IMG/VR virus record: IMGVR_UViG_3300045971_000577
Location: 124,001 to 188,000 of that record
Reading direction: 5' to 3' (one strand)
DNA length: 64,000 nt
Translations under genes and position numbers: made by a program
Notes under the pieces: model-generated
What the model was told of the DNA's origin: nothing
What the model saw: only the letters and a program-made list of their open reading frames with translations
The model's database searches: none
Part shown: positions 1 through 64,000 of the stretch, piece after piece
Numbering within the stretch: position 1 is the stretch's first letter
Layout of the letters: every line of letters begins with the position of its first letter

Positions 1-321
1 ACGGTGATTTAGAAAAAATCGTAAATCTCTCGATGGATCAAGATACACCACTGTGGTTTTCCAGTGCTGATTTATCAACAATGGATTATTACGAGATTCG
101 TAGATTAGTGTTTGTTCAATCTCGAATGCAGTCTTTGGGTTATTAAATTCGGCAAGGATCCTGTATGTGTAATCGGCGAAATTTTTACTAACTTCTTCCG
201 AGCTAGTAAAATAGTGTGTACCGAAATCTAAATTAGCAGGAAAGTAATTAGCTTCTCTATAACCTATATAGAATTTCTTCGTTACTTTGTGCTCACACCG
301 ATACACATAAGCTCTTGTCAT
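1..321 (-). CDS. GIY-YIG-like homing endonuclease, runs off the window edge
   Basis: Manual translation MTRAYVYRCEHKVTKKFYIGYRE...HYFTSSEEV...EIEQTLI...LLIN; same family as 37825..38433; open to position 1. Confidence 0.6.
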   Translation of the reverse strand, partial: MTRAYVYRCEHKVTKKFYIGYREANYFPANLDFGTHYFTSSEEVSKNFADYTYRILAEFNNPKTAFEIEQTLIYESRNNPLLINQHWKTTVVYLDPSRDLRFFLNHR

Positions 322-335
322 ATTACCTGTTTTTA

Positions 336-923
336 TTATCCGTTAAGGACCCAACCGAAGATTTCTTTCCACGGTTGCTCAACACTTACTTTCGGGAATA
401 GATCCGTTTCGTAATGTGTGTTGTATGGGTGATTGATAAGAATAGGCCGTAGACCTGCTTCATATCCTGCCTCTGCTTGACGCATGTGATCCTCAATCCA
501 GAAATAATTTGTATCAGCCCAACGCAGTAGTTCATGCGCCTTGCTAATGCCCGTTTCTAGACAGACAATCTCGTTAAAAATATCCCCGAAGATTGCCTTC
601 AGGTTTTTAGTCCGATTGATCTTAGCATCCGGATGACTACTGATACTTGTAACAATAGTAAATCTGAATCCTAAATCAACAATCTTCTGAACATATTCCA
701 CAGAGTCTGCAAAAGGTTCCAAATCTGCCACTAGCGGACCTTCATTGAATTCTTTTACAAACTGGTGTGCAAGTGTTGACGGAATATTATGTCGGGTATG
801 AATAGTATAATCACTATCTGTACCAGGAATACGCGGGAAGCCTTTGCTATCCATGAACTTTTCGAAACCTTTGTTCCAGTTTAACAGACAACCGTCTGCA
901 TCTGATAGGATTACTTTGTTCAT
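336..923 (-). CDS. HAD-superfamily phosphatase / 5'(3')-nucleotidase-like (T4 30.2-like)
   Basis: N-terminal DxDG motif (LSDADGCL) and WIED motif IV. Confidence 0.75.
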   Translation of the reverse strand: MNKVILSDADGCLLNWNKGFEKFMDSKGFPRIPGTDSDYTIHTRHNIPSTLAHQFVKEFNEGPLVADLEPFADSVEYVQKIVDLGFRFTIVTSISSHPDAKINRTKNLKAIFGDIFNEIVCLETGISKAHELLRWADTNYFWIEDHMRQAEAGYEAGLRPILINHPYNTHYETDLFPKVSVEQPWKEIFGWVLNG

Positions 924-1270
924 ACGTCGAATACTGTTCTGGCACGAACGGTGCCGAATTGGTCGACAAATACTTCGGGACTGGGTTCAGCCTCAACTGG
1001 TGTGCGATATGCTGCATCTAGCTGAGCCAATTGCTTTGCATACTTTTCACGAATGTAGCTTTCAAACTTGTCATAATCAGTTACACCGTAACGGGAACCT
1101 GACAGCATCTTCTTGCTGAGGTAATCACCAATAGCAGAAGACATAGTGGTATGCTTCTTACGCAGTTGATTTACAAACTCAACAGTTTCTTCAGTTTGCC
1201 AATCGTCCTTGTCCTTAGACTTGAGCGAATGCTTATGTGATACAACAATGTAAACTTTTTCTTTAGCCAT
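920..1270 (-). CDS. hypothetical protein
   Basis: ORF in an overlapping operon (ATGA junctions). Confidence 0.6.
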   Translation of the reverse strand: MAKEKVYIVVSHKHSLKSKDKDDWQTEETVEFVNQLRKKHTTMSSAIGDYLSKKMLSGSRYGVTDYDKFESYIREKYAKQLAQLDAAYRTPVEAEPSPEVFVDQFGTVRARTVFDV

Positions 1271-1517
1271 GACTTTCTCCTATCCGGTTAACTTTAATAT
1301 TCTTCATTCCTGCAAACTTTAATTGCATGTAGGTGTCTGATTCTTTATCGTATGTTAGAATTATAGCAGTCCTCTCCGTGCCTTCTCTGATAGCCACGTC
1401 TAATCCGCTAACTGTTACTCCATTATTTGTTCCCGACATATTCCTATACTCGTCAAATATTACAGACGAAGGTGTCAGGCCTATAGGATATTCGTAACGA
1501 GAATATATTTTCTGCAT
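1263..1517 (-). CDS. hypothetical protein
   Basis: Likely start MQKIY coupled to the upstream stop (TAATG). Confidence 0.5.
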   Translation of the reverse strand: MQKIYSRYEYPIGLTPSSVIFDEYRNMSGTNNGVTVSGLDVAIREGTERTAIILTYDKESDTYMQLKFAGMKNIKVNRIGESHG

Positions 1518-1738
1518 TAGTAAATATCTGCAGCGAATTTGGATGCACGCATCCATGATTCCCAATCTTCGATTGCTTCTTTCTTTGTGTCGCCGCGTCC
1601 AATAAGTCCGTAATCGCGCCAACCTAATCCATTTCTTGTAGCAATGTCGTCACGCGGAACTGCACAATGCCACTTCCCATCTACACGCCAAAATCGTAGA
1701 TTTTCTACGGTCCATTCGCTTTGTGGAATATATCTCAC
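1517..1738 (-). CDS. hypothetical protein
   Basis: ORF coupled to the clamp loader stop. Confidence 0.55.
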   Translation of the reverse strand: MRYIPQSEWTVENLRFWRVDGKWHCAVPRDDIATRNGLGWRDYGLIGRGDTKKEAIEDWESWMRASKFAADIY

Positions 1739-2673
1739 ATCAGTCCCTTTGCAACCATCTCTAGCTCTACAAGTGTTGCTGATAGATTTAGCTCAACGTC
1801 GCCAATCTGTCCGTGTTTTACGAGTCCGTCGCGAATGACAAGAATGCACTTGTTTTCTTTCTCTTCGTTGTCAGCCCACACAGCAAGATTTTCATACATG
1901 AAGCGATAAACGCCTTCGTAATCTTCTTGATTGAACTTTTCGCATACGTGAAGTCTACCTTCTCTATATTTTCCGCTTCGGAATAGCGCGACCATATCGA
2001 TCATTGCGTCTGACGTTTGCTCGCTGTCCGCATTAGGCGATACCAGCTTACTACCGCGTACATTCGCCTGAATCATGCTAATACCGCGCCTTAGATCCGG
2101 GTATGTCTTCTCTACTATTGCTTGCAATGCGTCTGGGTCAATCTCGACATTTTCAGTGTCGAGCACTTCTACCAGTCGTCCGTAGAACTCACCCATGTCG
2201 AGACTTTCAATGTGCATGCGCCCCGTTTCGCAACGTGATTTGATAGCATCTGTAATCTTATTTGGGTGATTGCAAGTTAGCAGGAATCGTACCGAGCTTG
2301 CATACTTTTCCATAGTGCCTCTAAGGACACCCTGGGCTGCTGGAGATAGTCCGTCTGCTTCGTCTAGGAAGACATACTTCATATCACCGTAACCCATTGT
2401 CTCAGAAAATCGAGTAATGGTTTCGCGGATGTAATCGACACCGTTATCTTTAGATGCATTAACTTCGAGAACGTCGAATGGATCGATGTTCAACTCGTTA
2501 AGAAGCAGCTTGATTAGTGTAGACTTACCAGTACCGGGAGACCCGGATAGAAGCATATGTGGTAATGCACCACCTGCTATCCATTGTTCGATCTGTTGTT
2601 TTTGTTTCGGGTCTTTGAATACATACCCGCTCGCCTTAGGTGGGCGATATTTTTCTGTCCATAGATCTTTCAC
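1735..2673 (-). CDS. clamp loader AAA+ subunit (T4 gp44 / RFC-like)
   Basis: LWTEKYRP RFC box, Walker A GSPGTGKS, Walker B LDEAD, SRC motif. Confidence 0.93.
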   Translation of the reverse strand: MKDLWTEKYRPPKASGYVFKDPKQKQQIEQWIAGGALPHMLLSGSPGTGKSTLIKLLLNELNIDPFDVLEVNASKDNGVDYIRETITRFSETMGYGDMKYVFLDEADGLSPAAQGVLRGTMEKYASSVRFLLTCNHPNKITDAIKSRCETGRMHIESLDMGEFYGRLVEVLDTENVEIDPDALQAIVEKTYPDLRRGISMIQANVRGSKLVSPNADSEQTSDAMIDMVALFRSGKYREGRLHVCEKFNQEDYEGVYRFMYENLAVWADNEEKENKCILVIRDGLVKHGQIGDVELNLSATLVELEMVAKGLM

Positions 2674-2720
2674 AGTATACCTTTCTATTTGCAGCAGTGT
2701 AACAAGTTACAAACGAAAGG

Positions 2721-3077
2721 TCAATATTGCGGTGCTCGTTCGTTCGCTGCCGAAAATACTGAGAAAATAGCTGTCTCTGGATCTGTGTCGGAAACTAGCA
2801 TCACACTCTGCGGCCATTCTACGCCCCACAGTTGGGTGTCTGTTCCGTTGTCTTCCTTAACCTTGAGCATTCGAGTCCAACGGCCATTCTCGATAAGAAT
2901 CCACTGCCCGGGTACAATATCGGTAATGTCTTCTCCGACAGAATAAACCTTTCCCCAACGAGGGCGAATACCTTCGCTCTTGCCGTTATCATTAGGGATG
3001 ATAATGCCGTTAACAATGCGCGAACCTCTTTCGAGATCCGTAACCAAAACCTTACCCTTTAGTGCTTTGATACTCAC
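2721..3077 (-). CDS. groES: GroES-like co-chaperonin
   Basis: IKALKGKVLV...GIIIP...GKVYSVG...IVPGQWIL cpn10 pattern. Confidence 0.75.
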   Translation of the reverse strand: MSIKALKGKVLVTDLERGSRIVNGIIIPNDNGKSEGIRPRWGKVYSVGEDITDIVPGQWILIENGRWTRMLKVKEDNGTDTQLWGVEWPQSVMLVSDTDPETAIFSVFSAANERAPQY

Positions 3078-3418
3078 TTAACTTCCTTCACGATAATGTC
3101 ACCAGATGGCAACTCTGTTTCTACTTGTGTCGACTTCGGTACAGGAGGATTTGTCTTGATGACTTTCGGTGTAGGAGTCATATTCATTCCTACAGCACTA
3201 GGTACAGGTCCCTTCAAACCAGTCGCAACAACTGCTTGCTGAACGCGATGATTTTCACGAGCAATTTGTTCGGCAGTCTTTGCAATTTCGCCACCGTTGA
3301 CAAGTTGATCACCGCGAGCGTTTACCTTCATGTTTCCAATTGCAGGTGATTTTTCGTTTTCACGGCGAATAGAATCCATGTCTATTGTTACACCGCGATA
3401 TGTTACATGTTTAGCCAT
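3074..3418 (-). CDS. hypothetical protein
   Basis: ORF coupled to neighbours; GNMKVNARGD motif. Confidence 0.6.
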   Translation of the reverse strand: MAKHVTYRGVTIDMDSIRRENEKSPAIGNMKVNARGDQLVNGGEIAKTAEQIARENHRVQQAVVATGLKGPVPSAVGMNMTPTPKVIKTNPPVPKSTQVETELPSGDIIVKEVK

Positions 3419-3960
3419 TATGCTATTTCCTTTAGATAATCTTTAATGTCGAGTCCGTACTTAATGGAATCGACTTTGTGAACCCCGATAAGATATAGTA
3501 TATACGAGGATACACTTGATCCTCTACCTACACCCCATATAAATTTATTCTTTCTCATGTAATCGATCAAGAATATAAACACACGCAGAAGCATAATCAA
3601 CTCACGCTCTTCGTACATTTTGTATTCTTGATGCACGCGATCAATCTCTTGCTGTACCTTGCATTTATCGAGCAGCCACGCAAGCACGTCTATTTGCTGA
3701 TAGATTACTGGAAAAATCCATTGATCAGCACACTTTTCGTGAAACTCATCGAATGATAATATTTCTTCGGGCGCACCCTCGAAAGTTATTACTTCGGACA
3801 GGAGTTCTGATTGGTGTTCTTGATGTAGTCTTATCTCGTCGTCAAAAATTACATTCAAGTGGCTGATGTTTTTGCCTTGCAATAACAATTCTCGCAGGCT
3901 ATCACTATTTAGTATTGCCTGGCCGTATGTGTTTATTGTTAGATTTTCTTCGGCTTCCAT
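3418..3960 (-). CDS. DNA polymerase III alpha (DnaE)-like N-terminal palm fragment
   Basis: WGVGRGSSVSSYILYLIGVHKVDSIKYGL matches DnaE GPGRGSAAGSLVAY.LGIT.IDP...L; only 180 aa. Confidence 0.8.
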   Translation of the reverse strand: MEAEENLTINTYGQAILNSDSLRELLLQGKNISHLNVIFDDEIRLHQEHQSELLSEVITFEGAPEEILSFDEFHEKCADQWIFPVIYQQIDVLAWLLDKCKVQQEIDRVHQEYKMYEERELIMLLRVFIFLIDYMRKNKFIWGVGRGSSVSSYILYLIGVHKVDSIKYGLDIKDYLKEIA

Positions 3961-4670
3961 TTTTCAACTTGAACTATTCTTGCAGGCTCTCTTACCATTC
4001 CCACTGTTGTTTCGGTATTCATATCGTTGATAACTTTACGAAACTCGTCCATCGGATCTTGTATGTCGGGGAAGTCTTCCTTAACTTGTTCTTCACCTTC
4101 CTTCGCTTCGTCCGGAAATGGCTTCACAAATTCAAAACAGAACCCATCATCTCTGAACCACCAAGGACCAGTATCCTTTGTCATCCCCTCAGTATAATAT
4201 TCTGCAGAAATTGATGGCAATTCATATCCATCCTCGGGTTCATCGAACGTGTATTCCAAATTTGTATCGCTTCCACGCAATCTTATTTCACCAACTACTA
4301 GATTCGGTCCGGCAAGTGATGATATCTTAGCATGCAGAAGCTGAACTAATAAATCGTCATGTGGATTATCGGGACAGAACATCGCTATGTTAGACGAAAG
4401 ACATGCAAGATACAAGTCATCTTCGTTACCGACATCGACTACCAGGATGTTGGGTAGATTTGTATCTAACCAGAAGTAAATTTTCTGATATGCGATGGTT
4501 GCATTTATCTCTATGTCTTCCTTTGACTTACCTTTCTTTCCGCCAGCAACCAAGCTAACGTGCAAAGACCAATCGACCGGAGTCAATACTGTATTTTGAA
4601 TTCTGATCCCGGAGAAATCGTACTCCAGAGTCATGTGGCTCTTAATGATATGTTTTCCCTTCTTGATCAT
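3939..4670 (-). CDS. hypothetical protein
   Basis: 243-aa ORF directly upstream of the DnaE fragment. Confidence 0.65.
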   Translation of the reverse strand: MIKKGKHIIKSHMTLEYDFSGIRIQNTVLTPVDWSLHVSLVAGGKKGKSKEDIEINATIAYQKIYFWLDTNLPNILVVDVGNEDDLYLACLSSNIAMFCPDNPHDDLLVQLLHAKISSLAGPNLVVGEIRLRGSDTNLEYTFDEPEDGYELPSISAEYYTEGMTKDTGPWWFRDDGFCFEFVKPFPDEAKEGEEQVKEDFPDIQDPMDEFRKVINDMNTETTVGMVREPARIVQVEKWKPKKI

Positions 4671-4912
4671 TCTAGTTTTCCAAGTTCGATGGGCTTATTT
4701 GTATCAGGGAATTTTTTCTTGTATTCCTCGTCCATATTCTTCGCCATTCTGTTACGGCGTTCATCTTCTAGGGACTGTATGACTTCTTGAATACTCACCA
4801 CAGTGGGTGTATGACCCATTTGCTTCTGATAATTCATATGAGTATAGGCCTTACCTAATCTCTCAATAATTTCTTCGTCTGTTAGTTTGCTTACATCTAA
4901 GAATGGGTGCAT
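4667..4912 (-). CDS. hypothetical protein
   Basis: SD GGAG and upstream ATAAATA motif. Confidence 0.6.
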   Translation of the reverse strand: MHPFLDVSKLTDEEIIERLGKAYTHMNYQKQMGHTPTVVSIQEVIQSLEDERRNRMAKNMDEEYKKKFPDTNKPIELGKLE

Positions 4913-4939
4913 GTCGTTCTCCGTGCTGAAGTATTTATG

Positions 4940-5554
4940 TCAGCCCAGGAGGTACGAACTTATTGTTGATATTGTTTTGGCTTGATTTGCAACCGCAGTT
5001 TCTACTGTTTTGTAATATAGCTCTGCCCATTTTTTATCATAGAATAGGGCATTATATGTTATGCCACGCCCCGGAAATACGGGCAGTGCCACCAAATCGA
5101 CACAAATCATTGGATCAGTATCTGTTATAAGCTCTTTTTCCACACCCACATTCATATAATGAGATGCCGATGATAGATACGCCCTAACATTGCTCTTTAA
5201 CGGTAGATCATCCTGATGAATAAATCTTCCAGGACGTTGCGGAAATCCAAAATGGGCTACAGATTTTTTTATTTCTACCAGATGAGATTCTGTATCATAT
5301 CTACGCGGAGATACAACAACATCAATTAGTGATCTTTTTATTTCTACCATCCAAATATCGCATTCATGCAGAGCAATAATTTGCTCAGGGAATTCTATGC
5401 GATATTTCCATTTGAAATCATGATTATGAATTTCGCTCTCAGGACGAATCCTATTCATCTGCACTTCCATATTTCTATAAAAGTCAGCTTCTTCTGGCGA
5501 GCATCCCACAAGCTTGAATGTCCTGAATTCATCAGTAAAGAATTCAGTACTCAT
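4940..5554 (-). CDS. hypothetical protein
   Basis: Likely start MSTEFF. Confidence 0.55.
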   Translation of the reverse strand: MSTEFFTDEFRTFKLVGCSPEEADFYRNMEVQMNRIRPESEIHNHDFKWKYRIEFPEQIIALHECDIWMVEIKRSLIDVVVSPRRYDTESHLVEIKKSVAHFGFPQRPGRFIHQDDLPLKSNVRAYLSSASHYMNVGVEKELITDTDPMICVDLVALPVFPGRGITYNALFYDKKWAELYYKTVETAVANQAKTISTISSYLLG

Positions 5555-5942
5555 CTGTAATCTCAGTAACTGTAAACCAACGGTCCGGCCACATGAATAC
5601 CTGTATAGCAGGGCACTCGACACTTAGGCGAAACTGAAGTGCATCCATTTCGTCTGCAAAGCACCAGTAAGAGCGATATTTGCCATCACCCGATCCGGTA
5701 AAGATTGCAGTCAGTTGGTTGGCGGACGTTAGTGCAGTAAAATCTACAGGAGATATTTTCTGAATAACTTCATATTCAGGCTGACTACATCCCCATGTGC
5801 CGCCTAGGTTTTTTCTAGCAATCTTCAGGGCAGACCGATAGGAGACCGACATCGTAGTGGCGCCGGTCTCCTCGTGATCTAATCTAACAACGTACGGATT
5901 AGGAAAGAATATTTTTGATTTTGTTAGTAGCCGTTTTGCCAT
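5544..5942 (-). CDS. small protein, W..F..(D/E)A..F.L family
   Basis: YWCFADEMDALQFRL motif. Confidence 0.55.
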   Translation of the reverse strand: MAKRLLTKSKIFFPNPYVVRLDHEETGATTMSVSYRSALKIARKNLGGTWGCSQPEYEVIQKISPVDFTALTSANQLTAIFTGSGDGKYRSYWCFADEMDALQFRLSVECPAIQVFMWPDRWFTVTEITDEY

Positions 5943-6184
5943 TAGATATATGTATGATGGAGTCTATGGAATTCCGTCAAGTCAGCCTTTTCAGAAAAAC
6001 GGATCAATACATATTGTCCGAGGTCGAGTTCTGCGTACATGCCCTTCACCTTGTCGAGTCCGTCCTGAATCTCGTTCATGCGACGATAAAAAGTGAGAGG
6101 ATGTAGCTTCACCGAAAGCCAATCAGCCGTATAGCTATGAATACGAATAGGATCACCTGTAAGACACTTACCGACCTGTTTCAT
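5942..6184 (-). CDS. small hypothetical protein
   Basis: Coupled ORF; IRFSEKADLTEF. Confidence 0.55.
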   Translation of the reverse strand: MKQVGKCLTGDPIRIHSYTADWLSVKLHPLTFYRRMNEIQDGLDKVKGMYAELDLGQYVLIRFSEKADLTEFHRLHHTYI

Positions 6185-6456
6185 TACTTTTTCTCCATAG
6201 TTTCAACCCACTTGTGATACACATCATTGCGAATATCTCGAATCGAATAGTCCCGGAGATAGACTAGTCGATTTTGCAGATATTTCATCGAGACAGAATA
6301 TACACTACCGGATGTCATTACCACCTCGATATGCAAGTCGTCTCGAAGAATATCTGCCGTTAGTTCCTCGCCATCCGGGAATCTCATACTTTCGACTTGT
6401 CGCAGGGCTACAGCGAACTTATCGTCAATATAAAGAACCGCCGAATGGTATGCCAT
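6184..6456 (-). CDS. hypothetical protein
   Basis: Likely start MAYHS overlapping the upstream stop (TAATG). Confidence 0.5.
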   Translation of the reverse strand: MAYHSAVLYIDDKFAVALRQVESMRFPDGEELTADILRDDLHIEVVMTSGSVYSVSMKYLQNRLVYLRDYSIRDIRNDVYHKWVETMEKK

Positions 6457-6725
6457 TACAGCAGGCTGAGGTACAGTGAGGAAGCCGGATCGAAGTCTTG
6501 CTTGAAGATGTAGACCTTCGGATTCACACTCTTGCCCTGCTTCAGCGTCTTCAGCACGCGACCTTCCATGGTCCACTTGTCTTCGCCCTTGCCGACGTTG
6601 TCGTTCAGCCACTTGATGAGCTTGTAGAAATGTTCACGATCGCGAATCGTGACACGGAAGGTATGAGCAGCGTTTTGTTCCTTCAGGTTCACGGGTTGTG
6701 CCTTGGGAGTAGTTTGCTTGGTCAT
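6456..6725 (-). CDS. hypothetical protein, probably highly expressed
   Basis: Strong C/G third-position codon bias; sigma70-like promoter upstream. Confidence 0.65.
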   Translation of the reverse strand: MTKQTTPKAQPVNLKEQNAAHTFRVTIRDREHFYKLIKWLNDNVGKGEDKWTMEGRVLKTLKQGKSVNPKVYIFKQDFDPASSLYLSLL

Positions 6726-6784
6726 ATTACACTTTCTGTAAGTTAGGTGTTGAGCTTACATTTTACTACGGCCGCTTAGTTACG

Positions 6785-7243
6785 TCAATCGGCTTTTGCT
6801 TCCACAACTTCTACACCTGCTTCTTTTAACATTTCCAAAGCTACAAGCATATCTTCTTGCCAACGTTCTGGCATTTTGTGTGCTGCAAATTCTTCATCCA
6901 CTACAACAGTCTTGATTTGCTTGTTGATGATTGATCGGGCACAACGGGAACAGGGTGAAAATGTAACAAACATAACACAGCCGGAGAGATCTCCTGTCGC
7001 GGCTAAGTCTATTGCATTTTCTTCAGCATGGCTGAACCATTTATATTTGAGTGGTCGCTCGTGTCTTTCGGGCACATCATCGTTGATACCCATAGGCATT
7101 CCGTTAAATGCCCACGAAACTGGTCTGCCAACGGAGGTTGTTATTACTGCACCTACCTTAGTCGACTCGTCCTTTGAGAAGGTTGCAAACTTCTTAGCAA
7201 CTCCCAGCATTCTGGAAGTCCACTTTGGAGAAAGAATGTTCAT
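6785..7243 (-). CDS. dCMP deaminase
   Basis: HAEENAI and PCSRC zinc motifs, SKD..TKVGAVI. Confidence 0.9.
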   Translation of the reverse strand: MNILSPKWTSRMLGVAKKFATFSKDESTKVGAVITTSVGRPVSWAFNGMPMGINDDVPERHERPLKYKWFSHAEENAIDLAATGDLSGCVMFVTFSPCSRCARSIINKQIKTVVVDEEFAAHKMPERWQEDMLVALEMLKEAGVEVVEAKAD

Positions 7244-7566
7244 CTGCTGAGAGATTCCTTTGTAATGATTTGACCAAGCTCTTCGCCTAGGTTTTCCTTA
7301 TCTGTAACCACATAGAGGGTGGTATTTTCGCGATCGGTACGTGGATCATAGGAATGAAATCGTACAACCTTACCACCTACGGCGGGGAAAACAGTAAAAT
7401 TCAATCCGTGACCCATTCCACCGGAAGATCCCGACGAAACCATGTTAGATGATTTGGTTAGATTTCCGTAACCAATAGACACTGGTTCGCACGGAGGCTG
7501 ATCTCTACCAGATCTATTATCAATCCATCTGATAAGACGAAATAGCATATTTTTCACTGGTTGCAT
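7240..7566 (-). CDS. hypothetical protein
   Basis: ORF in operon. Confidence 0.55.
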   Translation of the reverse strand: MQPVKNMLFRLIRWIDNRSGRDQPPCEPVSIGYGNLTKSSNMVSSGSSGGMGHGLNFTVFPAVGGKVVRFHSYDPRTDRENTTLYVVTDKENLGEELGQIITKESLSR

Positions 7567-7765
7567 CTTTTGTTTTCCATGTTAATTTGAATAGGAACAG
7601 GTGTTCCGCTGTTTTGAATGCATATGTGCTGTTGTTATATGCATACCAATCTTCATATTCTTTACCTACGACATTTTCACACCATTTGTCGACAGTCGAA
7701 ATAGTCGATTCGCGCAGTATGGCTTGATATGGCCAGGCTTTCTTATTTAAGTGTCTCATACCCAC
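7520..7765 (-). CDS. small protein, W..F..(D/E)A..F.L family
   Basis: KWC.....W.....YAFKTAEHLFLFKLTW. Confidence 0.55.
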   Translation of the reverse strand: MGMRHLNKKAWPYQAILRESTISTVDKWCENVVGKEYEDWYAYNNSTYAFKTAEHLFLFKLTWKTKDATSEKYAISSYQMD

Positions 7766-8043
7766 CTTAACTTAAAGAGTGATGCATCTTCGTCATCTTT
7801 GATAAGAACGGTAAACATAGGATCCCCGCTGTTAAATCTAAAGGAGCATTCGTATACCTCTTTCATATTATCATGCATCCAATTTGTAAACTCAATATCA
7901 TCACCAGGATATACCCAGCAGTGCCATCCTGCCATTTCTTCACGGTATTCTGTAATTGGATCATCTTCGTGTTTTCGAAATACTTCGGGTATAATGTGCC
8001 ACCCGGTATCATATCTCCAATGATTCACGATTGTTTTATACAT
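7756..8043 (-). CDS. small protein, W..F..(D/E)A..F.L family
   Basis: IKDDEDASLFKLRW C-terminus. Confidence 0.55.
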   Translation of the reverse strand: MYKTIVNHWRYDTGWHIIPEVFRKHEDDPITEYREEMAGWHCWVYPGDDIEFTNWMHDNMKEVYECSFRFNSGDPMFTVLIKDDEDASLFKLRWV

Positions 8044-8216
8044 TACCACCACTTAGTTTCTCTGCACAACTTGCATTCATATGCATCATCATTATGTCCG
8101 TGGCCCATATGTCTCCATCCACCATTGTGGGGACACTTTCCCTGAAGAATTCGCAGGGTTTGTTCTTCCTTAGATGGAGTAAAAATTCTCTCCATTTGTT
8201 CTTCGTCTAGATTCAT
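8043..8216 (-). CDS. small putative zinc-binding protein (not in ORF track)
   Basis: Manual translation MNLDEEQ...EEQTLRILQGKCPH...YECKLCRETKWW; coupled at both ends. Confidence 0.55.
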   Translation of the reverse strand: MNLDEEQMERIFTPSKEEQTLRILQGKCPHNGGWRHMGHGHNDDAYECKLCRETKWW

Positions 8217-8521
8217 ACACCTAGTAACCTTTTCAATACCATAAATTCATCCCATACTGCCTTCAGTGCAGGATGTTTTTCTAATTGTTCTTCTGTAGGT
8301 GGGGTAAAAGAGTGATTCTGTTCACTGGTCGAAAACGGTGCCCAGTCATTTCCGGTCCACGCATAACTCTCATAGGTATTGGTGTCAATATACACGTCGC
8401 CGAACTGTGGACTGGGAGGTTTAGAACTATGAAATGTTATACCGGTTACCATTGCGTCTAATTGTTGTTTTGTTACAGCCACGGAAATCCTTGGCGAAGA
8501 AAGATTACTTATTGTGGCCAC
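8213..8521 (-). CDS. hypothetical protein
   Basis: ORF; ends HPALKAVWDEFMVLKRL. Confidence 0.55.
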   Translation of the reverse strand: MATISNLSSPRISVAVTKQQLDAMVTGITFHSSKPPSPQFGDVYIDTNTYESYAWTGNDWAPFSTSEQNHSFTPPTEEQLEKHPALKAVWDEFMVLKRLLGV

Positions 8522-8949
8522 GAGAGTTCGAATATTGTTGCGTGTTCTTTGTTGGCAAACTCAATCGTCAACATGTCAAGGTTATCCCGACATATATCCC
8601 AGTTCCAGTCGACACCTTGTTTACCTACATGTTTTTCAAGCCAGGGGCGATAGTATTCGTTTGGTTCGAATTCTGGGCCTGACCCTTCCATAAATCTTCT
8701 ACGGGTAGAATACTGTACTTCCATGGTGCGTGTTCTCTGGTTATTGTCTGTAAATAATTTCGAGCGTGATTTTACAAGAGTTTGAAATTCAGTGGTGAAC
8801 GTTAACAGGCTGCCTTTTAACTGTAAACTGTAACAAATCGGGCACATCCACTGATGGCCTGGCAATAGATCTGTCTTCGATCCTATCACCAGACAATCCA
8901 GACACACCGGTGGGCCTAACTTCATTACGTCACCCGAATGTCTCGTCAC
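8509..8949 (-). CDS. small protein, W..F..(D/E)A..F.L family with CxxC pairs
   Basis: WLEKHVGKQGVDW...IEFANKEHATIFELSW. Confidence 0.5.
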   Translation of the reverse strand: MTRHSGDVMKLGPPVCLDCLVIGSKTDLLPGHQWMCPICYSLQLKGSLLTFTTEFQTLVKSRSKLFTDNNQRTRTMEVQYSTRRRFMEGSGPEFEPNEYYRPWLEKHVGKQGVDWNWDICRDNLDMLTIEFANKEHATIFELSWPQ

Positions 8950-8955
8950 TTTTGA

Positions 8956-9363
8956 TTATAAGTCGTTTTCGGCTCTGTTTTCAGCGTGAAATACTGAGAA
9001 CTTGCCGCCTGGATAACGTGCTTCTAGTTTCACCACGTTTTCAGAAATAATCGCGTTAGGATCAACGCCAAGAGCAAGGCAAGCTTGAGTCCAATACCAT
9101 GCAACATCACCCAATTCCTTCTTCATGCTTTCCACATTGTCTGTGTAGCTCTTGCCGTGGAACATAATCTTCTTGACGAATTCGCTATATTCGCCGGATT
9201 CTCCAGGCAAGCCAATACCCGATGTAAGCAAACGTGGTACATTGGCACCCTGTTGCTCAAGTTCAATCATTCTGCTAATCAACGTTTGCAAATCCTTGCT
9301 TGGCTGACTGGTAACTCCGTCCACAAATGTGGCATACTTCTTTAGGTCGACTTCTTTTGTCAT
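8956..9363 (-). CDS. MazG-like nucleotide pyrophosphohydrolase
   Basis: GLPGESGE...KK...KELGDVAWY...N..KL..RY. Confidence 0.85.
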   Translation of the reverse strand: MTKEVDLKKYATFVDGVTSQPSKDLQTLISRMIELEQQGANVPRLLTSGIGLPGESGEYSEFVKKIMFHGKSYTDNVESMKKELGDVAWYWTQACLALGVDPNAIISENVVKLEARYPGGKFSVFHAENRAENDL

Positions 9364-9372
9364 TCTATATCC

Positions 9373-10539
9373 TTATACAAACGTCTCTGATTTGACGTGC
9401 TTCACTATTTTATAGAATTTCGCAAAATTGTCAAGCTGTTTCGGGGGTGTTCGCGGATTAGATCTGTATACCCAATTATTCGATGTATTTTTCGGACCCA
9501 TAATTAGGTCTGTGGTGCTAAGATCAGTAATAATTTCAGCTGTGTCGAACTTGTTAAGATCACATGTAGTACGACCCTGTGAGTAAGAACTTGTGGGTTG
9601 TTCTACAATAAACTTTCGCCCTGTACCTGTTTCTATCATTGCAAGCATGCCGATATCGCACTTCTTGAACCCATCTGCAAATATCTTTTCGGCATCGTCC
9701 TTTGTAATCTCGATAAACGACATGGGAATCTTAGGCACCGCATTAACTGATACCAGCACAATAGCGCCACGATTAGAAAAGTACCCTGTATTGAAATTGT
9801 TTATCGTGGAGAATTGTGCCTTACCGGCCGCAAGCTCTGTATTAAGTCGTAATGCGGATTCTTCCCTTGTTATGGGTGTTGTTGCCCTATTTGTTACCTT
9901 CAGAATTTTAGCATCTGATTGGTACACATACTTACCCTTACTTACCTCAATAATCTGCCTACGCAAAAATACCTGTGGCTTATATCCGCCAGCAGCTTCA
10001 ATAATAGGTCCATATAGAGATAATACGCCCATGTAGGTACCATCAATGCCAGTTTGTGTCATAACCGTATCACCGATTTGCACATCTTTGATTGAAATCT
10101 TGTCTTCAATCAGTTCTGTGTTCTGTACAGCGGCAACATAGTCGGGAGATGTTACGGGAACCAGTGTCATTGTGGTTTGGCTATCTTCTCTAGCCCATAC
10201 ACACTTCTCTTGGATCAATCCTTCTGTGATACCAGTAACGTGCAGTATCTTTTCCAGATTGTTTGGCGAGATTCTTGACAAGAATCCACGTGGGTCAATG
10301 ATCAACCAAGTTTGGTCTAACGATCCCCAGGTTTTTCTTTCTGTCTTTAGCAATGTGAATCCGGGAAGTGGAACATTCTCGTGTTCCTTTAGCGTATTGT
10401 TACGCTTGGTTAGATTGCTTAATTTTCTTTTCTCGTTTGATGTATTTCCGATGGGTACAATTTCTGCTTCATGCAGCCCGGATGTTGCCGATTTTGTTGA
10501 GTCCCACGCTACTTGAATTTGTCTTGCGATATTGAGCAT
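9373..10539 (-). CDS. hypothetical protein
   Basis: 388-aa ORF with DPRGF motif. Confidence 0.65.
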   Translation of the reverse strand: MLNIARQIQVAWDSTKSATSGLHEAEIVPIGNTSNEKRKLSNLTKRNNTLKEHENVPLPGFTLLKTERKTWGSLDQTWLIIDPRGFLSRISPNNLEKILHVTGITEGLIQEKCVWAREDSQTTMTLVPVTSPDYVAAVQNTELIEDKISIKDVQIGDTVMTQTGIDGTYMGVLSLYGPIIEAAGGYKPQVFLRRQIIEVSKGKYVYQSDAKILKVTNRATTPITREESALRLNTELAAGKAQFSTINNFNTGYFSNRGAIVLVSVNAVPKIPMSFIEITKDDAEKIFADGFKKCDIGMLAMIETGTGRKFIVEQPTSSYSQGRTTCDLNKFDTAEIITDLSTTDLIMGPKNTSNNWVYRSNPRTPPKQLDNFAKFYKIVKHVKSETFV

Positions 10540-10541
10540 TC

Positions 10542-10811
10542 TTATTTTGATAGTTTTAGTAATAGTTGATATTCATCATACGCCCTCTGTAGCGTAGGAT
10601 TTCGTGCTCTTAGTGCTTCTTCTGCTTCGTGTTTCAGTATCTGTCTGATATGATTTGCAAATCTGGTCGTATCTTGATCGTAAAACATCTCCAGTGTAAA
10701 TGATATTACTTTAGATGCCGGTTCTGTGCAAGAATCATCGTAAAGTTGGACATCGTAATTCGAATGCCCGTATCTATCAAGAAATGCAATGATAGTTTTT
10801 ACGTCGCTCAT
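10542..10811 (-). CDS. hypothetical protein
   Basis: ORF; ends NPTLQRAYDEYQLLLKL. Confidence 0.55.
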   Translation of the reverse strand: MSDVKTIIAFLDRYGHSNYDVQLYDDSCTEPASKVISFTLEMFYDQDTTRFANHIRQILKHEAEEALRARNPTLQRAYDEYQLLLKLSK

Positions 10812-11053
10812 GTCATTCCGAAGCCGAACTGAATTTTGAACATAGTTGCATCGGTAGCATCTTCGAAACCAAACTTATTGCCACCTAACATAGTCCATCT
10901 GCCTTGCAGATTTTCTACACACCACATGACAATACCATTCTTAGCAATTTCCGTATAAGGTAAGTGCAGATTGGTGAATGTCCATGACGTATCTTTGTCC
11001 CTAATGAGTTCATTCATAGGAACATACATGTCTTTCTTATCTTTATTATCCAT
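10808..11053 (-). CDS. small protein, W..F..(D/E)A..F.L family
   Basis: WC.....GRW......FGFEDATDATMFKIQF. Confidence 0.6.
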   Translation of the reverse strand: MDNKDKKDMYVPMNELIRDKDTSWTFTNLHLPYTEIAKNGIVMWCVENLQGRWTMLGGNKFGFEDATDATMFKIQFGFGMT

Positions 11054-11073
11054 AGACCCCTCGCTTGTGTGTA

Positions 11074-11102
11074 ATTATATACAGTAGTCGACCAAGTGTC
11101 AA
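11074..11102 (-). promoter_or_regulatory. sigma70-consensus early promoter
   Basis: TTGACA-17 nt-TATAAT, perfect match on the - strand. Confidence 0.85.
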
Positions 11103-11140
11103 CTTTAGTTTACATCGTAAGAAAACCGGTGTTACACCGG

Positions 11141-11869
11141 TTACTTTTTGTACGGAGTCCAGGTGCCTTTTGGTTGTGCCAGTCTATTAGCAATAACATA
11201 CATTGTGATTGGATTATGACCGAGCCCTAAATGACTTGCTCCAGGAATCTCAATATTTTCCCGCATAGGACCTGTTATTTCCAAAGAACACTCCCAAGAA
11301 ACCACGCCATCTGTCTTACTATAGATAGATGTAAATGGTACAGGTGGTGGTTCACTTATTTGCTTGATGATTTCGGGATTTCGATGACTCTTATCCTTAC
11401 TAAGCAATTCATACAGGCGTGCTGCATTGGTGGATTCGGCTGTACCCTTGAACGGAGTACCCAATGTTATTACTTGACGTACCAATTCGGGATTTTTCTT
11501 AGCAATTTCTCTTGCATAAATCCCGCCTAGACTCCATCCGATAATGCTAACTTGTTCTCCGCCAGCTTCTTCGGATATCTTCTCGAGTCTTTCGACTAGA
11601 GTAGAAATCATTACATCAATTCCCGAACGTGGACCAAGATTTCTACCCTGATTCCATGGTTGGGAATTGTATCCTAACTCTTGTAGGAAATTTCTAATGT
11701 AATGTGTCGAAGAATCTGTGGTACCCAATCCTGGCAAAACCAAAACTGGGTGTCCATCACCTCGCGGAGATACAAGTTGCAATGGCATGTTGAGCGCCCA
11801 TCCTAATCCATACTCATATACACCACGGATGACCTCAAGTGTGAGTAAGATTGGTGATGGTGCGTCCAT
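11141..11869 (-). CDS. alpha/beta hydrolase (lipase/esterase-like)
   Basis: PVLVLPG, nucleophile elbow GWSLGG, DGVV, SHLGL catalytic His. Confidence 0.85.
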   Translation of the reverse strand: MDAPSPILLTLEVIRGVYEYGLGWALNMPLQLVSPRGDGHPVLVLPGLGTTDSSTHYIRNFLQELGYNSQPWNQGRNLGPRSGIDVMISTLVERLEKISEEAGGEQVSIIGWSLGGIYAREIAKKNPELVRQVITLGTPFKGTAESTNAARLYELLSKDKSHRNPEIIKQISEPPPVPFTSIYSKTDGVVSWECSLEITGPMRENIEIPGASHLGLGHNPITMYVIANRLAQPKGTWTPYKK

Positions 11870-11885
11870 ACGCTATTTAGCGGTA

Positions 11886-12482
11886 TTAGACACGCTTATC
11901 GATAATCTGATCAGCCAACCCCAATTCAAGTGCCATCGGTGCAGTCAACCACTTATCTCTATCCAGCAACTGAACAAATTGCTCGTAAGTCGTGCCCTTG
12001 GAGTTGTGCCTGACGTACAATTCGGTCATTTCCTTCTTGATACGCAAGCTTTCAATCAAATCAATCTCCATGTCCGACACCTTACCACGTGTCCCAGACG
12101 ATGGCTGGTGAATCATGGTGATAGCACGGGGCAACAGATAACGCATTCCTGGTGCACCTGACTGGGCAATGAATGATCCCATACTCGCTGCCATACCTGT
12201 CACGTAGGTAGCCACCGGGCACTTGATATATTGCATGACGTCATACACACCAAGTCCGTCATACACGCTGCCACCAGGAGAGTTGATGTACATGTGAATG
12301 GGTTGTTCGGGATTTTCAGCTTCAAGGAACAATAATTGTGCAATCATGATGTTGCACATATGTTCTTCCACTTCACCACTGAAGAAAACAACACGTTCCT
12401 TCATCAATCTCGAATACAAATCGTAAGAACGTTCACCTCGGGCGGTTTGTTCAACAACTACTGGTACCAATGCGTTTCTCAT
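11886..12482 (-). CDS. clpP: ATP-dependent Clp protease proteolytic subunit
   Basis: [34 protein letters not shown] (Ser), MIHQP (His), DRD (Asp). Confidence 0.97.
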
Positions 12483-12496
12483 TTTGCGTTTCCTAT

Positions 12497-12504
12497 GATA
12501 AATA
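12497..12504 (+). promoter_or_regulatory. T4-late-like promoter (representative of many copies)
   Basis: GATAAATA; copies precede genes at e.g. 19494, 28697, 30390, 33278, 48835, 51523, 52129, 52813, 56960, 60283, 62873, 62920. Confidence 0.7.
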
Positions 12505-12509
12505 CTGTT

Positions 12510-12899
12510 ATGAAAATCAAAGACATCCTAAACGAAGGCGCTACTGACGTCGTTGCTCGATTTTACAAGGAAGCGAGCAAGGGTTACGACCAATTCTACA
12601 ATCCTGACGACGTAAAGTATAAGGATAAGAACAAGAAATACTATGACGAGTATTTCAAAGAGTGGTTTAACGAAGATATCGTCCCCGTTTTCACTAAACC
12701 AGTTGATAAGCCAGAGCACGAATACAGACCTTTCCCAAAAGAGGGTAAACTTCAGTCGCCGGGTTATCGCGGATTGCAGTATGCACTCGCTGCTGCTGGG
12801 TTACCTTATAATCACAAGGTACAGCAATACAAAACCGATCCTGCTCGTGCAGTTGCCTCAACAACGATGGACGGCGCACGAAACAGCAACGGTCAATAA
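12510..12899 (+). CDS. hypothetical late protein, possible head-internal protein
   Basis: Start MKIKDILNE right after a late promoter. Confidence 0.6.
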
Positions 12900-13183
12900 G
12901 AGTATTTCAGCTTTTTGAAGGTTAGTTCTTCTATTTGGTCATCAGTTAGCCTTACCACTTCTATGGTATCGTAGCTATAGATTTTACGAAGTCTGTTTTT
13001 CCTAGACAACGCTTCATCGTATGTTTCTGCAGCATACGCACATCCGGTATCGTCAAACGTCTGCCATACAGATGACATCCGAATAGTCACGGTACCGTCG
13101 GAGTTTATTCTTATTCGTTCGGGGTGAGGCACTGTCTTATCGCAGAGATATTTTTCCTTGTCCCTCAGTATAGCGTACATCAA
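12893..13183 (-). CDS. hypothetical protein
   Basis: ORF; ends IEELTFKKLK. Confidence 0.5.
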   Translation of the reverse strand: MMYAILRDKEKYLCDKTVPHPERIRINSDGTVTIRMSSVWQTFDDTGCAYAAETYDEALSRKNRLRKIYSYDTIEVVRLTDDQIEELTFKKLKYSY

Positions 13184-13419
13184 TACAAGCCCTGCAGTTT
13201 TCTTATAGTTATTTCAGCCATCTCGTCGTCGTCGAGCTCGTATACTATGAGACTGTAATCAGAAAAGTCAACAGAAACCTGTTGTAAGATTTCATCTATT
13301 TCCATATTAGATTCTCTTACAACAGGCTCGTGATTTTCATTCTCGGACATATGCCAAATATCAATACCAGCAAAACGATCATGCCTTAAAACTCTAGGAC
13401 CGGATCGTATCCCGAACAT
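13180..13419 (-). CDS. hypothetical protein
   Basis: ORF; ends AEITIRKLQG. Confidence 0.5.
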   Translation of the reverse strand: MFGIRSGPRVLRHDRFAGIDIWHMSENENHEPVVRESNMEIDEILQQVSVDFSDYSLIVYELDDDEMAEITIRKLQGLY

Positions 13420-14189
13420 TATTCCAATACTGCGGCAATACTCGCTGCTAGATCGGGATCATAATTATCAGCTTCTTCATTGAACCAATCTGTATTCTTC
13501 ATTGCCCATTGCCAATAGCTGTGAGGAACATTTCTCATGAACTCTCCCTTGTGCTTACCGAAGGGCATACGCTCATAAAGGATAGGAGAAGCAGCCCATT
13601 TGCAAATTTGTGGTCCGTATGGCTTATCTTTGTCGATAATCTTTGCTTCTTCCAGCAAATCAACCAACACTTCAAGCAAACGACCGGTAATGAAAGAGTC
13701 GTTACCTGCACGATGGCAATACATCTCGATAGGTACATCAAGTGCTAATGCAAAGCGAAGATAAGGGAGGTTTGTTTCTGCTACAGATTCCATACCATTG
13801 AACAACTTCTTAGCCATTCTCCAGGTACATATCCATTGGTGATTTTCTGTGCTGACACCGTGGCGTTCAAGCACACGCATATCGTAGAAATGATTGTGAG
13901 CTACAAGGTAGCCACCTTGGAATCCGTCTACAACGGATTGAAATACTTCGCGTGCATCGATAAAAGACGGCTTATCTTCTACCATCTTGTTTGTAATGTA
14001 GCAGATTGATTCGACCCTAGGTGGAATCGGACGGTCGATTGGCTTATGCAGCTCTTGAAAGATTGTCCATGTGTCATCTTCGCGGATAACAAATCCTGCT
14101 TCAATGATTTCTGCAATTTTGTAGTCGTCGGAGTTGGTCTCAGTGTCTAAGACAAGGCAACTCTTCAAAAAATCTTCTTTATGTGACAT
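13419..14189 (-). CDS. DEDDh 3'-5' exonuclease (ExoX / DnaQ-like)
   Basis: VLDTET, VAHN..YD, HRA.ND, C-terminal MPFGKHKG. Confidence 0.88.
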   Translation of the reverse strand: MSHKEDFLKSCLVLDTETNSDDYKIAEIIEAGFVIREDDTWTIFQELHKPIDRPIPPRVESICYITNKMVEDKPSFIDAREVFQSVVDGFQGGYLVAHNHFYDMRVLERHGVSTENHQWICTWRMAKKLFNGMESVAETNLPYLRFALALDVPIEMYCHRAGNDSFITGRLLEVLVDLLEEAKIIDKDKPYGPQICKWAASPILYERMPFGKHKGEFMRNVPHSYWQWAMKNTDWFNEEADNYDPDLAASIAAVLE

Positions 14190-14244
14190 GAAATTCTCCA
14201 GTAAATAACAGTGTAGCAGTTACTTACTGAAAAGTCAATGCTTC

Positions 14245-14661
14245 TTAGCGTTTTCTTGATTCGTCCAATGGACCGACATTAGGATTATTGATGGTTTTGA
14301 TCATCATGTCGATAAACTTCTGATAGATTTCAGGATCATCATAATCTCTAAGCTTCAAAAAGATTTCGTGTGTTAGATCCCTGATTTCTCTGTTAGGAGT
14401 AGTCATTTTGCTACCTAGCTGAGCCGAAGGTTCGGTATTATTGGTAATATTATTCATCATACCATCGAATCTAGCATCACCTGTAGCTTCTTTTACTTTC
14501 TTAACAGGTTTTACAACGGCTTTAACTTCCTGTTTTGTCTTCTTATATTTGGCCTTAAACTCTTTATCAGACATTTTATTGTCCTTAAGGTCAAGGTCAA
14601 GCTCAGACATTTTACTTTCGGAAACACTTCCCTTTTTCCCACTAAACTCACCGAGTTTCAT
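14245..14661 (-). CDS. hypothetical protein, possible virion protein
   Basis: Last gene of a late operon; start MKLGEF. Confidence 0.55.
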   Translation of the reverse strand: MKLGEFSGKKGSVSESKMSELDLDLKDNKMSDKEFKAKYKKTKQEVKAVVKPVKKVKEATGDARFDGMMNNITNNTEPSAQLGSKMTTPNREIRDLTHEIFLKLRDYDDPEIYQKFIDMMIKTINNPNVGPLDESRKR

Positions 14662-14662
14662 A

Positions 14663-16168
14663 TCAGCGACCGTAACCTTTCATATTTCCTAGCTTAGAGA
14701 AACGCTGCATCCATTCTAACACTTCGGTGTCGGCAGATTCTGCAACCTTTTCTTCGGGTAGTTTCTTACCCTTGGCTGGGCCGTCGATAGGAAATGCCTT
14801 CTTATATTCTTCGGGATCGGCCTTCTTAATACCTTTTACTTCATTACCGTAATCCTTCATCATATTCTTCGGACGTTGGGCAAGTGTATCTCCGGTTTTA
14901 GGCGCGTTCTTTTCAGAAATCGGTGTCGAGCCGGTCAGTGTCTTCATTCCGAGTACAGGTGCGATGGATTCTGCAAGAATATCGTACTTCTTAAGTGATT
15001 GAAGCATTGCTGCTACGTCTTTGTCTACATTTTCCATGGCTTGTTGTCCTTGTGGTTGTGGTTCGTTGCCTAGTTGTGGTTGAGCTGGCATTTCTGCACC
15101 AGGCTCCGATGGTTCCTCGGCTGGTTTAGCCTTGGGTCTTACCTTGTCTGTGAAATATCTTTTTAGCATAGACAGTTTATCGATTTCTTTGTCTATATCG
15201 TATTTCTTTATCTTACCTTCTTTATTGCTGTTTAGTGTTTCGTCCTGCGATAGTGCATCTAATGCTTCCTGCATCTTTGATTTATTTGTATTCAATCCTG
15301 CAACAAGATCAGTGTATAAAAATGGAAAAGTTTCTTTGATATAGTTGGTCGATGCCGGATCGTCTGCAAGATCGTTAAATGATCCGCCGTGGCCGGCATC
15401 GAACTGATATTTTTCTGTGCCGCGAGTTTCTTTTCCAACTATTTTACCTGTCTTTACAATTTCCTTTGCGTCCTTAGGATAAAGCTGGAACAGCATTGCC
15501 CTGTCAGAATAGGTATTATAGTTAGCATCGGAACTACTATTGGCTGTACACCATTGTGTGCCCAATCCCAGTCGTCTTGCTGCTGCCCAGTTAAATACTG
15601 TGTAGATTTTGTAATCATCGTTATCCACCACGCATGCACTTTTCGCTACCTTGTTGATTGCAGCATTCTTTGCGGCATCGCGCACATCCTTTAGTCTATC
15701 TTCGTAGTGTACATTCATGTATTTTCCGATGTCACGCACACTGCTGAACTTAGGAATGTCTCGGTGATTCGCATCTAGCATGTTTCTATTCTTTAGAACA
15801 TACCAGTCGCGAAGATTCATGTTCATTACGCCAACTAGATCTTCCCAGTTATGACTTCCAGCAATATATCGACGAGCAATCCATTCACTATTAACACCAT
15901 CGCGAGAATATACAACTCCATCGTATCCTTCTTTCTCAATGGTATCAATATTCTCTAAAAACCATTGTGCAAGTGATTCATCGGTGGCTTTTTGTGAAGT
16001 TTTCCAAAATCCAGTAGCAAATGCTTTTGGATTTGAACGTGCATCATCACGAATGGCGTCGGCAAGGTTAGCAACCATGTTTTTGTCGTTCATAACTCGC
16101 TGGCTGCCCTTTGTCAAGGCAGCAGCTTCCATTATGATAGCTTCAATGAGACTGTCTAATTCATCCAT
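14663..16168 (-). CDS. hypothetical protein with G.GT.WCT domain, possible virion protein
   Basis: AARRLGLGTQWCTA...KYQF; acidic low-complexity tail. Confidence 0.6.
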   Translation of the reverse strand: MDELDSLIEAIIMEAAALTKGSQRVMNDKNMVANLADAIRDDARSNPKAFATGFWKTSQKATDESLAQWFLENIDTIEKEGYDGVVYSRDGVNSEWIARRYIAGSHNWEDLVGVMNMNLRDWYVLKNRNMLDANHRDIPKFSSVRDIGKYMNVHYEDRLKDVRDAAKNAAINKVAKSACVVDNDDYKIYTVFNWAAARRLGLGTQWCTANSSSDANYNTYSDRAMLFQLYPKDAKEIVKTGKIVGKETRGTEKYQFDAGHGGSFNDLADDPASTNYIKETFPFLYTDLVAGLNTNKSKMQEALDALSQDETLNSNKEGKIKKYDIDKEIDKLSMLKRYFTDKVRPKAKPAEEPSEPGAEMPAQPQLGNEPQPQGQQAMENVDKDVAAMLQSLKKYDILAESIAPVLGMKTLTGSTPISEKNAPKTGDTLAQRPKNMMKDYGNEVKGIKKADPEEYKKAFPIDGPAKGKKLPEEKVAESADTEVLEWMQRFSKLGNMKGYGR

Positions 16169-19100
16169 TATGCAAGTCCGACTAGATTCTGTCTGAATGC
16201 ATCTAATACTGGTCCCAACTGTGACGAGCTTCCACTTGCACAGTCGCGCAAGAAATCCTGGAACTCCTGGGAGTACGATGGTACGTTAGATGCATCGGCC
16301 AACGCCTTTCTGAGCTGAGCAGTTAGTGTTGGATTCATTGCAACGTCACCAGATGTGTCAATGGTTGCAAGAAAATTCTTCAACTTTATACCCTTCGATG
16401 CTAGATCTTGCGCGCCCTCGAAGTTGCCACCGTCAATAAACCGCTTCACACGGTTGTTGATCTGCGATAATGCTTGATTTCCGAGTGTTTTTAGCACTGG
16501 GCGAACTTTCTTAAAGATTGTGTTGATTGCATCTGCTTCGGTCATCTCAGGTGCTTTCTTCATATTAGCACGAGCATTCATCTTATCGTGTGGAACAGCA
16601 CCGGTACGCCATCCTTGACGGTTGATAGAACCGATATCGTCATCCTCTGGACGTTGTTCGACACCAGTGATCCAAATAGTTTGCAATGAGCCAATCTGAT
16701 CAGCAAGTAGATCGAATGCATTATCACTATTCTGAACGTCCTTATTGGCAATCTTACCCATACGTGCCTTAGATACAGTTGGATCACCGAATCTTCCTGC
16801 CTTTGCTGGATCTTTTTCTTCTGGCTTCAGCAATTCAGGATCAATCTGTGTGCCATCGTTGGTAAACGCAATAATCTGATACGGAATGGTGTTGTCACCT
16901 GCTGGATTATAGGCCTTGCCCTTTCTTGCAAACTCAGCCTTCCGATCAGCAATATACTTCGAGTATGGCTTAATAGCTGCAACACCGTTTGCAGCCGAAA
17001 CAACAACAAAGTTGTCGCCATTCTTCTTAAATTCAGTCCATAGAGGTCTATGGGCATCGGCATTTGTAATCTTCAATGGCGATAGTTCGGCTTCATTATC
17101 CAGACGATGTCTTCCGTGTAACCATTTAATAAGATTCTTGCCGCCGGGCTGCTTACCTACACGACGTGCAAGCTGCGATGCTTCCTTTGGTGCGTCTGGT
17201 GGAGCATCGCCGGCATCAATTGCATTCGCTCTACGTTTTTCGTAGCCAGCGGACTGACGTGCTGCTCTGTCCTTGGCGTTTGGCTTACCAAATGCCTCAT
17301 CTAACGACTCGAAAATCTCGCGGATTTCCTCATCAAACTTCATTTGTTCAAATAGTGTAGGTTTCATGCCTTCTGTGCCTTCTCTGAGTTGTGGAATACC
17401 TCCACCGTTACCGATCTGATCGCCGCCCATTTCCGGAGGGCCTCCCAGTACTGAATCCTGATCTGGATATGCATAGATATATTGCCCGACCGGGTCACGA
17501 ACTACGTGGAATCTTACGCCATTGATGCGAAATTCCTTCACATCCGGCTTGTAACCCGGGATGGCCAGGCCGTGACTCAAATCAATCTTACCTAAATCTT
17601 CTGCATTATTACGCAACCAACCTGCAACTGCACGCATTTCCTCGTCTGTGTTGGGCCCTTGTCCGTCTACGTTTGCAATAGTTTGGATTTGCTCTAATGG
17701 AGTTCTTGTGAACATGCTGAATACGCTACGACCCATTCCGCGAATGTTCTTACGCATAAATCCTGGCAAATCCTGTACACTGTGCCATTCCGGAACTTGT
17801 GTTCCGGACGCCTGCATCGCATTGCTGATAACTGCTGGAACATCCTGTGCAGTTCTTACCATTACTTGATTCTGTGGTTGAACCGGTAGTCCTGGCTCGT
17901 CGGCTCCTACATCTGGATTGATACGATTCATCATATTACGCATTTGATCGGATGGAGTCATACTTCCAACCTTTCTGCGTGTGTCTGCAGGGTTAGCACG
18001 TGGCATGGATGGTGTTGCTGGACCGCCAGCATCTGGTTCGCCTTCTGGTTCGTCGATATTTGCTGGAAGATGAGCTTGTCTCGGATTTAGAATGTCATCC
18101 ATATCGTCAAAATCGGAGAATGACTGCTTTGTCTTAGTTGGCTTTGCTTCTTCGTCAACTGTTCCGCCCATAACCTGGCCGTGAATCTTTCTCAAAGATT
18201 CCACATCAGTAAAATTAGCAAGTTCTCCATGAGTATAATTCTTGCCGGCTTTGCTTAGTCCCATATCTTGCATATACTTGATGGCGCTAATCATATCAAA
18301 CGCATCGTTTGTGTCTTCTTCACTAGGCTCATCCGAGTCGAGTTGGTCGGCAGCCACCATGTCATCCTGCGAAGGATCCTGCATATCATCCATCTCGGGA
18401 TCATACCAGTCACCCTCGTCAACTTCACCAAAATGTTCCTGGGAATAACGACCAGCCTTACCATATGCATCAGTTGTTGTGTCTGGCATCATTGGTTGTT
18501 CGTCAAGATTATCGTCGCCGTATGTCATAGGAGACTTTTGTCCGCCTGTTGGGCGTACTTCAGTCTTTTGAACGATATCGCCTAGCTTAACGCCCTTACC
18601 GGACTTTGGCTTTTCAACAAATTCCTGTTCTTCTTCGTCAACCAATGGAAGTTCGACTTCCATTTCGTCTGCGCCCATTGCTGGATCTTGCATTCCAGGT
18701 CCTACAGGAGCAATAGGTTCCGAAGGCATCATATTTCTTTCTTGATCGTTCATTGCGTTTGGATCAGGGAAGCAAACAGAGCAATCCCACGACCCGCACT
18801 GGCAATCGCCGCCAGCAGGAACTACTTCTGCCAACTCTTGTACACCTTCTGTAGACAATGCTTCTTCAACAGCACTCATCCACTTACTAAATTCATCACG
18901 TTGGTCCATTACAGGTTCCTCTTTATCAATCTTTACATTTTGTGCGCCAAGAGACATCGGTGATAGTACACCGTCATTATCTGTTTGGCTAAAATTGTCT
19001 TTTGCATCTTGTTCTAACACGGCTGCTACATTTTCAACCGGTACTACTATCTCTTTGCTATCAAAGCTTAGGATACAATCTTTTCCAGTTGTTCCATAAG

Positions 19101-19494
19101 CAATAAACACACCAAATCCTGGTCCAATAACGGAGCCGTACACATCGGCAATCTTTACCAAGTCACCTGCACGGAATTCAGGCTTGTCACGCTGAGTTCC
19201 AATGGTATCTTGATTAACACTAGAATGGAACCAGTCGTTACCCTTCTGATATGGATCCTCGTAGTCGCGTTCTGGTGCTGAAAAGTCATCTGCGGAAAGT
19301 TCTCTAGCGATGCCCTTGATATCTACCATAGCACCATCTTGTGTACTATGCATAAATCTTCCTGTGCCGCCGCCAACTCGTGGATCGACCATCAATGTGG
19401 CGTCCTGCTTAAACATTACTTCCTTAGAGGGCTGTTCTGGAAACACTGCTGGAACGCTTTCCATAATTTTGAGCCACTTTCTAATATCCGACAT
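16168..19494 (-). CDS. large acidic protein, probable head-internal / virion protein
   Basis: 1108 aa, D/E/P/M-rich linkers, late promoter upstream. Confidence 0.6.
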   Translation of the reverse strand: MSDIRKWLKIMESVPAVFPEQPSKEVMFKQDATLMVDPRVGGGTGRFMHSTQDGAMVDIKGIARELSADDFSAPERDYEDPYQKGNDWFHSSVNQDTIGTQRDKPEFRAGDLVKIADVYGSVIGPGFGVFIAYGTTGKDCILSFDSKEIVVPVENVAAVLEQDAKDNFSQTDNDGVLSPMSLGAQNVKIDKEEPVMDQRDEFSKWMSAVEEALSTEGVQELAEVVPAGGDCQCGSWDCSVCFPDPNAMNDQERNMMPSEPIAPVGPGMQDPAMGADEMEVELPLVDEEEQEFVEKPKSGKGVKLGDIVQKTEVRPTGGQKSPMTYGDDNLDEQPMMPDTTTDAYGKAGRYSQEHFGEVDEGDWYDPEMDDMQDPSQDDMVAADQLDSDEPSEEDTNDAFDMISAIKYMQDMGLSKAGKNYTHGELANFTDVESLRKIHGQVMGGTVDEEAKPTKTKQSFSDFDDMDDILNPRQAHLPANIDEPEGEPDAGGPATPSMPRANPADTRRKVGSMTPSDQMRNMMNRINPDVGADEPGLPVQPQNQVMVRTAQDVPAVISNAMQASGTQVPEWHSVQDLPGFMRKNIRGMGRSVFSMFTRTPLEQIQTIANVDGQGPNTDEEMRAVAGWLRNNAEDLGKIDLSHGLAIPGYKPDVKEFRINGVRFHVVRDPVGQYIYAYPDQDSVLGGPPEMGGDQIGNGGGIPQLREGTEGMKPTLFEQMKFDEEIREIFESLDEAFGKPNAKDRAARQSAGYEKRRANAIDAGDAPPDAPKEASQLARRVGKQPGGKNLIKWLHGRHRLDNEAELSPLKITNADAHRPLWTEFKKNGDNFVVVSAANGVAAIKPYSKYIADRKAEFARKGKAYNPAGDNTIPYQIIAFTNDGTQIDPELLKPEEKDPAKAGRFGDPTVSKARMGKIANKDVQNSDNAFDLLADQIGSLQTIWITGVEQRPEDDDIGSINRQGWRTGAVPHDKMNARANMKKAPEMTEADAINTIFKKVRPVLKTLGNQALSQINNRVKRFIDGGNFEGAQDLASKGIKLKNFLATIDTSGDVAMNPTLTAQLRKALADASNVPSYSQEFQDFLRDCASGSSSQLGPVLDAFRQNLVGLA

Positions 19495-19551
19495 GTAATA
19501 CGTCCTTGTTATGATTTAGTATTTATCAAGGATCGGGCATATCGCGGCCAT

Positions 19552-19578
19552 AAAAAAAGGACGCTCGAAAGCGCCCTT
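19552..19578 (-). terminator. intrinsic terminator
   Basis: AAGGGCGC-TTTC-GAGCGTCC-TTTTTTT downstream of the RNA ligase. Confidence 0.75.
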
Positions 19579-19595
19579 CATCGGAGTGGTTTTGC

Positions 19596-20228
19596 CTACT
19601 TCTTTAGTACATTTGGTACCAGCATTTGTGTACGCCAGTGACTTTCGTCGTCAACGTGCCCCTTTCTGACATATTTTGCAACACTCTTATCGAAGTTATC
19701 GTATGCAAACTTATCAGCAAGGCGAATAACAAAGCCTTCGTCTTTCCCCGGATCTAATCCTTCATGGAGTTTTCTGATTTTAGCTTCATCCCATATGTCA
19801 TCATAGATAACATAGACAGGTTCGATACCAAGCAATGCGAAATAGTGCAGAGTTTCATCCCAACTGAGACACATGTTATCGTCATCCCAGATCGAAAAGC
19901 CCATGAAATACGAGGGCAGGTCTGTGTAGTGGATCGCGTGCTTGGCCCACAGGTTCTCGCCGCAAATTCGCCAATTTTCGGGAATATCGTGCGCTATCTG
20001 TGCATGTAGTTGCTTGACCCAGTCTCGGTCAATGCCACCCCTGCTGTCTAAACTGCGAGCATGGGTGTAATCTTTACCCAAAGTTGTATTCTCGCCGTCC
20101 ATTTTCTTAGATCCGATCGCTCTTTTACCCACAAAGTGGGAAAGGTCCGTTAGGACCTTGTCATCACTCGTGAATCCTGGACTCCAGGGTAGGTGATAAG
20201 TTCTCGGATACTTGATTTTCATCTGCAA
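19596..20228 (-). CDS. RNA ligase family protein
   Basis: KYPRTYHLPWSPG, KMDGENT (motif I), CGEN, EGFVIR, AKYVR. Confidence 0.85.
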   Translation of the reverse strand: MQMKIKYPRTYHLPWSPGFTSDDKVLTDLSHFVGKRAIGSKKMDGENTTLGKDYTHARSLDSRGGIDRDWVKQLHAQIAHDIPENWRICGENLWAKHAIHYTDLPSYFMGFSIWDDDNMCLSWDETLHYFALLGIEPVYVIYDDIWDEAKIRKLHEGLDPGKDEGFVIRLADKFAYDNFDKSVAKYVRKGHVDDESHWRTQMLVPNVLKK

Positions 20229-20368
20229 ATCTTCTGAATGTCGTCTGCCGACCTTCCTACCTTCATTGCATCTACTCTACATTGATTCTTTGCATAGCTT
20301 TCGTATGCCATACCACCCATTGACAGAAAGAACATTATGGCAACGGTAGCCATTAGGTAGCGTTCCAT
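20219..20368 (-). CDS. small membrane-anchored protein
   Basis: MERYLMATVAIMFF...QCRVDAMKVG......ICR. Confidence 0.55.
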   Translation of the reverse strand: MERYLMATVAIMFFLSMGGMAYESYAKNQCRVDAMKVGRSADDIQKICR

Positions 20369-20518
20369 TATCGACAAGCCCTCAGAACTTCTTCGCCCTT
20401 CATGCCAGCTTTGATAGCTTCGAGCTTGCACTGATGGCCTTGATAACCCCAAAAAAGCAAAGGCACAGATAAGTACAACTGCAACAACTCCAACAACGAT
20501 AGGTTCGGTGCGATTCAT
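20368..20518 (-). pseudogene. frameshifted tandem paralog of the 20219..20368 protein
   Basis: The +1 frame after the T6G4 run gives WGYQGHQCKLEAIKAGMKGEEVLRACR*. Confidence 0.55.
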
Positions 20519-20689
20519 TTCACTTTACCTTCGGTGGATTCCACTGTCTTGCAACAGTAAGGATTGAAGAGATTGCAGAACGCAACGGCTTACCTGCAGT
20601 CATAGATTCTACGACTTGCCAGCACGCCCATTTGCATAGATCATCAAACGACCAGTCGTCCAGATCCTTTTCTGTGTTTACAGGAGCAC

Positions 20690-22039
20690 TCACTTGATTT
20701 CCTTTGAGCTATTTGCAACAGACTTATCGTAACGACGTTCTTGGAAGCGTGGCAGGAACAAAGAATCCACGCCAACACGGGTTCTGCTCGAAATACGCTC
20801 GTTGTAAAGGACAGTGACAATGCCGCCCATCCAACTGTCGATATCGCGAGTGATCTCTGCACGCAAATCGTCTGAGAATCCACTGATTGCAGTTTCTACA
20901 AGACGATCACTGGATGCACAGATCAAACTACCGACCATTCCGACAAACTTGCCTTCACCGGGGTTCCAGCCAATGACTTCGAGGTCAGCATCCTTCTCGG
21001 CCTTGAACTTAACCAAGTGCTTGCTGCGGGTATCTTCCCACAGACCACAGAAGTTCTTCAGAATGGTACCTTCTTCGCCTGCTGCGAGCATTTCATTGAA
21101 GTGGGAAACTGCTTCATCCAGATTATTGACAATCTTGTATGGAATCAGGCGGAACTTCAACGCACCGTGCGTCAACTTGTGCGCGGTGTAATCAGCACTG
21201 GTGGTAATCTGTTGCATTGCGGCAACAAGCTTCAGGAAACGCTTGTCATACGTTTCTGCAGACTTGCGTGCGAAGAATTCAGACAGCGGGAATGCATCCC
21301 ACACCTGGAATCTCACCATCTTAGCTTCTGCATCGCTAATCGTGCCCTTGATGGCTTTGTTAATGATGCCGTTACCAGTCTTGCGATCGATAATGTTCTC
21401 GTTTGCATCCACAACAACGAATTCGCCGTCGTAGAACATATTAACTCCGTAATGCGCAGAAACATACAGCGCATCTTCGTCCATGTAACCCAACAAATCA
21501 ATTGCACGACCAGAACGACCACACAGAGTAACCTTGCCATTCTGGACAAGTGCATTTGCACGCAGGCCGTCAGCTTTTAGTTGACTGAATGCCTGATAGG
21601 TGATGTTTTTGACGTTCTTCTCGTCGTAGGGACGAGCAAGCAGGCAGGGATAAGTGGGAATGAAGTCGGGGATTACCGAGTTGACCGTACCATCTCCAGC
21701 ACCGCAACGCAAATCCTTGCCAATAATGCGCTCAACAACAGTAGCATCATCAGCGGAAAGCTGACTGAGAACACTGCGTAGATGCTCAATCCCTGCGCCA
21801 CCTGTGAATTGTCTCGAAGAAAGCTTTTCAAGTTCAACCAGTGCCCAGTCGAGGGTCTGCCCGCCTTTTGCGTCATAAGCAGGGATCTTCCTGATGAAAA
21901 AGTTCACATACGGATCGAGTGCAAGTTTTGCAACCGTACGGAACTGTTGATTGTCCTTGTATTTCCCGATAACTGCGATCTTGTGACCGCGTTTGGTATC
22001 GGAATTGATTTCTTCGAGGATTTGTAGAATGTTTATCAT
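20690..22039 (-). CDS. ATP-dependent DNA ligase (T4 gp30-like)
   Basis: KADG motif I, DGE, VWD, EGTILK, KFK, LFLPRF. Confidence 0.93.
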   Translation of the reverse strand: MINILQILEEINSDTKRGHKIAVIGKYKDNQQFRTVAKLALDPYVNFFIRKIPAYDAKGGQTLDWALVELEKLSSRQFTGGAGIEHLRSVLSQLSADDATVVERIIGKDLRCGAGDGTVNSVIPDFIPTYPCLLARPYDEKNVKNITYQAFSQLKADGLRANALVQNGKVTLCGRSGRAIDLLGYMDEDALYVSAHYGVNMFYDGEFVVVDANENIIDRKTGNGIINKAIKGTISDAEAKMVRFQVWDAFPLSEFFARKSAETYDKRFLKLVAAMQQITTSADYTAHKLTHGALKFRLIPYKIVNNLDEAVSHFNEMLAAGEEGTILKNFCGLWEDTRSKHLVKFKAEKDADLEVIGWNPGEGKFVGMVGSLICASSDRLVETAISGFSDDLRAEITRDIDSWMGGIVTVLYNERISSRTRVGVDSLFLPRFQERRYDKSVANSSKEIK

Positions 22040-22045
22040 ACTCTT

Positions 22046-22074
22046 AGTATAAGCTAGACCACAGTCTGCGTCAA
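22046..22074 (-). promoter_or_regulatory. sigma70-like promoter of the DNA ligase
   Basis: TTGACG-17-TATACT, 6 nt before the ATG. Confidence 0.7.
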
Positions 22075-22247
22075 GTGGTTGATTTCAGTTCTTTTTCTAA
22101 TATATAATCAGCCATCTCCGGGAGAAGAGTTAGATACATCCTGTCGTGATGTGGTTCGCAATACGACCGTCCATATATGGTCGGATGGCGGCAGCACTCT
22201 CCTTCTCCGATCCATACACATACTTTATTTTCTTTCTCTTCATCCAT
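22071..22247 (-). CDS. small Cys/His protein resembling the GcrA C-terminal domain (not in ORF track)
   Basis: Manual translation MDEEKENKVCVWIGEGECCRHPTIYGRSYCEPHHDRMY... Confidence 0.5.
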   Translation of the reverse strand: MDEEKENKVCVWIGEGECCRHPTIYGRSYCEPHHDRMYLTLLPEMADYILEKELKSTT

Positions 22248-22258
22248 TTTATTGTTCG

Positions 22259-22393
22259 CGCCCCATGATGTAACACTTCAAACCATCGACCTACCAGTTA
22301 CAAGCTGGCCACTCTAAGTGTAACTAGAACAATATTAAGCCGGCGGCGCCGCCTTGTGTTTAGAGATCATTCGTATTTCTGAGCTAATGAGGC
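22259..22393 (-). tRNA. tRNA-Thr(UGU)-like RNA with a 66-nt D-loop and 13-nt T-loop
   Basis: Acceptor GCCTCAT/ATGGGGC, D-stem GCTC/GAGT, anticodon arm GCCAG-CTTGTAA-CTGGT, variable AGGTC, T-stem GATG/CATC; no encoded CCA. Confidence 0.7.
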
Positions 22394-22399
22394 ATGCTC

Positions 22400-22428
22400 A
22401 GTATAGCAGAATTATTCGATATCCTCAA
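22400..22428 (-). promoter_or_regulatory. sigma70-like promoter of the tRNA-like RNA
   Basis: TTGAGG-17-TATACT with extended TG; predicted +1 falls at G22393. Confidence 0.6.
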
Positions 22429-22738
22429 TGTGCTCCAAAATAATTCTGTCGTAATCATTTTTTACTGCGTATTCGATGACTTCTGCAAGGACAACTTCGT
22501 CGTCCAACGAAGCATACCATAAAACCTTGCCATAGTCGACATTATTGAATCCAGAAAGAACTTTCTTGGATGTTTCGAGGTAGTTTTCGTATGAACCAAA
22601 CTCCTCTGTATATGGGCCAAGGGCAGCATCAAGTATATCGCCTTGTGTCATTATTTGTACTGTTTTGATAATCTTACCGCTGCGGTCTGCAACGGTATAT
22701 TCAGTCCCAATGGATAGGACATCGGTGTTTTTGTACAT
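22412..22738 (-). CDS. hypothetical protein
   Basis: SD GAGG and upstream ATAAATA. Confidence 0.6.
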   Translation of the reverse strand: MYKNTDVLSIGTEYTVADRSGKIIKTVQIMTQGDILDAALGPYTEEFGSYENYLETSKKVLSGFNNVDYGKVLWYASLDDEVVLAEVIEYAVKNDYDRIILEHIEDIE

Positions 22739-22782
22739 AGTGGTACCTCAATAAAGGTGTAGAGCCAACGGCTCATTAGTAT

Positions 22783-23811
22783 TTATGGAAAGTGCAGAAA
22801 CTTAGATTTGATATCGTAAAATCGTTTGGCGCCTGTCATCCTTTCTAGTACCGCACGCTCGACAATATCTTTTATATATCCGTCCTTAGTGGATTCAATC
22901 TGATCATCCGGAATATCGTCAAGGTTTATATTAGAAACTACTATCGATGCGTTCGATGAAGGTATGACCACGGGAAAGAATGTTATATTTCCATTTCCGC
23001 TGATAATATCTCGATAATCTACATCAACACTATAAGAAACCGCTGCTGGCTGTACACTAAGAATAGAATGAAAATTTCTACCATGTGAGTTTATGCAGCC
23101 AAATATCTCAGCCTTTGAACTGCTATGCGACGCGATCTTATTTTCGTCAATGACACCAGCTGAACCTTTACCGAACAAGATATGACTATAGGCCGCCCCT
23201 TCTAACGCAATAATATTTCTATATGCAAATGATGCAGATGCTACATTATTATTATAAAAGGTGGTCAGATTCAATCTCGAAGAAGGATTCAGAATATAGT
23301 TGGTCACACAATTCAGCGCACTGTGACTTTCAATCTCTTCAACAATTTCTGCTGAAAATGTTTCACTGATGCGAAATACAACTACAGAGTTGTAGAATGT
23401 TTCGTATTCTGTTCGATACTTGACATAAATCGGTTCGTCAATATCGCCGACTATTTCAAACATAGTGTGATTATTACACACCAGGTATGCTACTGTAGAA
23501 AATGTCTCAGGATTATATAAACTCTGGGGATTGGTGGTTTGATTATTATTTTCGAGAGAATTCGTTACCAGAATGTTCGGATGATCATACATCTCTTTAC
23601 TGATGTGTATTTCGTTACCGGTAATTATGACAATAAAACCTGTCAGCGCAGGGTCTACTATCATCTGAGACTTATTATTCTGGATAAAGAATCGTTGATC
23701 GAAAAACTTATCTAGTTCAGTGGTCTTATATTTGTCCTGCGCTGCCGAATAGAGCAACTCCGGATAATATTTTCCAAGAAATGATTTTACTGGTATGAGA
23801 TTTGTCGACAT
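22783..23811 (-). CDS. SufB/SufD-like beta-helix protein (divergent)
   Basis: Repeating beta-strand pattern (PIYVKY, AEIVEE, YILNPSSRLNL) reminiscent of SufD. Confidence 0.4.
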   Translation of the reverse strand: MSTNLIPVKSFLGKYYPELLYSAAQDKYKTTELDKFFDQRFFIQNNKSQMIVDPALTGFIVIITGNEIHISKEMYDHPNILVTNSLENNNQTTNPQSLYNPETFSTVAYLVCNNHTMFEIVGDIDEPIYVKYRTEYETFYNSVVVFRISETFSAEIVEEIESHSALNCVTNYILNPSSRLNLTTFYNNNVASASFAYRNIIALEGAAYSHILFGKGSAGVIDENKIASHSSSKAEIFGCINSHGRNFHSILSVQPAAVSYSVDVDYRDIISGNGNITFFPVVIPSSNASIVVSNINLDDIPDDQIESTKDGYIKDIVERAVLERMTGAKRFYDIKSKFLHFP

Positions 23812-23844
23812 TTATTTCCCGTATCTGCTACGAGATATTTATGG

Positions 23845-24150
23845 TTATAGTTCTTCGAATGTAGCAGTTAACGGGAATCCATTTGCTCTAGAATAAGCAA
23901 CGGTCTCAGTGGTTTTCTCTTCTGCAATCTCGCGTGTGTATGGCGAGCCTGCAATACCTTGCCCTTGGACGTGGATCATCTTGGTAATCTCCACAGCATC
24001 CTGCATGCTCTTATGAAAGACGCCGACAAGTACAGAAATCACAAACTCAAATGTGGTTGAATCGTCATTATGAAGGATTACCTTGTACATCTTTGGCTCG
24101 ACGACGCGGATGGTCTCATCAATCTTTTCGATTACTTCAATATCAGACAT
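23845..24150 (-). CDS. clpS: ClpS N-degron adaptor
   Basis: PKMYKVILHNDDSTTFEFVISVL...IHVQGQGIAG.YTREIAE.K...FPL. Confidence 0.92.
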   Translation of the reverse strand: MSDIEVIEKIDETIRVVEPKMYKVILHNDDSTTFEFVISVLVGVFHKSMQDAVEITKMIHVQGQGIAGSPYTREIAEEKTTETVAYSRANGFPLTATFEEL

Positions 24151-24212
24151 TGTTAAATCCCGGGTAGTAGTAGACCTAAGTTTACTGTACCCGGACCCTT
24201 GTGTCAAGAAAC

Positions 24213-24626
24213 TTACTTGATGGTAATTAGCTTGGGCTGAGCCTCAAGCGGCACATTCTTAACAAATGTGATAGTCAAAATACCATCTTCCATCTCTGCA
24301 CCACCTACATCAAAGAATTCGGCAATGCGGAATTGCTTTGAGAACGAACGGTTGGCGATTCCACGGAATTGATACGTAGAATTCGGATCAATTGCTTTCT
24401 CACCCTTGATAGTGAGCAAACCTTGATGTTCTTCTAGCGTGATTTCCGCTTTCTTGAATCCTGCGACAGCCAATTCGATGTAGAATTCATTGTCAGAGAC
24501 TCTAACAATGTTGTGCGGTGGATAGTTGTTATTTTGAATGTGAAAATCCCTGAATACGGGACCGAAGCCTACAGTAATAGATTCGAGTTGATCGAATAGA
24601 CGTGAGATGTCGTTCTTAGGTAGCAT
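24213..24626 (-). CDS. small heat shock protein (Hsp20 / IbpA-like)
   Basis: NYPPHNI...IELAVAGF...RGIANRSF...DGILTI; SD AAGGAG before MLPKN. Confidence 0.93.
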   Translation of the reverse strand: MLPKNDISRLFDQLESITVGFGPVFRDFHIQNNNYPPHNIVRVSDNEFYIELAVAGFKKAEITLEEHQGLLTIKGEKAIDPNSTYQFRGIANRSFSKQFRIAEFFDVGGAEMEDGILTITFVKNVPLEAQPKLITIK

Positions 24627-24726
24627 GATTTTACTCCTTTTAAGCAAGTTTAGATGTGCTTTACCTTAGTACAGTTGCGTCACCATGACGCGAAGTGTAG
24701 GGCCCCTAATGGGCACCCTACACTTT
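24627..24726 (-). promoter_or_regulatory. ROSE-like RNA thermometer leader of hsp20
   Basis: Two 5' hairpins, then ACTTGCTT-AA-AAGGAGT pairing the UUGCU motif with the SD. Confidence 0.55.
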
Positions 24727-24728
24727 AT

Positions 24729-25445
24729 TTATCTCCGATCAATAGATCGTCTATATTTTAGACCACCCATTGCAAATAATCCTATTATTATCAGAAATAC
24801 AGTAGATGGTTCGGGTGCTGCGGGGAGGGAAACAACGGAGTGGCAACACCAGCTGTGTGTATCAGAATAGTAAAATGGCGAAGCAATAATCGAATATTGA
24901 GGTACACCGTTATGTGGCGCTGGTGATATACCTGACTTAGCCTGAAAAGAATCTAAGGGAATTGGCGCAGATAGTGATAAAATTATTGGAGTAATTCCAA
25001 CAGATGATATGCTTTCGTGAATTCCACCTGGCGGAAGAATCCACCCAGTATTCTTCAATCGAGCAACTCTACTAAGGTTTCCACAAACAGTTGGCACCAC
25101 AATGCAATAATTCTCTTCGCAATATACCATTCCGCGTTCTTTGGATACACGAGTCCATTTATCTCGAGTTACACGCTGACAAACACGATTCTTACCAAAA
25201 TGCATATCCCTGAGATCAGTATATTCTTCTTTGCCGATGATACTATCTTTTGTGATATCAACTATGTCATCATATTTTTTAGAATTTAGTCGCTTTTCTA
25301 GCTTATCTCGAATATTTTTTGGAATATCTATATAATCGTGAACTGCCACTGATACATCACCCGTAAATCTATTTGCGCCGGGCTGATCCCACTGACATAC
25401 CGGCGACACAATAACCGATGCCGCAAATAGAATTTCTGATAACAT
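24729..25445 (-). CDS. MHFG-family PEP-CTERM protein
   Basis: Cys-rich N-domain with DMHFG; C-terminal APEPST, transmembrane segment and KYRR. Confidence 0.8.
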   Translation of the reverse strand: MLSEILFAASVIVSPVCQWDQPGANRFTGDVSVAVHDYIDIPKNIRDKLEKRLNSKKYDDIVDITKDSIIGKEEYTDLRDMHFGKNRVCQRVTRDKWTRVSKERGMVYCEENYCIVVPTVCGNLSRVARLKNTGWILPPGGIHESISSVGITPIILSLSAPIPLDSFQAKSGISPAPHNGVPQYSIIASPFYYSDTHSWCCHSVVSLPAAPEPSTVFLIIIGLFAMGGLKYRRSIDRR

Positions 25446-25448
25446 CTA

Positions 25449-25709
25449 TCAATATTTCTTGTCTTTATGCCAATGACCGGATTCAATCATTTCTTCGACA
25501 GTACGTTCCCAACGCTTACGAGCTTGTTTCTTCATACGCTGTTTGGCCACGGCAGGTTTCTCGTAGGCCATTCGATCTTTTACTTCCTTTAATAGACCAG
25601 TGTCTTGAACCTTCTTCGACCATGTACGCAGGGCGCGGCCAAAATCCTCGCCCCTAACTTCGACTGTGATTCCCTGCTGCTTTTTTCCGTCTCTGAACTT
25701 ATTAGACAT
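25449..25709 (-). CDS. rpsU: ribosomal protein bS21
   Basis: VEVRGEDFGRALRTWSKKV...LKEVKDRMAYEKPAV.K.R.K..ARKR. Confidence 0.88.
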   Translation of the reverse strand: MSNKFRDGKKQQGITVEVRGEDFGRALRTWSKKVQDTGLLKEVKDRMAYEKPAVAKQRMKKQARKRWERTVEEMIESGHWHKDKKY

Positions 25710-26937
25710 TATTTGCTCGTTTCTTTGTTTTGTAAACATGTTGTGTTATACCATTTTCGTCAACAAATATTTTGTTGACTCCTTCCTTATGTAATCGTGG
25801 TAGTATAAACTGAGTAGCCTGGAGATCCTTCTCCATTACCGCACGCAATCCTCTAGCACCTACCTTTTGCTTCAGACATTGTTCAGCTACATTCAGTAGG
25901 TATTTATCGTCAAACTCTAAAGTGACACCATCAATTTTGAACAGTGCTCTGAATTGGCTTACGATGCTATTTTTAGGTTCTCTTAGAATACGAAGCATCA
26001 TATCCGGTGTTAGGTCGTCAAACACAACAACCACCGGGCAGCGGCCCACAAACTCCGGGATCAATCCATATTTAATAAAATCTTCGGAACCCGCCGATCT
26101 GATTGTATCAGAAAATGGAGTCTTTGTACTCAGTGTTGCACCAATACCGATGCTTGTTTTGGAACGACTCTTTCGAATTACTTCATCAAGCCCGACAAAG
26201 GAGCCACTGCACACAAAAAGGATGTTCTTTGTATCAAAATCAATGATATCGTCGTGCAACTCAACTTTTATGGATGTACCTTCAATAAGTTTCAATAATG
26301 CTTGCTGTACACCTTCTCCGGAGACGTCTCTGTTCGCAGAGGCTGTATCATTCTTTCTACTTTTCTTGTCAATTTCATCGATAAAGATAATACCACGCTG
26401 AGCACGCTCAATATCATCATCTGCTTCCATAATTAATCGCTTGATTAGATTTTCAACATCTTCTCCAACGTAGCCCGCTTCAGTCAATGAGGTTGCATCG
26501 GCAATAATGTATGGTAAATCAAACATCTTGGCTACAGTTTTCACTGTAAGAGTCTTTCCGCTGCCAGATGATCCCACAATAAGCAAATTAGACTTATCGA
26601 TTTCTGTCTTTGACTTACTGTTAATACGTTTGTAGTGATTATAGACTGCAACTGAAATTGCTTGCTTTGCAGAATCCTGTCCTACAACATATTCGTCAAG
26701 ATATTTTTTTATCTGTTCCGGGGTGTAGATCTTATCTTTCTTTTTCTTCTCAGGTTCTGCTTTTTCTTCAGTATGCAATATTTCGTGACTAACATCTACG
26801 CATTCATTGCAAATATACAGATTGGCTCCGTTTACAATAGGACCTTCGACTAGATGTTTTACCTGATTCCTACCTTTACCACAGAAAGAGCAATTGATTG
26901 CTAATTTCATAACTGGTGCGTCGTCATTTTCAATCAT
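25702..26937 (-). CDS. clpX: ClpX unfoldase
   Basis: CSFC...CNEC zinc domain, AVYNHYKR, GSGKT, GYVGEDVE, DEIDK, RDVSGEGVQQALLK, GARGLR. Confidence 0.96.
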   Translation of the reverse strand: MIENDDAPVMKLAINCSFCGKGRNQVKHLVEGPIVNGANLYICNECVDVSHEILHTEEKAEPEKKKKDKIYTPEQIKKYLDEYVVGQDSAKQAISVAVYNHYKRINSKSKTEIDKSNLLIVGSSGSGKTLTVKTVAKMFDLPYIIADATSLTEAGYVGEDVENLIKRLIMEADDDIERAQRGIIFIDEIDKKSRKNDTASANRDVSGEGVQQALLKLIEGTSIKVELHDDIIDFDTKNILFVCSGSFVGLDEVIRKSRSKTSIGIGATLSTKTPFSDTIRSAGSEDFIKYGLIPEFVGRCPVVVVFDDLTPDMMLRILREPKNSIVSQFRALFKIDGVTLEFDDKYLLNVAEQCLKQKVGARGLRAVMEKDLQATQFILPRLHKEGVNKIFVDENGITQHVYKTKKRANNV

Positions 26938-28697
26938 TAGTCTCTCCTAAACTCGGTTAGCCAACTCAATGTTTTTGGGTACTTAGCCTTTTGCGCCAGC
27001 TCGTCGGTCGTAATCTCGAATGGAGATAATGCCATCTGATCCATCTCCTCCTCCGGGACTTCTCCGTCCAACGGGCCTTCGGTGGGGGCAGCCCGGGACC
27101 GCGGCGCCGCCGAATCGGCTTCAGGGGCTTGTGATACCATTCTTTCTTGGACTTTTTCTTCATTTACTCGTTGAGGTGTAAAATGTGCGTCGCCTACTAA
27201 TTCTCGATATACGTTTGCTTGGTGGGCCCACGGTATTACCACTGGTCCTCCGGAAGGAATCTCCAGCGGTATGGCGGTAGTGGCGGAATCGGATCTACTA
27301 ATTTGTGGAACATCGGCAGTTGCTTCCATCGCTGTGTCAGGATCTTGGATAACCTGAGTCGGTGCTGGTTGCCGTACCCCGGCGTAACTCTTCCCGCGTA
27401 GAAGCCACGACGCCATAATTGCCTTTTCTTCCTCACTTATTCCCACCTCTTCGGTCTCGTCGATACTTTGAACATTTTCTTCATCGGTATCTTCGCCAAC
27501 TTCCATTCTAGCAAGCACGAATCCAGCAATCGGCGCTTCAGGTTCTGACGAAAGTACACTCGCTTCTTTTTCACTTAGTATCTCAATTTTCTCACTTTGT
27601 TCGGTGTCTTGTATCTGACCCAGCCGAATCTGCGTGCCACCATCATCCACCGCGGCATCTTCTTGGGTCGATTCTTGCAAAGACCAAGTCTCCCAAACGC
27701 TTTCCTTATCTTTCTTTGTTTCATCTACTCTTTCTAAATCCACCAAAGAAGGCGGTGCGTATAGGGCGGCTTTCTCATCTGCTGTAACTGACGTGATACT
27801 CTGCGGAAGATGCCGGCACGCTGGTGACACCCATGGCGTGTCAGTTATACCCTCAACTCCTCGATCCTTTGTCTGCTCATCTTCCTCGGGTTCGAGAGGA
27901 ATTTTTGGTGATGCATCTCTCTTCGTATCGTCTTGCTTTTTCTTTTTTTCATTTTGGATACGAAGAATGGTGAAGTTAGCCGCAATCAGCAGTGTAATGG
28001 CCAATGGATCTAAAGTCGAGACAATAATCAGTGTGAATATGCGTACAGCCGACTCTAATGATTTATTGTCGCTCTTTTCCGAGCCGTAAAACAATTCTGC
28101 GATGTATCTTATAGGTCCAACCTCGAGTTGAAGCTTGCGTAAATCGGATTCTAGCTTGAATTTTTCATCATTTATCGCTTCTATGCGCTTTTGAGCTTCA
28201 TCGGAGTCATTTTTTAGCTGTTTTCTTTGTGAAAGTTGGCTTTTTCTGACAGAAAGTGCTCTATCTGCACGGTCTTTTCCAAGAAAACTATTAACTGTGG
28301 CGTCAAGTTGCAGTATAACCCCATCATTATCGGCAATTATCGACTTTTCTCGTAAGATTTGTTCTTCCATACGGACAATTTTAGAGGAATTGTCCATAGT
28401 TGAAGCACCTTGCTCTAAGTGTGCCTTAGATAAGAAGCCAAAAACTCCCAAACTTGTGGAAAGCATAAGTGCAAGCGTGAAATAGACAAGAGGGCCCCTT
28501 AGGCCCCATCCCGCTTCTTTCCAATTTCGGTATAACCAACTTGTTGTTACCAGCTTACCGGCTTCTAAAGTTATACCCAGCACTAATGCTGCTATAGGTT
28601 GTCCAGCCAAAATAGCCATCAAACCAATAATTGAGAACCATCCAGCGACAGCAGCCAATAGTAAGGCTGCCAATAATGTTAGCAGAGCGAATATCAT
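26937..28697 (-). CDS. multi-TM coiled-coil membrane protein with acidic tail
   Basis: N-terminal TM helices, FGFLSKAH, coiled coil, EVGPIRYIA, TM helix, disordered tail. Confidence 0.65.
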   Translation of the reverse strand: MIFALLTLLAALLLAAVAGWFSIIGLMAILAGQPIAALVLGITLEAGKLVTTSWLYRNWKEAGWGLRGPLVYFTLALMLSTSLGVFGFLSKAHLEQGASTMDNSSKIVRMEEQILREKSIIADNDGVILQLDATVNSFLGKDRADRALSVRKSQLSQRKQLKNDSDEAQKRIEAINDEKFKLESDLRKLQLEVGPIRYIAELFYGSEKSDNKSLESAVRIFTLIIVSTLDPLAITLLIAANFTILRIQNEKKKKQDDTKRDASPKIPLEPEEDEQTKDRGVEGITDTPWVSPACRHLPQSITSVTADEKAALYAPPSLVDLERVDETKKDKESVWETWSLQESTQEDAAVDDGGTQIRLGQIQDTEQSEKIEILSEKEASVLSSEPEAPIAGFVLARMEVGEDTDEENVQSIDETEEVGISEEEKAIMASWLLRGKSYAGVRQPAPTQVIQDPDTAMEATADVPQISRSDSATTAIPLEIPSGGPVVIPWAHQANVYRELVGDAHFTPQRVNEEKVQERMVSQAPEADSAAPRSRAAPTEGPLDGEVPEEEMDQMALSPFEITTDELAQKAKYPKTLSWLTEFRRD

Positions 28698-28763
28698 CTA
28701 ATATTTATCGTGATTTTTTGTGTGATATGTTAGCTTTAGTATGATAAAAAATCTGTGATAGCA

Positions 28764-29057
28764 TTATGATATATTATCCATATTGAATCGTACCACCTTG
28801 TCAAAGGACCAACCATATGGTAATAGTTCCTTATCTACCCGTTCTCTTAGTTCGGATATCGATATAGCCGAGTTCCACGGCTTAGGGGCCGAAGGATTTG
28901 CAGATTCATGTTCGCGCAATAGTTCGTCGTACACGCGAGCATGTATATCTTCGGCTTCCTCCCTTGTCAGCCCTTGTAACTTTTTGAAAGTAGCTTCTTC
29001 AGTCACGATAAAACACACTTCTCGACTTCGGAGTTTCCCACCAATCAATATGGTCAA
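28764..29057 (-). CDS. hypothetical protein
   Basis: ORF with TEEATFKKLQG; start uncertain. Confidence 0.45.
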   Translation of the reverse strand: MTILIGGKLRSREVCFIVTEEATFKKLQGLTREEAEDIHARVYDELLREHESANPSAPKPWNSAISISELRERVDKELLPYGWSFDKVVRFNMDNIS

Positions 29058-29550
29058 CCTTTACGTTTAGTTCACGCATCTTTACGTCAACCAATTCTGC
29101 CATCCATTCACTAAGCTTCTCACTTGTAGGAACAAATGTAACGATAAGAAATCCATCGTAGTATTCATACTCCGGGCTATCTGGCTGAAGATCGTCTAGA
29201 TCTAGCTTGTATCCAGCTACAAAATTTGTATCAGGCACATAGACAGGAATACGGGCTCGCGAATAACCTACCATTTGATCGTATAATGGATCGCCTATGT
29301 CAAGGATAAACTGGTGATCAATATTTTCATTGATCCACTTCTTTAGCCACTCTAGGTGCCTAAAGTCAGTTACCATGCTTGTATTATCAAGTTTATCACC
29401 TGTTAGATACACTTGCATCTTACCTTCATGACCGTGTAGATGTCTGCAAGCACATTTCAGGTCAGCAGCGAACTTTCCGTTCAGCTTCTGTGTCCATACT
29501 CTGTGTCCATAGCAGAATTCAAATGTCTTATCGATTACCCATTTGCTCAT
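28999..29550 (-). CDS. queD: 6-carboxy-tetrahydropterin synthase (QueD / PTPS)
   Basis: FCYGHR, CRHLHGH, DF, DH, PTSE, ETP. Confidence 0.9.
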   Translation of the reverse strand: MSKWVIDKTFEFCYGHRVWTQKLNGKFAADLKCACRHLHGHEGKMQVYLTGDKLDNTSMVTDFRHLEWLKKWINENIDHQFILDIGDPLYDQMVGYSRARIPVYVPDTNFVAGYKLDLDDLQPDSPEYEYYDGFLIVTFVPTSEKLSEWMAELVDVKMRELNVKVDHIDWWETPKSRSVFYRD

Positions 29551-29705
29551 ACAAGCTCCTCGATAATACCGACCACTTCTGCAATGATAAGGAATGCACC
29601 GCAGAATGTAAATGCACCAAGCACAAGGCCTGTACCTGCAAGAATTCGCAATGCGCTCTTTACCAGGCTAATTCGAAGATGTAGTTTAGGATCAGGATGC
29701 TTCAT
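29547..29705 (-). CDS. small membrane protein (not in ORF track)
   Basis: MKHPDPKLHLRISLVKSALRILAG...IIAEVVGIIEELV between folE and queD. Confidence 0.55.
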   Translation of the reverse strand: MKHPDPKLHLRISLVKSALRILAGTGLVLGAFTFCGAFLIIAEVVGIIEELV

Positions 29706-29706
29706 A

Positions 29707-30390
29707 TTATTCCTTACCTACAGAAACAAGTCTCATGAATTCTGTTCTAACATTTGGATCAGACTTGAATACTCCACCGAGCTTACTTGTTACGGTGCTC
29801 GAACCTGTATCTTCAACACCACGACTCTTTACGCAGAAGTGTTGTGCAGTGATTACAACACCAATATTATCTGTTTCCAGAATGTATTGCAGTGCATGGT
29901 ACACTTGTTCGGTAAGTCTTTCTTGGATTTGTGGACGCTTGCTGAAATATTCCACGATACGATTGATCTTAGATAGACCAAGTACCTTTTGATTAGGAAT
30001 ATATGCAACTGTTGCAAGTCCGTCGATAATGACAAAGTGATGTTCGCAATTGGATTGTACGTTGACATTTCGTTCAACTACCATCTCGTCGTACTTCATT
30101 TTGTTATCTACCGCTGTGCATTTTGGAAATGCATCGTAGTCCAATCCCCAGAAGATTTCATTCACGTACATCTTAGCAACACGCTTTGGTGTTTCGATCA
30201 AACTGTCATCAGTTAGATCCAATCCCATAATGTGCATGATATCTGTGAAGTGCTTTTCGATCTCGGTAATCTGATCTTTACGATCTAGAAGTTTACCTTC
30301 ACGTACTGGAGTTTCTACTCCCATCTTTACTAGGTGGGCGTGAACTTGTTGACCCAATTCGGGGTCGCATTTTGTTTTATTGTATGACAT
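29707..30390 (-). CDS. folE: GTP cyclohydrolase I
   Basis: ETPKRVAKMY, CEHHF, GLSKINR, PQIQERLT, HFCV..RG. Confidence 0.96.
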   Translation of the reverse strand: MSYNKTKCDPELGQQVHAHLVKMGVETPVREGKLLDRKDQITEIEKHFTDIMHIMGLDLTDDSLIETPKRVAKMYVNEIFWGLDYDAFPKCTAVDNKMKYDEMVVERNVNVQSNCEHHFVIIDGLATVAYIPNQKVLGLSKINRIVEYFSKRPQIQERLTEQVYHALQYILETDNIGVVITAQHFCVKSRGVEDTGSSTVTSKLGGVFKSDPNVRTEFMRLVSVGKE

Positions 30391-30459
30391 GATAACCTTC
30401 CTTTGTGATGGTTTTGTTTTGATAGTTTGTAACCGTTGTGTTACAAAAGTATTTATCTG

Positions 30460-30786
30460 TTAGTAGATGTTGTGCTTTTGTTTTAGGTTATTAAACTCTT
30501 GGTTATATGTTGGCGAGAATAATTCCTTATTTAGGATTCTAACCAAATCCTGGAAGTCGTTTTTCAACACAAGTGTATCACTTCTGAGATTCATTAGTTC
30601 TACTGCCTGAAACTCGCTGGTCCTAATCAATCCCTTCAATATTCCGGGATTGGCCATATTGCCGCGTAGTTTTGATGCAACGCATTCCTGCTCAGTCAGC
30701 TCTTTTAGTTGTTCTACACTCAACGAACCGAAGAGTGTATCCAGAAGATCAATCTTCAGGAGTTGGTCATTTGTAAGTGTAATCAT
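30460..30786 (-). CDS. hypothetical protein
   Basis: ORF coupled to thyA. Confidence 0.55.
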   Translation of the reverse strand: MITLTNDQLLKIDLLDTLFGSLSVEQLKELTEQECVASKLRGNMANPGILKGLIRTSEFQAVELMNLRSDTLVLKNDFQDLVRILNKELFSPTYNQEFNNLKQKHNIY

Positions 30787-32258
30787 ACGGCCATCGGTGG
30801 TTTGTTGGTTACATCGGGATATGGGTCATATCCGATAAGCTCAATGTCTTCCCACTGCAAAGATAGTATATCTTCGAATGTAGGTAGTTCCTTCTTGATG
30901 TTTAGTGTAGGCAACTTACGTGGAGTGCGCTCCAACATCTGCTGTACCATATCCATTTGGTTCTGATAGATGTGTACGTCCCATCCCATGTATACCAAAT
31001 CGCCCGGCTCCATACCCAAGTGCTTCGCAAAGATATGATTCAGTAGGGCATAAGACGCGATGTTGAACGGTAAGCCATAAGGCACGTCGTTACTACGCAT
31101 TACGAAACAGGTGTTTAGTTTGCCCTTATTTAGGGTAAAATCGCCCTCTACACTGTGCATATGCATCATGTGGCAGGGCGGCAGTGCCATCTCATGTAAT
31201 TGTCCAGGATTCCATCCCGTTACCACGTGCCTGCGTCCGTACGGATCTTTCTTGATACCGTCAATCAGTTCTTTGATTTGATCTACCCCTAAATGCTCAG
31301 TAGTCTTTTCTGGAATAAAAATAGATGAATATAACAGTTGAGTTTTTAGATCAACCCACTGGCACGTTTTTTCACTATAATATCCTTTGCCGGCAATATC
31401 TTTATCTAATGAATATTTCTTCCAATTAGTTATTTTTTTATCCCATCCCGGCAATGTCTGTGCATCGATAACGAAGTTAGAAAATAATAACCATCGAGCA
31501 GACACATATATATTTTTTCTACCGTAGTTAGGATATGAATGATCTTTTTCATCATAACATCTCGATATCATTGCATCCCACATTGGGCGAAGTTTTTTCC
31601 ATAGTTCCGGGTACGCAGACTTTACGGTTATATCACCGGAACATGCTACACCTGCCACATTGGGGAAATATGGATCGTATATCTCACCTTTATCGATATT
31701 CTGCTTACGAACATTTGCTACATACCCGGTCTTATGAAACTTTACATCAAAAAATAACTTATTTCCATTACCCCTGATTTCTTTTGTTACGGTATATTGT
31801 CCACAAGAGTTTGATGTGAACTCTTTCCCGACATATCCATGAACATCTGAAGAAGTATCTATTATGATATCTTTTGTAAATGGTGTATCAATACCCGGAG
31901 GTATTTTTGCAAAACCATCAAAGTTTCTCCATTGATGCGAATAACCATATCCTAAACTTCCAGAAGGCAAATGGTTTAGGCTGCGCTTGTCCAGGAACTC
32001 ACGCGAGGTGTTTCCCTTCCAGATGTTGATGTTTTTAGCTTCTAAGAGCTTGGTCTGTGTTTCTCCACGTAGGAAAAACATAGTCTCTTCGAAAGCAATA
32101 CGCAAAGGTGTTTTGCGTGTAGTTTGGATGGGAAAGCCTTGCGCTAAATCCCAGCGTAGAAGTCTGCCAAATACAGCTCGAGAGCCAACACCTGTTCGGT
32201 CTGGTTTATCGACGCCATTTTCGACGACATCCTTTAAAAGTTCAATATAGTTTTGCAT
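30783..32258 (-). CDS. thyA: thymidylate synthase with an in-frame HNH-like insertion
   Basis: DRTGVG, GFP..TTRK, QWRNF, GVDQI, ALPPCH, RSND..GLPFN, HIY; ~208-aa insert. Confidence 0.92.
   Translation of the reverse strand: MQNYIELLKDVVENGVDKPDRTGVGSRAVFGRLLRWDLAQGFPIQTTRKTPLRIAFEETMFFLRGETQTKLLEAKNINIWKGNTSREFLDKRSLNHLPSGSLGYGYSHQWRNFDGFAKIPPGIDTPFTKDIIIDTSSDVHGYVGKEFTSNSCGQYTVTKEIRGNGNKLFFDVKFHKTGYVANVRKQNIDKGEIYDPYFPNVAGVACSGDITVKSAYPELWKKLRPMWDAMISRCYDEKDHSYPNYGRKNIYVSARWLLFSNFVIDAQTLPGWDKKITNWKKYSLDKDIAGKGYYSEKTCQWVDLKTQLLYSSIFIPEKTTEHLGVDQIKELIDGIKKDPYGRRHVVTGWNPGQLHEMALPPCHMMHMHSVEGDFTLNKGKLNTCFVMRSNDVPYGLPFNIASYALLNHIFAKHLGMEPGDLVYMGWDVHIYQNQMDMVQQMLERTPRKLPTLNIKKELPTFEDILSLQWEDIELIGYDPYPDVTNKPPMAV
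31290..31913 (-). mobile_element. HNH-type endonuclease domain inserted in thyA
   Basis: WDAMISRCY...YPNYG...RWLLFSNF...LDKD...YSEKTCQWV; more AT-rich than the flanks. Confidence 0.65.
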
Positions 32259-32308
32259 TACTCTTCGTCTCCCGCAATGCCGTATGATACGACATTAGGG
32301 CACGAAAG

Positions 32309-32572
32309 TCAAAGAGTATCAGCTAACTTCCTGACTATATATTCTTCTTCAGTAATATTGCCCATACAATCCTGATGATATGCTGCCATAAGCGTACTAT
32401 CCTGCGAATTTGCAGCATTATATGTATGCCCCCAATTTACATAATGGATATAATATGGCTTCCACCAAATCTTTACGTCATTTTCACACTTAACCGGAAT
32501 CCACGCGAACTTCTTCTCGTATTCACATTCGAATATAAGACCGGGATCATTTCTCCATGTCTTTTTTAACAT
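32309..32572 (-). CDS. hypothetical protein
   Basis: KKFAWIPV...IWWKPY; ends EEEYIVRKL. Confidence 0.55.
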   Translation of the reverse strand: MLKKTWRNDPGLIFECEYEKKFAWIPVKCENDVKIWWKPYYIHYVNWGHTYNAANSQDSTLMAAYHQDCMGNITEEEYIVRKLADTL

Positions 32573-32577
32573 TAGCT

Positions 32578-32597
32578 AAAACGGGGTCGAAACCCCG
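32578..32597 (-). terminator. intrinsic terminator
   Basis: CGGGG-TTTCGA-CCCCG-TTTT. Confidence 0.65.
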
Positions 32598-32603
32598 CCC
32601 AAG

Positions 32604-33149
32604 TTACTCCGTTTTTAGTGGAGGCAGTTTATAGAAATCGTGGTTTCCCACTTTCATCGTCTTCTTCAGTGTATTCCGCCAGGCTGGCTGACTCGTGAAG
32701 GGATTATGGAAGTGTGTTGCACCTAAAGTATTGTCTTCGACGTTTCCACCGAGTGCAGTAATAGCAACTATCGTCGCTACCTGGAACTGGTCAACCACCT
32801 GCTGGTTGATAGAACCGTCTCTATTTGTTACAGGTATTTCTTTACCCCGTCTATTGTTTTCACAGTACCACGAAAAGGCACATACAACATTCTTAGTGAT
32901 ACGGGAAATAGCTGTCTGTTGGACAACCCCGCACACTGTTTTCGGGAATCGCGGATCATTGGCGCGATTTAGGGTAACAGAAGCAACTGCAAACTGTCCT
33001 CTGATATCTTCATTTCGTGCTTCATAATAGATATTCTGTGCAAGGCAATAAACCTGCTCGGGATCTATAATGGTTGTATCTACTGGTAAACCAGCAATAC
33101 TAGCAGTCTGGAGAAGATATGCAAGCAAGATTTTTGCTGTTATCATCAT
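32604..33149 (-). CDS. cell wall hydrolase (SleB / Hydrolase_2)
   Basis: CLAQNIYYEARNE, VTLNR, FPKTVCGVV, FSW, GATHFH, GNHDFY. Confidence 0.9.
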   Translation of the reverse strand: MMITAKILLAYLLQTASIAGLPVDTTIIDPEQVYCLAQNIYYEARNEDIRGQFAVASVTLNRANDPRFPKTVCGVVQQTAISRITKNVVCAFSWYCENNRRGKEIPVTNRDGSINQQVVDQFQVATIVAITALGGNVEDNTLGATHFHNPFTSQPAWRNTLKKTMKVGNHDFYKLPPLKTE

Positions 33150-33213
33150 TTTTCTCCTAAATGGTCTCTGTTGAAACTACCAACAGGGAAATATTTAGCC
33201 TAATGGCTAAGCC

Positions 33214-33242
33214 ATTATATACAATGTGAACTCGTTTGTCAA
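33214..33242 (-). promoter_or_regulatory. sigma70-consensus promoter
   Basis: TTGACA-17-TATAAT, perfect match. Confidence 0.85.
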
Positions 33243-33277
33243 GTTCTGGATAAATAAGATAAAGGATAAGGGGTTAT

Positions 33278-34300
33278 ATGAAGCTTGATTTTATGAAAAT
33301 ATTAGAGAATATGGACATACAGGGGCCATCACCAATTGTTCCTTCTGTAGGCGATACCATTCGCACAGAAAAGACTCAAATGACCGGTAAAGTCGAGGGT
33401 GTGAGGGGCAACATGGTATTCTTTCGCGAAGGCGATGGACGCCTAATGAAAACTGACGTAAAGAATGTTTCTGTTGTTCAACCTATTGCAGACGAAGATG
33501 ATGACATGGTCTGCGAACTTTCCACAGACAAACTAACCAAATATAAGACTGCTGCGGCTGCCGACGCTCGTGCTGCTGATGCAACAGGTAATATAGCACA
33601 AGGAAATAAAAGATTCCACGGTATTGTGCAAGCAACCAAGAAGCAATTTGCCAACGATGCAAAGAAAACAACCAAAGAAGGTACAATGGGAGGCATCAAT
33701 CGTTGTGCACCTGCACAAGATGTTAGCTATGAGAAAATGCTTGACGAAATTATGAAGGAAGAAGAAATGAAGTTGAATGAACTAAGTGTCGGTAAAATGC
33801 AAGACTACGTCGACACAGCAAAATCCACTCAAGGATTTAGAAGTGGCCGTTCACTTGGCAAGATTGCTAAAACTACCGCTGTTGGTGTTCCTACAGCTAA
33901 AAGCAAGATCAATGCCAAAACTGGCAACAGAACAGGTTCTGCCCCGAAGTACGGACCTATTAGAGAGCAATCACTCGAAGAAAGACTAGCAACATTTGTC
34001 GATGAAGCATTTATGAATCCATGGCACGGTTATGTGCCCGGTGAGAAGGGTAAGGCAGACCCTAAACTATCTCCAGGCGGCAACCCAAACAATATTTCAC
34101 CAGATGCAGAAGCACCTGACAAGAAACTAGGCGCGCTCGCAAAGGCTCCAAAAACCTCTATGCAGGGCAAGGATGATGTAAGATTCAGTGAATTAGTTCA
34201 AGACACTATCGAAACTCATGGCATTAAGTGGGCATTCAACTTCTATGTCGTGAAACACGGACTTCCGCCAAGACAGTTTAGAATCTTTGCAGGTATATGA
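33278..34300 (+). CDS. late protein with ELS..K...Y...A repeats, possible head-internal protein
   Basis: GATAAATA at 33249; repeats ELSTDKLTKYKTAA and ELSVGKMQDYVDTA. Confidence 0.6.
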   Translation: MKLDFMKILENMDIQGPSPIVPSVGDTIRTEKTQMTGKVEGVRGNMVFFREGDGRLMKTDVKNVSVVQPIADEDDDMVCELSTDKLTKYKTAAAADARAADATGNIAQGNKRFHGIVQATKKQFANDAKKTTKEGTMGGINRCAPAQDVSYEKMLDEIMKEEEMKLNELSVGKMQDYVDTAKSTQGFRSGRSLGKIAKTTAVGVPTAKSKINAKTGNRTGSAPKYGPIREQSLEERLATFVDEAFMNPWHGYVPGEKGKADPKLSPGGNPNNISPDAEAPDKKLGALAKAPKTSMQGKDDVRFSELVQDTIETHGIKWAFNFYVVKHGLPPRQFRIFAGI

Positions 34301-34325
34301 AAAAGGGCCCCGAAGGGCCCTTTTT
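34300..34325. terminator. bidirectional intrinsic terminator
   Basis: AAAAAGGGCCC-CGAA-GGGCCCTTTTT between convergent genes. Confidence 0.9.
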
Positions 34326-34339
34326 GCTTATGTGCTGTC

Positions 34340-35728
34340 TTATCTGACAGCTTCTCTGGATTTGGCCCGAACCTTGACGAAATTGGTTTCGTTGTATGCC
34401 TTACCATCCTTGTAACGGGAAATCAAGTAGTCAACAGACGACGGTGCAGCACGGTAATCGAGCTGGTTAGTGCTGAACTTTCCATCACGGATATTAAGCA
34501 TCAAACGACCCTTCTTGCTCTTCTTCATGGAAGAAGTAATCGGATCCTTGTACACTTCGACCCATTTACCGTTGATGAAAGCAGCCGAGCACTTCATTGC
34601 AAATTCCAACGTGTCACGGTTGACCATTTGCAGCAACGCACCACCCTGACCGAACGCAACGTTGTCGGCACTGTAGCCATTCATATCCATCACAGTAAGG
34701 ATGGCACGGATCATTGCGTGATCAATACCGTCACCCTGGATGATGCGAACGTTGTTGAGTACCTTGTAACCCTTGGCATTCACGGTGTGGCCGTAATACT
34801 TGTCCAGGATCTTCAAGCAGTCATTTACTACTTGCACGGGATCGCCGCTGTCAGGACGAACAACAACTACCGCACCACTGGCCTTGACTTCGTCAATCAG
34901 TTCAGTACCCCACTTCTTGCAGGCTTCGTAGATGTCGTAACTGTCGCTCACGAAAGCAACCGGTTGACCGGGCTTACCGTAAATCTTCAGCATGTTACGA
35001 TAGGAAGCAACTTCGTTTTCACGACCCCAGCTGGTAACCGTACTGTGCTCCATAGCAGGGATACTGAAGCCACATACTTCGGCGTCGTAGTATTCCATTG
35101 CAGCCATGATGCCAGAAACGGTGTCAGTGCCCATGAAGTTGATAAGGTGAGCCATGCCACCTAGTGCAGCACTTTCCAAACTAGACACGCCGCGAGCACC
35201 AAAGTCATGCAACTTGAAGTCGATAAGCGAAGGATCGCCGTTCTTTTCCAGGAAGTGCAGGATAATTTGCTTGCTAACGTAGCTGTTGGATGCAACAGTG
35301 GTTGGATACCAAATTGCGCGGAGCAATGCAGTTTCCAGGAAGCTGGTCAACCAGTAGCAACGCGGATCGGTGTTGACAATCGAAACCAACACGTTCTTCA
35401 AGTACATAACGGAACCTTCGTCCACCGACTTGATTTCGACAGGCAGATGACCGCCGTGCGTGTTGACAATGTACATCCAGTCGTCGTAGTTGAACGGCTC
35501 GCCATGCACTTGCATGACCTTACGTGCTTGTTCTACCATTGCGGCAGTAACAGGAGTGGTCAGGTACTCACGGATGAATGCTTGCAGACCAAAGAAGACG
35601 AGCTGGTCATACTTTCCGCCGCGTGATTCGATGTAGGAATACACATATTCAGTACCGGGTGGATATTGGCAAAATTGTGAATATTTATATGAATCCGAAT
35701 TCAAAATTATATTGCGTGCAAATTTCAT
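34340..35728 (-). CDS. nadV: nicotinamide phosphoribosyltransferase
   Basis: DSYKYSQ, LHDFGARG, GTDT, PAMEHS, VSDSYD, RPDSGDP, IQGDG, GGALLQ. Confidence 0.95.
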   Translation of the reverse strand: MKFARNIILNSDSYKYSQFCQYPPGTEYVYSYIESRGGKYDQLVFFGLQAFIREYLTTPVTAAMVEQARKVMQVHGEPFNYDDWMYIVNTHGGHLPVEIKSVDEGSVMYLKNVLVSIVNTDPRCYWLTSFLETALLRAIWYPTTVASNSYVSKQIILHFLEKNGDPSLIDFKLHDFGARGVSSLESAALGGMAHLINFMGTDTVSGIMAAMEYYDAEVCGFSIPAMEHSTVTSWGRENEVASYRNMLKIYGKPGQPVAFVSDSYDIYEACKKWGTELIDEVKASGAVVVVRPDSGDPVQVVNDCLKILDKYYGHTVNAKGYKVLNNVRIIQGDGIDHAMIRAILTVMDMNGYSADNVAFGQGGALLQMVNRDTLEFAMKCSAAFINGKWVEVYKDPITSSMKKSKKGRLMLNIRDGKFSTNQLDYRAAPSSVDYLISRYKDGKAYNETNFVKVRAKSREAVR

Positions 35729-35771
35729 TTTGATAAACTCCTTATCAGTTAATGCCTAACTCTATGTCAGG
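35729..35771 (-). promoter_or_regulatory. two-hairpin leader motif (copy 1)
   Basis: CCTGAC-ATAGA-GTTAGG then TGATAA-GGAGT-TTATCA. Confidence 0.6.
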
Positions 35772-35780
35772 ACTTAGGTT

Positions 35781-36029
35781 CTATAACACTGCGGCCTTTA
35801 GTACAAGGGCAACCGCATCTTCCCTGGATATATGGAAGTCTCTCAACTCTCCATATCTGTCCTTTATTACCTTTGCTGTAGTTCCTTCTATTACATAAGC
35901 TCTATCAGCAATTTCAAAAAATCGTCTATGTCTGGGATTCTGTTCCAATGGTCGATGTATCACACATATTTTGGCCGGGGCCCTTTTGTGGAAATCTACC
36001 ATTGCATCAGAAAACTCCAGCACGATCAT
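35781..36029 (-). CDS. hypothetical protein
   Basis: ORF in operon. Confidence 0.5.
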   Translation of the reverse strand: MIVLEFSDAMVDFHKRAPAKICVIHRPLEQNPRHRRFFEIADRAYVIEGTTAKVIKDRYGELRDFHISREDAVALVLKAAVL

Positions 36030-36343
36030 TTGATTCCAAGCGCCTTCTTTTGATCTTCGGTTAAGGTTGCCATCAAATCTTCCTTTACCCTTGCAAGGCG
36101 CGCCTTTTCGGCCTCTTTCTTTCTCTCTTTTTCTTCAGCAAGTTTCCGTAGACGATCAGATTCTTTGTGATCGCGCCACCAGGCACCTACTTCGGGATCT
36201 CTCAGGATAATGGCTTCTACAGTGCCGTCATCAAGGGCTTCGAGCTCTCTCAAAAGGGTGCAATTGATTCTTGCCAACTTATCGTTTCTTTCTGTGTAGT
36301 CACGAATGACCCACGCATCATCTCTATCATCTCTGCAGGGCAT
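36026..36343 (-). CDS. hypothetical protein
   Basis: MPCRD...WW..H...D coiled-coil phage protein. Confidence 0.6.
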   Translation of the reverse strand: MPCRDDRDDAWVIRDYTERNDKLARINCTLLRELEALDDGTVEAIILRDPEVGAWWRDHKESDRLRKLAEEKERKKEAEKARLARVKEDLMATLTEDQKKALGIK

Positions 36344-36352
36344 ATAAACTCC

Positions 36353-36616
36353 TTATACGTCTTCCGGGTAATAATTTCTGTCGGGATTTACCTTTGGTAC
36401 TTCCCTACACATCTCACCACCGTATGCTAATACAAATGCCATAGCATCGGCTTCGTCTTCAAATTTTAGGTGAGAGGCAATATTGAGCACTGAAGAATCT
36501 GCCCACCCACCGCTGTAATATTCGGCACCTTCGTCAAATCCTTTCTCGTTGAGATCTTCAGCAAGCTTCAGCAAGCCTTGCCTAGTCAGCGTTGGGATTT
36601 TGACGAAGACAGTCAT
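36353..36616 (-). CDS. small protein, F..E.DA..F.L family
   Basis: LKFEDEADAMAFVLAYG. Confidence 0.55.
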   Translation of the reverse strand: MTVFVKIPTLTRQGLLKLAEDLNEKGFDEGAEYYSGGWADSSVLNIASHLKFEDEADAMAFVLAYGGEMCREVPKVNPDRNYYPEDV

Positions 36617-37671
36617 CCGCGTGCTCTTGCTACCAGCGTGTTGATGATGTGCTTGTGGTCACCGTAGATCAGTTCTTCCATCTTGTCGATTTCGGACAAC
36701 TTGAACCACTTGGCCTTCTTAGCATCGTCGGACCCCTTCACACGGGGCAGTTTACCGTCACCACCAGTAAGTTCGATAAGATATGCCATAGTGATGGTAC
36801 GACCACGCAAATCGCGATCAGGATGGTCAAATGTTTCGTTGTAGGTAATACCCTTACGAAGCACGATTTCTGGAACCTTGATCTTGGTTTCTTCCACCAA
36901 CTCGCGGATAACGCAATCTGCCAAACGTTCCTTGGGATTGATGAATCCACCCGGGAGTGCCCAAAGGCCCTTGCCCGGAGCGTAACCGCGTTGGATAAGC
37001 AGGATGTGGCCGCCTTGGATAACCACTGCATCAGTAGTCTGGAATACAGGCACAAAAGGTGCAGATTCCCAGGACTTGTGATAGTCCTTGTAGAAAATGT
37101 ACTCTTCAACCATGTCGCTGTATCCGGGAGTATTTCTCCAAGATTTCATGTATTCGAATACTGCGGCAGGAACTGCACCCTGGATGTAATCCAGGTGGCC
37201 TTCGAAGTAGAGTTCGCGCACCTTAGTGGCGTCGATTGGCTGTGAACCGTGTTCGACAAATCCGTTCAGTGGAATAAAGTCCCACTCCGGGAATGCATGG
37301 TTGTACCAGCTGGAATCGTCCTTGTCGTAACCCATGATTGCGATATCAGCATCGTCGATATCAGGGCTGTCAGTCTTCACCACGGATTGCACGTTGCTAA
37401 TCCAGTTGTTGTTGCTGTACTTGAAGTCTCGCAGAGGATAGATCTCGAACTGAGCATTTGGCCGCACAGCTTCGATTGCACTCGTAATCATTTCCTTACG
37501 TTCAGCAAACTTGAACGGATTCTTCGGAGTGCGGGGCTGGAATGAACTGCCGACGAGAATGATTACCTTTTCGGCAATATCCAGGGCTTGGAGGAAGTTG
37601 GCAAGATGCCCGTTGTGGGCGGATTGAAATCGTCCGATGAGGACGACACGCTTGTATCGTTTTATTGACAT
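36613..37671 (-). CDS. nadM: bifunctional NMN adenylyltransferase / Nudix ADP-ribose pyrophosphatase
   Basis: IGRFQSAHNGH (HxGH), KNPF...ER, Nudix box GG.....E......RELVEET, SDDA. Confidence 0.95.
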   Translation of the reverse strand: MSIKRYKRVVLIGRFQSAHNGHLANFLQALDIAEKVIILVGSSFQPRTPKNPFKFAERKEMITSAIEAVRPNAQFEIYPLRDFKYSNNNWISNVQSVVKTDSPDIDDADIAIMGYDKDDSSWYNHAFPEWDFIPLNGFVEHGSQPIDATKVRELYFEGHLDYIQGAVPAAVFEYMKSWRNTPGYSDMVEEYIFYKDYHKSWESAPFVPVFQTTDAVVIQGGHILLIQRGYAPGKGLWALPGGFINPKERLADCVIRELVEETKIKVPEIVLRKGITYNETFDHPDRDLRGRTITMAYLIELTGGDGKLPRVKGSDDAKKAKWFKLSEIDKMEELIYGDHKHIINTLVARARG

Positions 37672-37713
37672 ATTTTGGCTCCCAAAATAAATAAGTTGAA
37701 CAGTCTGTCTGTT
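37671..37713 (-). promoter_or_regulatory. two-hairpin leader motif (copy 2)
   Basis: AACAG-ACAGA-CTGTT then TATTTTG-GGAGC-CAAAATA. Confidence 0.6.
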
Positions 37714-37824
37714 ACTGTTATATTTATGTTACTATGTTGTGAACCGTTTGTCAATGTGGTAAATAAGTGTAGTTCGCGATGCGCCAACATCCAACTACCC
37801 TAACGCTACAAGGAGCAATCAGCT

Positions 37825-38433
37825 ATGTATTTAGCATACACTTATTTCGTTCGAAATAAAATTACAGATCAATTCTATTATGGATCTCGTTATAAAAATG
37901 TAAAATATAATAGATCGGCAATAAACGACTTGTGGATATATTATTTTACATCTTCAGATAGTGTCCTCAGACTTGTTGATCTTTACGGTAAAAAATCATT
38001 CGAAACTTCTATAGTATATGAATCTAATGATTACGATGCATGTTATTGGAAAGAGCAAACGCTTATATCAGAGAATATAGATAATATACTATGTCTCAAT
38101 AAGCATTATACTCGAGACGGAAAAGTCAAGTTTCTCCGAGCAGGGATAGTGTTATCGGACGAAACTAAAAATAAGATGTCGGCGGCGAAGAAGGGAAAAT
38201 CTCACTCTACTGAGCACAATAGAAAAGTATCTGTGTCTCTAAAACAAAAATATAACTCAGATATCAAACCAAAATCAACACGATTTAGAAAATCTGCCAC
38301 AGAAGAAACAAAGCTAAAAATGTCACAAGCCAATATTCTACGGCCGCGACTCGAATGCATTCATTGCGGAAACAGATATGATCCGGGAAACTATAACAGA
38401 TATCACGGACCAAAATGTAAAATGAATAGATAG
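37825..38433 (+). CDS. GIY-YIG-like homing endonuclease with NUMOD3 repeats
   Basis: YTY.......QFYYGSR...YFTSS; SDETKNKMSAAKKG, HSTEHNRKVS; C-terminal CxxC. Confidence 0.75.
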   Translation: MYLAYTYFVRNKITDQFYYGSRYKNVKYNRSAINDLWIYYFTSSDSVLRLVDLYGKKSFETSIVYESNDYDACYWKEQTLISENIDNILCLNKHYTRDGKVKFLRAGIVLSDETKNKMSAAKKGKSHSTEHNRKVSVSLKQKYNSDIKPKSTRFRKSATEETKLKMSQANILRPRLECIHCGNRYDPGNYNRYHGPKCKMNR

Positions 38434-38730
38434 TCAATTATCCTCGACCGTGGCTACGCCTTTCAGGCGATTGATGATCTGTACATCTTCGGTTGGCATT
38501 TCTCTTTCAAACTGACGCCAGGTATTTCGGATTTTCCAGCCAAAACCAGCCAACCACCACCCCGCCCAGGCCGGCAGCACGCCGCCGGCCAACAACTGAA
38601 CGCCGAGATGACCTATCCAAATGGTTGAAATACCACACGGAATAATCCAGAAGAGCAATGTAGGAATAGCAATGCGGTTGAATGAATCGTTCTTATCCCA
38701 CCACCATTTGGCAAATTGAACAATTCTCAT
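38434..38730 (-). CDS. small membrane protein
   Basis: Two TM helices; paralog-like to 38727..38999. Confidence 0.55.
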   Translation of the reverse strand: MRIVQFAKWWWDKNDSFNRIAIPTLLFWIIPCGISTIWIGHLGVQLLAGGVLPAWAGWWLAGFGWKIRNTWRQFEREMPTEDVQIINRLKGVATVEDN

Positions 38731-38999
38731 CGGCGGCCTGCCAATCTGTCAACGATGTACTGGCGTTCGCGGTCACGCTCTTCTTTGTACTTGTTGATTT
38801 GCTCAACAAGAGCATAATAGGCCTGGCACAAGAACGCAATCAATATGGTACCTACTATTCCACCAAGAAGGACTGCGAATGCACTCATGCCAATGAATGG
38901 TGCTGAAACCAATGCAGCAAATATCCACGAAAACATCACAGTAAGTATTTTCTCACCATAATCTCGCTTTTTCCACCACCATCCAATGAAACCGAACAT
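38727..38999 (-). CDS. small membrane protein
   Basis: WWW N-terminus, two TM helices, ends IVDRLAG. Confidence 0.55.
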   Translation of the reverse strand: MFGFIGWWWKKRDYGEKILTVMFSWIFAALVSAPFIGMSAFAVLLGGIVGTILIAFLCQAYYALVEQINKYKEERDRERQYIVDRLAGRR

Positions 39000-39143
39000 T
39001 TTAGTCCCTTTCTGACCAATCGTTGTGCATGTATTCCAAATCTGCTTCCATAAACGGATCGATGTCTTCGAACTCGTCTATTTCGTCATAAACGGGAAGT
39101 GGCTTCGGCATGTTCTTTGGAACTACCGGATCCTCTTTCTTAT

Positions 39144-39419
39144 TCATGGCTTTTCTCCAGTTGGGTACGGCCAGTAAGGTCTGGGAGGATTTGTTGTCGC
39201 TCCTTCGACCTTCTCAGTGTCATACTGGTCCTTAATGTTAGCAGCAAAATACTTGCCCGTCGACTCGGCTTCAAATAGTTCATTGGCAACATCCGGCAAA
39301 ACATCTTTATACAGATACTTGCTGCCAGCCATGAACTCGACCAACAAGATATTGGTCTTGAGGTCAAATTCAATCTTGGCAATTGAGCTACTCTTTTCTG
39401 TGATTTTTCTTCTTTTCAT
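39144..39419 (-). CDS. KTSC domain protein
   Basis: SSSIAKIEFD....LLVEF..GSKYLYKDV......LFEAESTGKYF...IK. Confidence 0.85.
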   Translation of the reverse strand: MKRRKITEKSSSIAKIEFDLKTNILLVEFMAGSKYLYKDVLPDVANELFEAESTGKYFAANIKDQYDTEKVEGATTNPPRPYWPYPTGEKP

Positions 39420-40180
39420 TTGAACTCCATAAAACTATCAACTTTGAACTTACCCTTGCTGTGCAATACCACTGCACCAGTCATGAATCCACCCTTACCG
39501 CATCCTGTATCCAAGAAGATGGCTTTACCGCCGTCTTTGTTGGTAACAGTCATTGGTTCAGTGATAAGAACGTTGTGGATAGGATGACTATCGTGTCCAA
39601 CCATAAGCGTCTTACCCATAGGGATTTCGTCAATCCAGTTGTACAACCTAACAGGATATCCATCAGGGTATACTTCGTTGTTGGTTTCGCCAACAAGGAA
39701 TCTCGATTGCGCGCTTTTGGATGTCGGCGTACCATCCCAAAGGGAGTGATGGCCGGCAGCATGCACAAGAACCAAATCTCCAAACTTGTGGAACAATGAG
39801 GACTGCATCTTCATTTCGACGATTTCGCAGTACATTCTCAAGAAGTCAGTCATTCTTTCTTCGCCAACATCCTCGAGTGTCTTCTTTCCGTCCCTGGAGA
39901 ATCTTACATCCGCACCGTTGGCGTATCTGTAAAACTTGTTGTCGTGGTTGCCTACAATGAAACCGGCTCGGCCATCGTATATTGCACGGTACATCAATTC
40001 AACAACTTCGAATGGATGCGGACCGCGGTCAACCAAGTCGCCCAACGACATAAAGAAGAAGTTTTCACTTCTTGCGTAGTCATGGGCACGCCTGAAGGAT
40101 GCAAAGTCGCTGTGGGTATCCCCGACAACAAGCATGCCATCAAAACTTTCTGCCACATAATCACTTACACTATACGTCAT
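39416..40180 (-). CDS. calcineurin-like metallophosphoesterase (PrpE / Pnkp phosphatase-like)
   Basis: GDTH, GDLVDRGP, GNHD, VHA, GH, DTGC. Confidence 0.88.
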   Translation of the reverse strand: MTYSVSDYVAESFDGMLVVGDTHSDFASFRRAHDYARSENFFFMSLGDLVDRGPHPFEVVELMYRAIYDGRAGFIVGNHDNKFYRYANGADVRFSRDGKKTLEDVGEERMTDFLRMYCEIVEMKMQSSLFHKFGDLVLVHAAGHHSLWDGTPTSKSAQSRFLVGETNNEVYPDGYPVRLYNWIDEIPMGKTLMVGHDSHPIHNVLITEPMTVTNKDGGKAIFLDTGCGKGGFMTGAVVLHSKGKFKVDSFMEFK

Positions 40181-40535
40181 TTGTTATAGGTTTCCAACCT
40201 AGTTCTGCCAATGCTTCTCTAACCAGCTCTGATACATGACCTTCATTACCACAGCAATAAAAGTCCATGTAATCTTCATGTAGATTATAATTGAGGGTTC
40301 GTATTTGAGCAATGAGTCCGCCGGCATAACGCCAGGAACAACTCCACTCTGATCGATCAACACCCATCAAGGCATCTATGATCTGCTCGTCTTCGGGTAT
40401 CTTACTAATTCTTACCCATTCAACGTTGCACAATGCTGAATAGAATTGTGCAGCGGTGTCGCTATCTTCGAGTAACTTGATAATGGCTCTACTACTCGCC
40501 ATATCATGTTCCATGTCATATTTCTTTACGTCCAC
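40170..40535 (-). CDS. hypothetical protein
   Basis: YSALCN...WSCSWRYAGG...DYMDFYC. Confidence 0.6.
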   Translation of the reverse strand: MDVKKYDMEHDMASSRAIIKLLEDSDTAAQFYSALCNVEWVRISKIPEDEQIIDALMGVDRSEWSCSWRYAGGLIAQIRTLNYNLHEDYMDFYCCGNEGHVSELVREALAELGWKPITNDV

Positions 40536-41305
40536 ATCGACTTCCTAATTTTGATAAGTCGCAAGAGCATTTCTTCGTCTTCTTTTTCCCATTCGCGTGC
40601 CATTACAGAATTTCTACCGCAAATCTCGAGATGTTTCTTATAGTCTTCCGCGTCATGGTCAAAGTCATCATCCAACGGAGCAAGAATGTCATCGAGCCCT
40701 TGATTGCTGTATCTAGGAGGTTCCAATTCCTTACGCATAGGACGAATTTTAGTCCACCAAAGATACAATTCTCGCTGTTCACGAGCATCCTTAGCCTGCT
40801 GTGGGGACTGGTCCTGTGAAGGAATAGTCGGATCATCCAGGGTTACTTCCCAGTCGAGATGCGCCATTCCAAGATCAGGCCTACGGAAAGGTATGAACTT
40901 ATTGTAGAGTGGCATGTGCTTCTGGCACCATGACATCTTGTAAATATCACCCCAAATAAAATTATGCCATGCCTTTTCTACTTCAACATAATCGACAAGC
41001 ATAGTGAAACATGTATACAGCATCTTTCGGTCAATTTCTACATATCCTGGTGGCAATCCAGTCTTAACTACGTGATATCTGTCTAACAGACGATATCTGA
41101 AATAGTCAATCACTTTTCTATACTTCCACTTGATGGGAAGAATACACTTATATCTAAAGGTGTGCCTGCACCAATATCTGACCGGCGCGACCTGCTTGAA
41201 TTCGTAACGGAACAATCTCCATCCTGTAGATGTGAGGGCGCCTGGCGGATTAAAATCCATCCAGGAACCAAATCGTTCGTACAATCTTTTTATTTTGCTG
41301 ATCAT
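40526..41305 (-). CDS. hypothetical protein
   Basis: 259-aa ORF; sigma70-like promoter at 41312..41340. Confidence 0.6.
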   Translation of the reverse strand: MISKIKRLYERFGSWMDFNPPGALTSTGWRLFRYEFKQVAPVRYWCRHTFRYKCILPIKWKYRKVIDYFRYRLLDRYHVVKTGLPPGYVEIDRKMLYTCFTMLVDYVEVEKAWHNFIWGDIYKMSWCQKHMPLYNKFIPFRRPDLGMAHLDWEVTLDDPTIPSQDQSPQQAKDAREQRELYLWWTKIRPMRKELEPPRYSNQGLDDILAPLDDDFDHDAEDYKKHLEICGRNSVMAREWEKEDEEMLLRLIKIRKSMWT

Positions 41306-41340
41306 ACCCCTATGCTAGTGTGCGTGTAGGTAGGAGTCAA

Positions 41341-41538
41341 TCAATGTGGCATACCACCATTTGATACGAATGTATTCAACTTGTTCGCTTCTGCAATCAC
41401 TTCTTCGGTGGTCGGCGCGGTAGTTTGGTTGTCGCCATTCGCCACGCCAGCGGCCTTGTGCTTTTCGTTCAGGATGACTTGAGAGAGTTGAAGCAACTCG
41501 AGGCGGATTTCATATGGGGTCTTGCTAGTTGGTTTCAT
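41341..41538 (-). CDS. small hypothetical protein
   Basis: PYEIRLELL...PTTEEVIAEA..L..FV, a common T4-like phage pattern. Confidence 0.6.
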   Translation of the reverse strand: MKPTSKTPYEIRLELLQLSQVILNEKHKAAGVANGDNQTTAPTTEEVIAEANKLNTFVSNGGMPH

Positions 41539-41552
41539 TTCTTTTCCTTGTG

Positions 41553-41816
41553 TTATTGTGATGTTACGTTTGAGCTACCTACTACTATTACTGCACCGCA
41601 GCCGGCAATAGCACCAACAGTAATTATTTTCTTACCATCTGCATCAGTATCAGTTGTAACAGATTTTAGTTGAGTTGTTCCATGCTTCTTTATCGGGCAT
41701 TGATGAAGATCTCCCTCTAAAGCCATCGGCAATCCGTTTACAGTAACAGTAGATGTTGCTGTAATAATAGTTCCACCGTGGGACGATTTATCACCTAATC
41801 TTGCTACAGGTTGCAT
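41553..41816 (-). CDS. PAAR-domain spike tip protein
   Basis: PVARLGDKSSHGG...VNGLPMA..GD...CP..HG...CGAVI..GS. Confidence 0.88.
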   Translation of the reverse strand: MQPVARLGDKSSHGGTIITATSTVTVNGLPMALEGDLHQCPIKKHGTTQLKSVTTDTDADGKKIITVGAIAGCGAVIVVGSSNVTSQ

Positions 41817-41817
41817 A

Positions 41818-42117
41818 CTATGCCTTTATTATAGAGCTTTTCGCAGGAAGAGCAATGCCGGTTGTGAGACTTTCGTATTGAGATTCCATTTCAACTGTCG
41901 GAAATCCAATAATGACTGGTTTCGGAATAGTTACATGCTTACTAGGATCTGCGAGCATCATGACAGGAATGAATTGCACACCCTGTTGTGTTTGGCCTAA
42001 TGTAAGAGGTTTTGACACAACATAATCAACTAATGTTTCACTAATTACCTTGCAAATAAATTCTTCACCACTCATCATCTTCATGACAGTGACATATGGC
42101 TGTGTTTGTTTTAGCAT
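41818..42117 (-). CDS. small Sm-like fold protein
   Basis: VMKMMSGEEFICKV...KPL...TTGI. Confidence 0.55.
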   Translation of the reverse strand: MLKQTQPYVTVMKMMSGEEFICKVISETLVDYVVSKPLTLGQTQQGVQFIPVMMLADPSKHVTIPKPVIIGFPTVEMESQYESLTTGIALPAKSSIIKA

Positions 42118-42131
42118 TTCGTTATCTCCTA

Positions 42132-44711
42132 TTAGCTGCATTTTCCGGATCCACAGTTTACACATTTCTTACAACCTTCTTCGTATACCACATTAGAAGA
42201 TCCGCAATCTTGACATACTTCGCCGTGTGCCTTTTCTCCGTCCTTGATAAATGTTGCAAGGAACTTCTTGATTTGGAAAATAAAGCTACCAATGTAAACG
42301 TCTTCCATTGTGTCCAATACCGCAACGATATTCTTGATAAGAACACCGTGGCGTAGATTCAACGAAACCATACGTGCAACCTTAGATGCATTATCGTTTC
42401 CGCTAATCTTTGCAAGCACTTCATCGATATGAACTTGTGGAATACCCTTTCTTACAGCAAGATCTGTTAGCTTTTCAATAGCGTCAGATGTTGTAATGTT
42501 CTTTTCATGGTGGTTTGTGTGAACAAACAATGCGAAAGGACGAGTTTTCTGTTCGTTCCATACTACAGACAAATACCACTTACGACCTTCAGCCTTCAGT
42601 GTCTTCATCGAAGCCGGTGCAGAGTCAGGCAATGTTACAGATTCCAAGATAATTTCTTCATCGGAATCGTCGGCATGCTGTTCTTCCTTAGCAGACAGTA
42701 CAGAAGTCATTGTTCCAGCACGGTATGTTGTGAAACCCTTGATGTAACCTGTATTGTACACCTTTAGATATAGACCCTTAAAATCTTCGTACGGATAGTC
42801 AAAAGGAATGTTACAAGTCTTAGAACATGCAGAGTCTGTCCAACGTGCAAAGCCTTGCAAGTCAGAAACGTGATCATCAACTGTAAGGTTGGTAGTAGTA
42901 ACTGCCCACGGTGCTGTTGGATCCCATTTGCCAATAGACTTCAGGAAGCGAACACCGTAGTCTTCGCACAATACTTCCTTTACAAGTCCACGGTTCTTGT
43001 CAATCTTATAGGTAACACCATTAAACACGCCGCGGAGAATTTCTTCGTCTCCTTCCTTTGCAAACTTGAATAGATCTGTTTCTTCCCATACACCTTCGTA
43101 CCACTTAGGAGTTACATCAATCATATCTGCAGGAACAACAGATACAATTACTGTACGGACATATTCTGGCATGAAGATTGGCTCAATTCCGCCAGATACC
43201 ACGTTAGCAAGAATAGACGAGTTACCATTAGGTTGTTGGCTCATCAACGAGGAATTACGAATACCTGTGGTGCGAAGCTTGAACATGTACGCATCAGACA
43301 ATCCGAGTTGCTTGACAAACGGAGTCTCTGCGTGCCACATTGGTTCACAATATTCGAACTTGCCCTTTTCTACAGCCAAATCAATGGATGTCTCGTAGGC
43401 AGTTCTTGCAACCAGTTGCATTAGTTCTTCTCTAATAACTGCTGCTTCGGGAGATGCAAATCGTGTCTTCAGCATGAACAAGGAAGAACCCCATCCCATA
43501 ATGCCCAAACCAATACGACGCTTCTTCTGCATAGATTCCACGTATTCTGGAAGAGGTGCAGACGAATAGCTGTTTACGTTGTCCAAGAAACGAACCATGT
43601 AACCAACGTACTTCTTGATTCCATTAAAGTCAAACGAACGACCCTTAACGAACTGTGTTAGGTTGATTGTACCTAGGCAGCAAATATTGCCAGGAGACAA
43701 TGTTTGTTCACCGCAAGGATTTGTTGCGAATATTGTTTCTGCGTAGTTTAGTGGATTGAAATAGTTAGCACGGTCCAGGAACAGAATGCCAGGTTCGGCT
43801 CTATTGTATGTAGACTCCATGATAAGATTCCACAACCACTTTGCAGAGATCGTGTTGAATACCTTTACAGGATATCCCTTAGCAAGCCATGCCTTGATAT
43901 CGCCATTCCACTCGTCTTTGTACTTCTCGAAAGTAGTAACAGGGAAATGAAGCTCCCATAGGTCAAGCAACTTGATAAGTTCTTCGTATTCATCCTTGCG
44001 CTCAGGTTCTGTACCTTCGGCAATACGCTTTTCTAGATCTTCAATCTGGGTAATACGGCTCATGAAGTCATCTGTACAGTTTACAGATACGTTGAACTTG
44101 GTAAGACGGCCAGCCTGTTGCTTTGCAGTAATGAATTCAATAATATCTGGATGCCATACATCAATAACGCCCATCATAGCGCCTTTTCTGATCTTACCCT
44201 TAGCTTTCTTGTTCGTAGACTTCTTACCGGAACCAGCGGTAATGATTTCAGAAGCCTTATCGAACAATTCCATGTACTTGACGGAGCCAGGAGTCTCTAC
44301 GCCAATACCGTTAATGAAAGAACCGCGGGGACGAATATAGGAAAAGTTTTCTCCCCAACCACCTTCAGACTTCAATGTCTGTGATTGACTAAGCAAGTGG
44401 CTGTAAATGCCTTCCAGGCTGTCAATGTCATACTTTTCGCGTGGGCCCACGAAACAATTCATTAGGGTAGTGCCGGACCACTCTGTACCGGCATTCGACA
44501 TAATTCTGCCGCCTGGTACACCCTTGAAGTTTGTTAGAAGATCATAAAAGCGATCTCTCCACAAATCTTGTAATTCTGTTGTTGCTTCTACTGACGAAAT
44601 TGCATTTGCAATTCTTTTCATTGTGTCATCAACGCTATTATCATTGTGATCTTTGTATGTCGTTTCCCAAATTTCATTGGAAAACGTATCCTGAAATACA
44701 GTGGTTCTCAT
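42132..44711 (-). CDS. nrdJ: class II (B12-dependent) ribonucleotide reductase
   Basis: PGGRI, NCFV, EPG, TNPCGEQ, CCLG, SKTCN, TTYR; C-terminal zinc ribbon; no nrdB adjacent. Confidence 0.88.
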   Translation of the reverse strand: MRTTVFQDTFSNEIWETTYKDHNDNSVDDTMKRIANAISSVEATTELQDLWRDRFYDLLTNFKGVPGGRIMSNAGTEWSGTTLMNCFVGPREKYDIDSLEGIYSHLLSQSQTLKSEGGWGENFSYIRPRGSFINGIGVETPGSVKYMELFDKASEIITAGSGKKSTNKKAKGKIRKGAMMGVIDVWHPDIIEFITAKQQAGRLTKFNVSVNCTDDFMSRITQIEDLEKRIAEGTEPERKDEYEELIKLLDLWELHFPVTTFEKYKDEWNGDIKAWLAKGYPVKVFNTISAKWLWNLIMESTYNRAEPGILFLDRANYFNPLNYAETIFATNPCGEQTLSPGNICCLGTINLTQFVKGRSFDFNGIKKYVGYMVRFLDNVNSYSSAPLPEYVESMQKKRRIGLGIMGWGSSLFMLKTRFASPEAAVIREELMQLVARTAYETSIDLAVEKGKFEYCEPMWHAETPFVKQLGLSDAYMFKLRTTGIRNSSLMSQQPNGNSSILANVVSGGIEPIFMPEYVRTVIVSVVPADMIDVTPKWYEGVWEETDLFKFAKEGDEEILRGVFNGVTYKIDKNRGLVKEVLCEDYGVRFLKSIGKWDPTAPWAVTTTNLTVDDHVSDLQGFARWTDSACSKTCNIPFDYPYEDFKGLYLKVYNTGYIKGFTTYRAGTMTSVLSAKEEQHADDSDEEIILESVTLPDSAPASMKTLKAEGRKWYLSVVWNEQKTRPFALFVHTNHHEKNITTSDAIEKLTDLAVRKGIPQVHIDEVLAKISGNDNASKVARMVSLNLRHGVLIKNIVAVLDTMEDVYIGSFIFQIKKFLATFIKDGEKAHGEVCQDCGSSNVVYEEGCKKCVNCGSGKCS

Positions 44712-44727
44712 TTACACTCCTGGCGTG

Positions 44728-45165
44728 TTAGGTTATTGTTTTTATTTGGTCTTGTGGGTAAATTTTGAGCAAGGTCACGTCGGCACAAGCATCTAGGTAC
44801 ATACTTACCTGTCCTAGTTCTCTATTCAACACAAACTGATCATTTACTACAGGAAGCAAACATACGCCGTCTTCATCCTCGACTAGGTAAAGATCTAGTT
44901 TGGCTGCAATCGGAATCATGGCAAGGGTGTAATAAATCAGTAGACTGATTGAGCTTGTGCAAAAGGAACCGTGATACAATATTTCCCACGGCGTTGGCCA
45001 GTCGGCCGGTGAATAGTAGTCCAATGATCTAGCACCAAAGGGGATTCCTGCACAGAATTTTGCAACTTCGTTTAGCTGCTTATCTACGGGCAAATCTTTT
45101 AGATCAGCTCGTAGTTTCTTCCAGAGAATGAGACGGTCCTCACCGTGAACGGTATTCCAAATCAT
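44728..45165 (-). CDS. hypothetical protein
   Basis: WPTPWEIL motif. Confidence 0.6.
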   Translation of the reverse strand: MIWNTVHGEDRLILWKKLRADLKDLPVDKQLNEVAKFCAGIPFGARSLDYYSPADWPTPWEILYHGSFCTSSISLLIYYTLAMIPIAAKLDLYLVEDEDGVCLLPVVNDQFVLNRELGQVSMYLDACADVTLLKIYPQDQIKTIT

Positions 45166-45192
45166 AGGCTTCTTTTTATCGTAAGGTTGTAT

Positions 45193-45858
45193 TTAGTTAC
45201 GACCGTGTCGGTCGTAATAGGCGCATACTTTGTTTGCCCACATAGTTTCGTAATGGGTGAATTCATCACCCTCGATTATGAATTCTAAATATTTTCCGTC
45301 TCTGGTTGCCATCATAATAACACCCTTACGGATGTTTGTTCCGTACATTTCATTATGTGATAGGGAGTATGCTGCTAGTTGGCAGAAATAGTCTTCGATC
45401 CACTCTCTCTTTTTCTCTTTTAGACTATTCTTGAAGTCCATAATCGCAGGTTCGCCTTCCCAGACGCCGACAAGGTCGGTTGTTCCTGCATAGAGTTCTT
45501 TTGAGTAGAGTGCGACTTCAGATCCCCAAATTTCTGTAATCTTGGGGAAAGCTTTTCGAATGATAAGCTTCGCTAAAGTTTGTGCGTAGAAAGTACCAGT
45601 AAGTGGTAAGCCAAGAATATGATTTTCTAAGTTCTTGTGCATACCGTTACCGATACCAGTCGCTTGTGCCGTTATCTTTTTGGCTTCATCCTCGCCAACC
45701 CGTTCTCGCCATTCTTGAAGATGAGTGTTGTCTTTGGTTGCGGATAAAATTGTTGTAACACTGGGAAGAGGGCGACCCTCACCAACAATGTATTTGCGTC
45801 CGTTGGGACTATCTACACGCTGAAGGGGTTGATAATTGAAGGGGTTTGTTATAAGCAT
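45193..45858 (-). CDS. PD-(D/E)XK exonuclease
   Basis: PSVTTIL, G...H...E, YAGTTD, DFK, QLAAY. Confidence 0.85.
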   Translation of the reverse strand: MLITNPFNYQPLQRVDSPNGRKYIVGEGRPLPSVTTILSATKDNTHLQEWRERVGEDEAKKITAQATGIGNGMHKNLENHILGLPLTGTFYAQTLAKLIIRKAFPKITEIWGSEVALYSKELYAGTTDLVGVWEGEPAIMDFKNSLKEKKREWIEDYFCQLAAYSLSHNEMYGTNIRKGVIMMATRDGKYLEFIIEGDEFTHYETMWANKVCAYYDRHGRN

Positions 45859-45897
45859 TGACGAAGTGTAACACGAAACGCATCACGAGTCAATGTT

Positions 45898-47067
45898 TCA
45901 CCAACAAATCTTCCATTGTATCGTTGAGCCAGTTGCGGGATTCGTTTGTTGAGAGATGGTGTAGCCTAGCTTCGTGAAATACGTGATTACTGCATTCATC
46001 TGAAGTAGAATAGGCTTATTGATTTGCGTACCTGCCCATACCTGATAATATAGGTTAGGATTTGTTCCAAAGGTATTTGAGGATACTGCAATAGTCACTT
46101 GTGCTGGAGTTGCAGGTGGATTAGGCAATGCAGCGGTAGGAGGATTGAACACTGTTCCTACCGCTGTATTTGTGTAGTTGGATCCATTAGTCAAAACCGC
46201 AATAGATGCAACAGATGTGCCGCTCAGCGTCACTGCTGTTGTTGCGCCCGTTCCCGGGTTAGTTATCACTAAATATGGCGAATTTACAGCATAACCAGCA
46301 CCGGTGTTGACTACAACGACCTGTGTGATTGCACCAGTGTTATCGGTAATCACTGTTCCATAAAATCCAGAACCTGTAGGATATGGCAATGCAGGATTTA
46401 GAGTAGAAACAATTTGTGCAGTGGTAACACTTGATTCGTAACCTGAGCCCGCTACCAACACAGCAACTTCTAGAATCTGTCCAGTTAGGCTTACCGATGC
46501 GATCTTGAATGTAGCAGTTACATATGCCACGTTAGGAAGAATTGCTCTTGTGGCAGTTACAGTATCATCTACAGTATAACCAGTGCCACTATTGACAATA
46601 TTCACACCCACAATAGATCCTGCAGCGTCAACGAACGGACGAAGATCTGCATTTATACCTGCCAACGAACTTACTGATAAGGACGCGGGGATTGGTTGAT
46701 AACCAGATCCGCCATTTGATATTGTAACGCCAAGAATGTTACCGCCGTTTGTAATAACTGATGCTACCGCATCAACTACTGTTGCACCAACTGGCGGTGT
46801 GAACGAAATGGTTGGTGTGTCAACTAGATATCCTGCTCCACCATTGACTACCGTTACAGACGAGACACCAGACACAAATGTCATTGGAGTGATTCCGCCT
46901 ATTGTGGTACACATTTGGCCACCACCTACTTGGCACTGGCTCGATGCTGCAAGAATGCCTTGTTGAAGCATGCAAATTTCTTCCCAAACTACAGGAAGGT
47001 TGGTAGCAAGTTGCTCCATTTGAGCAGCACTTGGAAAACCTGTACCCGGTGTGCAGCAATCAGCCAT
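45898..47067 (-). CDS. virion structural protein with (V/I)xVxNxGxGY beta repeats
   Basis: Repeats VVNGGAGY, ISNGGSGY, VNSGTGY, VAGSGY, VNTGAGY. Confidence 0.7.
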   Translation of the reverse strand: MADCCTPGTGFPSAAQMEQLATNLPVVWEEICMLQQGILAASSQCQVGGGQMCTTIGGITPMTFVSGVSSVTVVNGGAGYLVDTPTISFTPPVGATVVDAVASVITNGGNILGVTISNGGSGYQPIPASLSVSSLAGINADLRPFVDAAGSIVGVNIVNSGTGYTVDDTVTATRAILPNVAYVTATFKIASVSLTGQILEVAVLVAGSGYESSVTTAQIVSTLNPALPYPTGSGFYGTVITDNTGAITQVVVVNTGAGYAVNSPYLVITNPGTGATTAVTLSGTSVASIAVLTNGSNYTNTAVGTVFNPPTAALPNPPATPAQVTIAVSSNTFGTNPNLYYQVWAGTQINKPILLQMNAVITYFTKLGYTISQQTNPATGSTIQWKICW

Positions 47068-47073
47068 TTTCTA

Positions 47074-47442
47074 TCATCCTATTTTCGTGGCCTTAGCAGC
47101 CATATCACTGACTTGTGATGCGCTATCTTCTGCACCGCCACTAGAATCTGTTGGATTAGATCCCTCAGGTGGGGTAAGTTTTATGCTTTGTGGAGTAGCA
47201 TTCAGAACAACAGGATTACGGCTCAGTAAAGGCATAAGGCTATTCACATCAACCGCATAACCCATACCGTGAAGTTGAGTTACGAGTTGTTGCGTTGCAA
47301 CTTCCTGTGCTCCTGCACCTTTTGCGCCTATCAGGATATTACTTAGATCTGATTCTAAGCTCTCCTGATAGTTCTCCTGAATGATTTCTCTTGCTCTCAC
47401 TTTAGCCTCTGGCTTCGCGAAGCTTTCTTGCCTTAGCGACAA
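47074..47442 (-). CDS. hypothetical late protein
   Basis: ORF in a late operon; start probably VRAREII. Confidence 0.55.
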   Translation of the reverse strand: MSLRQESFAKPEAKVRAREIIQENYQESLESDLSNILIGAKGAGAQEVATQQLVTQLHGMGYAVDVNSLMPLLSRNPVVLNATPQSIKLTPPEGSNPTDSSGGAEDSASQVSDMAAKATKIG

Positions 47443-48835
47443 GTCTGTGCATTTCCAACACCTTTTGCTGCAAACGTACAGCTTCGGCCTTCATTGAACG
47501 TCCTAGTGGCTCTTCTGTTTCTGCACCACCGAATTCGTCGTCCATTTCTGGATCTGCGCCAAGGTCATCTTCAATATTGTCGAGATCCAATTCGCTACCT
47601 GCGTCCATTGCTGTAGGATCTTCTGCGCCCATGCCGTCGTCCATACCAATATCTTTGTCCATGTCTGTTGGTGCGTCGAACTGGCCTGTTGCGGCCATGC
47701 TCGAAACTGCATCATCGACCTGACCCTTGGCTGTATAGAGTGCATCCATAACGCTTTGTAGGGCTCCGTAGATTTGTGTCTGGAATGCCGACGCAGATTC
47801 CATACCATATGTTTCGCGCATTTGATCAGTTACGGGAGGAAGGTCTTCGTTTTGCAAACGACCAATCTTTTCAATCATTTCCTGGAGTTCTTGTGCAAAA
47901 CCCTTGGCTGCCATCATAACTTCGGCCTGGCTAACTTCTGTTTCTAGAAGACGGCGAAGATTCTTTACTAGATTCTTGTGTTCTTTCATTTCGTTTCCTT
48001 CTCTAACTCTACGTGGTGAGGGTTTCATAAAATTTGCACCCATCTTATTATGTGGATCGGTGCTGGACTGGTTAGGTGCTGCCACCATACGACCATGTCT
48101 ATCTCTAATCATCGGAACCTGTGAATTCCCGGTATCATACTTTTCTCCGCCTGCCGCGCCACCGATTGATAGTCTCGGGTTATCTAACGCGCTCATTGCA
48201 CGCTTTGCCTGCATAGATTGTGGGAGTTGATCTAGAAAATCATGACGCTTACCAACATGCCCGTATGTATCTTCGTCTACTTCTACTCCGGACATTTGCG
48301 CATCGCCGGCGGCCTCGTTCTCAATATCCTCAATGCTATCTTCCACGATTCCTGCAGAATCTCCGCCCGACTGATCCCTGCTGATTCTAGCCAATGCTTC
48401 GCTACGAACCTTTTGTGAAATCATTTCGTCCGGGAAACGGAATTCCGATGAACGATATGCATCCATTGCATTTTCCATTGCTCTGTCAAAATTGGCCTGT
48501 GACACACCACTGCGTTCGAATGATTTGACGACATAATCTACGAGGTCAGAAATAACAGGACCTAATTTAGGCGACTGAAATGTCATCATCGAATATTCTT
48601 TGAGTGCTTGTAATCCTTCGAGTACAAGAAGCCTCTTTGAAATCTCTGAAGAGCTCTTAGCATCGTCGCCCTTCAGCTTCAAGTCAGTAACTTCTTCTTC
48701 GATCTGTTCCATAATAGAAACCAGATCCTTGTCGCTAACATCTTCGGCGATTTTGAATCCGTAGTTAGTTTCGAGGTGCTGATTTATCTTTCTAAATGTG
48801 GCATCTGGTGCATTGCCGATATCGTTCAAAAGCAT
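47402..48835 (-). CDS. acidic coiled-coil protein, probable prohead core / scaffold-like
   Basis: Late promoter; helical LLETEVSQAEV... domain; D/E-rich tail. Confidence 0.5.
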   Translation of the reverse strand: MLLNDIGNAPDATFRKINQHLETNYGFKIAEDVSDKDLVSIMEQIEEEVTDLKLKGDDAKSSSEISKRLLVLEGLQALKEYSMMTFQSPKLGPVISDLVDYVVKSFERSGVSQANFDRAMENAMDAYRSSEFRFPDEMISQKVRSEALARISRDQSGGDSAGIVEDSIEDIENEAAGDAQMSGVEVDEDTYGHVGKRHDFLDQLPQSMQAKRAMSALDNPRLSIGGAAGGEKYDTGNSQVPMIRDRHGRMVAAPNQSSTDPHNKMGANFMKPSPRRVREGNEMKEHKNLVKNLRRLLETEVSQAEVMMAAKGFAQELQEMIEKIGRLQNEDLPPVTDQMRETYGMESASAFQTQIYGALQSVMDALYTAKGQVDDAVSSMAATGQFDAPTDMDKDIGMDDGMGAEDPTAMDAGSELDLDNIEDDLGADPEMDDEFGGAETEEPLGRSMKAEAVRLQQKVLEMHRLVAKARKLREARG

Positions 48836-48885
48836 ATAAACAGTTCCTGTATAGTTGTATTTCTAGTATTTATCATTATGTAATG

Positions 48886-49335
48886 CTATCGTACTCTTTT
48901 GAAAAGTGAGATGCAATCACGGGTCGCCTTTGCAAGCAACTCGGTTACTTGAAATTTATCTTCAAGTATGCACATTCTTTCGAAGTCGTTACGCTTTTTT
49001 GCACCACGATAACCGTGTAGGTAATGTGTCATATCGTTATGATATTTAGAAAATCTTTCTTCCAGATAGAGTACTTTCTTTACTGTCGAATGTTCGCCGT
49101 TGGAGTGCCGTTGAGCGATAATGACAGCAACATCGAAAACAAATATATCTTGATATAAAACTTTCCTATCAATACTTAAAACATTGTAAAACCCACTTGC
49201 ATTCTTTTCAACAAGTGTTGTTCCAATTAACACAGCCTTCTTCGAAACAGATATAGGCATACCTCGCTGAATTGCAAATTCGGCTGCGCGGTCGGTTGCT
49301 TTATCTAAGGTGTCAATGACTGCTGTTCTATCCAT
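48886..49335 (-). CDS. hypothetical protein
   Basis: ORF in operon. Confidence 0.55.
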   Translation of the reverse strand: MDRTAVIDTLDKATDRAAEFAIQRGMPISVSKKAVLIGTTLVEKNASGFYNVLSIDRKVLYQDIFVFDVAVIIAQRHSNGEHSTVKKVLYLEERFSKYHNDMTHYLHGYRGAKKRNDFERMCILEDKFQVTELLAKATRDCISLFKRVR

Positions 49336-50081
49336 TAGCGTCTCTTTCTTCCGTTGTTGATTCTTCCTGCAGATTTTTTACCACTTGCTGCAAGATTAGC
49401 AGATAATGCACCGCTGGCTTGAGCAGGCTTTGTATCTCCAACTACAGTCTTTGCAACTGTAGGAGTATATTCTTTCTTCATTGCAGCTTCGTCAGTTTCC
49501 TGTCTACGCTTTACTTTACCCATTGCGGCTGGAGCAATAGCAATAGATCCTGCACTGGATGCGCCGCAGCTTGCATCTTCTCTAATGCCAGCTAGCTCTT
49601 TCAATCTCATTAGTTGTTTATCTTCTTGAGTTTGAATATTCTGTTGTGGCTGGGTTTGTCCTTGCTGTTGTGGCTGGCCAGATTGACCTTGTTGTGTTGC
49701 GAAAGGTTCCAGCGCATCATTGTTCTGCCATTCTTCTTGACCTGTCGTAGGGTTCTTTACTTTTACACCATTCGACGACATATCTACTTGAGTTACTTCG
49801 CCTGGAACTGGTAATCCATTTGGACCTTTTAGTCCTACGGTCATTCCCATTTCGATAGGGGCACCTTTACCTGGCCAAATTGCTTTCATGTTTGATCCAG
49901 GAGCAGTTCCTTTCTGAACTGCGGGGCTACCTGCACCGCTGGCGCTAGGACCTACAGTCTGCCCGGATGGAGGAGTAATCATTGCCGATGCTTCGGCAAC
50001 ATATTCCATAAATGACTTATCTTTTGTATCATCAATCAACAATGATACAATAGTATTCATTGATTCGTGCATTTTACTCAT
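49335..50081 (-). CDS. hypothetical virion-associated protein
   Basis: RLKELAGI and EDASCGASSAGSIA low-complexity motifs. Confidence 0.55.
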   Translation of the reverse strand: MSKMHESMNTIVSLLIDDTKDKSFMEYVAEASAMITPPSGQTVGPSASGAGSPAVQKGTAPGSNMKAIWPGKGAPIEMGMTVGLKGPNGLPVPGEVTQVDMSSNGVKVKNPTTGQEEWQNNDALEPFATQQGQSGQPQQQGQTQPQQNIQTQEDKQLMRLKELAGIREDASCGASSAGSIAIAPAAMGKVKRRQETDEAAMKKEYTPTVAKTVVGDTKPAQASGALSANLAASGKKSAGRINNGRKRR

Positions 50082-50578
50082 ATGGACTCCAACCTAGCAA
50101 AAGAAACATTCTGTGCCCAACCTGTAGGGCTACCTGTAACAGTGGTGATTCTTACTCCGCTAGGTAATATTACACCGTTTAGATCATTGATCAGCAATCC
50201 AACCGGGCCGGGGATTCCATAAGGAGTAAAATTGAAAAATTGAACTCCACGTTCAACTGCAAACTTCCAAACAAATCCTTCACCGGATAAGTCTAGTGTA
50301 TAATCAGCCAACTGCAATACTGCTGCTGGATTAGACAGCACTGTAGGCATTGCACGCAATCCTATGCTCATTAGCAATACTTCGAAATTCTTTTGACTTT
50401 CGTCCAATGGATTTCCTGTAACTTGAATGTTTACAAGTCGAGGAAGTTCTTCGTTTGCAGGAGGATTAGGATTAGGATCAGTAAACGCACCAGGAGAGGA
50501 TGCATAGCAGACATAATATTGAAGGTCTGCTGTTAGATTTTGCATCGATGTCGCTGCACCGTGTATTTTTTGTACCAT
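50078..50578 (-). CDS. structural paralog 4
   Basis: MVQKIHGA....QNLTADLQYY. Confidence 0.6.
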   Translation of the reverse strand: MVQKIHGAATSMQNLTADLQYYVCYASSPGAFTDPNPNPPANEELPRLVNIQVTGNPLDESQKNFEVLLMSIGLRAMPTVLSNPAAVLQLADYTLDLSGEGFVWKFAVERGVQFFNFTPYGIPGPVGLLINDLNGVILPSGVRITTVTGSPTGWAQNVSFARLESI

Positions 50579-50596
50579 GCTCTATTTACCTGGGTT

Positions 50597-51523
50597 TTAT
50601 AAGTTTACAGAACCAATCTGGAGGTTCCACGACGACGAGCCGTCAAACACAAGAATAATTTCCTGGGTTGCGTCGAATTCAACAGAGTCAGTATTTCCTA
50701 AGTCAGTTGCAATGATGTCAGCCAATGAATTTACATTCACAAAGATAATCGAATTGGTTGGCTTAGCAATGATAATTGATGTACCGGCTGGCTTTCCAGA
50801 ACCTGTAGCTGGTGGTAATGTAACTATACCGGATGCTGTTACAAAATATCTCGTGCTGTATGATAATGTAGTTCCTGGTGGAACTGGAATATAATCAGTG
50901 CCGGCTGTAGAAGAAATTGTTACAGACTTTGCAGATGCATTGGTTGTAACAACAATATTGGTACCGCCGATAACAGTAAGCGTATCATTTGTGCCGGAGT
51001 CTATTGTTGGCTGTGATGGAGATGCTACATGAGCGAAAGACGACACAACGGGGATTGGTGTAAAAATCAATCCTGTTGCACCCGGGCTTACTGTTACAGC
51101 ATATCCTGCAGATCCTGCATAGGTACTCGGAGTATCGTTTAGCTGTAGGAAACTTGTTGCGCCTGGGCCGCCACCTAAATCCCAAATATATGGAACTTCA
51201 GTAACTGTGCAAACAGAGCAATCGATATGGTCGACGCCGACATCAGGTCCCAGTGATCTAACCATTTCAGTTAGCTTAGGACCATCCCAGTCTGATCTGT
51301 TTATTTCTAATGCAAATGAAATGTTATACTCATTCGGATTCATAATGTTTATGTAACCGAATCTAGAAATGTTTGTGAAGATGATTTCTGCTGCCGAAAA
51401 TGGCACTGGTTGTCCAAACATATTCATAGCACCGCTGAAATCGGCACCTTCAAGGACGAAGTGTCGCAACGAACCGGTAAGCATCTGCTCGTTGAATACT
51501 CCACCATTTGTTCTAACTGCCAT
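50597..51523 (-). CDS. structural paralog 3 with a C-terminal fibre-like extension
   Basis: MAVRTNGG...QMLTGSLRHF; FLQLNDTPSTYAG. Confidence 0.6.
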   Translation of the reverse strand: MAVRTNGGVFNEQMLTGSLRHFVLEGADFSGAMNMFGQPVPFSAAEIIFTNISRFGYINIMNPNEYNISFALEINRSDWDGPKLTEMVRSLGPDVGVDHIDCSVCTVTEVPYIWDLGGGPGATSFLQLNDTPSTYAGSAGYAVTVSPGATGLIFTPIPVVSSFAHVASPSQPTIDSGTNDTLTVIGGTNIVVTTNASAKSVTISSTAGTDYIPVPPGTTLSYSTRYFVTASGIVTLPPATGSGKPAGTSIIIAKPTNSIIFVNVNSLADIIATDLGNTDSVEFDATQEIILVFDGSSSWNLQIGSVNL

Positions 51524-51575
51524 ATTACAATCCTCGATATTTCGTATATTTATCAATAAACTCAAATCGTTGGAC

Positions 51576-51602
51576 AAAAGAAAAAGCACCCGCGAGGGGT
51601 GC
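51576..51602 (-). terminator. intrinsic terminator
   Basis: GCACCC-CTCGC-GGGTGC-TTTTT. Confidence 0.7.
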
Positions 51603-51622
51603 CATTTCCTATTTGAACATTC

Positions 51623-52129
51623 TTATGCTAGCTTGAATGGAACTTCAGTTACCGTAACTGCTGCGAAGTTGGCAACGGCTGTCACAGGTAACGTTGCAGG
51701 GTTTGCTGCACCGACAGTTACATAAACTGTTGCGTTTGGAAGTGCGCGAACTGCAAGCTGCATCGCTGGTGCCGCGGTGGCTGGATCTTCTGGGAACACA
51801 TCTGCATTCCATCCAAATGCCGATGCTGAGCAAGCAAAGTGAATTTCTGTAGTGCCACCGTACAATGCTGGTTGGCAGCTAATGATAACGATATCTGCCT
51901 TCTTGGCGATTTCGTTTAATGCCAATGCTGCGGCGCTGTCTGGTACAGGTCTGTCATTACCAACAACGAAATATGTTGTTGCTGTAACTGCACCACCGGT
52001 GACTTGAACTGGCAAGTTTACCGAACCATTCGAAACTGTCCATGCAAATGGTCCAGTCATCTTGAAATATCTTAGGCTACCTGTCAATGTCTGACTATTG
52101 ATGATACCACCGTTGACCTTGATTGTCAT
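51623..52129 (-). CDS. structural paralog 2
   Basis: MTIKVNGG...QTLTGSLRYF. Confidence 0.6.
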   Translation of the reverse strand: MTIKVNGGIINSQTLTGSLRYFKMTGPFAWTVSNGSVNLPVQVTGGAVTATTYFVVGNDRPVPDSAAALALNEIAKKADIVIISCQPALYGGTTEIHFACSASAFGWNADVFPEDPATAAPAMQLAVRALPNATVYVTVGAANPATLPVTAVANFAAVTVTEVPFKLA

Positions 52130-52185
52130 GTTTGTAATCTCCTACAAGTTGTAGTATTTATCATTGTCCAGATATTTTGGCCAAC

Positions 52186-52208
52186 AAAAAACCGCCAGGA
52201 GGCGGTTT
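52186..52208 (-). terminator. intrinsic terminator
   Basis: AAACCGCC-TCCT-GGCGGTTTTTT. Confidence 0.8.
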
Positions 52209-52231
52209 CGTGTGGATTACTAATCTGTGGA

Positions 52232-52813
52232 TTAGATTGTGCCTGGGTAGTAGCCTGGTGTACCAGTTGCACTGTTGTATGGGAATGCACCAGATGTTGC
52301 ACCAATACCGAGTGACAGTGTACCGTTTGCTAGTGTACCAACAGTCATTGTGCCGTTGAATGCTGCAAATTCGATGTCGAATGTAACTGCGGCTGTGTCA
52401 ACCGAAACAAGTGCGCCAAGAACATTTGTTGGTGCTGCACCAGCTGTTGTTACAACTGCTTGTGCGCTTGGAACTGGAACTGCTGCAACGATCAAGCCAG
52501 CTGCGTCCGAGAACCATCCTTCTGCGTTACCGAGCATAACGTCAACGCTGAATGCTGTTGCGTCGTATGTCGAAACTGCAAGAACTGTTGCCTTTGTTTC
52601 GAGTGTCTTGAGAGCTTGAACAACTGCCGACTCGACTACGCCGAACACGGAAGCTGCAACTGTACCAGCACCAGCAGCGGTCGATGTACCAAGAACCTTA
52701 AGGTCAGCTGTTAGAAGAGCTGCGATGTCCTTGCTGAATGTTAGCTTTACGAATGCAACCTTACGCTCGACCCATACGCCAGGATATGCTGCGCCATTTA
52801 CTTTTACTGTCAT
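52232..52813 (-). CDS. structural paralog 1 (Ala/Val/Thr-rich)
   Basis: MTVKVNGA; own late promoter and terminator. Confidence 0.6.
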   Translation of the reverse strand: MTVKVNGAAYPGVWVERKVAFVKLTFSKDIAALLTADLKVLGTSTAAGAGTVAASVFGVVESAVVQALKTLETKATVLAVSTYDATAFSVDVMLGNAEGWFSDAAGLIVAAVPVPSAQAVVTTAGAAPTNVLGALVSVDTAAVTFDIEFAAFNGTMTVGTLANGTLSLGIGATSGAFPYNSATGTPGYYPGTI

Positions 52814-52858
52814 GATAAAATTTCCTTATGTTGTTTCGCAGATGATATCTGCATAAAC

Positions 52859-53740
52859 TTATTTATCATTTGACAGAAAATACCGACTTATTTCGATCGG
52901 ATAGTAAAAGTTTCTTCCGGGCGGCCATTCATAAAAGTTAGAAGCTATACGCTTGTATACTCGTTCCTTTTCAACTAATCCACAATATTTATCGACTGCC
53001 GCAAGGATTGTTTCGAGACTCTCTAAATCTTCCTCGGTAGCATTTTCGTCCCGGAACAATAGTTCGGCGATTGAATCCGGATCAAAGTATGGTCCGTCGA
53101 GCACAGTATCCTGCTGCTTTTTTAGCCAATCACCGGAACGAGGATCCTGCAGACTGCGCCTCATTACACGCTTGAAACCAGCAGATCCAAAAATCCAACG
53201 AATGAGTTGAATTGGACGATTCTGAGCATCACGCGCTGGTGCTTCAAAGATACCAACGACCGCAGAAATAGCAGCAATGGCTAAGTTTCGATGAGCTCCT
53301 TTATAACCAGACTGTTCACCAGGACTGTAGTGATAGAACTTTTGCCAGTCGGGATCGCCGAAGTTGAAATCGATCTGAACAAAGCCGGTTCGTGGTTGCG
53401 CCTCTTGTAGTTCTTCCTTGTACGTGACAATGGGATACTTGAGATGCAACATGTCGCCGTTTCGTGCAACATTTTCTTTACCAAATGCTTCTTCGAGATT
53501 TTCTCTGAATGCAGTTACACCATGACCCCACCATTTATCATCGATAACAAGATCGATGTCGCCGGAATAGTTCCGCTTACCTGTCGATCCGATTATGTAA
53601 TCGTTTAGATCGAATGGAAATTCAAGATCGTATGACAGCTTAGTAAGGGTAGGCCCGATTTCTTGCTGATGGATAGTTCCGCACCCAGGAACGGCAGCGC
53701 CCCCTTGGTCAGTGGGGGTAACAATGTATTTCAGTTCCAT
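52859..53740 (-). CDS. Pol-beta superfamily nucleotidyltransferase-like protein
   Basis: IGSTGK...SGDIDLVI (GS and DxD) plus third acidic residue in VQIDF. Confidence 0.7.
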   Translation of the reverse strand: MELKYIVTPTDQGGAAVPGCGTIHQQEIGPTLTKLSYDLEFPFDLNDYIIGSTGKRNYSGDIDLVIDDKWWGHGVTAFRENLEEAFGKENVARNGDMLHLKYPIVTYKEELQEAQPRTGFVQIDFNFGDPDWQKFYHYSPGEQSGYKGAHRNLAIAAISAVVGIFEAPARDAQNRPIQLIRWIFGSAGFKRVMRRSLQDPRSGDWLKKQQDTVLDGPYFDPDSIAELLFRDENATEEDLESLETILAAVDKYCGLVEKERVYKRIASNFYEWPPGRNFYYPIEISRYFLSNDK

Positions 53741-53958
53741 TATTGTATTAGGTCGTTTAGACTTAGGTCGATTTCGGATAGGAGTCGATCGTAATGCTTA
53801 CGGTGCTTCAATCCCTTTTTCCAAGACTGAATAACTCGATTCTTGATGCGTGTTACGTTTATATCCTGATTGGCATGAGCCTTAAGGTGACGAAGGAGTT
53901 TGATGTACTGGTTTGCCTTTAGTACGTCGTTTAATGTTACTATCTCATCTATTCTCAT
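53740..53958 (-). CDS. small hypothetical protein
   Basis: Start MRIDEIV; coupled to neighbours. Confidence 0.55.
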   Translation of the reverse strand: MRIDEIVTLNDVLKANQYIKLLRHLKAHANQDINVTRIKNRVIQSWKKGLKHRKHYDRLLSEIDLSLNDLIQ

Positions 53959-55388
53959 GTCAAATCGCCTAGCTGCTTTCCCACAAGTATTTGAAGCAAG
54001 TCTTCGGCTAACACAGCTTCCTTAGTATATGTGATATAAGCCGAGATTCGTTCAAATAATGAGGCAAATGTTTCTTTCGTTCTGCGGTCAATATCTGAGT
54101 TGCCGTAGCTGACAATCGGCGCGCGATGCGGAGTGTCTTCCGATATTGACAAAACTTTCGTAAACCTGTCTTCTTCATATTTATCGAGGATGCGGCAAAG
54201 ATCCGCTTCCTTTCTCTCTAGGAGATTTAACCAGTATTCCTTTACCGCTTCGACATCGGTACCTTCTGATAATACAGCAAGTCGTTCTTCTGTAGAATTT
54301 CCTGCCTTTCTGAGATAATTTTTGGCTTGCATTGTACCAAGTGCAGGATGGCCAAACGCTATTGCCATTTCAACATGCATCTTACCTAAGAAGCTAGATG
54401 CAGTTTCTGTGCTTTTAGCACCTTCGGTAAGTGTGTTGCGAACATCCCACGCAAATTCACGTATGGTCCCGAACACAGTCTTATCGACTAGCTTTACTGT
54501 AGTTCCATTCTTATGCTTTAGCACAACACCTTCAATCCACCCGCCATCTTCGTGTAGTGGACCGAAAGCACTTGCACGATGTCGCACAATGGTATTGAGT
54601 AGGATAGTCTTAATGTTCATCTGTTGTTCTTTTACAGCAGTACGAATAGACTCCTTGGTTTCCTTAACTAGGTCTTTGTAAATCTTCCAATCAGCAGCTT
54701 CGCACCACAATGGGCACTTGTTCAATGGTGTGGATTCGATTACACTGTGTGACATTCCCTTGATTCCGGAATCTGCATTCAGGTAAGTAGTCAAAGCTAG
54801 AGTTGGCGCACTGAGTATTTTCTTCAATGCTTTTGTATCTATTGTGATTTGCGGAACTCGTGCAAATTCCCAAATATCAGTATCCTCAACAATAAGGATT
54901 GTTTTTCCGTTATCTGTCACGGGACGATCAACGCAAATAGTGAAAGATTTTCCACCAAGGTGTTCCTTTAGTGAATCTATACCTATGTTGCCCGCAGTAG
55001 TGCGTAGAAAGATAAGTCTATTTGTGTCCGGGGAATAAGGAACCACATTAGGAAGCTCGCCGAACAATACTTCAGCCTCTACCTGATCTCCTTTACGCAT
55101 ACCCGCTTCTTTTAGCGAAGGTAGCACCCTCTTTAGTAATAAATGCACTGACCGCATATGGGTATTTGAGAATCCAATAGGATAATCGGATGCTTCGTAC
55201 ATCCTTATACCACCCTTCGTTTCTCTGGAGGTATAGAAACCCTTTTCGTCAATGCCAAAGAGAATTTGGGCGCCGTCTACTTTTTCTGTTATTTCGTATT
55301 CTTCGAGCTTCTTGACTAGACTTACAAATTCTATTGGCGGTAAATCTTCAATGTGTGTAATGCTGCTCGATATCTCGATAATGTTCAT
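53955..55388 (-). CDS. ATP-dependent ligase-like nucleotidyltransferase
   Basis: ITHIEDL, TEKVDG (motif I), EAEVL, IEGVVL (motif IV), VKLVDK (motif V). Confidence 0.65.
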   Translation of the reverse strand: MNIIEISSSITHIEDLPPIEFVSLVKKLEEYEITEKVDGAQILFGIDEKGFYTSRETKGGIRMYEASDYPIGFSNTHMRSVHLLLKRVLPSLKEAGMRKGDQVEAEVLFGELPNVVPYSPDTNRLIFLRTTAGNIGIDSLKEHLGGKSFTICVDRPVTDNGKTILIVEDTDIWEFARVPQITIDTKALKKILSAPTLALTTYLNADSGIKGMSHSVIESTPLNKCPLWCEAADWKIYKDLVKETKESIRTAVKEQQMNIKTILLNTIVRHRASAFGPLHEDGGWIEGVVLKHKNGTTVKLVDKTVFGTIREFAWDVRNTLTEGAKSTETASSFLGKMHVEMAIAFGHPALGTMQAKNYLRKAGNSTEERLAVLSEGTDVEAVKEYWLNLLERKEADLCRILDKYEEDRFTKVLSISEDTPHRAPIVSYGNSDIDRRTKETFASLFERISAYITYTKEAVLAEDLLQILVGKQLGDLT

Positions 55389-56710
55389 TTTTTAATGCGG
55401 CCAAGGTGTGTCTGTTGAAACTGTCGTGCTAATATTGGTTGATCTGAACGTTCTTCATTAACTATAGCGGTGAATATATCTCGTACTTCTTCTGCCACGG
55501 CTTTTCTTTTGAAAAGGCTACCTATTTTATTTCCCACCCTATGTGATATGGATGAAGATTTAGTATCATTGCCGGCATCTAATCCCAGTTCTTTGCTGAA
55601 TTCTCTTTGCATGAATGCGATAATCTCATTATCTATTCCGTTCTTCTTCGAATATTCAGCAAATCGCTGTATTGCAGCACTCTGCGCCGGTTCTTCGGGT
55701 TGGCCGCCGCTGCCTCTGCCAAACACCTGTGCAAACACCTTATCTATTTCAGCACTACTATAGCCAAACTTGCGTGACAGTATATACTTTATGTCTCGTG
55801 TGTCATCCGAATACTGCGGTATACCGTTCTCTGTATCGCCGTCTGCCCACGCTTTCTGCAAATCGCTTATATTGATTTTATCTTTTCTGAGGCCTGGCAA
55901 CTTTCCGAGTATGGATGGATTGGCCCGGAGATCCGACACTCCCTTCAGCACAGCTTTCACGTCAGGTGTGTTTATTTGAGATTCAGCAACCTGCTCCCTA
56001 CCATCTTGTAACGCACGCCATAACATTTTACGTTGCGATGGTGACATGGTATCACGGATGATACGCATCATTTTTTTGATGTCTTCCTGCTTCCTAGCAG
56101 GATCTTCTGGTGTCTTTTCGGCAGGTTGTTGACCTTGCCGTGATTTCTCCTTGCCAGTACTTTTTACACTGGATTCCGGTTCAACAGAACTAAGCATAGT
56201 GAATACTGCTTCTACATCTGCCTCACTAAACTGCTGACCTGTTGTGTCCTTGATTGCTTCTTTGATTTCTCTGAAATTAACATCTTCGGCATCATCCTTG
56301 CTATATTTAGACTTGGAAGGAGGTGTTTCGCGACTCGCTGCCGGCGGAAGGCTTTTTATATCGGTGTGACGTAGATCACCGGGCTGCATATTAGTCTGCT
56401 GCCAAGTGGATAACTCTCTGCCGGGTTCTTTGGGTGTAGGATTATTTTGCAGCCTGCCTGCCTGATTTTTACTGGCACCTTTTGCCATTACCATCTTTAT
56501 AGCATTATTGACTTGTTCTTCGGAATATTCTGTGCGATTCAGAAGAAATTTAGTGATGTCGGTAGTTGTGATTTCCCTTTTGTAATCCAGATCACCGGTA
56601 GCTGGATCAGATTTCATACCTATTATTTGATTATTTTTCAGGTACTGAATCCATTTTGCTGTTAGCTTATCTTTACTTACTGTCATGGTCTTCTTCGTCT
56701 CCATTACCAT
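55385..56710 (-). CDS. hypothetical late protein
   Basis: 441-aa ORF in a late operon. Confidence 0.6.
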   Translation of the reverse strand: MVMETKKTMTVSKDKLTAKWIQYLKNNQIIGMKSDPATGDLDYKREITTTDITKFLLNRTEYSEEQVNNAIKMVMAKGASKNQAGRLQNNPTPKEPGRELSTWQQTNMQPGDLRHTDIKSLPPAASRETPPSKSKYSKDDAEDVNFREIKEAIKDTTGQQFSEADVEAVFTMLSSVEPESSVKSTGKEKSRQGQQPAEKTPEDPARKQEDIKKMMRIIRDTMSPSQRKMLWRALQDGREQVAESQINTPDVKAVLKGVSDLRANPSILGKLPGLRKDKINISDLQKAWADGDTENGIPQYSDDTRDIKYILSRKFGYSSAEIDKVFAQVFGRGSGGQPEEPAQSAAIQRFAEYSKKNGIDNEIIAFMQREFSKELGLDAGNDTKSSSISHRVGNKIGSLFKRKAVAEEVRDIFTAIVNEERSDQPILARQFQQTHLGRIKK

Positions 56711-56960
56711 CAGTCTTTATACGATGTACCATTCGTGTGAAACGATTAGGGTCTGCTCCACGTATACTTGACACAAACCGTTTCTTCAGGGCGTCGGCCT
56801 GCTCTGGGGAAAAGTTCTCATCAATAGAGTCGAGTAAATTTATAGCGGAAACTATAATATGTTGGGCGCGGGCTTCGATGAGGTCTTCTTTGCTATTTTG
56901 AGGAACATAAGAACTAATCTCTTCGAGTATCGATCTACTTCTACGGTTTATAGATGGCAA
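56673..56960 (-). CDS. hypothetical protein
   Basis: RSILEEI...RA.HII.SAINL...SIRG.D..RF; late promoter upstream. Confidence 0.6.
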   Translation of the reverse strand: MPSINRRSRSILEEISSYVPQNSKEDLIEARAQHIIVSAINLLDSIDENFSPEQADALKKRFVSSIRGADPNRFTRMVHRIKTDGNGDEEDHDSK

Positions 56961-57008
56961 AATACAGTCTCCAAATGCTTTGAACTATTTATCTGTGATT
57001 CAGATATT

Positions 57009-58460
57009 TTATCGTTTCTTTACAAACGCTCGTAATGCCTGCGCACCTTCCAACGGATCAACCTTCGACGATGTTTCTCTCGGAGTTATCTTTGTGATTT
57101 CCCCGGAGGTGACATCCAATTTCTCGCCTGACCTAACAACACTCTTCTTCTTTAGTTGTTCATAGATATTCTTCGAAGTTGCTGTTACCGCATTGTCATC
57201 ATCTTCGTCGAGATCAGATATTCTTAAACTCTTGTTGTTGAATGCTAAATCTACTTTTGATCCTACACCAGAACTGGAACGTGTCTTGATAAATTGAATT
57301 TGATATCTTCCCCCTTCCTTCATTGCAGCACTTGTGAAAATACCAATCACATTATCTGCTGTGTTGACTTTAGAAATGCCGCCGGCGATGTGACTTGGAT
57401 CGTATTCAATTTCTTCATAAGATCCACGATTCAATTGTGAAGCTGAAACTGTTACTGTGTCGAGTTCAATCGCCAGATTACGTAATTCTTCTGTTACATA
57501 TTTGTCCTTCACGAACAAATTTTCCGCAGAAATCTTCTTGCTCATGGGCATCATCAAGTCCAAATAGTCAACAAGAATTGCATCAACCTTTAGTTTAGTT
57601 GCAATTTCGTATTCTTTAATGAACGCACGGATGTCGTTTGATGTACAACCGTTGGGTAATTGCTTTACACGAAACGAACCCTTGCTCTTTTGTTGCGATG
57701 CTCGTACCTTGATATGCACATCGTCGATGTTACGCATAACTTCACGAGTTTCATATCCAGTGTGCATTGCGTCAATACGCATGGAGCAAAGCTTTTCACT
57801 AAGTTCAAGTGAAAGATAAACTACGTTTAGTCCAGCCTGTGCCCAATTTACGGCAAGATTTTGGAGAAAAAGCGATTTCCCCGCTCCAGATTGTCCAGCA
57901 AAAATTGTAATCTCGCCCTTGTTGAGACCACCGTACAACTTTTCGTCGACCGTCTTCCACCCCGTCGAACATTGACCTTTACCCTCGCGGATCGCTTCAA
58001 GCCGCGCTTTAGGATTGGCATAGTAATCCGTGCCAAGGTCCTTGACAAGTGCGATCTGGACGGCTGCCTTGATTGACGCTTCAACTTCGCCATATCTTCC
58101 CTCATCGAGTAAATCGGGTGATGCAAGAATAGCATCACGCAATGCCTTATGTCTACAAAACTTTTCAAACTCGCGCAGAAACCAGTTCTCATGAACTGAT
58201 GCCTCTACTTCCATAATCTTTACTTCTTTGCGCGTCAGTGCTTTGATCTGATCTAATGACGGAATGTTAGAGAAGTCCGTGCTGTAGCTTTCAATGAAAG
58301 CAACCGTATCTTTGTTTTGCTTATCATCGAAGTAATCCGATCTAATAATTCCCTTGCAACGAACAAAAAGATCCGGATTACTCATCATAAAACTAATGAA
58401 TAAATCCTCAATATCTTTACTGTAGTCGTTGATTTCACTTGCGTTTTCTTGATCTGCCAT
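57009..58460 (-). CDS. replicative DnaB-like helicase (T4 gp41-like)
   Basis: STGW, Walker A GQSGAGKS, SLEL, VDYLDL, ASQLNR, KTR. Confidence 0.93.
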   Translation of the reverse strand: MADQENASEINDYSKDIEDLFISFMMSNPDLFVRCKGIIRSDYFDDKQNKDTVAFIESYSTDFSNIPSLDQIKALTRKEVKIMEVEASVHENWFLREFEKFCRHKALRDAILASPDLLDEGRYGEVEASIKAAVQIALVKDLGTDYYANPKARLEAIREGKGQCSTGWKTVDEKLYGGLNKGEITIFAGQSGAGKSLFLQNLAVNWAQAGLNVVYLSLELSEKLCSMRIDAMHTGYETREVMRNIDDVHIKVRASQQKSKGSFRVKQLPNGCTSNDIRAFIKEYEIATKLKVDAILVDYLDLMMPMSKKISAENLFVKDKYVTEELRNLAIELDTVTVSASQLNRGSYEEIEYDPSHIAGGISKVNTADNVIGIFTSAAMKEGGRYQIQFIKTRSSSGVGSKVDLAFNNKSLRISDLDEDDDNAVTATSKNIYEQLKKKSVVRSGEKLDVTSGEITKITPRETSSKVDPLEGAQALRAFVKKR

Positions 58461-59502
58461 TTTGCTGAATATTCCATGTTAGTCGGATCTTATCTTTTCC
58501 AGAAACCGCCGAAGAAATAATCGAATGTGTGGTTAGTAACCTACCGTATTTCTCTGCTGCCTTTGCTGCGTCTTTTATGTCCGGCGACCATTTCGGAAAA
58601 GACACAGCCCAATCATTTTCAATAGCAACTTCTACAAGATCCCAGCCTTTTTGATCTCTATCAGGACAGACTATAACCTGCTTCTGTAAACGGTTTATGA
58701 TGTCAACCTTTGATTGGCCTATTTCTCCAAGGTTGCTTACACCATCTACCGTCCAGGCATCCAATACACCCTCGTTTACAATACAGTATTTACGTGACCA
58801 ATCACCCTGAGGGTCTAAGTTATAGACAAAGTCTTCAGGGCACTGCTGATAATACTTGGGTGGGAATTTTTCTCCTGAGTCGTAATTCAATCTTGAAGTA
58901 AATCCAACGATTTTACCGCGGAAGTAATACGGAATTATCACACGCCTATTTAGATCGTGCTTAGTGGATGGTGTCCAATAGAACTCGTCCAGATTGTATA
59001 TTCGCCTATTGATAAGATATTCAACAGTCGTTAGAAACTCTGGATCATCTAGCCCGTATTCTAGCCATTGATTTATTGTCAACGAATCTTCAGGAAGATT
59101 CATAGGCTTCCACTTCTGGAACAATGACTTGAGTTTACTTTCTAATGTTTCGGGTGGCTTTTCGCCGTCGCCCTCTCTCACTTCGGCAATGTTATTTTTC
59201 TGTTTGAATATTTCAAATTCAATCTGTTCAATAAACTTATCGTCAACGTGGATTTGCTTCAAGAAGAACTTCAATGATTTAGAAAGTTCTTTGCCTTCAG
59301 TATATGCTGCGCTAAATCCGCAGTTGAAGCAGTTCATACAAATAGAGTTAGGATTAAACTGTATACCGAAGCGAAATCGTGTATCCGCACCGTGTCCCTG
59401 CGTATGACAGAGTGGGCAATTTCTCTTCTTCCACGATTTAGGTGCATCCCTTAATTGCCCTATGTTAGCTAATATGGCTTCTTTTAATATATCATTTATC
59501 AT
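58435..59502 (-). CDS. DNA primase (T4 gp61-like)
   Basis: CPLC...CFNC zinc finger, IIP, KY, TOPRIM EGVLDA, PDRD..G, KD. Confidence 0.88.
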   Translation of the reverse strand: MINDILKEAILANIGQLRDAPKSWKKRNCPLCHTQGHGADTRFRFGIQFNPNSICMNCFNCGFSAAYTEGKELSKSLKFFLKQIHVDDKFIEQIEFEIFKQKNNIAEVREGDGEKPPETLESKLKSLFQKWKPMNLPEDSLTINQWLEYGLDDPEFLTTVEYLINRRIYNLDEFYWTPSTKHDLNRRVIIPYYFRGKIVGFTSRLNYDSGEKFPPKYYQQCPEDFVYNLDPQGDWSRKYCIVNEGVLDAWTVDGVSNLGEIGQSKVDIINRLQKQVIVCPDRDQKGWDLVEVAIENDWAVSFPKWSPDIKDAAKAAEKYGRLLTTHSIISSAVSGKDKIRLTWNIQQNGRSRKRK

Positions 59503-60283
59503 GTATTTCTTCTAAATTCCATCCATGCTTAGATGGCTTCTTTTTTCGATGACAACCATATATTATGTTGTATGGCAAATTATTCTCTTTACAGAAATCA
59601 TTGATGCTTTTGATTATTTCTGTGCTACCGTCCGGAAAGGTAAGTCTCCAACTTTTTGCAGTGCCGGATGCTTCTTTGAATTTTCTAATTCTTTCCTGTG
59701 CTTCTTCGGCGGTCTCTTTTTCAAATCTATTTTTCTGCCCTATACTGTATCTTAATCTATCTTCCTCTGTAAGCACTTTTTCTTGCCACGCGGCTCTTAA
59801 CCCGTTACTAATCCTGATACCATACTCTTCAAGAGCCTTATCATCCTGATATATTGTATTCCAGAAGTCGTTAGATATTTCACTTCGACGAATTTTTCTA
59901 TCGGGATTCAGTATATAATTCTTTTTTCTTGTTTCGGATGATTTCTGTATTATTTCTTTTAGATGATCACTATCTAAATTTCGGTATGTATTGCCACCGG
60001 TTCCGCCTTCGGTAATATTATATCCATTAGGTTTTATTGTGTTAAATGTAGCAATAAATTCTATTTCAAGATTATCAAGATCTGTAGAATTATCCGTCTC
60101 GGCAAGTATAGTAAGTTCAAAGTTATCTATACCATATTTTCTTAATGCTCGATGAAAATATGATGTTATATTTTCTTTTTTGGATTCTTTAATGTGCTCC
60201 GATAATCTAATATCAATAGTGCGCTCAGTCTTACCTATGTAAGATTTTTGATTTAGTTTATTTGTTGCTTTATAAATTAACAT
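59492..60283 (-). CDS. GIY-YIG homing endonuclease
   Basis: LIYKATN...SYIGKT...R..EH...E...I...GYN.TEGG. Confidence 0.88.
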   Translation of the reverse strand: MLIYKATNKLNQKSYIGKTERTIDIRLSEHIKESKKENITSYFHRALRKYGIDNFELTILAETDNSTDLDNLEIEFIATFNTIKPNGYNITEGGTGGNTYRNLDSDHLKEIIQKSSETRKKNYILNPDRKIRRSEISNDFWNTIYQDDKALEEYGIRISNGLRAAWQEKVLTEEDRLRYSIGQKNRFEKETAEEAQERIRKFKEASGTAKSWRLTFPDGSTEIIKSINDFCKENNLPYNIIYGCHRKKKPSKHGWNLEEIHDK

Positions 60284-60333
60284 AATAGATAACTCCAGTA
60301 AAGGATAGTGTATATTATGTATTTATCGAATGA

Positions 60334-60552
60334 TTAAGTTTCTGTCCAGGATTTTACAGCATCAAATGCGCGTGTTAAGTCGGGATCGGCGCCGCCGAGA
60401 AACATAAGAAGATCGTCCCGGTCTATACTATCGAGCTCTCTTATACACCTAGATTTATCGATCTCGTTTTGTTTTTGCTTAGGAAAATATTCTCTAACAA
60501 GATCATATATCTTCCGAATTTCCGGAGTGGAAAATTCAAAATTATTAGACAT
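60334..60552 (-). CDS. hypothetical protein
   Basis: ORF in operon. Confidence 0.5.
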   Translation of the reverse strand: MSNNFEFSTPEIRKIYDLVREYFPKQKQNEIDKSRCIRELDSIDRDDLLMFLGGADPDLTRAFDAVKSWTET

Positions 60553-60871
60553 CTAATCTCGGCCGGATATTTTTCCCATCAATGATAAGATAATGCTGGT
60601 CGCTAAAACGACCAGATGCTATATTAGTCACCAATACCGTTAGCAAATAGCTACCATCTGCAAATTTTCTGTTAATGGTTGCGGGAATACACCCATCCTT
60701 ATCTACAGCACCCTCTGTTCTAAAAATACCAATCGGTTCCCCTTTAAGTGATGCCGGTTCTAAAAATTTAGAACTATCCCATAGGTCAGCATACTCGGCG
60801 TCTTCTAACTCTGTCCATACAAAACACGCTAGTTCAGTAGGAATTCTTACCAGATCTAAATGATTAAACAT
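60545..60871 (-). CDS. hypothetical protein
   Basis: SD AGGAG; promoter TTGACT-17-TATACT upstream. Confidence 0.6.
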   Translation of the reverse strand: MFNHLDLVRIPTELACFVWTELEDAEYADLWDSSKFLEPASLKGEPIGIFRTEGAVDKDGCIPATINRKFADGSYLLTVLVTNIASGRFSDQHYLIIDGKNIRPRLDV

Positions 60872-61013
60872 ATCTTTCTCCTATACTTACGCAAGTATAG
60901 CAGTTCATGCCATGAAAGTCAAGTATGATATGGGCTGATTACTTATATCCTAATTCCTTAAGTTTATCGATCACCATATCGAGATATCCATCGGGTTCTA
61001 CCTCTTCCTTGAA

Positions 61014-61322
61014 CTACTTAAATTGCCCGTTGGGTAATGAATATACAATTCTGTTTTTAACATCTACGCGATGTTTATTAGGTTTATCACTGAAAATAGG
61101 ATCTTTTGTCCAACATTCATAGGTATAATTTCCAACTTTTACTATCGAATTTGTATCAAGATAAGATTTCAATTCAGGCGTGTCAGTTCCCTTACCGTCC
61201 CAAATCAAAACCCATTTCCCTTTTGCCTGAGCGCCACCTGCAACGGCCAATCCTGCTGCGCCTGCAGCACCCTTCAAAAATCCACGACGTGAAATATCTT
61301 CTAAAATTTCTTCTAATCTCAT
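61014..61322 (-). CDS. Tat-signal-bearing small protein
   Basis: MRLEEILED-ISRRGFLKG-AAGAAGLAVAGG-AQA. Confidence 0.65.
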   Translation of the reverse strand: MRLEEILEDISRRGFLKGAAGAAGLAVAGGAQAKGKWVLIWDGKGTDTPELKSYLDTNSIVKVGNYTYECWTKDPIFSDKPNKHRVDVKNRIVYSLPNGQFK

Positions 61323-61323
61323 G

Positions 61324-62193
61324 TTATGTCCTTACAATAAGTTTCTCTAGAACTCCAGGGTTCAACACTTCAGTTGATGGGAAATATCTAAACTTCAACC
61401 ACATGAAGTTGGCAGAGAATGTCCATGCTTGTGTACCAGTATAACCGATATACTCGATACTGGTGGACATCGTTGTAGGGAATATCTCGAACCACCGATT
61501 ATGATTGAGATATGGATCTGGCGTTTCTTCTAATGAACCCCATATTTCTAAGATGCCAGTGAAGTCCTTAGTATATGTCGAAAAGGAATGCACTGAATCG
61601 ACATGATTTTGGACTCGTGACCCGGGAATTCTAGACGAGTAGAAACACGGTCTTGGGGCACCCATAAGTGGAGCCATAATGTCTGGTGTCCAATCTCCGG
61701 GCAATAGTGTTACGCTAGGAATAGGTGACTTGAACGCTTGTTCAGTAATTTCCAATTCCATAGATACATTATTATCCATATCCGAAAACATAGGCATCTC
61801 TACATAATAATCAGGAACATTAACTACAAATTCCTTTGTTCTGATAAGAACCATATTGTAGATACCAGCAGCAATACGGGCAATATCACCACTATCTAGT
61901 TCTAATGTGATAATACCTTTGGCCGGGCCTAGCTTGCATAGCTTTTCAAGTACAACAGTCTTATTGTCGGGATCGATAACCCGTGCATAAACTTGTTGGT
62001 TACACGCAACATCGTACGGAACTCGATCGGGCTGTAAGGCTCTAAAGAAGATTTTATTGTCCACACCTTTATGACATTTTATTGGGTTTTTGGACATGGG
62101 TCCCGTATCCTTACAAGGACAAAAAGAATCACCAACGACTGTCAACTGTCTGACATGGTCGTACATATATACCTTATTTAGGTTTATATCCAT
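61324..62193 (-). CDS. conserved hypothetical protein, possible structural protein
   Basis: HKGVDNKIFF; beta-rich 289 aa. Confidence 0.55.
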   Translation of the reverse strand: MDINLNKVYMYDHVRQLTVVGDSFCPCKDTGPMSKNPIKCHKGVDNKIFFRALQPDRVPYDVACNQQVYARVIDPDNKTVVLEKLCKLGPAKGIITLELDSGDIARIAAGIYNMVLIRTKEFVVNVPDYYVEMPMFSDMDNNVSMELEITEQAFKSPIPSVTLLPGDWTPDIMAPLMGAPRPCFYSSRIPGSRVQNHVDSVHSFSTYTKDFTGILEIWGSLEETPDPYLNHNRWFEIFPTTMSTSIEYIGYTGTQAWTFSANFMWLKFRYFPSTEVLNPGVLEKLIVRT

Positions 62194-62873
62194 TATTTGG
62201 CTACCTTTTTGCAGTTATCAAAATGCCATCTTTGCATGGCGCCTTTTCCACCCGATTTATCACAATACGGGCATGTATTTATTATCTTCTTGCTACCCAA
62301 TAAATGAGATGGCCGGCCCTTTAGCGAATTTGAGCTTCCTTTCTTGGGGCCTGGTTTTCCCTTCTCCTTTATCGGTTTTTCTTTCTTCATTCCTTTGTTC
62401 CACGCGTCTTTACCGAACATGGGATTTTTATCTCCCTGTTTTGACTTGGAAATATTATCTCTATGAGTTTCACTTTTAGATATACCCTTACCAAAACCAG
62501 CAAGCGTGTTGGATATCTTCTCTCTTGTTTCTGCAGTAACCACATAATTATCATTAGATCTACGGGTGACAGCCTGTTTCTTTCTTGACTCTGCCGATAC
62601 TATACGTCCGGCACTTCCTTCGCCACCATCAGTCATATTTCGAAGGATGCCAGTGCCATTATCTTTCCGACCGTACCAGCGGATCATTCTGCGTTCAATA
62701 GCAAACGCACCGAGTTCGGTAAGCTTTGTTTCAAGAAAGATTATTCTATTACGATCTTGCGGTACAGCTATACTATGATTTTTAGAGAATGCTCGGCTAT
62801 CCTTCCCCTTACCTATGTGATAGGGTGAGAAATCCGCACGAAGATAAGCATAAACATAAAATTCTGTGTTCAT
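62193..62873 (-). CDS. GIY-YIG-like homing endonuclease with NUMOD3 repeats
   Basis: FYVYAYLR...PYHIGKG..RA...E...I..YGRK....L.N.TDGGEG; [16 protein letters not shown]; CPYC. Confidence 0.85.
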
Positions 62874-62919
62874 AATCTATTATTTATCACCCGCAGCGTG
62901 TGTATCGATAAATATCATT

Positions 62920-63291
62920 ATGATAAAATTAGACGAAATTCAATCAAAGTTCCCCTTCCTTAGCGGGTTAAAGTGCCTTACTCACGAGTATATTGGCATC
63001 ATTCAGAACTCTGACGATAAAATTATAAGTTTCTACGATTATGAATCGATTAGGACGCCAGAAGAAAAGAAGCTCTTCTTAGAGTATGGCGAAATTTGGT
63101 GGTGGGAGAGTAATAGACTTCTGCCTATCAACATCTTTATGCAGGGCCAAATGGTCCCGTTTAGGTATTGTCTCAAGACAATGGTCAATAAAGATGTAGA
63201 GATTATGTTTGGTTCGGTAACAAGCCTAAACAACATAATGAAGAAGCGTATTAAGAAACGACAGATTCAGCTAGTAAGACGGCAGGACTAG
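62920..63291 (+). CDS. conserved hypothetical protein
   Basis: KFPFLS...EYIGIIQN...WWWESNR.LPINIF; late promoter at 62907. Confidence 0.65.
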   Translation: MIKLDEIQSKFPFLSGLKCLTHEYIGIIQNSDDKIISFYDYESIRTPEEKKLFLEYGEIWWWESNRLLPINIFMQGQMVPFRYCLKTMVNKDVEIMFGSVTSLNNIMKKRIKKRQIQLVRRQD

Positions 63292-63460
63292 ATTCTTCAA
63301 ATTCAATACTGGCGTATTCAAATTGTGCGCCCATAAGACGAAAGATAACCAAGTCTGATTCGTCTACAGTTACATTTTCGCAGCCATTTGAATGATAGAG
63401 TTTGCGAACTCTATCAAAATCACATATTATGAAATTCTCTTTCACACATTTATAAGTCAT
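63251..63460 (-). CDS. hypothetical protein
   Basis: Coupled to the DnaE fragment. Confidence 0.45.
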   Translation of the reverse strand: MTYKCVKENFIICDFDRVRKLYHSNGCENVTVDESDLVIFRLMGAQFEYASIEFEESSPAVLLAESVVS

Positions 63461-63999
63461 TCTTGTGACATTTTCTCAACAAGTAGATTTAGGTGGACAA
63501 TAATGGCCAGAGAGTAGGATATAGAATGGCTTCTTTTGAAAAAGTAAGCATCATCGCCCTCGACCTTTACCCACACATCTTTGCGAATTCTATCCCAGTC
63601 ATGCCGCTGTAGGTATGCTTTTGCTGGGCGCATAATCGCCAAAATCATAGCTAAATCCTCGACCGACTTAGGCTTGTATCGCTGTAGTAGGTCGCTATGC
63701 CCTTTGAGGTGGAATAACTGGTCAGTTATCTCTTCGTATTCAAAGAAATCCCAAGGTGGTTCTTTATTTAGAAGGTCAAGTAGATGCTGCTCGCTCCTAA
63801 CACCTTCATACATGTTTACATTCAAGAAGTCAATCTTAAAATATCCATAATCCTTGGCAATACGGTGATCAATCGTAGAAATGTTTGTTACAGGATCGCG
63901 TGGAATATTCTGAAAATAGATAGCCGTATTATGCTTATCATATTTGTTATCAGCACGGTCAATGCGGCCAACAACATGCTCCAATCCTTGCAAGATTTT
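63457..63999 (-). CDS. DnaE (Pol III alpha)-like second fragment, 5' end beyond the window
   Basis: KHNTAIY, GYFKIDFLN (third catalytic Asp), LAIMRPA, YFFKRSHSISY (DnaE FNKSHA.AY). Confidence 0.8.
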   Translation of the reverse strand, partial: KILQGLEHVVGRIDRADNKYDKHNTAIYFQNIPRDPVTNISTIDHRIAKDYGYFKIDFLNVNMYEGVRSEQHLLDLLNKEPPWDFFEYEEITDQLFHLKGHSDLLQRYKPKSVEDLAMILAIMRPAKAYLQRHDWDRIRKDVWVKVEGDDAYFFKRSHSISYSLAIIVHLNLLVEKMSQE

Positions 64000-64000
64000 A

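What the first reader, a model, noticed from the sequence alone, without database searches (positions are those of the whole stretch)
61014..61322. Capsid-leader-like N-terminus joined to a twin-arginine export signal
Seen: MRLEEILE followed directly by a textbook Tat peptide (SRRGFLK, hydrophobic region, AQA cleavage site) and a ~70-aa mature domain. The first 8 residues resemble other late-protein starts here. Known: T4 internal proteins use a short N-terminal capsid-targeting sequence cut after (L/I)xE, and Tat exports folded proteins. Inference: the protein may be packaged, injected, and then exported to the periplasm of the newly infected cell.
Basis: partly seen in the sequence, partly recalled or inferred. 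Interest (0 to 1): 0.62.

Follow-up and report, generated by a model that had tools for sequence, protein, structure and literature searches.

The report
Phage Tat protein with capsid-style leader
A small gene of a 369-kb pond jumbo phage joins a short start-tag, shared by many swappable accessory genes in this phage group and resembling the tag phage T4 uses to load proteins into its head, to a genuine twin-arginine export signal; it may be carried in the virion and exported to the next host's periplasm, but this is not shown.

Summary
Window 61014-61322 (minus strand) is a real 102-aa gene: MRLEEILE-DI-SRRGFLK, a 16-residue Gly/Ala-rich uncharged stretch, AQA, then a basic 69-aa domain with no real relatives. 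The Tat signal passes NCBIfam TIGR01409. The gene is under purifying selection (pN 0.10, pS 0.66 against its one relative).

The "capsid-leader" idea has real comparative support. M[RK][LIM]xE[ILFV] starts 12 of 535 ORFs in this genome, against 0.35 expected. In 46 related IMG/VR loci the slot after the same virion-protein gene is hypervariable. Seventeen of the 18-19 non-primase, non-homing-endonuclease genes found first in that slot begin with this leader. Their cargo is unrelated: ART-like, GNAT, SprT-like, SLT and DUF6321 domains.

The leader holds the L/I-x-E motif cut by T4 gp21, and the phage encodes a gp21-family protease. The capsid protein, scaffold and protease carry [KR][LI]xE near their own N-termini. 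In the cultured relative PA5oct, 3 of 5 leader-bearing proteins are on the virion mass-spectrometry list.

Packaging, cleavage, injection and Tat export after injection are all untested. Export only in the producing cell is a nearly equal rival. Verdict: partly supported; a new variant of the T4 internal-protein system.

The parts
61014..61322 (-). 102-aa ORF (stop codon 61014-61016): leader + Tat signal + 69-aa domain
   Evidence: pN 0.10 and pS 0.66 against P0002
61299..61322 (-). Leader, residues 1-8 (MRLEEILE). The only two L/I-x-E sites of the protein are L3-E4-E5 and I6-L7-E8
   Evidence: Motif M[RK][LIM]xE[ILFV] in 12 of 535 ORFs against 0.35 expected; site list; same leader on slot cargo in relatives
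61224..61298 (-). Twin-arginine signal peptide, residues 9-33 (DISRRGFLKGAAGAAGLAVAGGAQA), with predicted signal-peptidase site AQA|K
   Evidence: TIGR01409 at 23.2 bits against a cut-off of 16.7; PF10518 at 22.3 against 22.7
61272..61292 (-). Tat consensus heptad SRRGFLK, residues 11-17
   Evidence: Read from the sequence; SRRDFLK in P0002
61017..61223 (-). Mature domain, residues 34-102: 8.0 kDa, pI 9.3, predicted small beta-rich fold, no real relatives
61329..61333 (-). AAGGA ribosome-binding site, 6 nt before the ATG and inside the end of the upstream gene
61324..62193 (-). Upstream gene, 289 aa, homolog of PA5oct gp262 ('structural protein', ESI-MS/MS). It anchors the hypervariable slot
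60894..60922 (-). Sigma-70-like promoter match (TTGACT-17-TATACT, with TG) in the 142-nt gap after the ORF. It suggests the Tat gene ends its transcription unit
   Evidence: consensus match only
53740..53958 (-). 72-aa ORF starting MRIDEIVT, ortholog of PA5oct gp254 (MRLDEIQS), which is on the PA5oct virion MS list. The leader is kept in all relatives
14245..14661 (-). 138-aa ORF starting MKLGEF: another leader-bearing ORF in the window
59492..60283 (-). GIY-YIG homing endonuclease. With ORFs 60334-60552 and 60545-60871 and the Tat gene it fills a slot that is empty in PA5oct
62193..62873 (-). NUMOD3-type homing endonuclease inserted upstream of the gp262-like gene

Best explanation
The gene is an accessory cassette in a hypervariable slot of a PA5oct-related 369-kb jumbo phage.

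Shown:
- It is a real, conserved gene.
- Residues 9-33 are a bona fide Tat signal ending in AQA.
- Residues 1-8 carry a leader, M[RK]LxE[IFV], that this phage clade places on many unrelated accessory proteins.
- The leader contains the L/I-x-E site of T4-type prohead proteases, and the phage encodes such a protease.

Inferred:
- The leader works like the T4 capsid targeting sequence. It takes the protein into the prohead core, where the protease cuts after E5 or E8. This leaves a basic roughly 10-kDa protein that still has its Tat signal, starting ILEDISRR.. or DISRR...
- The protein is ejected with the DNA and refolds in the cytoplasm of the new host.
- Tat export is post-translational and takes folded proteins, so the protein is then exported and cut at AQA|K.
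- The 8-kDa basic domain acts in the periplasm early in infection, for example to exclude other phage or to act on an envelope component.
- Copies that are not packaged would be exported in the producing cell as well.
For: Tat signal. It is conserved in P0002.

Leader statistics.
- The motif starts 12 of 535 ORFs against 0.35 expected, and 0 of 5000 column shuffles reach 12.
- Given M[RK][LIM]x?[ILFV], position 5 is E in 12 of 20 cases. The motif sits strictly at the N-terminus, with an internal density of 0.25 per 535 positions.
- Codons vary synonymously, so the constraint is on the protein.

Slot.
- 46 related loci were found.
- Primase follows the gp262-like gene directly in about half, as in PA5oct.
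- In 17 others the first gene is a leader-bearing cargo: ART-PolyVal-like, GNAT, SprT-like with HExxH, SLT, DUF6321 and unknowns.
- Some loci carry two or three leader-bearing cargo genes in tandem.
- These domain types are the repertoire predicted to be virion-delivered (PMC5512222).

Protease and head proteins.
- PF03420 scores 88.7 bits at G000 310063-310491.
- The capsid protein (MATKLFES), scaffold (MAKKIDEI) and protease (MANKLYEF) are the only ORFs with [KR][LI]xE at offset 4.
- The capsid protein is a T4 gp23 homolog.

T4 precedent. The CTS is MKTYQEFIAE. It is cut after I-A-E and sits on diverse internal proteins.

PA5oct. gp279, gp254 and gp104, 3 of the 5 annotated leader-bearing genes, are on the virion MS list, against 93 of 461 genes overall. 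gp254 is the ortholog of window ORF 53740-53958.

The Tat ORF has L/I-x-E sites only in its first 8 residues, and its mature part is basic, like the T4 internal proteins.
Against: - There is no direct evidence of packaging, cleavage or ejection for any leader-bearing protein.
- The PA5oct enrichment is marginal (about p = 0.06 by my binomial estimate). That MS list also contains ribonucleotide reductase, thymidylate synthase, ligase and UvsX, so it is not specific to the virion.
- An 11-residue acidic n-region is normal for Tat signals, so the Tat part alone needs no extra explanation.
- A protein carrying a working Tat signal would be exported in the producing cell, in competition with packaging.
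- The leader is not demonstrably homologous to the T4 CTS.
- L/I-x-E depletion in cargo is seen in the slot cargo (0.57% against 0.99%) but not in the 12 ORFs of this genome.
- No late promoter was identified.
- The function of the mature domain is unknown.
Confidence: 0.4

Rival explanations
1. Ordinary phage-encoded Tat substrate. The protein is made during infection and exported by host Tat in the same cell, and it acts in that cell's periplasm, for example in superinfection exclusion, lysis timing or receptor masking. It is never packaged. The MRLxE[IF] start is a clade habit with another role, or has no role in this protein.
For: - The Tat signal is complete and conserved.
- The n-region length is typical for Tat (my own knowledge).
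- Small phage periplasmic proteins made in the infected cell are well known, for example T4 Spackle and RI (my own knowledge).
- 2 of 5 leader-bearing PA5oct proteins were not found in virions.
- No packaging evidence exists for this protein.
Against: - This reading leaves unexplained why the same leader heads at least 10 unrelated cargo families, most without any export signal.
- It does not explain why the leader matches the cleavage motif of the phage's own gp21-type protease.
- It does not explain why the motif recurs on the capsid protein, scaffold and protease.
Confidence: 0.35
2. The Gly/Ala-rich stretch is not a cleaved Tat signal. It is a membrane anchor or a signal-anchor-release (SAR) type segment, as it seems to be in the SLT cargo of the same slot. 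The protein would then be tethered to, or slowly released from, the inner membrane.
For: Seven SLT-type cargo proteins share the architecture leader + second LxE + basic pair (KR/KK/KH) + AxxGxLxLAxxG stretch, without a Tat consensus or a clear AxA site. Gly/Ala-rich transmembrane segments are typical of SAR endolysins (my own knowledge).
Against: This ORF, unlike the SLT cargo, has the full SRRxFLK consensus and an AQA site. Both are kept in P0002, and the signal passes TIGR01409.
Confidence: 0.1
3. The shared start is not a protein signal. It is either a translation or recombination feature (a conserved joint used to swap cassettes, or an optimal start for translationally coupled genes) or a tag for the phage's own Clp/FtsH-type proteases.
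For: - Slot cargo genes start 0-5 nt after the conserved end (..KLIVRT*) of the upstream gene, and most use ATGAGATTA.
- The T4 CTS-coding sequence is thought to help cassette exchange (my own knowledge).
- The clade encodes ClpX-, ClpA-, ClpS- and FtsH-like proteins.
Against: - The motif also heads 11 other ORFs scattered over the genome with no shared upstream sequence.
- Codons vary synonymously: AGA, CGG or CGA for Arg; TTA, CTA, CTG, TTG or CTC for Leu; GAA or GAG for Glu.
- Position 4 is free while E5 and the hydrophobic position 6 are fixed. This points to selection on the peptide.
Confidence: 0.1

Closest known systems
[quoted passage not shown]
   Same: - A short N-terminal leader on otherwise unrelated, small, basic, non-essential proteins encoded at variable loci.
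- The leader ends in L/I-x-E, the gp21 cleavage motif, and the phage has a gp21-family protease.
- With one gap the pattern is similar: M, basic, x, aromatic, E, hydrophobic, hydrophobic, x, E. L047 MKLYEVLTE is the closest example.

   Different: - The leader sequence differs: MRLxE[IF], with the conserved LxE already at residues 3-5.
- The phage is a distant PA5oct-like jumbo phage.
- Packaging and cleavage are unproven here.
- No T4 internal protein carries an export signal.
T4 Alt (packaged, injected ADP-ribosyltransferase) and the polyvalent proteins of Iyer et al. 2017 (PMC5512222)
   Same: Sister cassettes in the same slot carry ART-PolyVal-like, zincin or SprT-like, SLT and GNAT domains. 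This is the effector repertoire predicted or known to be delivered from the capsid.
   Different: Here each domain is a separate small protein with its own leader rather than one giant multidomain protein. The ART and SprT hits lie just under the Pfam cut-offs. The Tat ORF's own domain matches none of these families.
Bacterial twin-arginine signal peptides (TIGR01409, PF10518)
   Same: SRRxFLK, a weakly hydrophobic Gly/Ala-rich h-region, an AxA c-region, and an n-region of about 10 residues.
   Different: - The signal is phage-encoded.
- The cargo is a small domain (69 aa) with no sign of a cofactor.
- The n-region doubles as a clade-wide leader carrying two protease-type sites.
Small phage periplasmic proteins made in the infected cell: T4 Spackle (Sec signal) and T4 RI (SAR domain)
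   Same: Size class: a precursor of about 100 aa and a periplasmic domain of about 70 aa. They are accessory genes, and T4 sp lies near the primase gene 61 (my own knowledge).
   Different: There is no sequence similarity (tblastn against phages found nothing). The pathway is Tat rather than Sec or SAR. The function here is unknown.
Propeptide-bearing ejection proteins of phiKZ, 201phi2-1 and SPN3US
   Same: Jumbo phages in which many head and ejected proteins are cut after Glu by a gp21-related protease (PMC9026906).
   Different: Those propeptides are long and the motif is S/A/G-x-E. They are not a short shared N-terminal tag on swappable cassettes.

Membership tests
Twin-arginine (Tat) signal peptide | S/T-R-R-x-F-L-K motif near the N-terminus | tested here: met
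   S11-R-R-G-F-L-K17; SRRDFLK in P0002
Twin-arginine (Tat) signal peptide | Match to a curated signal HMM above its cut-off | tested here: met
   TIGR01409 at 23.2 bits against 16.7 (P0002 at 27.9). Pfam PF10518 at 22.3 against 22.7 is marginally under
Twin-arginine (Tat) signal peptide | Uncharged, moderately hydrophobic h-region followed by an AxA signal-peptidase site | tested here: met
   GAAGAAGLAVAGGAQA: 16 uncharged residues, GRAVY 1.06, ending AQA|K
Twin-arginine (Tat) signal peptide | Export depends on TatABC and on the RR pair | not testable with these tools
   Needs expression in wild-type and tatC hosts and an RR-to-KK variant. The host of this phage is unknown (pond metagenome)
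T4-type capsid targeting sequence / internal protein | Short N-terminal leader shared by otherwise unrelated proteins of the same phage or clade | tested here: met
   12 ORFs in the genome (0.35 expected), 29 of 529 ORFs in related loci, and at least 10 unrelated cargo families
T4-type capsid targeting sequence / internal protein | Leader contains or ends in the prohead-protease site L/I-x-E | tested here: met
   L3-x-E5 is in every leader. This ORF also has I6-L7-E8 and no further site. Motif definition from PMC9026906
T4-type capsid targeting sequence / internal protein | Phage encodes a gp21-family (S77) prohead protease and a gp23-type capsid protein | tested here: met
   PF03420 at 88.7 bits. 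The capsid protein matches T4 gp23 at E = 2e-44
T4-type capsid targeting sequence / internal protein | Sequence homology of the leader to the T4 CTS (MKTYQEFIAE) | tested here: inconclusive
   The resemblance holds only with one gap, and the leader is too short to test for homology
T4-type capsid targeting sequence / internal protein | Protein present in mature virions with the leader removed | not testable with these tools
   Indirect only. PA5oct gp254, gp279 and gp104 carry the leader and are on a virion MS list that is not fully specific. Peptide-level data are not held
T4-type capsid targeting sequence / internal protein | Ejection into the host with the DNA | not testable with these tools
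   No experimental data exist for this clade
SAR (signal-anchor-release) phage proteins | N-terminal Gly/Ala-rich transmembrane segment without a signal-peptidase site | tested here: not met
   An AQA site and the full Tat consensus are present. The SLT sister cargo fits SAR better

The most novel reading that the evidence does not exclude
A route of inject, then export. A phage pre-loads its capsid with a periplasm-acting effector whose Tat signal is kept through head maturation. After ejection into the cytoplasm, the host's post-translational Tat pathway, which takes folded proteins, moves it to the periplasm within minutes of infection and before any phage gene is expressed. A corollary: the acidic leader, which carries the protease sites, may damp export in the producing cell, and its removal inside the prohead may arm the signal. 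The leader + basic pair + hydrophobic stretch + SLT cassettes in sister phages would use the same logic.
Probability: 0.3. Interest if true: 0.85.

Novelty: new variant of a known kind. Interest (0 to 1): 0.68.

Why it matters
If the leader is a capsid-targeting and processing tag, T4-style internal-protein cassettes are not a T-even peculiarity. They would be a general strategy of gp21-protease phages, including environmental jumbo phages, and would come with a readable five- or six-residue signature.

That signature would allow candidate injected effectors to be listed directly from sequence. Here they include ART-like, GNAT, metallopeptidase-like and SLT proteins and several orphans.

A tag followed by a Tat signal would be, as far as I could find, the first case of a virion-delivered protein aimed at the periplasm through a host export pathway. 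That would bear on how phages prepare or defend the envelope at the very start of infection.

The leader could also serve as a packaging tag for engineering PA5oct-like phages, as the CTS does in T4 (PMC9026906).

If the rival is right, this is still an uncommon phage-encoded Tat substrate of unknown function.

Tried and rejected
- blastn of the region and tblastn of the ORF against 50,697 phage records gave no match.
- The word-index protein search found only the protein itself and P0002.
- The exhaustive HMMER search with the mature domain against 1.84 billion representatives found itself plus four long repetitive proteins. Their hits are summed short repeats (CW..P.YSD.P..) and I reject them as artefacts.
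- Pfam at E up to 10, PDB sequences and the ESM Atlas gave nothing for the mature domain.
- I suspected a protein-E-like 'Y.D..SI' adhesin motif from memory. No tool supported it, so I dropped it.
- AlphaFold2 gave pLDDT 43.6 with a single sequence and 52.5 with the two-sequence alignment. That is too low, so no fold search was run.
- Complex prediction of the prohead protease with ORF residues 1-40 returned no verdict. It counts neither for nor against binding.
- PHROGs gave no family for the other leader-bearing ORFs of the genome.
- The T4 late-promoter word TATAAATA is not enriched and does not occur near the gene. Sigma-70-like matches are at chance level.
- L/I-x-E depletion in cargo gave a mixed result.
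- PA5oct peptide-level MS tables are not held. The paper says nothing about propeptides or cleavage.
- Sequencing runs: only two pond-metagenome DNA data sets hold the region and none is RNA.
- No motif count in an unrelated control genome was done. The controls are internal: column shuffles, offsets and the position-5 spectrum.

Full report
WHAT IS THERE. Window 61014..61322 on the minus strand is a 102-aa ORF: MRLEEILEDISRRGFLKGAAGAAGLAVAGGAQAKGKW.... The ATG at 61322 is the only possible start, because the frame opens three codons upstream. An AAGGA lies 6 nt before the ATG, inside the end of the preceding gene, whose stop codon is 1 nt away. The window is bases 124001-188000 of a 369,145-bp IMG/VR virus record with direct terminal repeats. 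The record comes from a pond metagenome. Its nearest cultured relative is the Pseudomonas jumbo phage PA5oct, with 58% identity in the helicase.

THE GENE IS REAL. The only relative found is P0002 (107 aa, 81% identity). It lies on two short ENA contigs directly after the same upstream gene. Codon comparison gives pS 0.66 and pN 0.10, and residues 1-13 are identical.

THE TAT SIGNAL. S11-RRGFLK17 fits the consensus exactly. It is followed by 16 uncharged Gly/Ala-rich residues that end in AQA. NCBIfam TIGR01409 scores 23.2 bits against a cut-off of 16.7, and P0002 scores 27.9. Pfam PF10518 scores 22.3 against 22.7. No other ORF of the genome has a convincing Tat start.

THE MATURE DOMAIN. It has 69 aa, a mass of 8.0 kDa and a pI of 9.3. 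It has no relatives. An exhaustive HMMER search of 1.84 billion representatives returned only the protein itself and repeat artefacts. Pfam, PDB sequences and the ESM Atlas gave nothing. AlphaFold2 models are of low confidence (pLDDT 43.6 and 52.5) and suggest only a small beta-rich fold.

CONTEXT. The upstream gene (61324-62193, 289 aa) is the homolog of PA5oct gp262, annotated as a structural protein found by ESI-MS/MS. In PA5oct, gp262 is followed directly by primase and helicase. In this window four genes lie in between: the Tat ORF, two small orphan ORFs and a GIY-YIG homing endonuclease.

I fetched 46 related IMG/VR loci with the 289-aa protein. In about half of them primase follows directly. 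In 17 the first gene after it is an unrelated ORF of 98-337 aa. All 17 start M[RK]LxE[IFV], or MKAEEF in two cases. The exceptions are homing endonucleases and one 165-aa ORF in L037.

The cargo is diverse:
- GNAT: PF00583, 3e-8.
- ART-PolyVal-like: 22-29 bits against a cut-off of 31.2.
- SprT-like with HExxH: 24.8 bits against 25.6.
- SLT lytic transglycosylase: PF01464, 1e-11.
- DUF6321: 3e-22.
- Several orphans.

Some loci carry two or three leader-bearing cassettes in tandem (L016, L028). The slot is therefore a hyperplastic cassette site, and the Tat ORF is one of its cassettes.

THE LEADER. In the whole genome, M[RK][LIM]xE[ILFV] starts 12 of 535 ORFs.
- Independence of the columns predicts 0.35. 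None of 5000 column shuffles reached 12, and the maximum was 4.
- Given M[RK][LIM]x?[ILFV], position 5 is Glu in 12 of 20 cases.
- The core [KR][LIM]xE[ILFV] occurs at offset 2 twelve times, and at internal positions at only 0.25 per 535 positions.
- Codons differ synonymously and there is no shared upstream sequence, so the constraint is on the peptide.
- In the related loci, 29 of 529 ORFs carry the leader.

LINK TO HEAD ASSEMBLY.
- Every leader has L/I-x-E at residues 3-5. The Tat ORF also has I6-L7-E8 and no other such site. L/I-x-E followed by cleavage after Glu is the specificity of the T4 prohead protease gp21 (PMC9026906).
- The genome encodes a gp21-family protease (PF03420, 88.7 bits). 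It lies in a T4-like head module with portal, scaffold and a gp23-type capsid protein.
- With the last position relaxed to allow S or Y, the only three ORFs with the core motif at offset 4 are the capsid protein (MATKLFES), the scaffold (MAKKIDEI) and the protease (MANKLYEF). PA5oct has MSNRLFES in its capsid protein and MARQLYEY in its protease.
- The capsid protein keeps three L-x-E sites (E7, E19, E42) in both phages. They lie in the stretch that aligns before the mature N-terminus of T4 gp23.

This is the T4 pattern. In T4, diverse internal proteins share only a 10-residue capsid targeting sequence, MKTYQEFIAE. It takes them into the scaffolding core and is cut off by gp21 (PMC3012670; PMC9026906; PMC8442874). 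With one gap the new leader resembles that sequence: compare MKLYEVLTE in L047 with MKTYQEFIAE. It is too short to claim homology.

The cargo types (ART, zincin-like peptidase, lytic transglycosylase) are those predicted or known to be delivered from capsids (PMC5512222).

INDIRECT EXPERIMENTAL SUPPORT. I read the whole annotated PA5oct genome. Five annotated genes start with the strict motif. Three of them (gp279, gp254, gp104) are on the virion MS list, against 93 of 461 genes overall. By my binomial estimate p is about 0.06.
- gp254 (81 aa, MRLDEIQS) is the ortholog of window ORF 53740-53958 (MRIDEIVT). Its leader is kept in all relatives.
- gp104 is a weak homolog of the leader-bearing G000 ORF 237625-238416.
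- Caveat: the MS list also flags ribonucleotide reductase, thymidylate synthase, ligase and UvsX. It is therefore not specific to the virion.

A RECURRING ARCHITECTURE. Seven SLT-type cassettes share the plan of the Tat ORF. It runs: leader, a second L-x-E, a basic pair (KR, KK or KH in place of RR), a Gly/Ala-rich hydrophobic stretch, then a domain that must act outside the cytoplasm. The cassettes with cytoplasmic-type enzymes (ART, GNAT, SprT-like) have the leader but no hydrophobic stretch. The export element therefore follows the site of action, and the leader is independent of it.

INTERPRETATION. Firmly established: this is a real gene with a genuine Tat signal, and its first residues belong to a clade-wide leader that carries protease-type sites.

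Most likely, though inferred: the leader acts like the T4 CTS. I put this at about 0.6. If so, the protein would be packaged, trimmed after E5 or E8 with its Tat signal left intact, ejected, and exported by Tat in the new host. Tat is well suited to a pre-made, refolded protein because it works post-translationally on folded substrates. I put the whole chain at about 0.4.

The main rival, at about 0.35, is plain Tat export in the producing cell with no packaging. That fits the signal but leaves the leader phenomenon unexplained. Two lesser rivals stand at about 0.1 each. One is that the hydrophobic stretch is a membrane anchor or SAR-type segment. The other is that the leader is a translational or recombinational feature, or a tag for the phage's own Clp or FtsH proteases.

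The function of the 8-kDa basic domain is unknown. Candidates are a periplasmic role early in infection (exclusion of other phage, or action on an envelope component) or late in infection (lysis timing, receptor masking). I cannot decide between them.

NOVELTY. I found no paper that combines capsid targeting with twin-arginine export. The PA5oct and RaK2 papers do not describe a shared leader or propeptide sites. I rate this a new variant of a known kind: T4-type internal-protein cassettes in a distant jumbo-phage clade, with a different leader, and in this case fused to a host export signal.

LIMITS. No SignalP or TatP was available. There is no RNA evidence and no usable structure. The complex prediction gave no verdict. 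No unrelated-genome control was run for the motif. The motif was defined after seeing examples, so the exact fold-enrichment is optimistic, although the margin is large.

Noticed in passing
L006-L051 (IMG/VR loci), just downstream of the gp262-like gene; e.g. L016:1892-2290 and 3216-3851, L028:923-2857, L040:6871-7884, L051:234-530: Hypervariable cassette slot. The cargo proteins are ART-like (LYHGT or LYRGMS motifs), GNAT, SprT-like with HExxH, SLT and DUF6321 domains plus orphans, and all start MRLxE[IF]. Some loci carry 2-3 cassettes in tandem. L040 adds five or six 'VI[KR]GRWPEAEP'-type repeats after an ART-like N-terminus.
   Followed up: partly
G000 307612-310569 (= L067:7612-10569, minus strand): The capsid protein, scaffold and S77 protease all begin MA.K[LI]xE. 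The capsid protein has three L-x-E sites (E7, E19, E42) that are conserved in PA5oct, so it probably loses a short N-terminal propeptide.
   Followed up: partly
G000 264811-265116 (minus strand, outside the window): 101-aa ORF starting MRLTNLSTRRFNVLSRILMIVVALSVSAC.. It has an RR pair followed by a lipobox-like VSAC. It may be an exported lipoprotein, for example a spanin or an exclusion protein.
   Followed up: no
window 30783-32258 (-): 491-aa ORF that joins thymidylate synthase matches (residues about 268-484) to an HNH endonuclease match (about 141-310). The thyA gene looks invaded by, or fused with, a homing endonuclease or intein-like element.
   Followed up: no
window 62920-63291 (+): This is the only plus-strand gene in the neighbourhood. 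It is the well-conserved ortholog of PA5oct gp263 (61% identity), of unknown function, and is divergently transcribed from the gp262-like gene. A NUMOD3 homing endonuclease (62193-62873) has been inserted between the two.
   Followed up: partly
window 63457-63999 (-) and PA5oct gp173/gp172/gp171: A C-terminal DNA polymerase piece is encoded as a separate ORF. In PA5oct the polymerase is split by a Hef-like homing endonuclease. Homing endonucleases are dense around the replication genes of this clade.
   Followed up: no
window 34340-35728 (-) and 36613-37671 (-): NAD salvage pair: nicotinamide phosphoribosyltransferase, and an NMN adenylyltransferase fused to a Nudix domain. These are strong PHROG matches.
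   Followed up: no
window 25702-26937 (-): A ClpX/AAA+-like ATPase. PA5oct relatives also carry ClpA-, ClpS- and FtsH-like genes. The phage therefore brings its own proteolysis machinery, which could in principle read N-terminal tags.
   Followed up: no
PA5oct NC_071039 annotation (L052-L057): The 'ESI-MS/MS' virion list includes ribonucleotide reductase, thymidylate synthase, DNA ligase, UvsX and GTP cyclohydrolase. It is not a clean virion proteome and should be used with care.
   Followed up: yes
window 60334-60871 (-): Two orphan ORFs of 108 aa and 72 aa lie between the Tat gene and the GIY-YIG endonuclease. A sigma-70-like promoter match precedes them at 60894-60922. They match no family in Pfam, PHROGs or NCBIfam.
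   Followed up: partly
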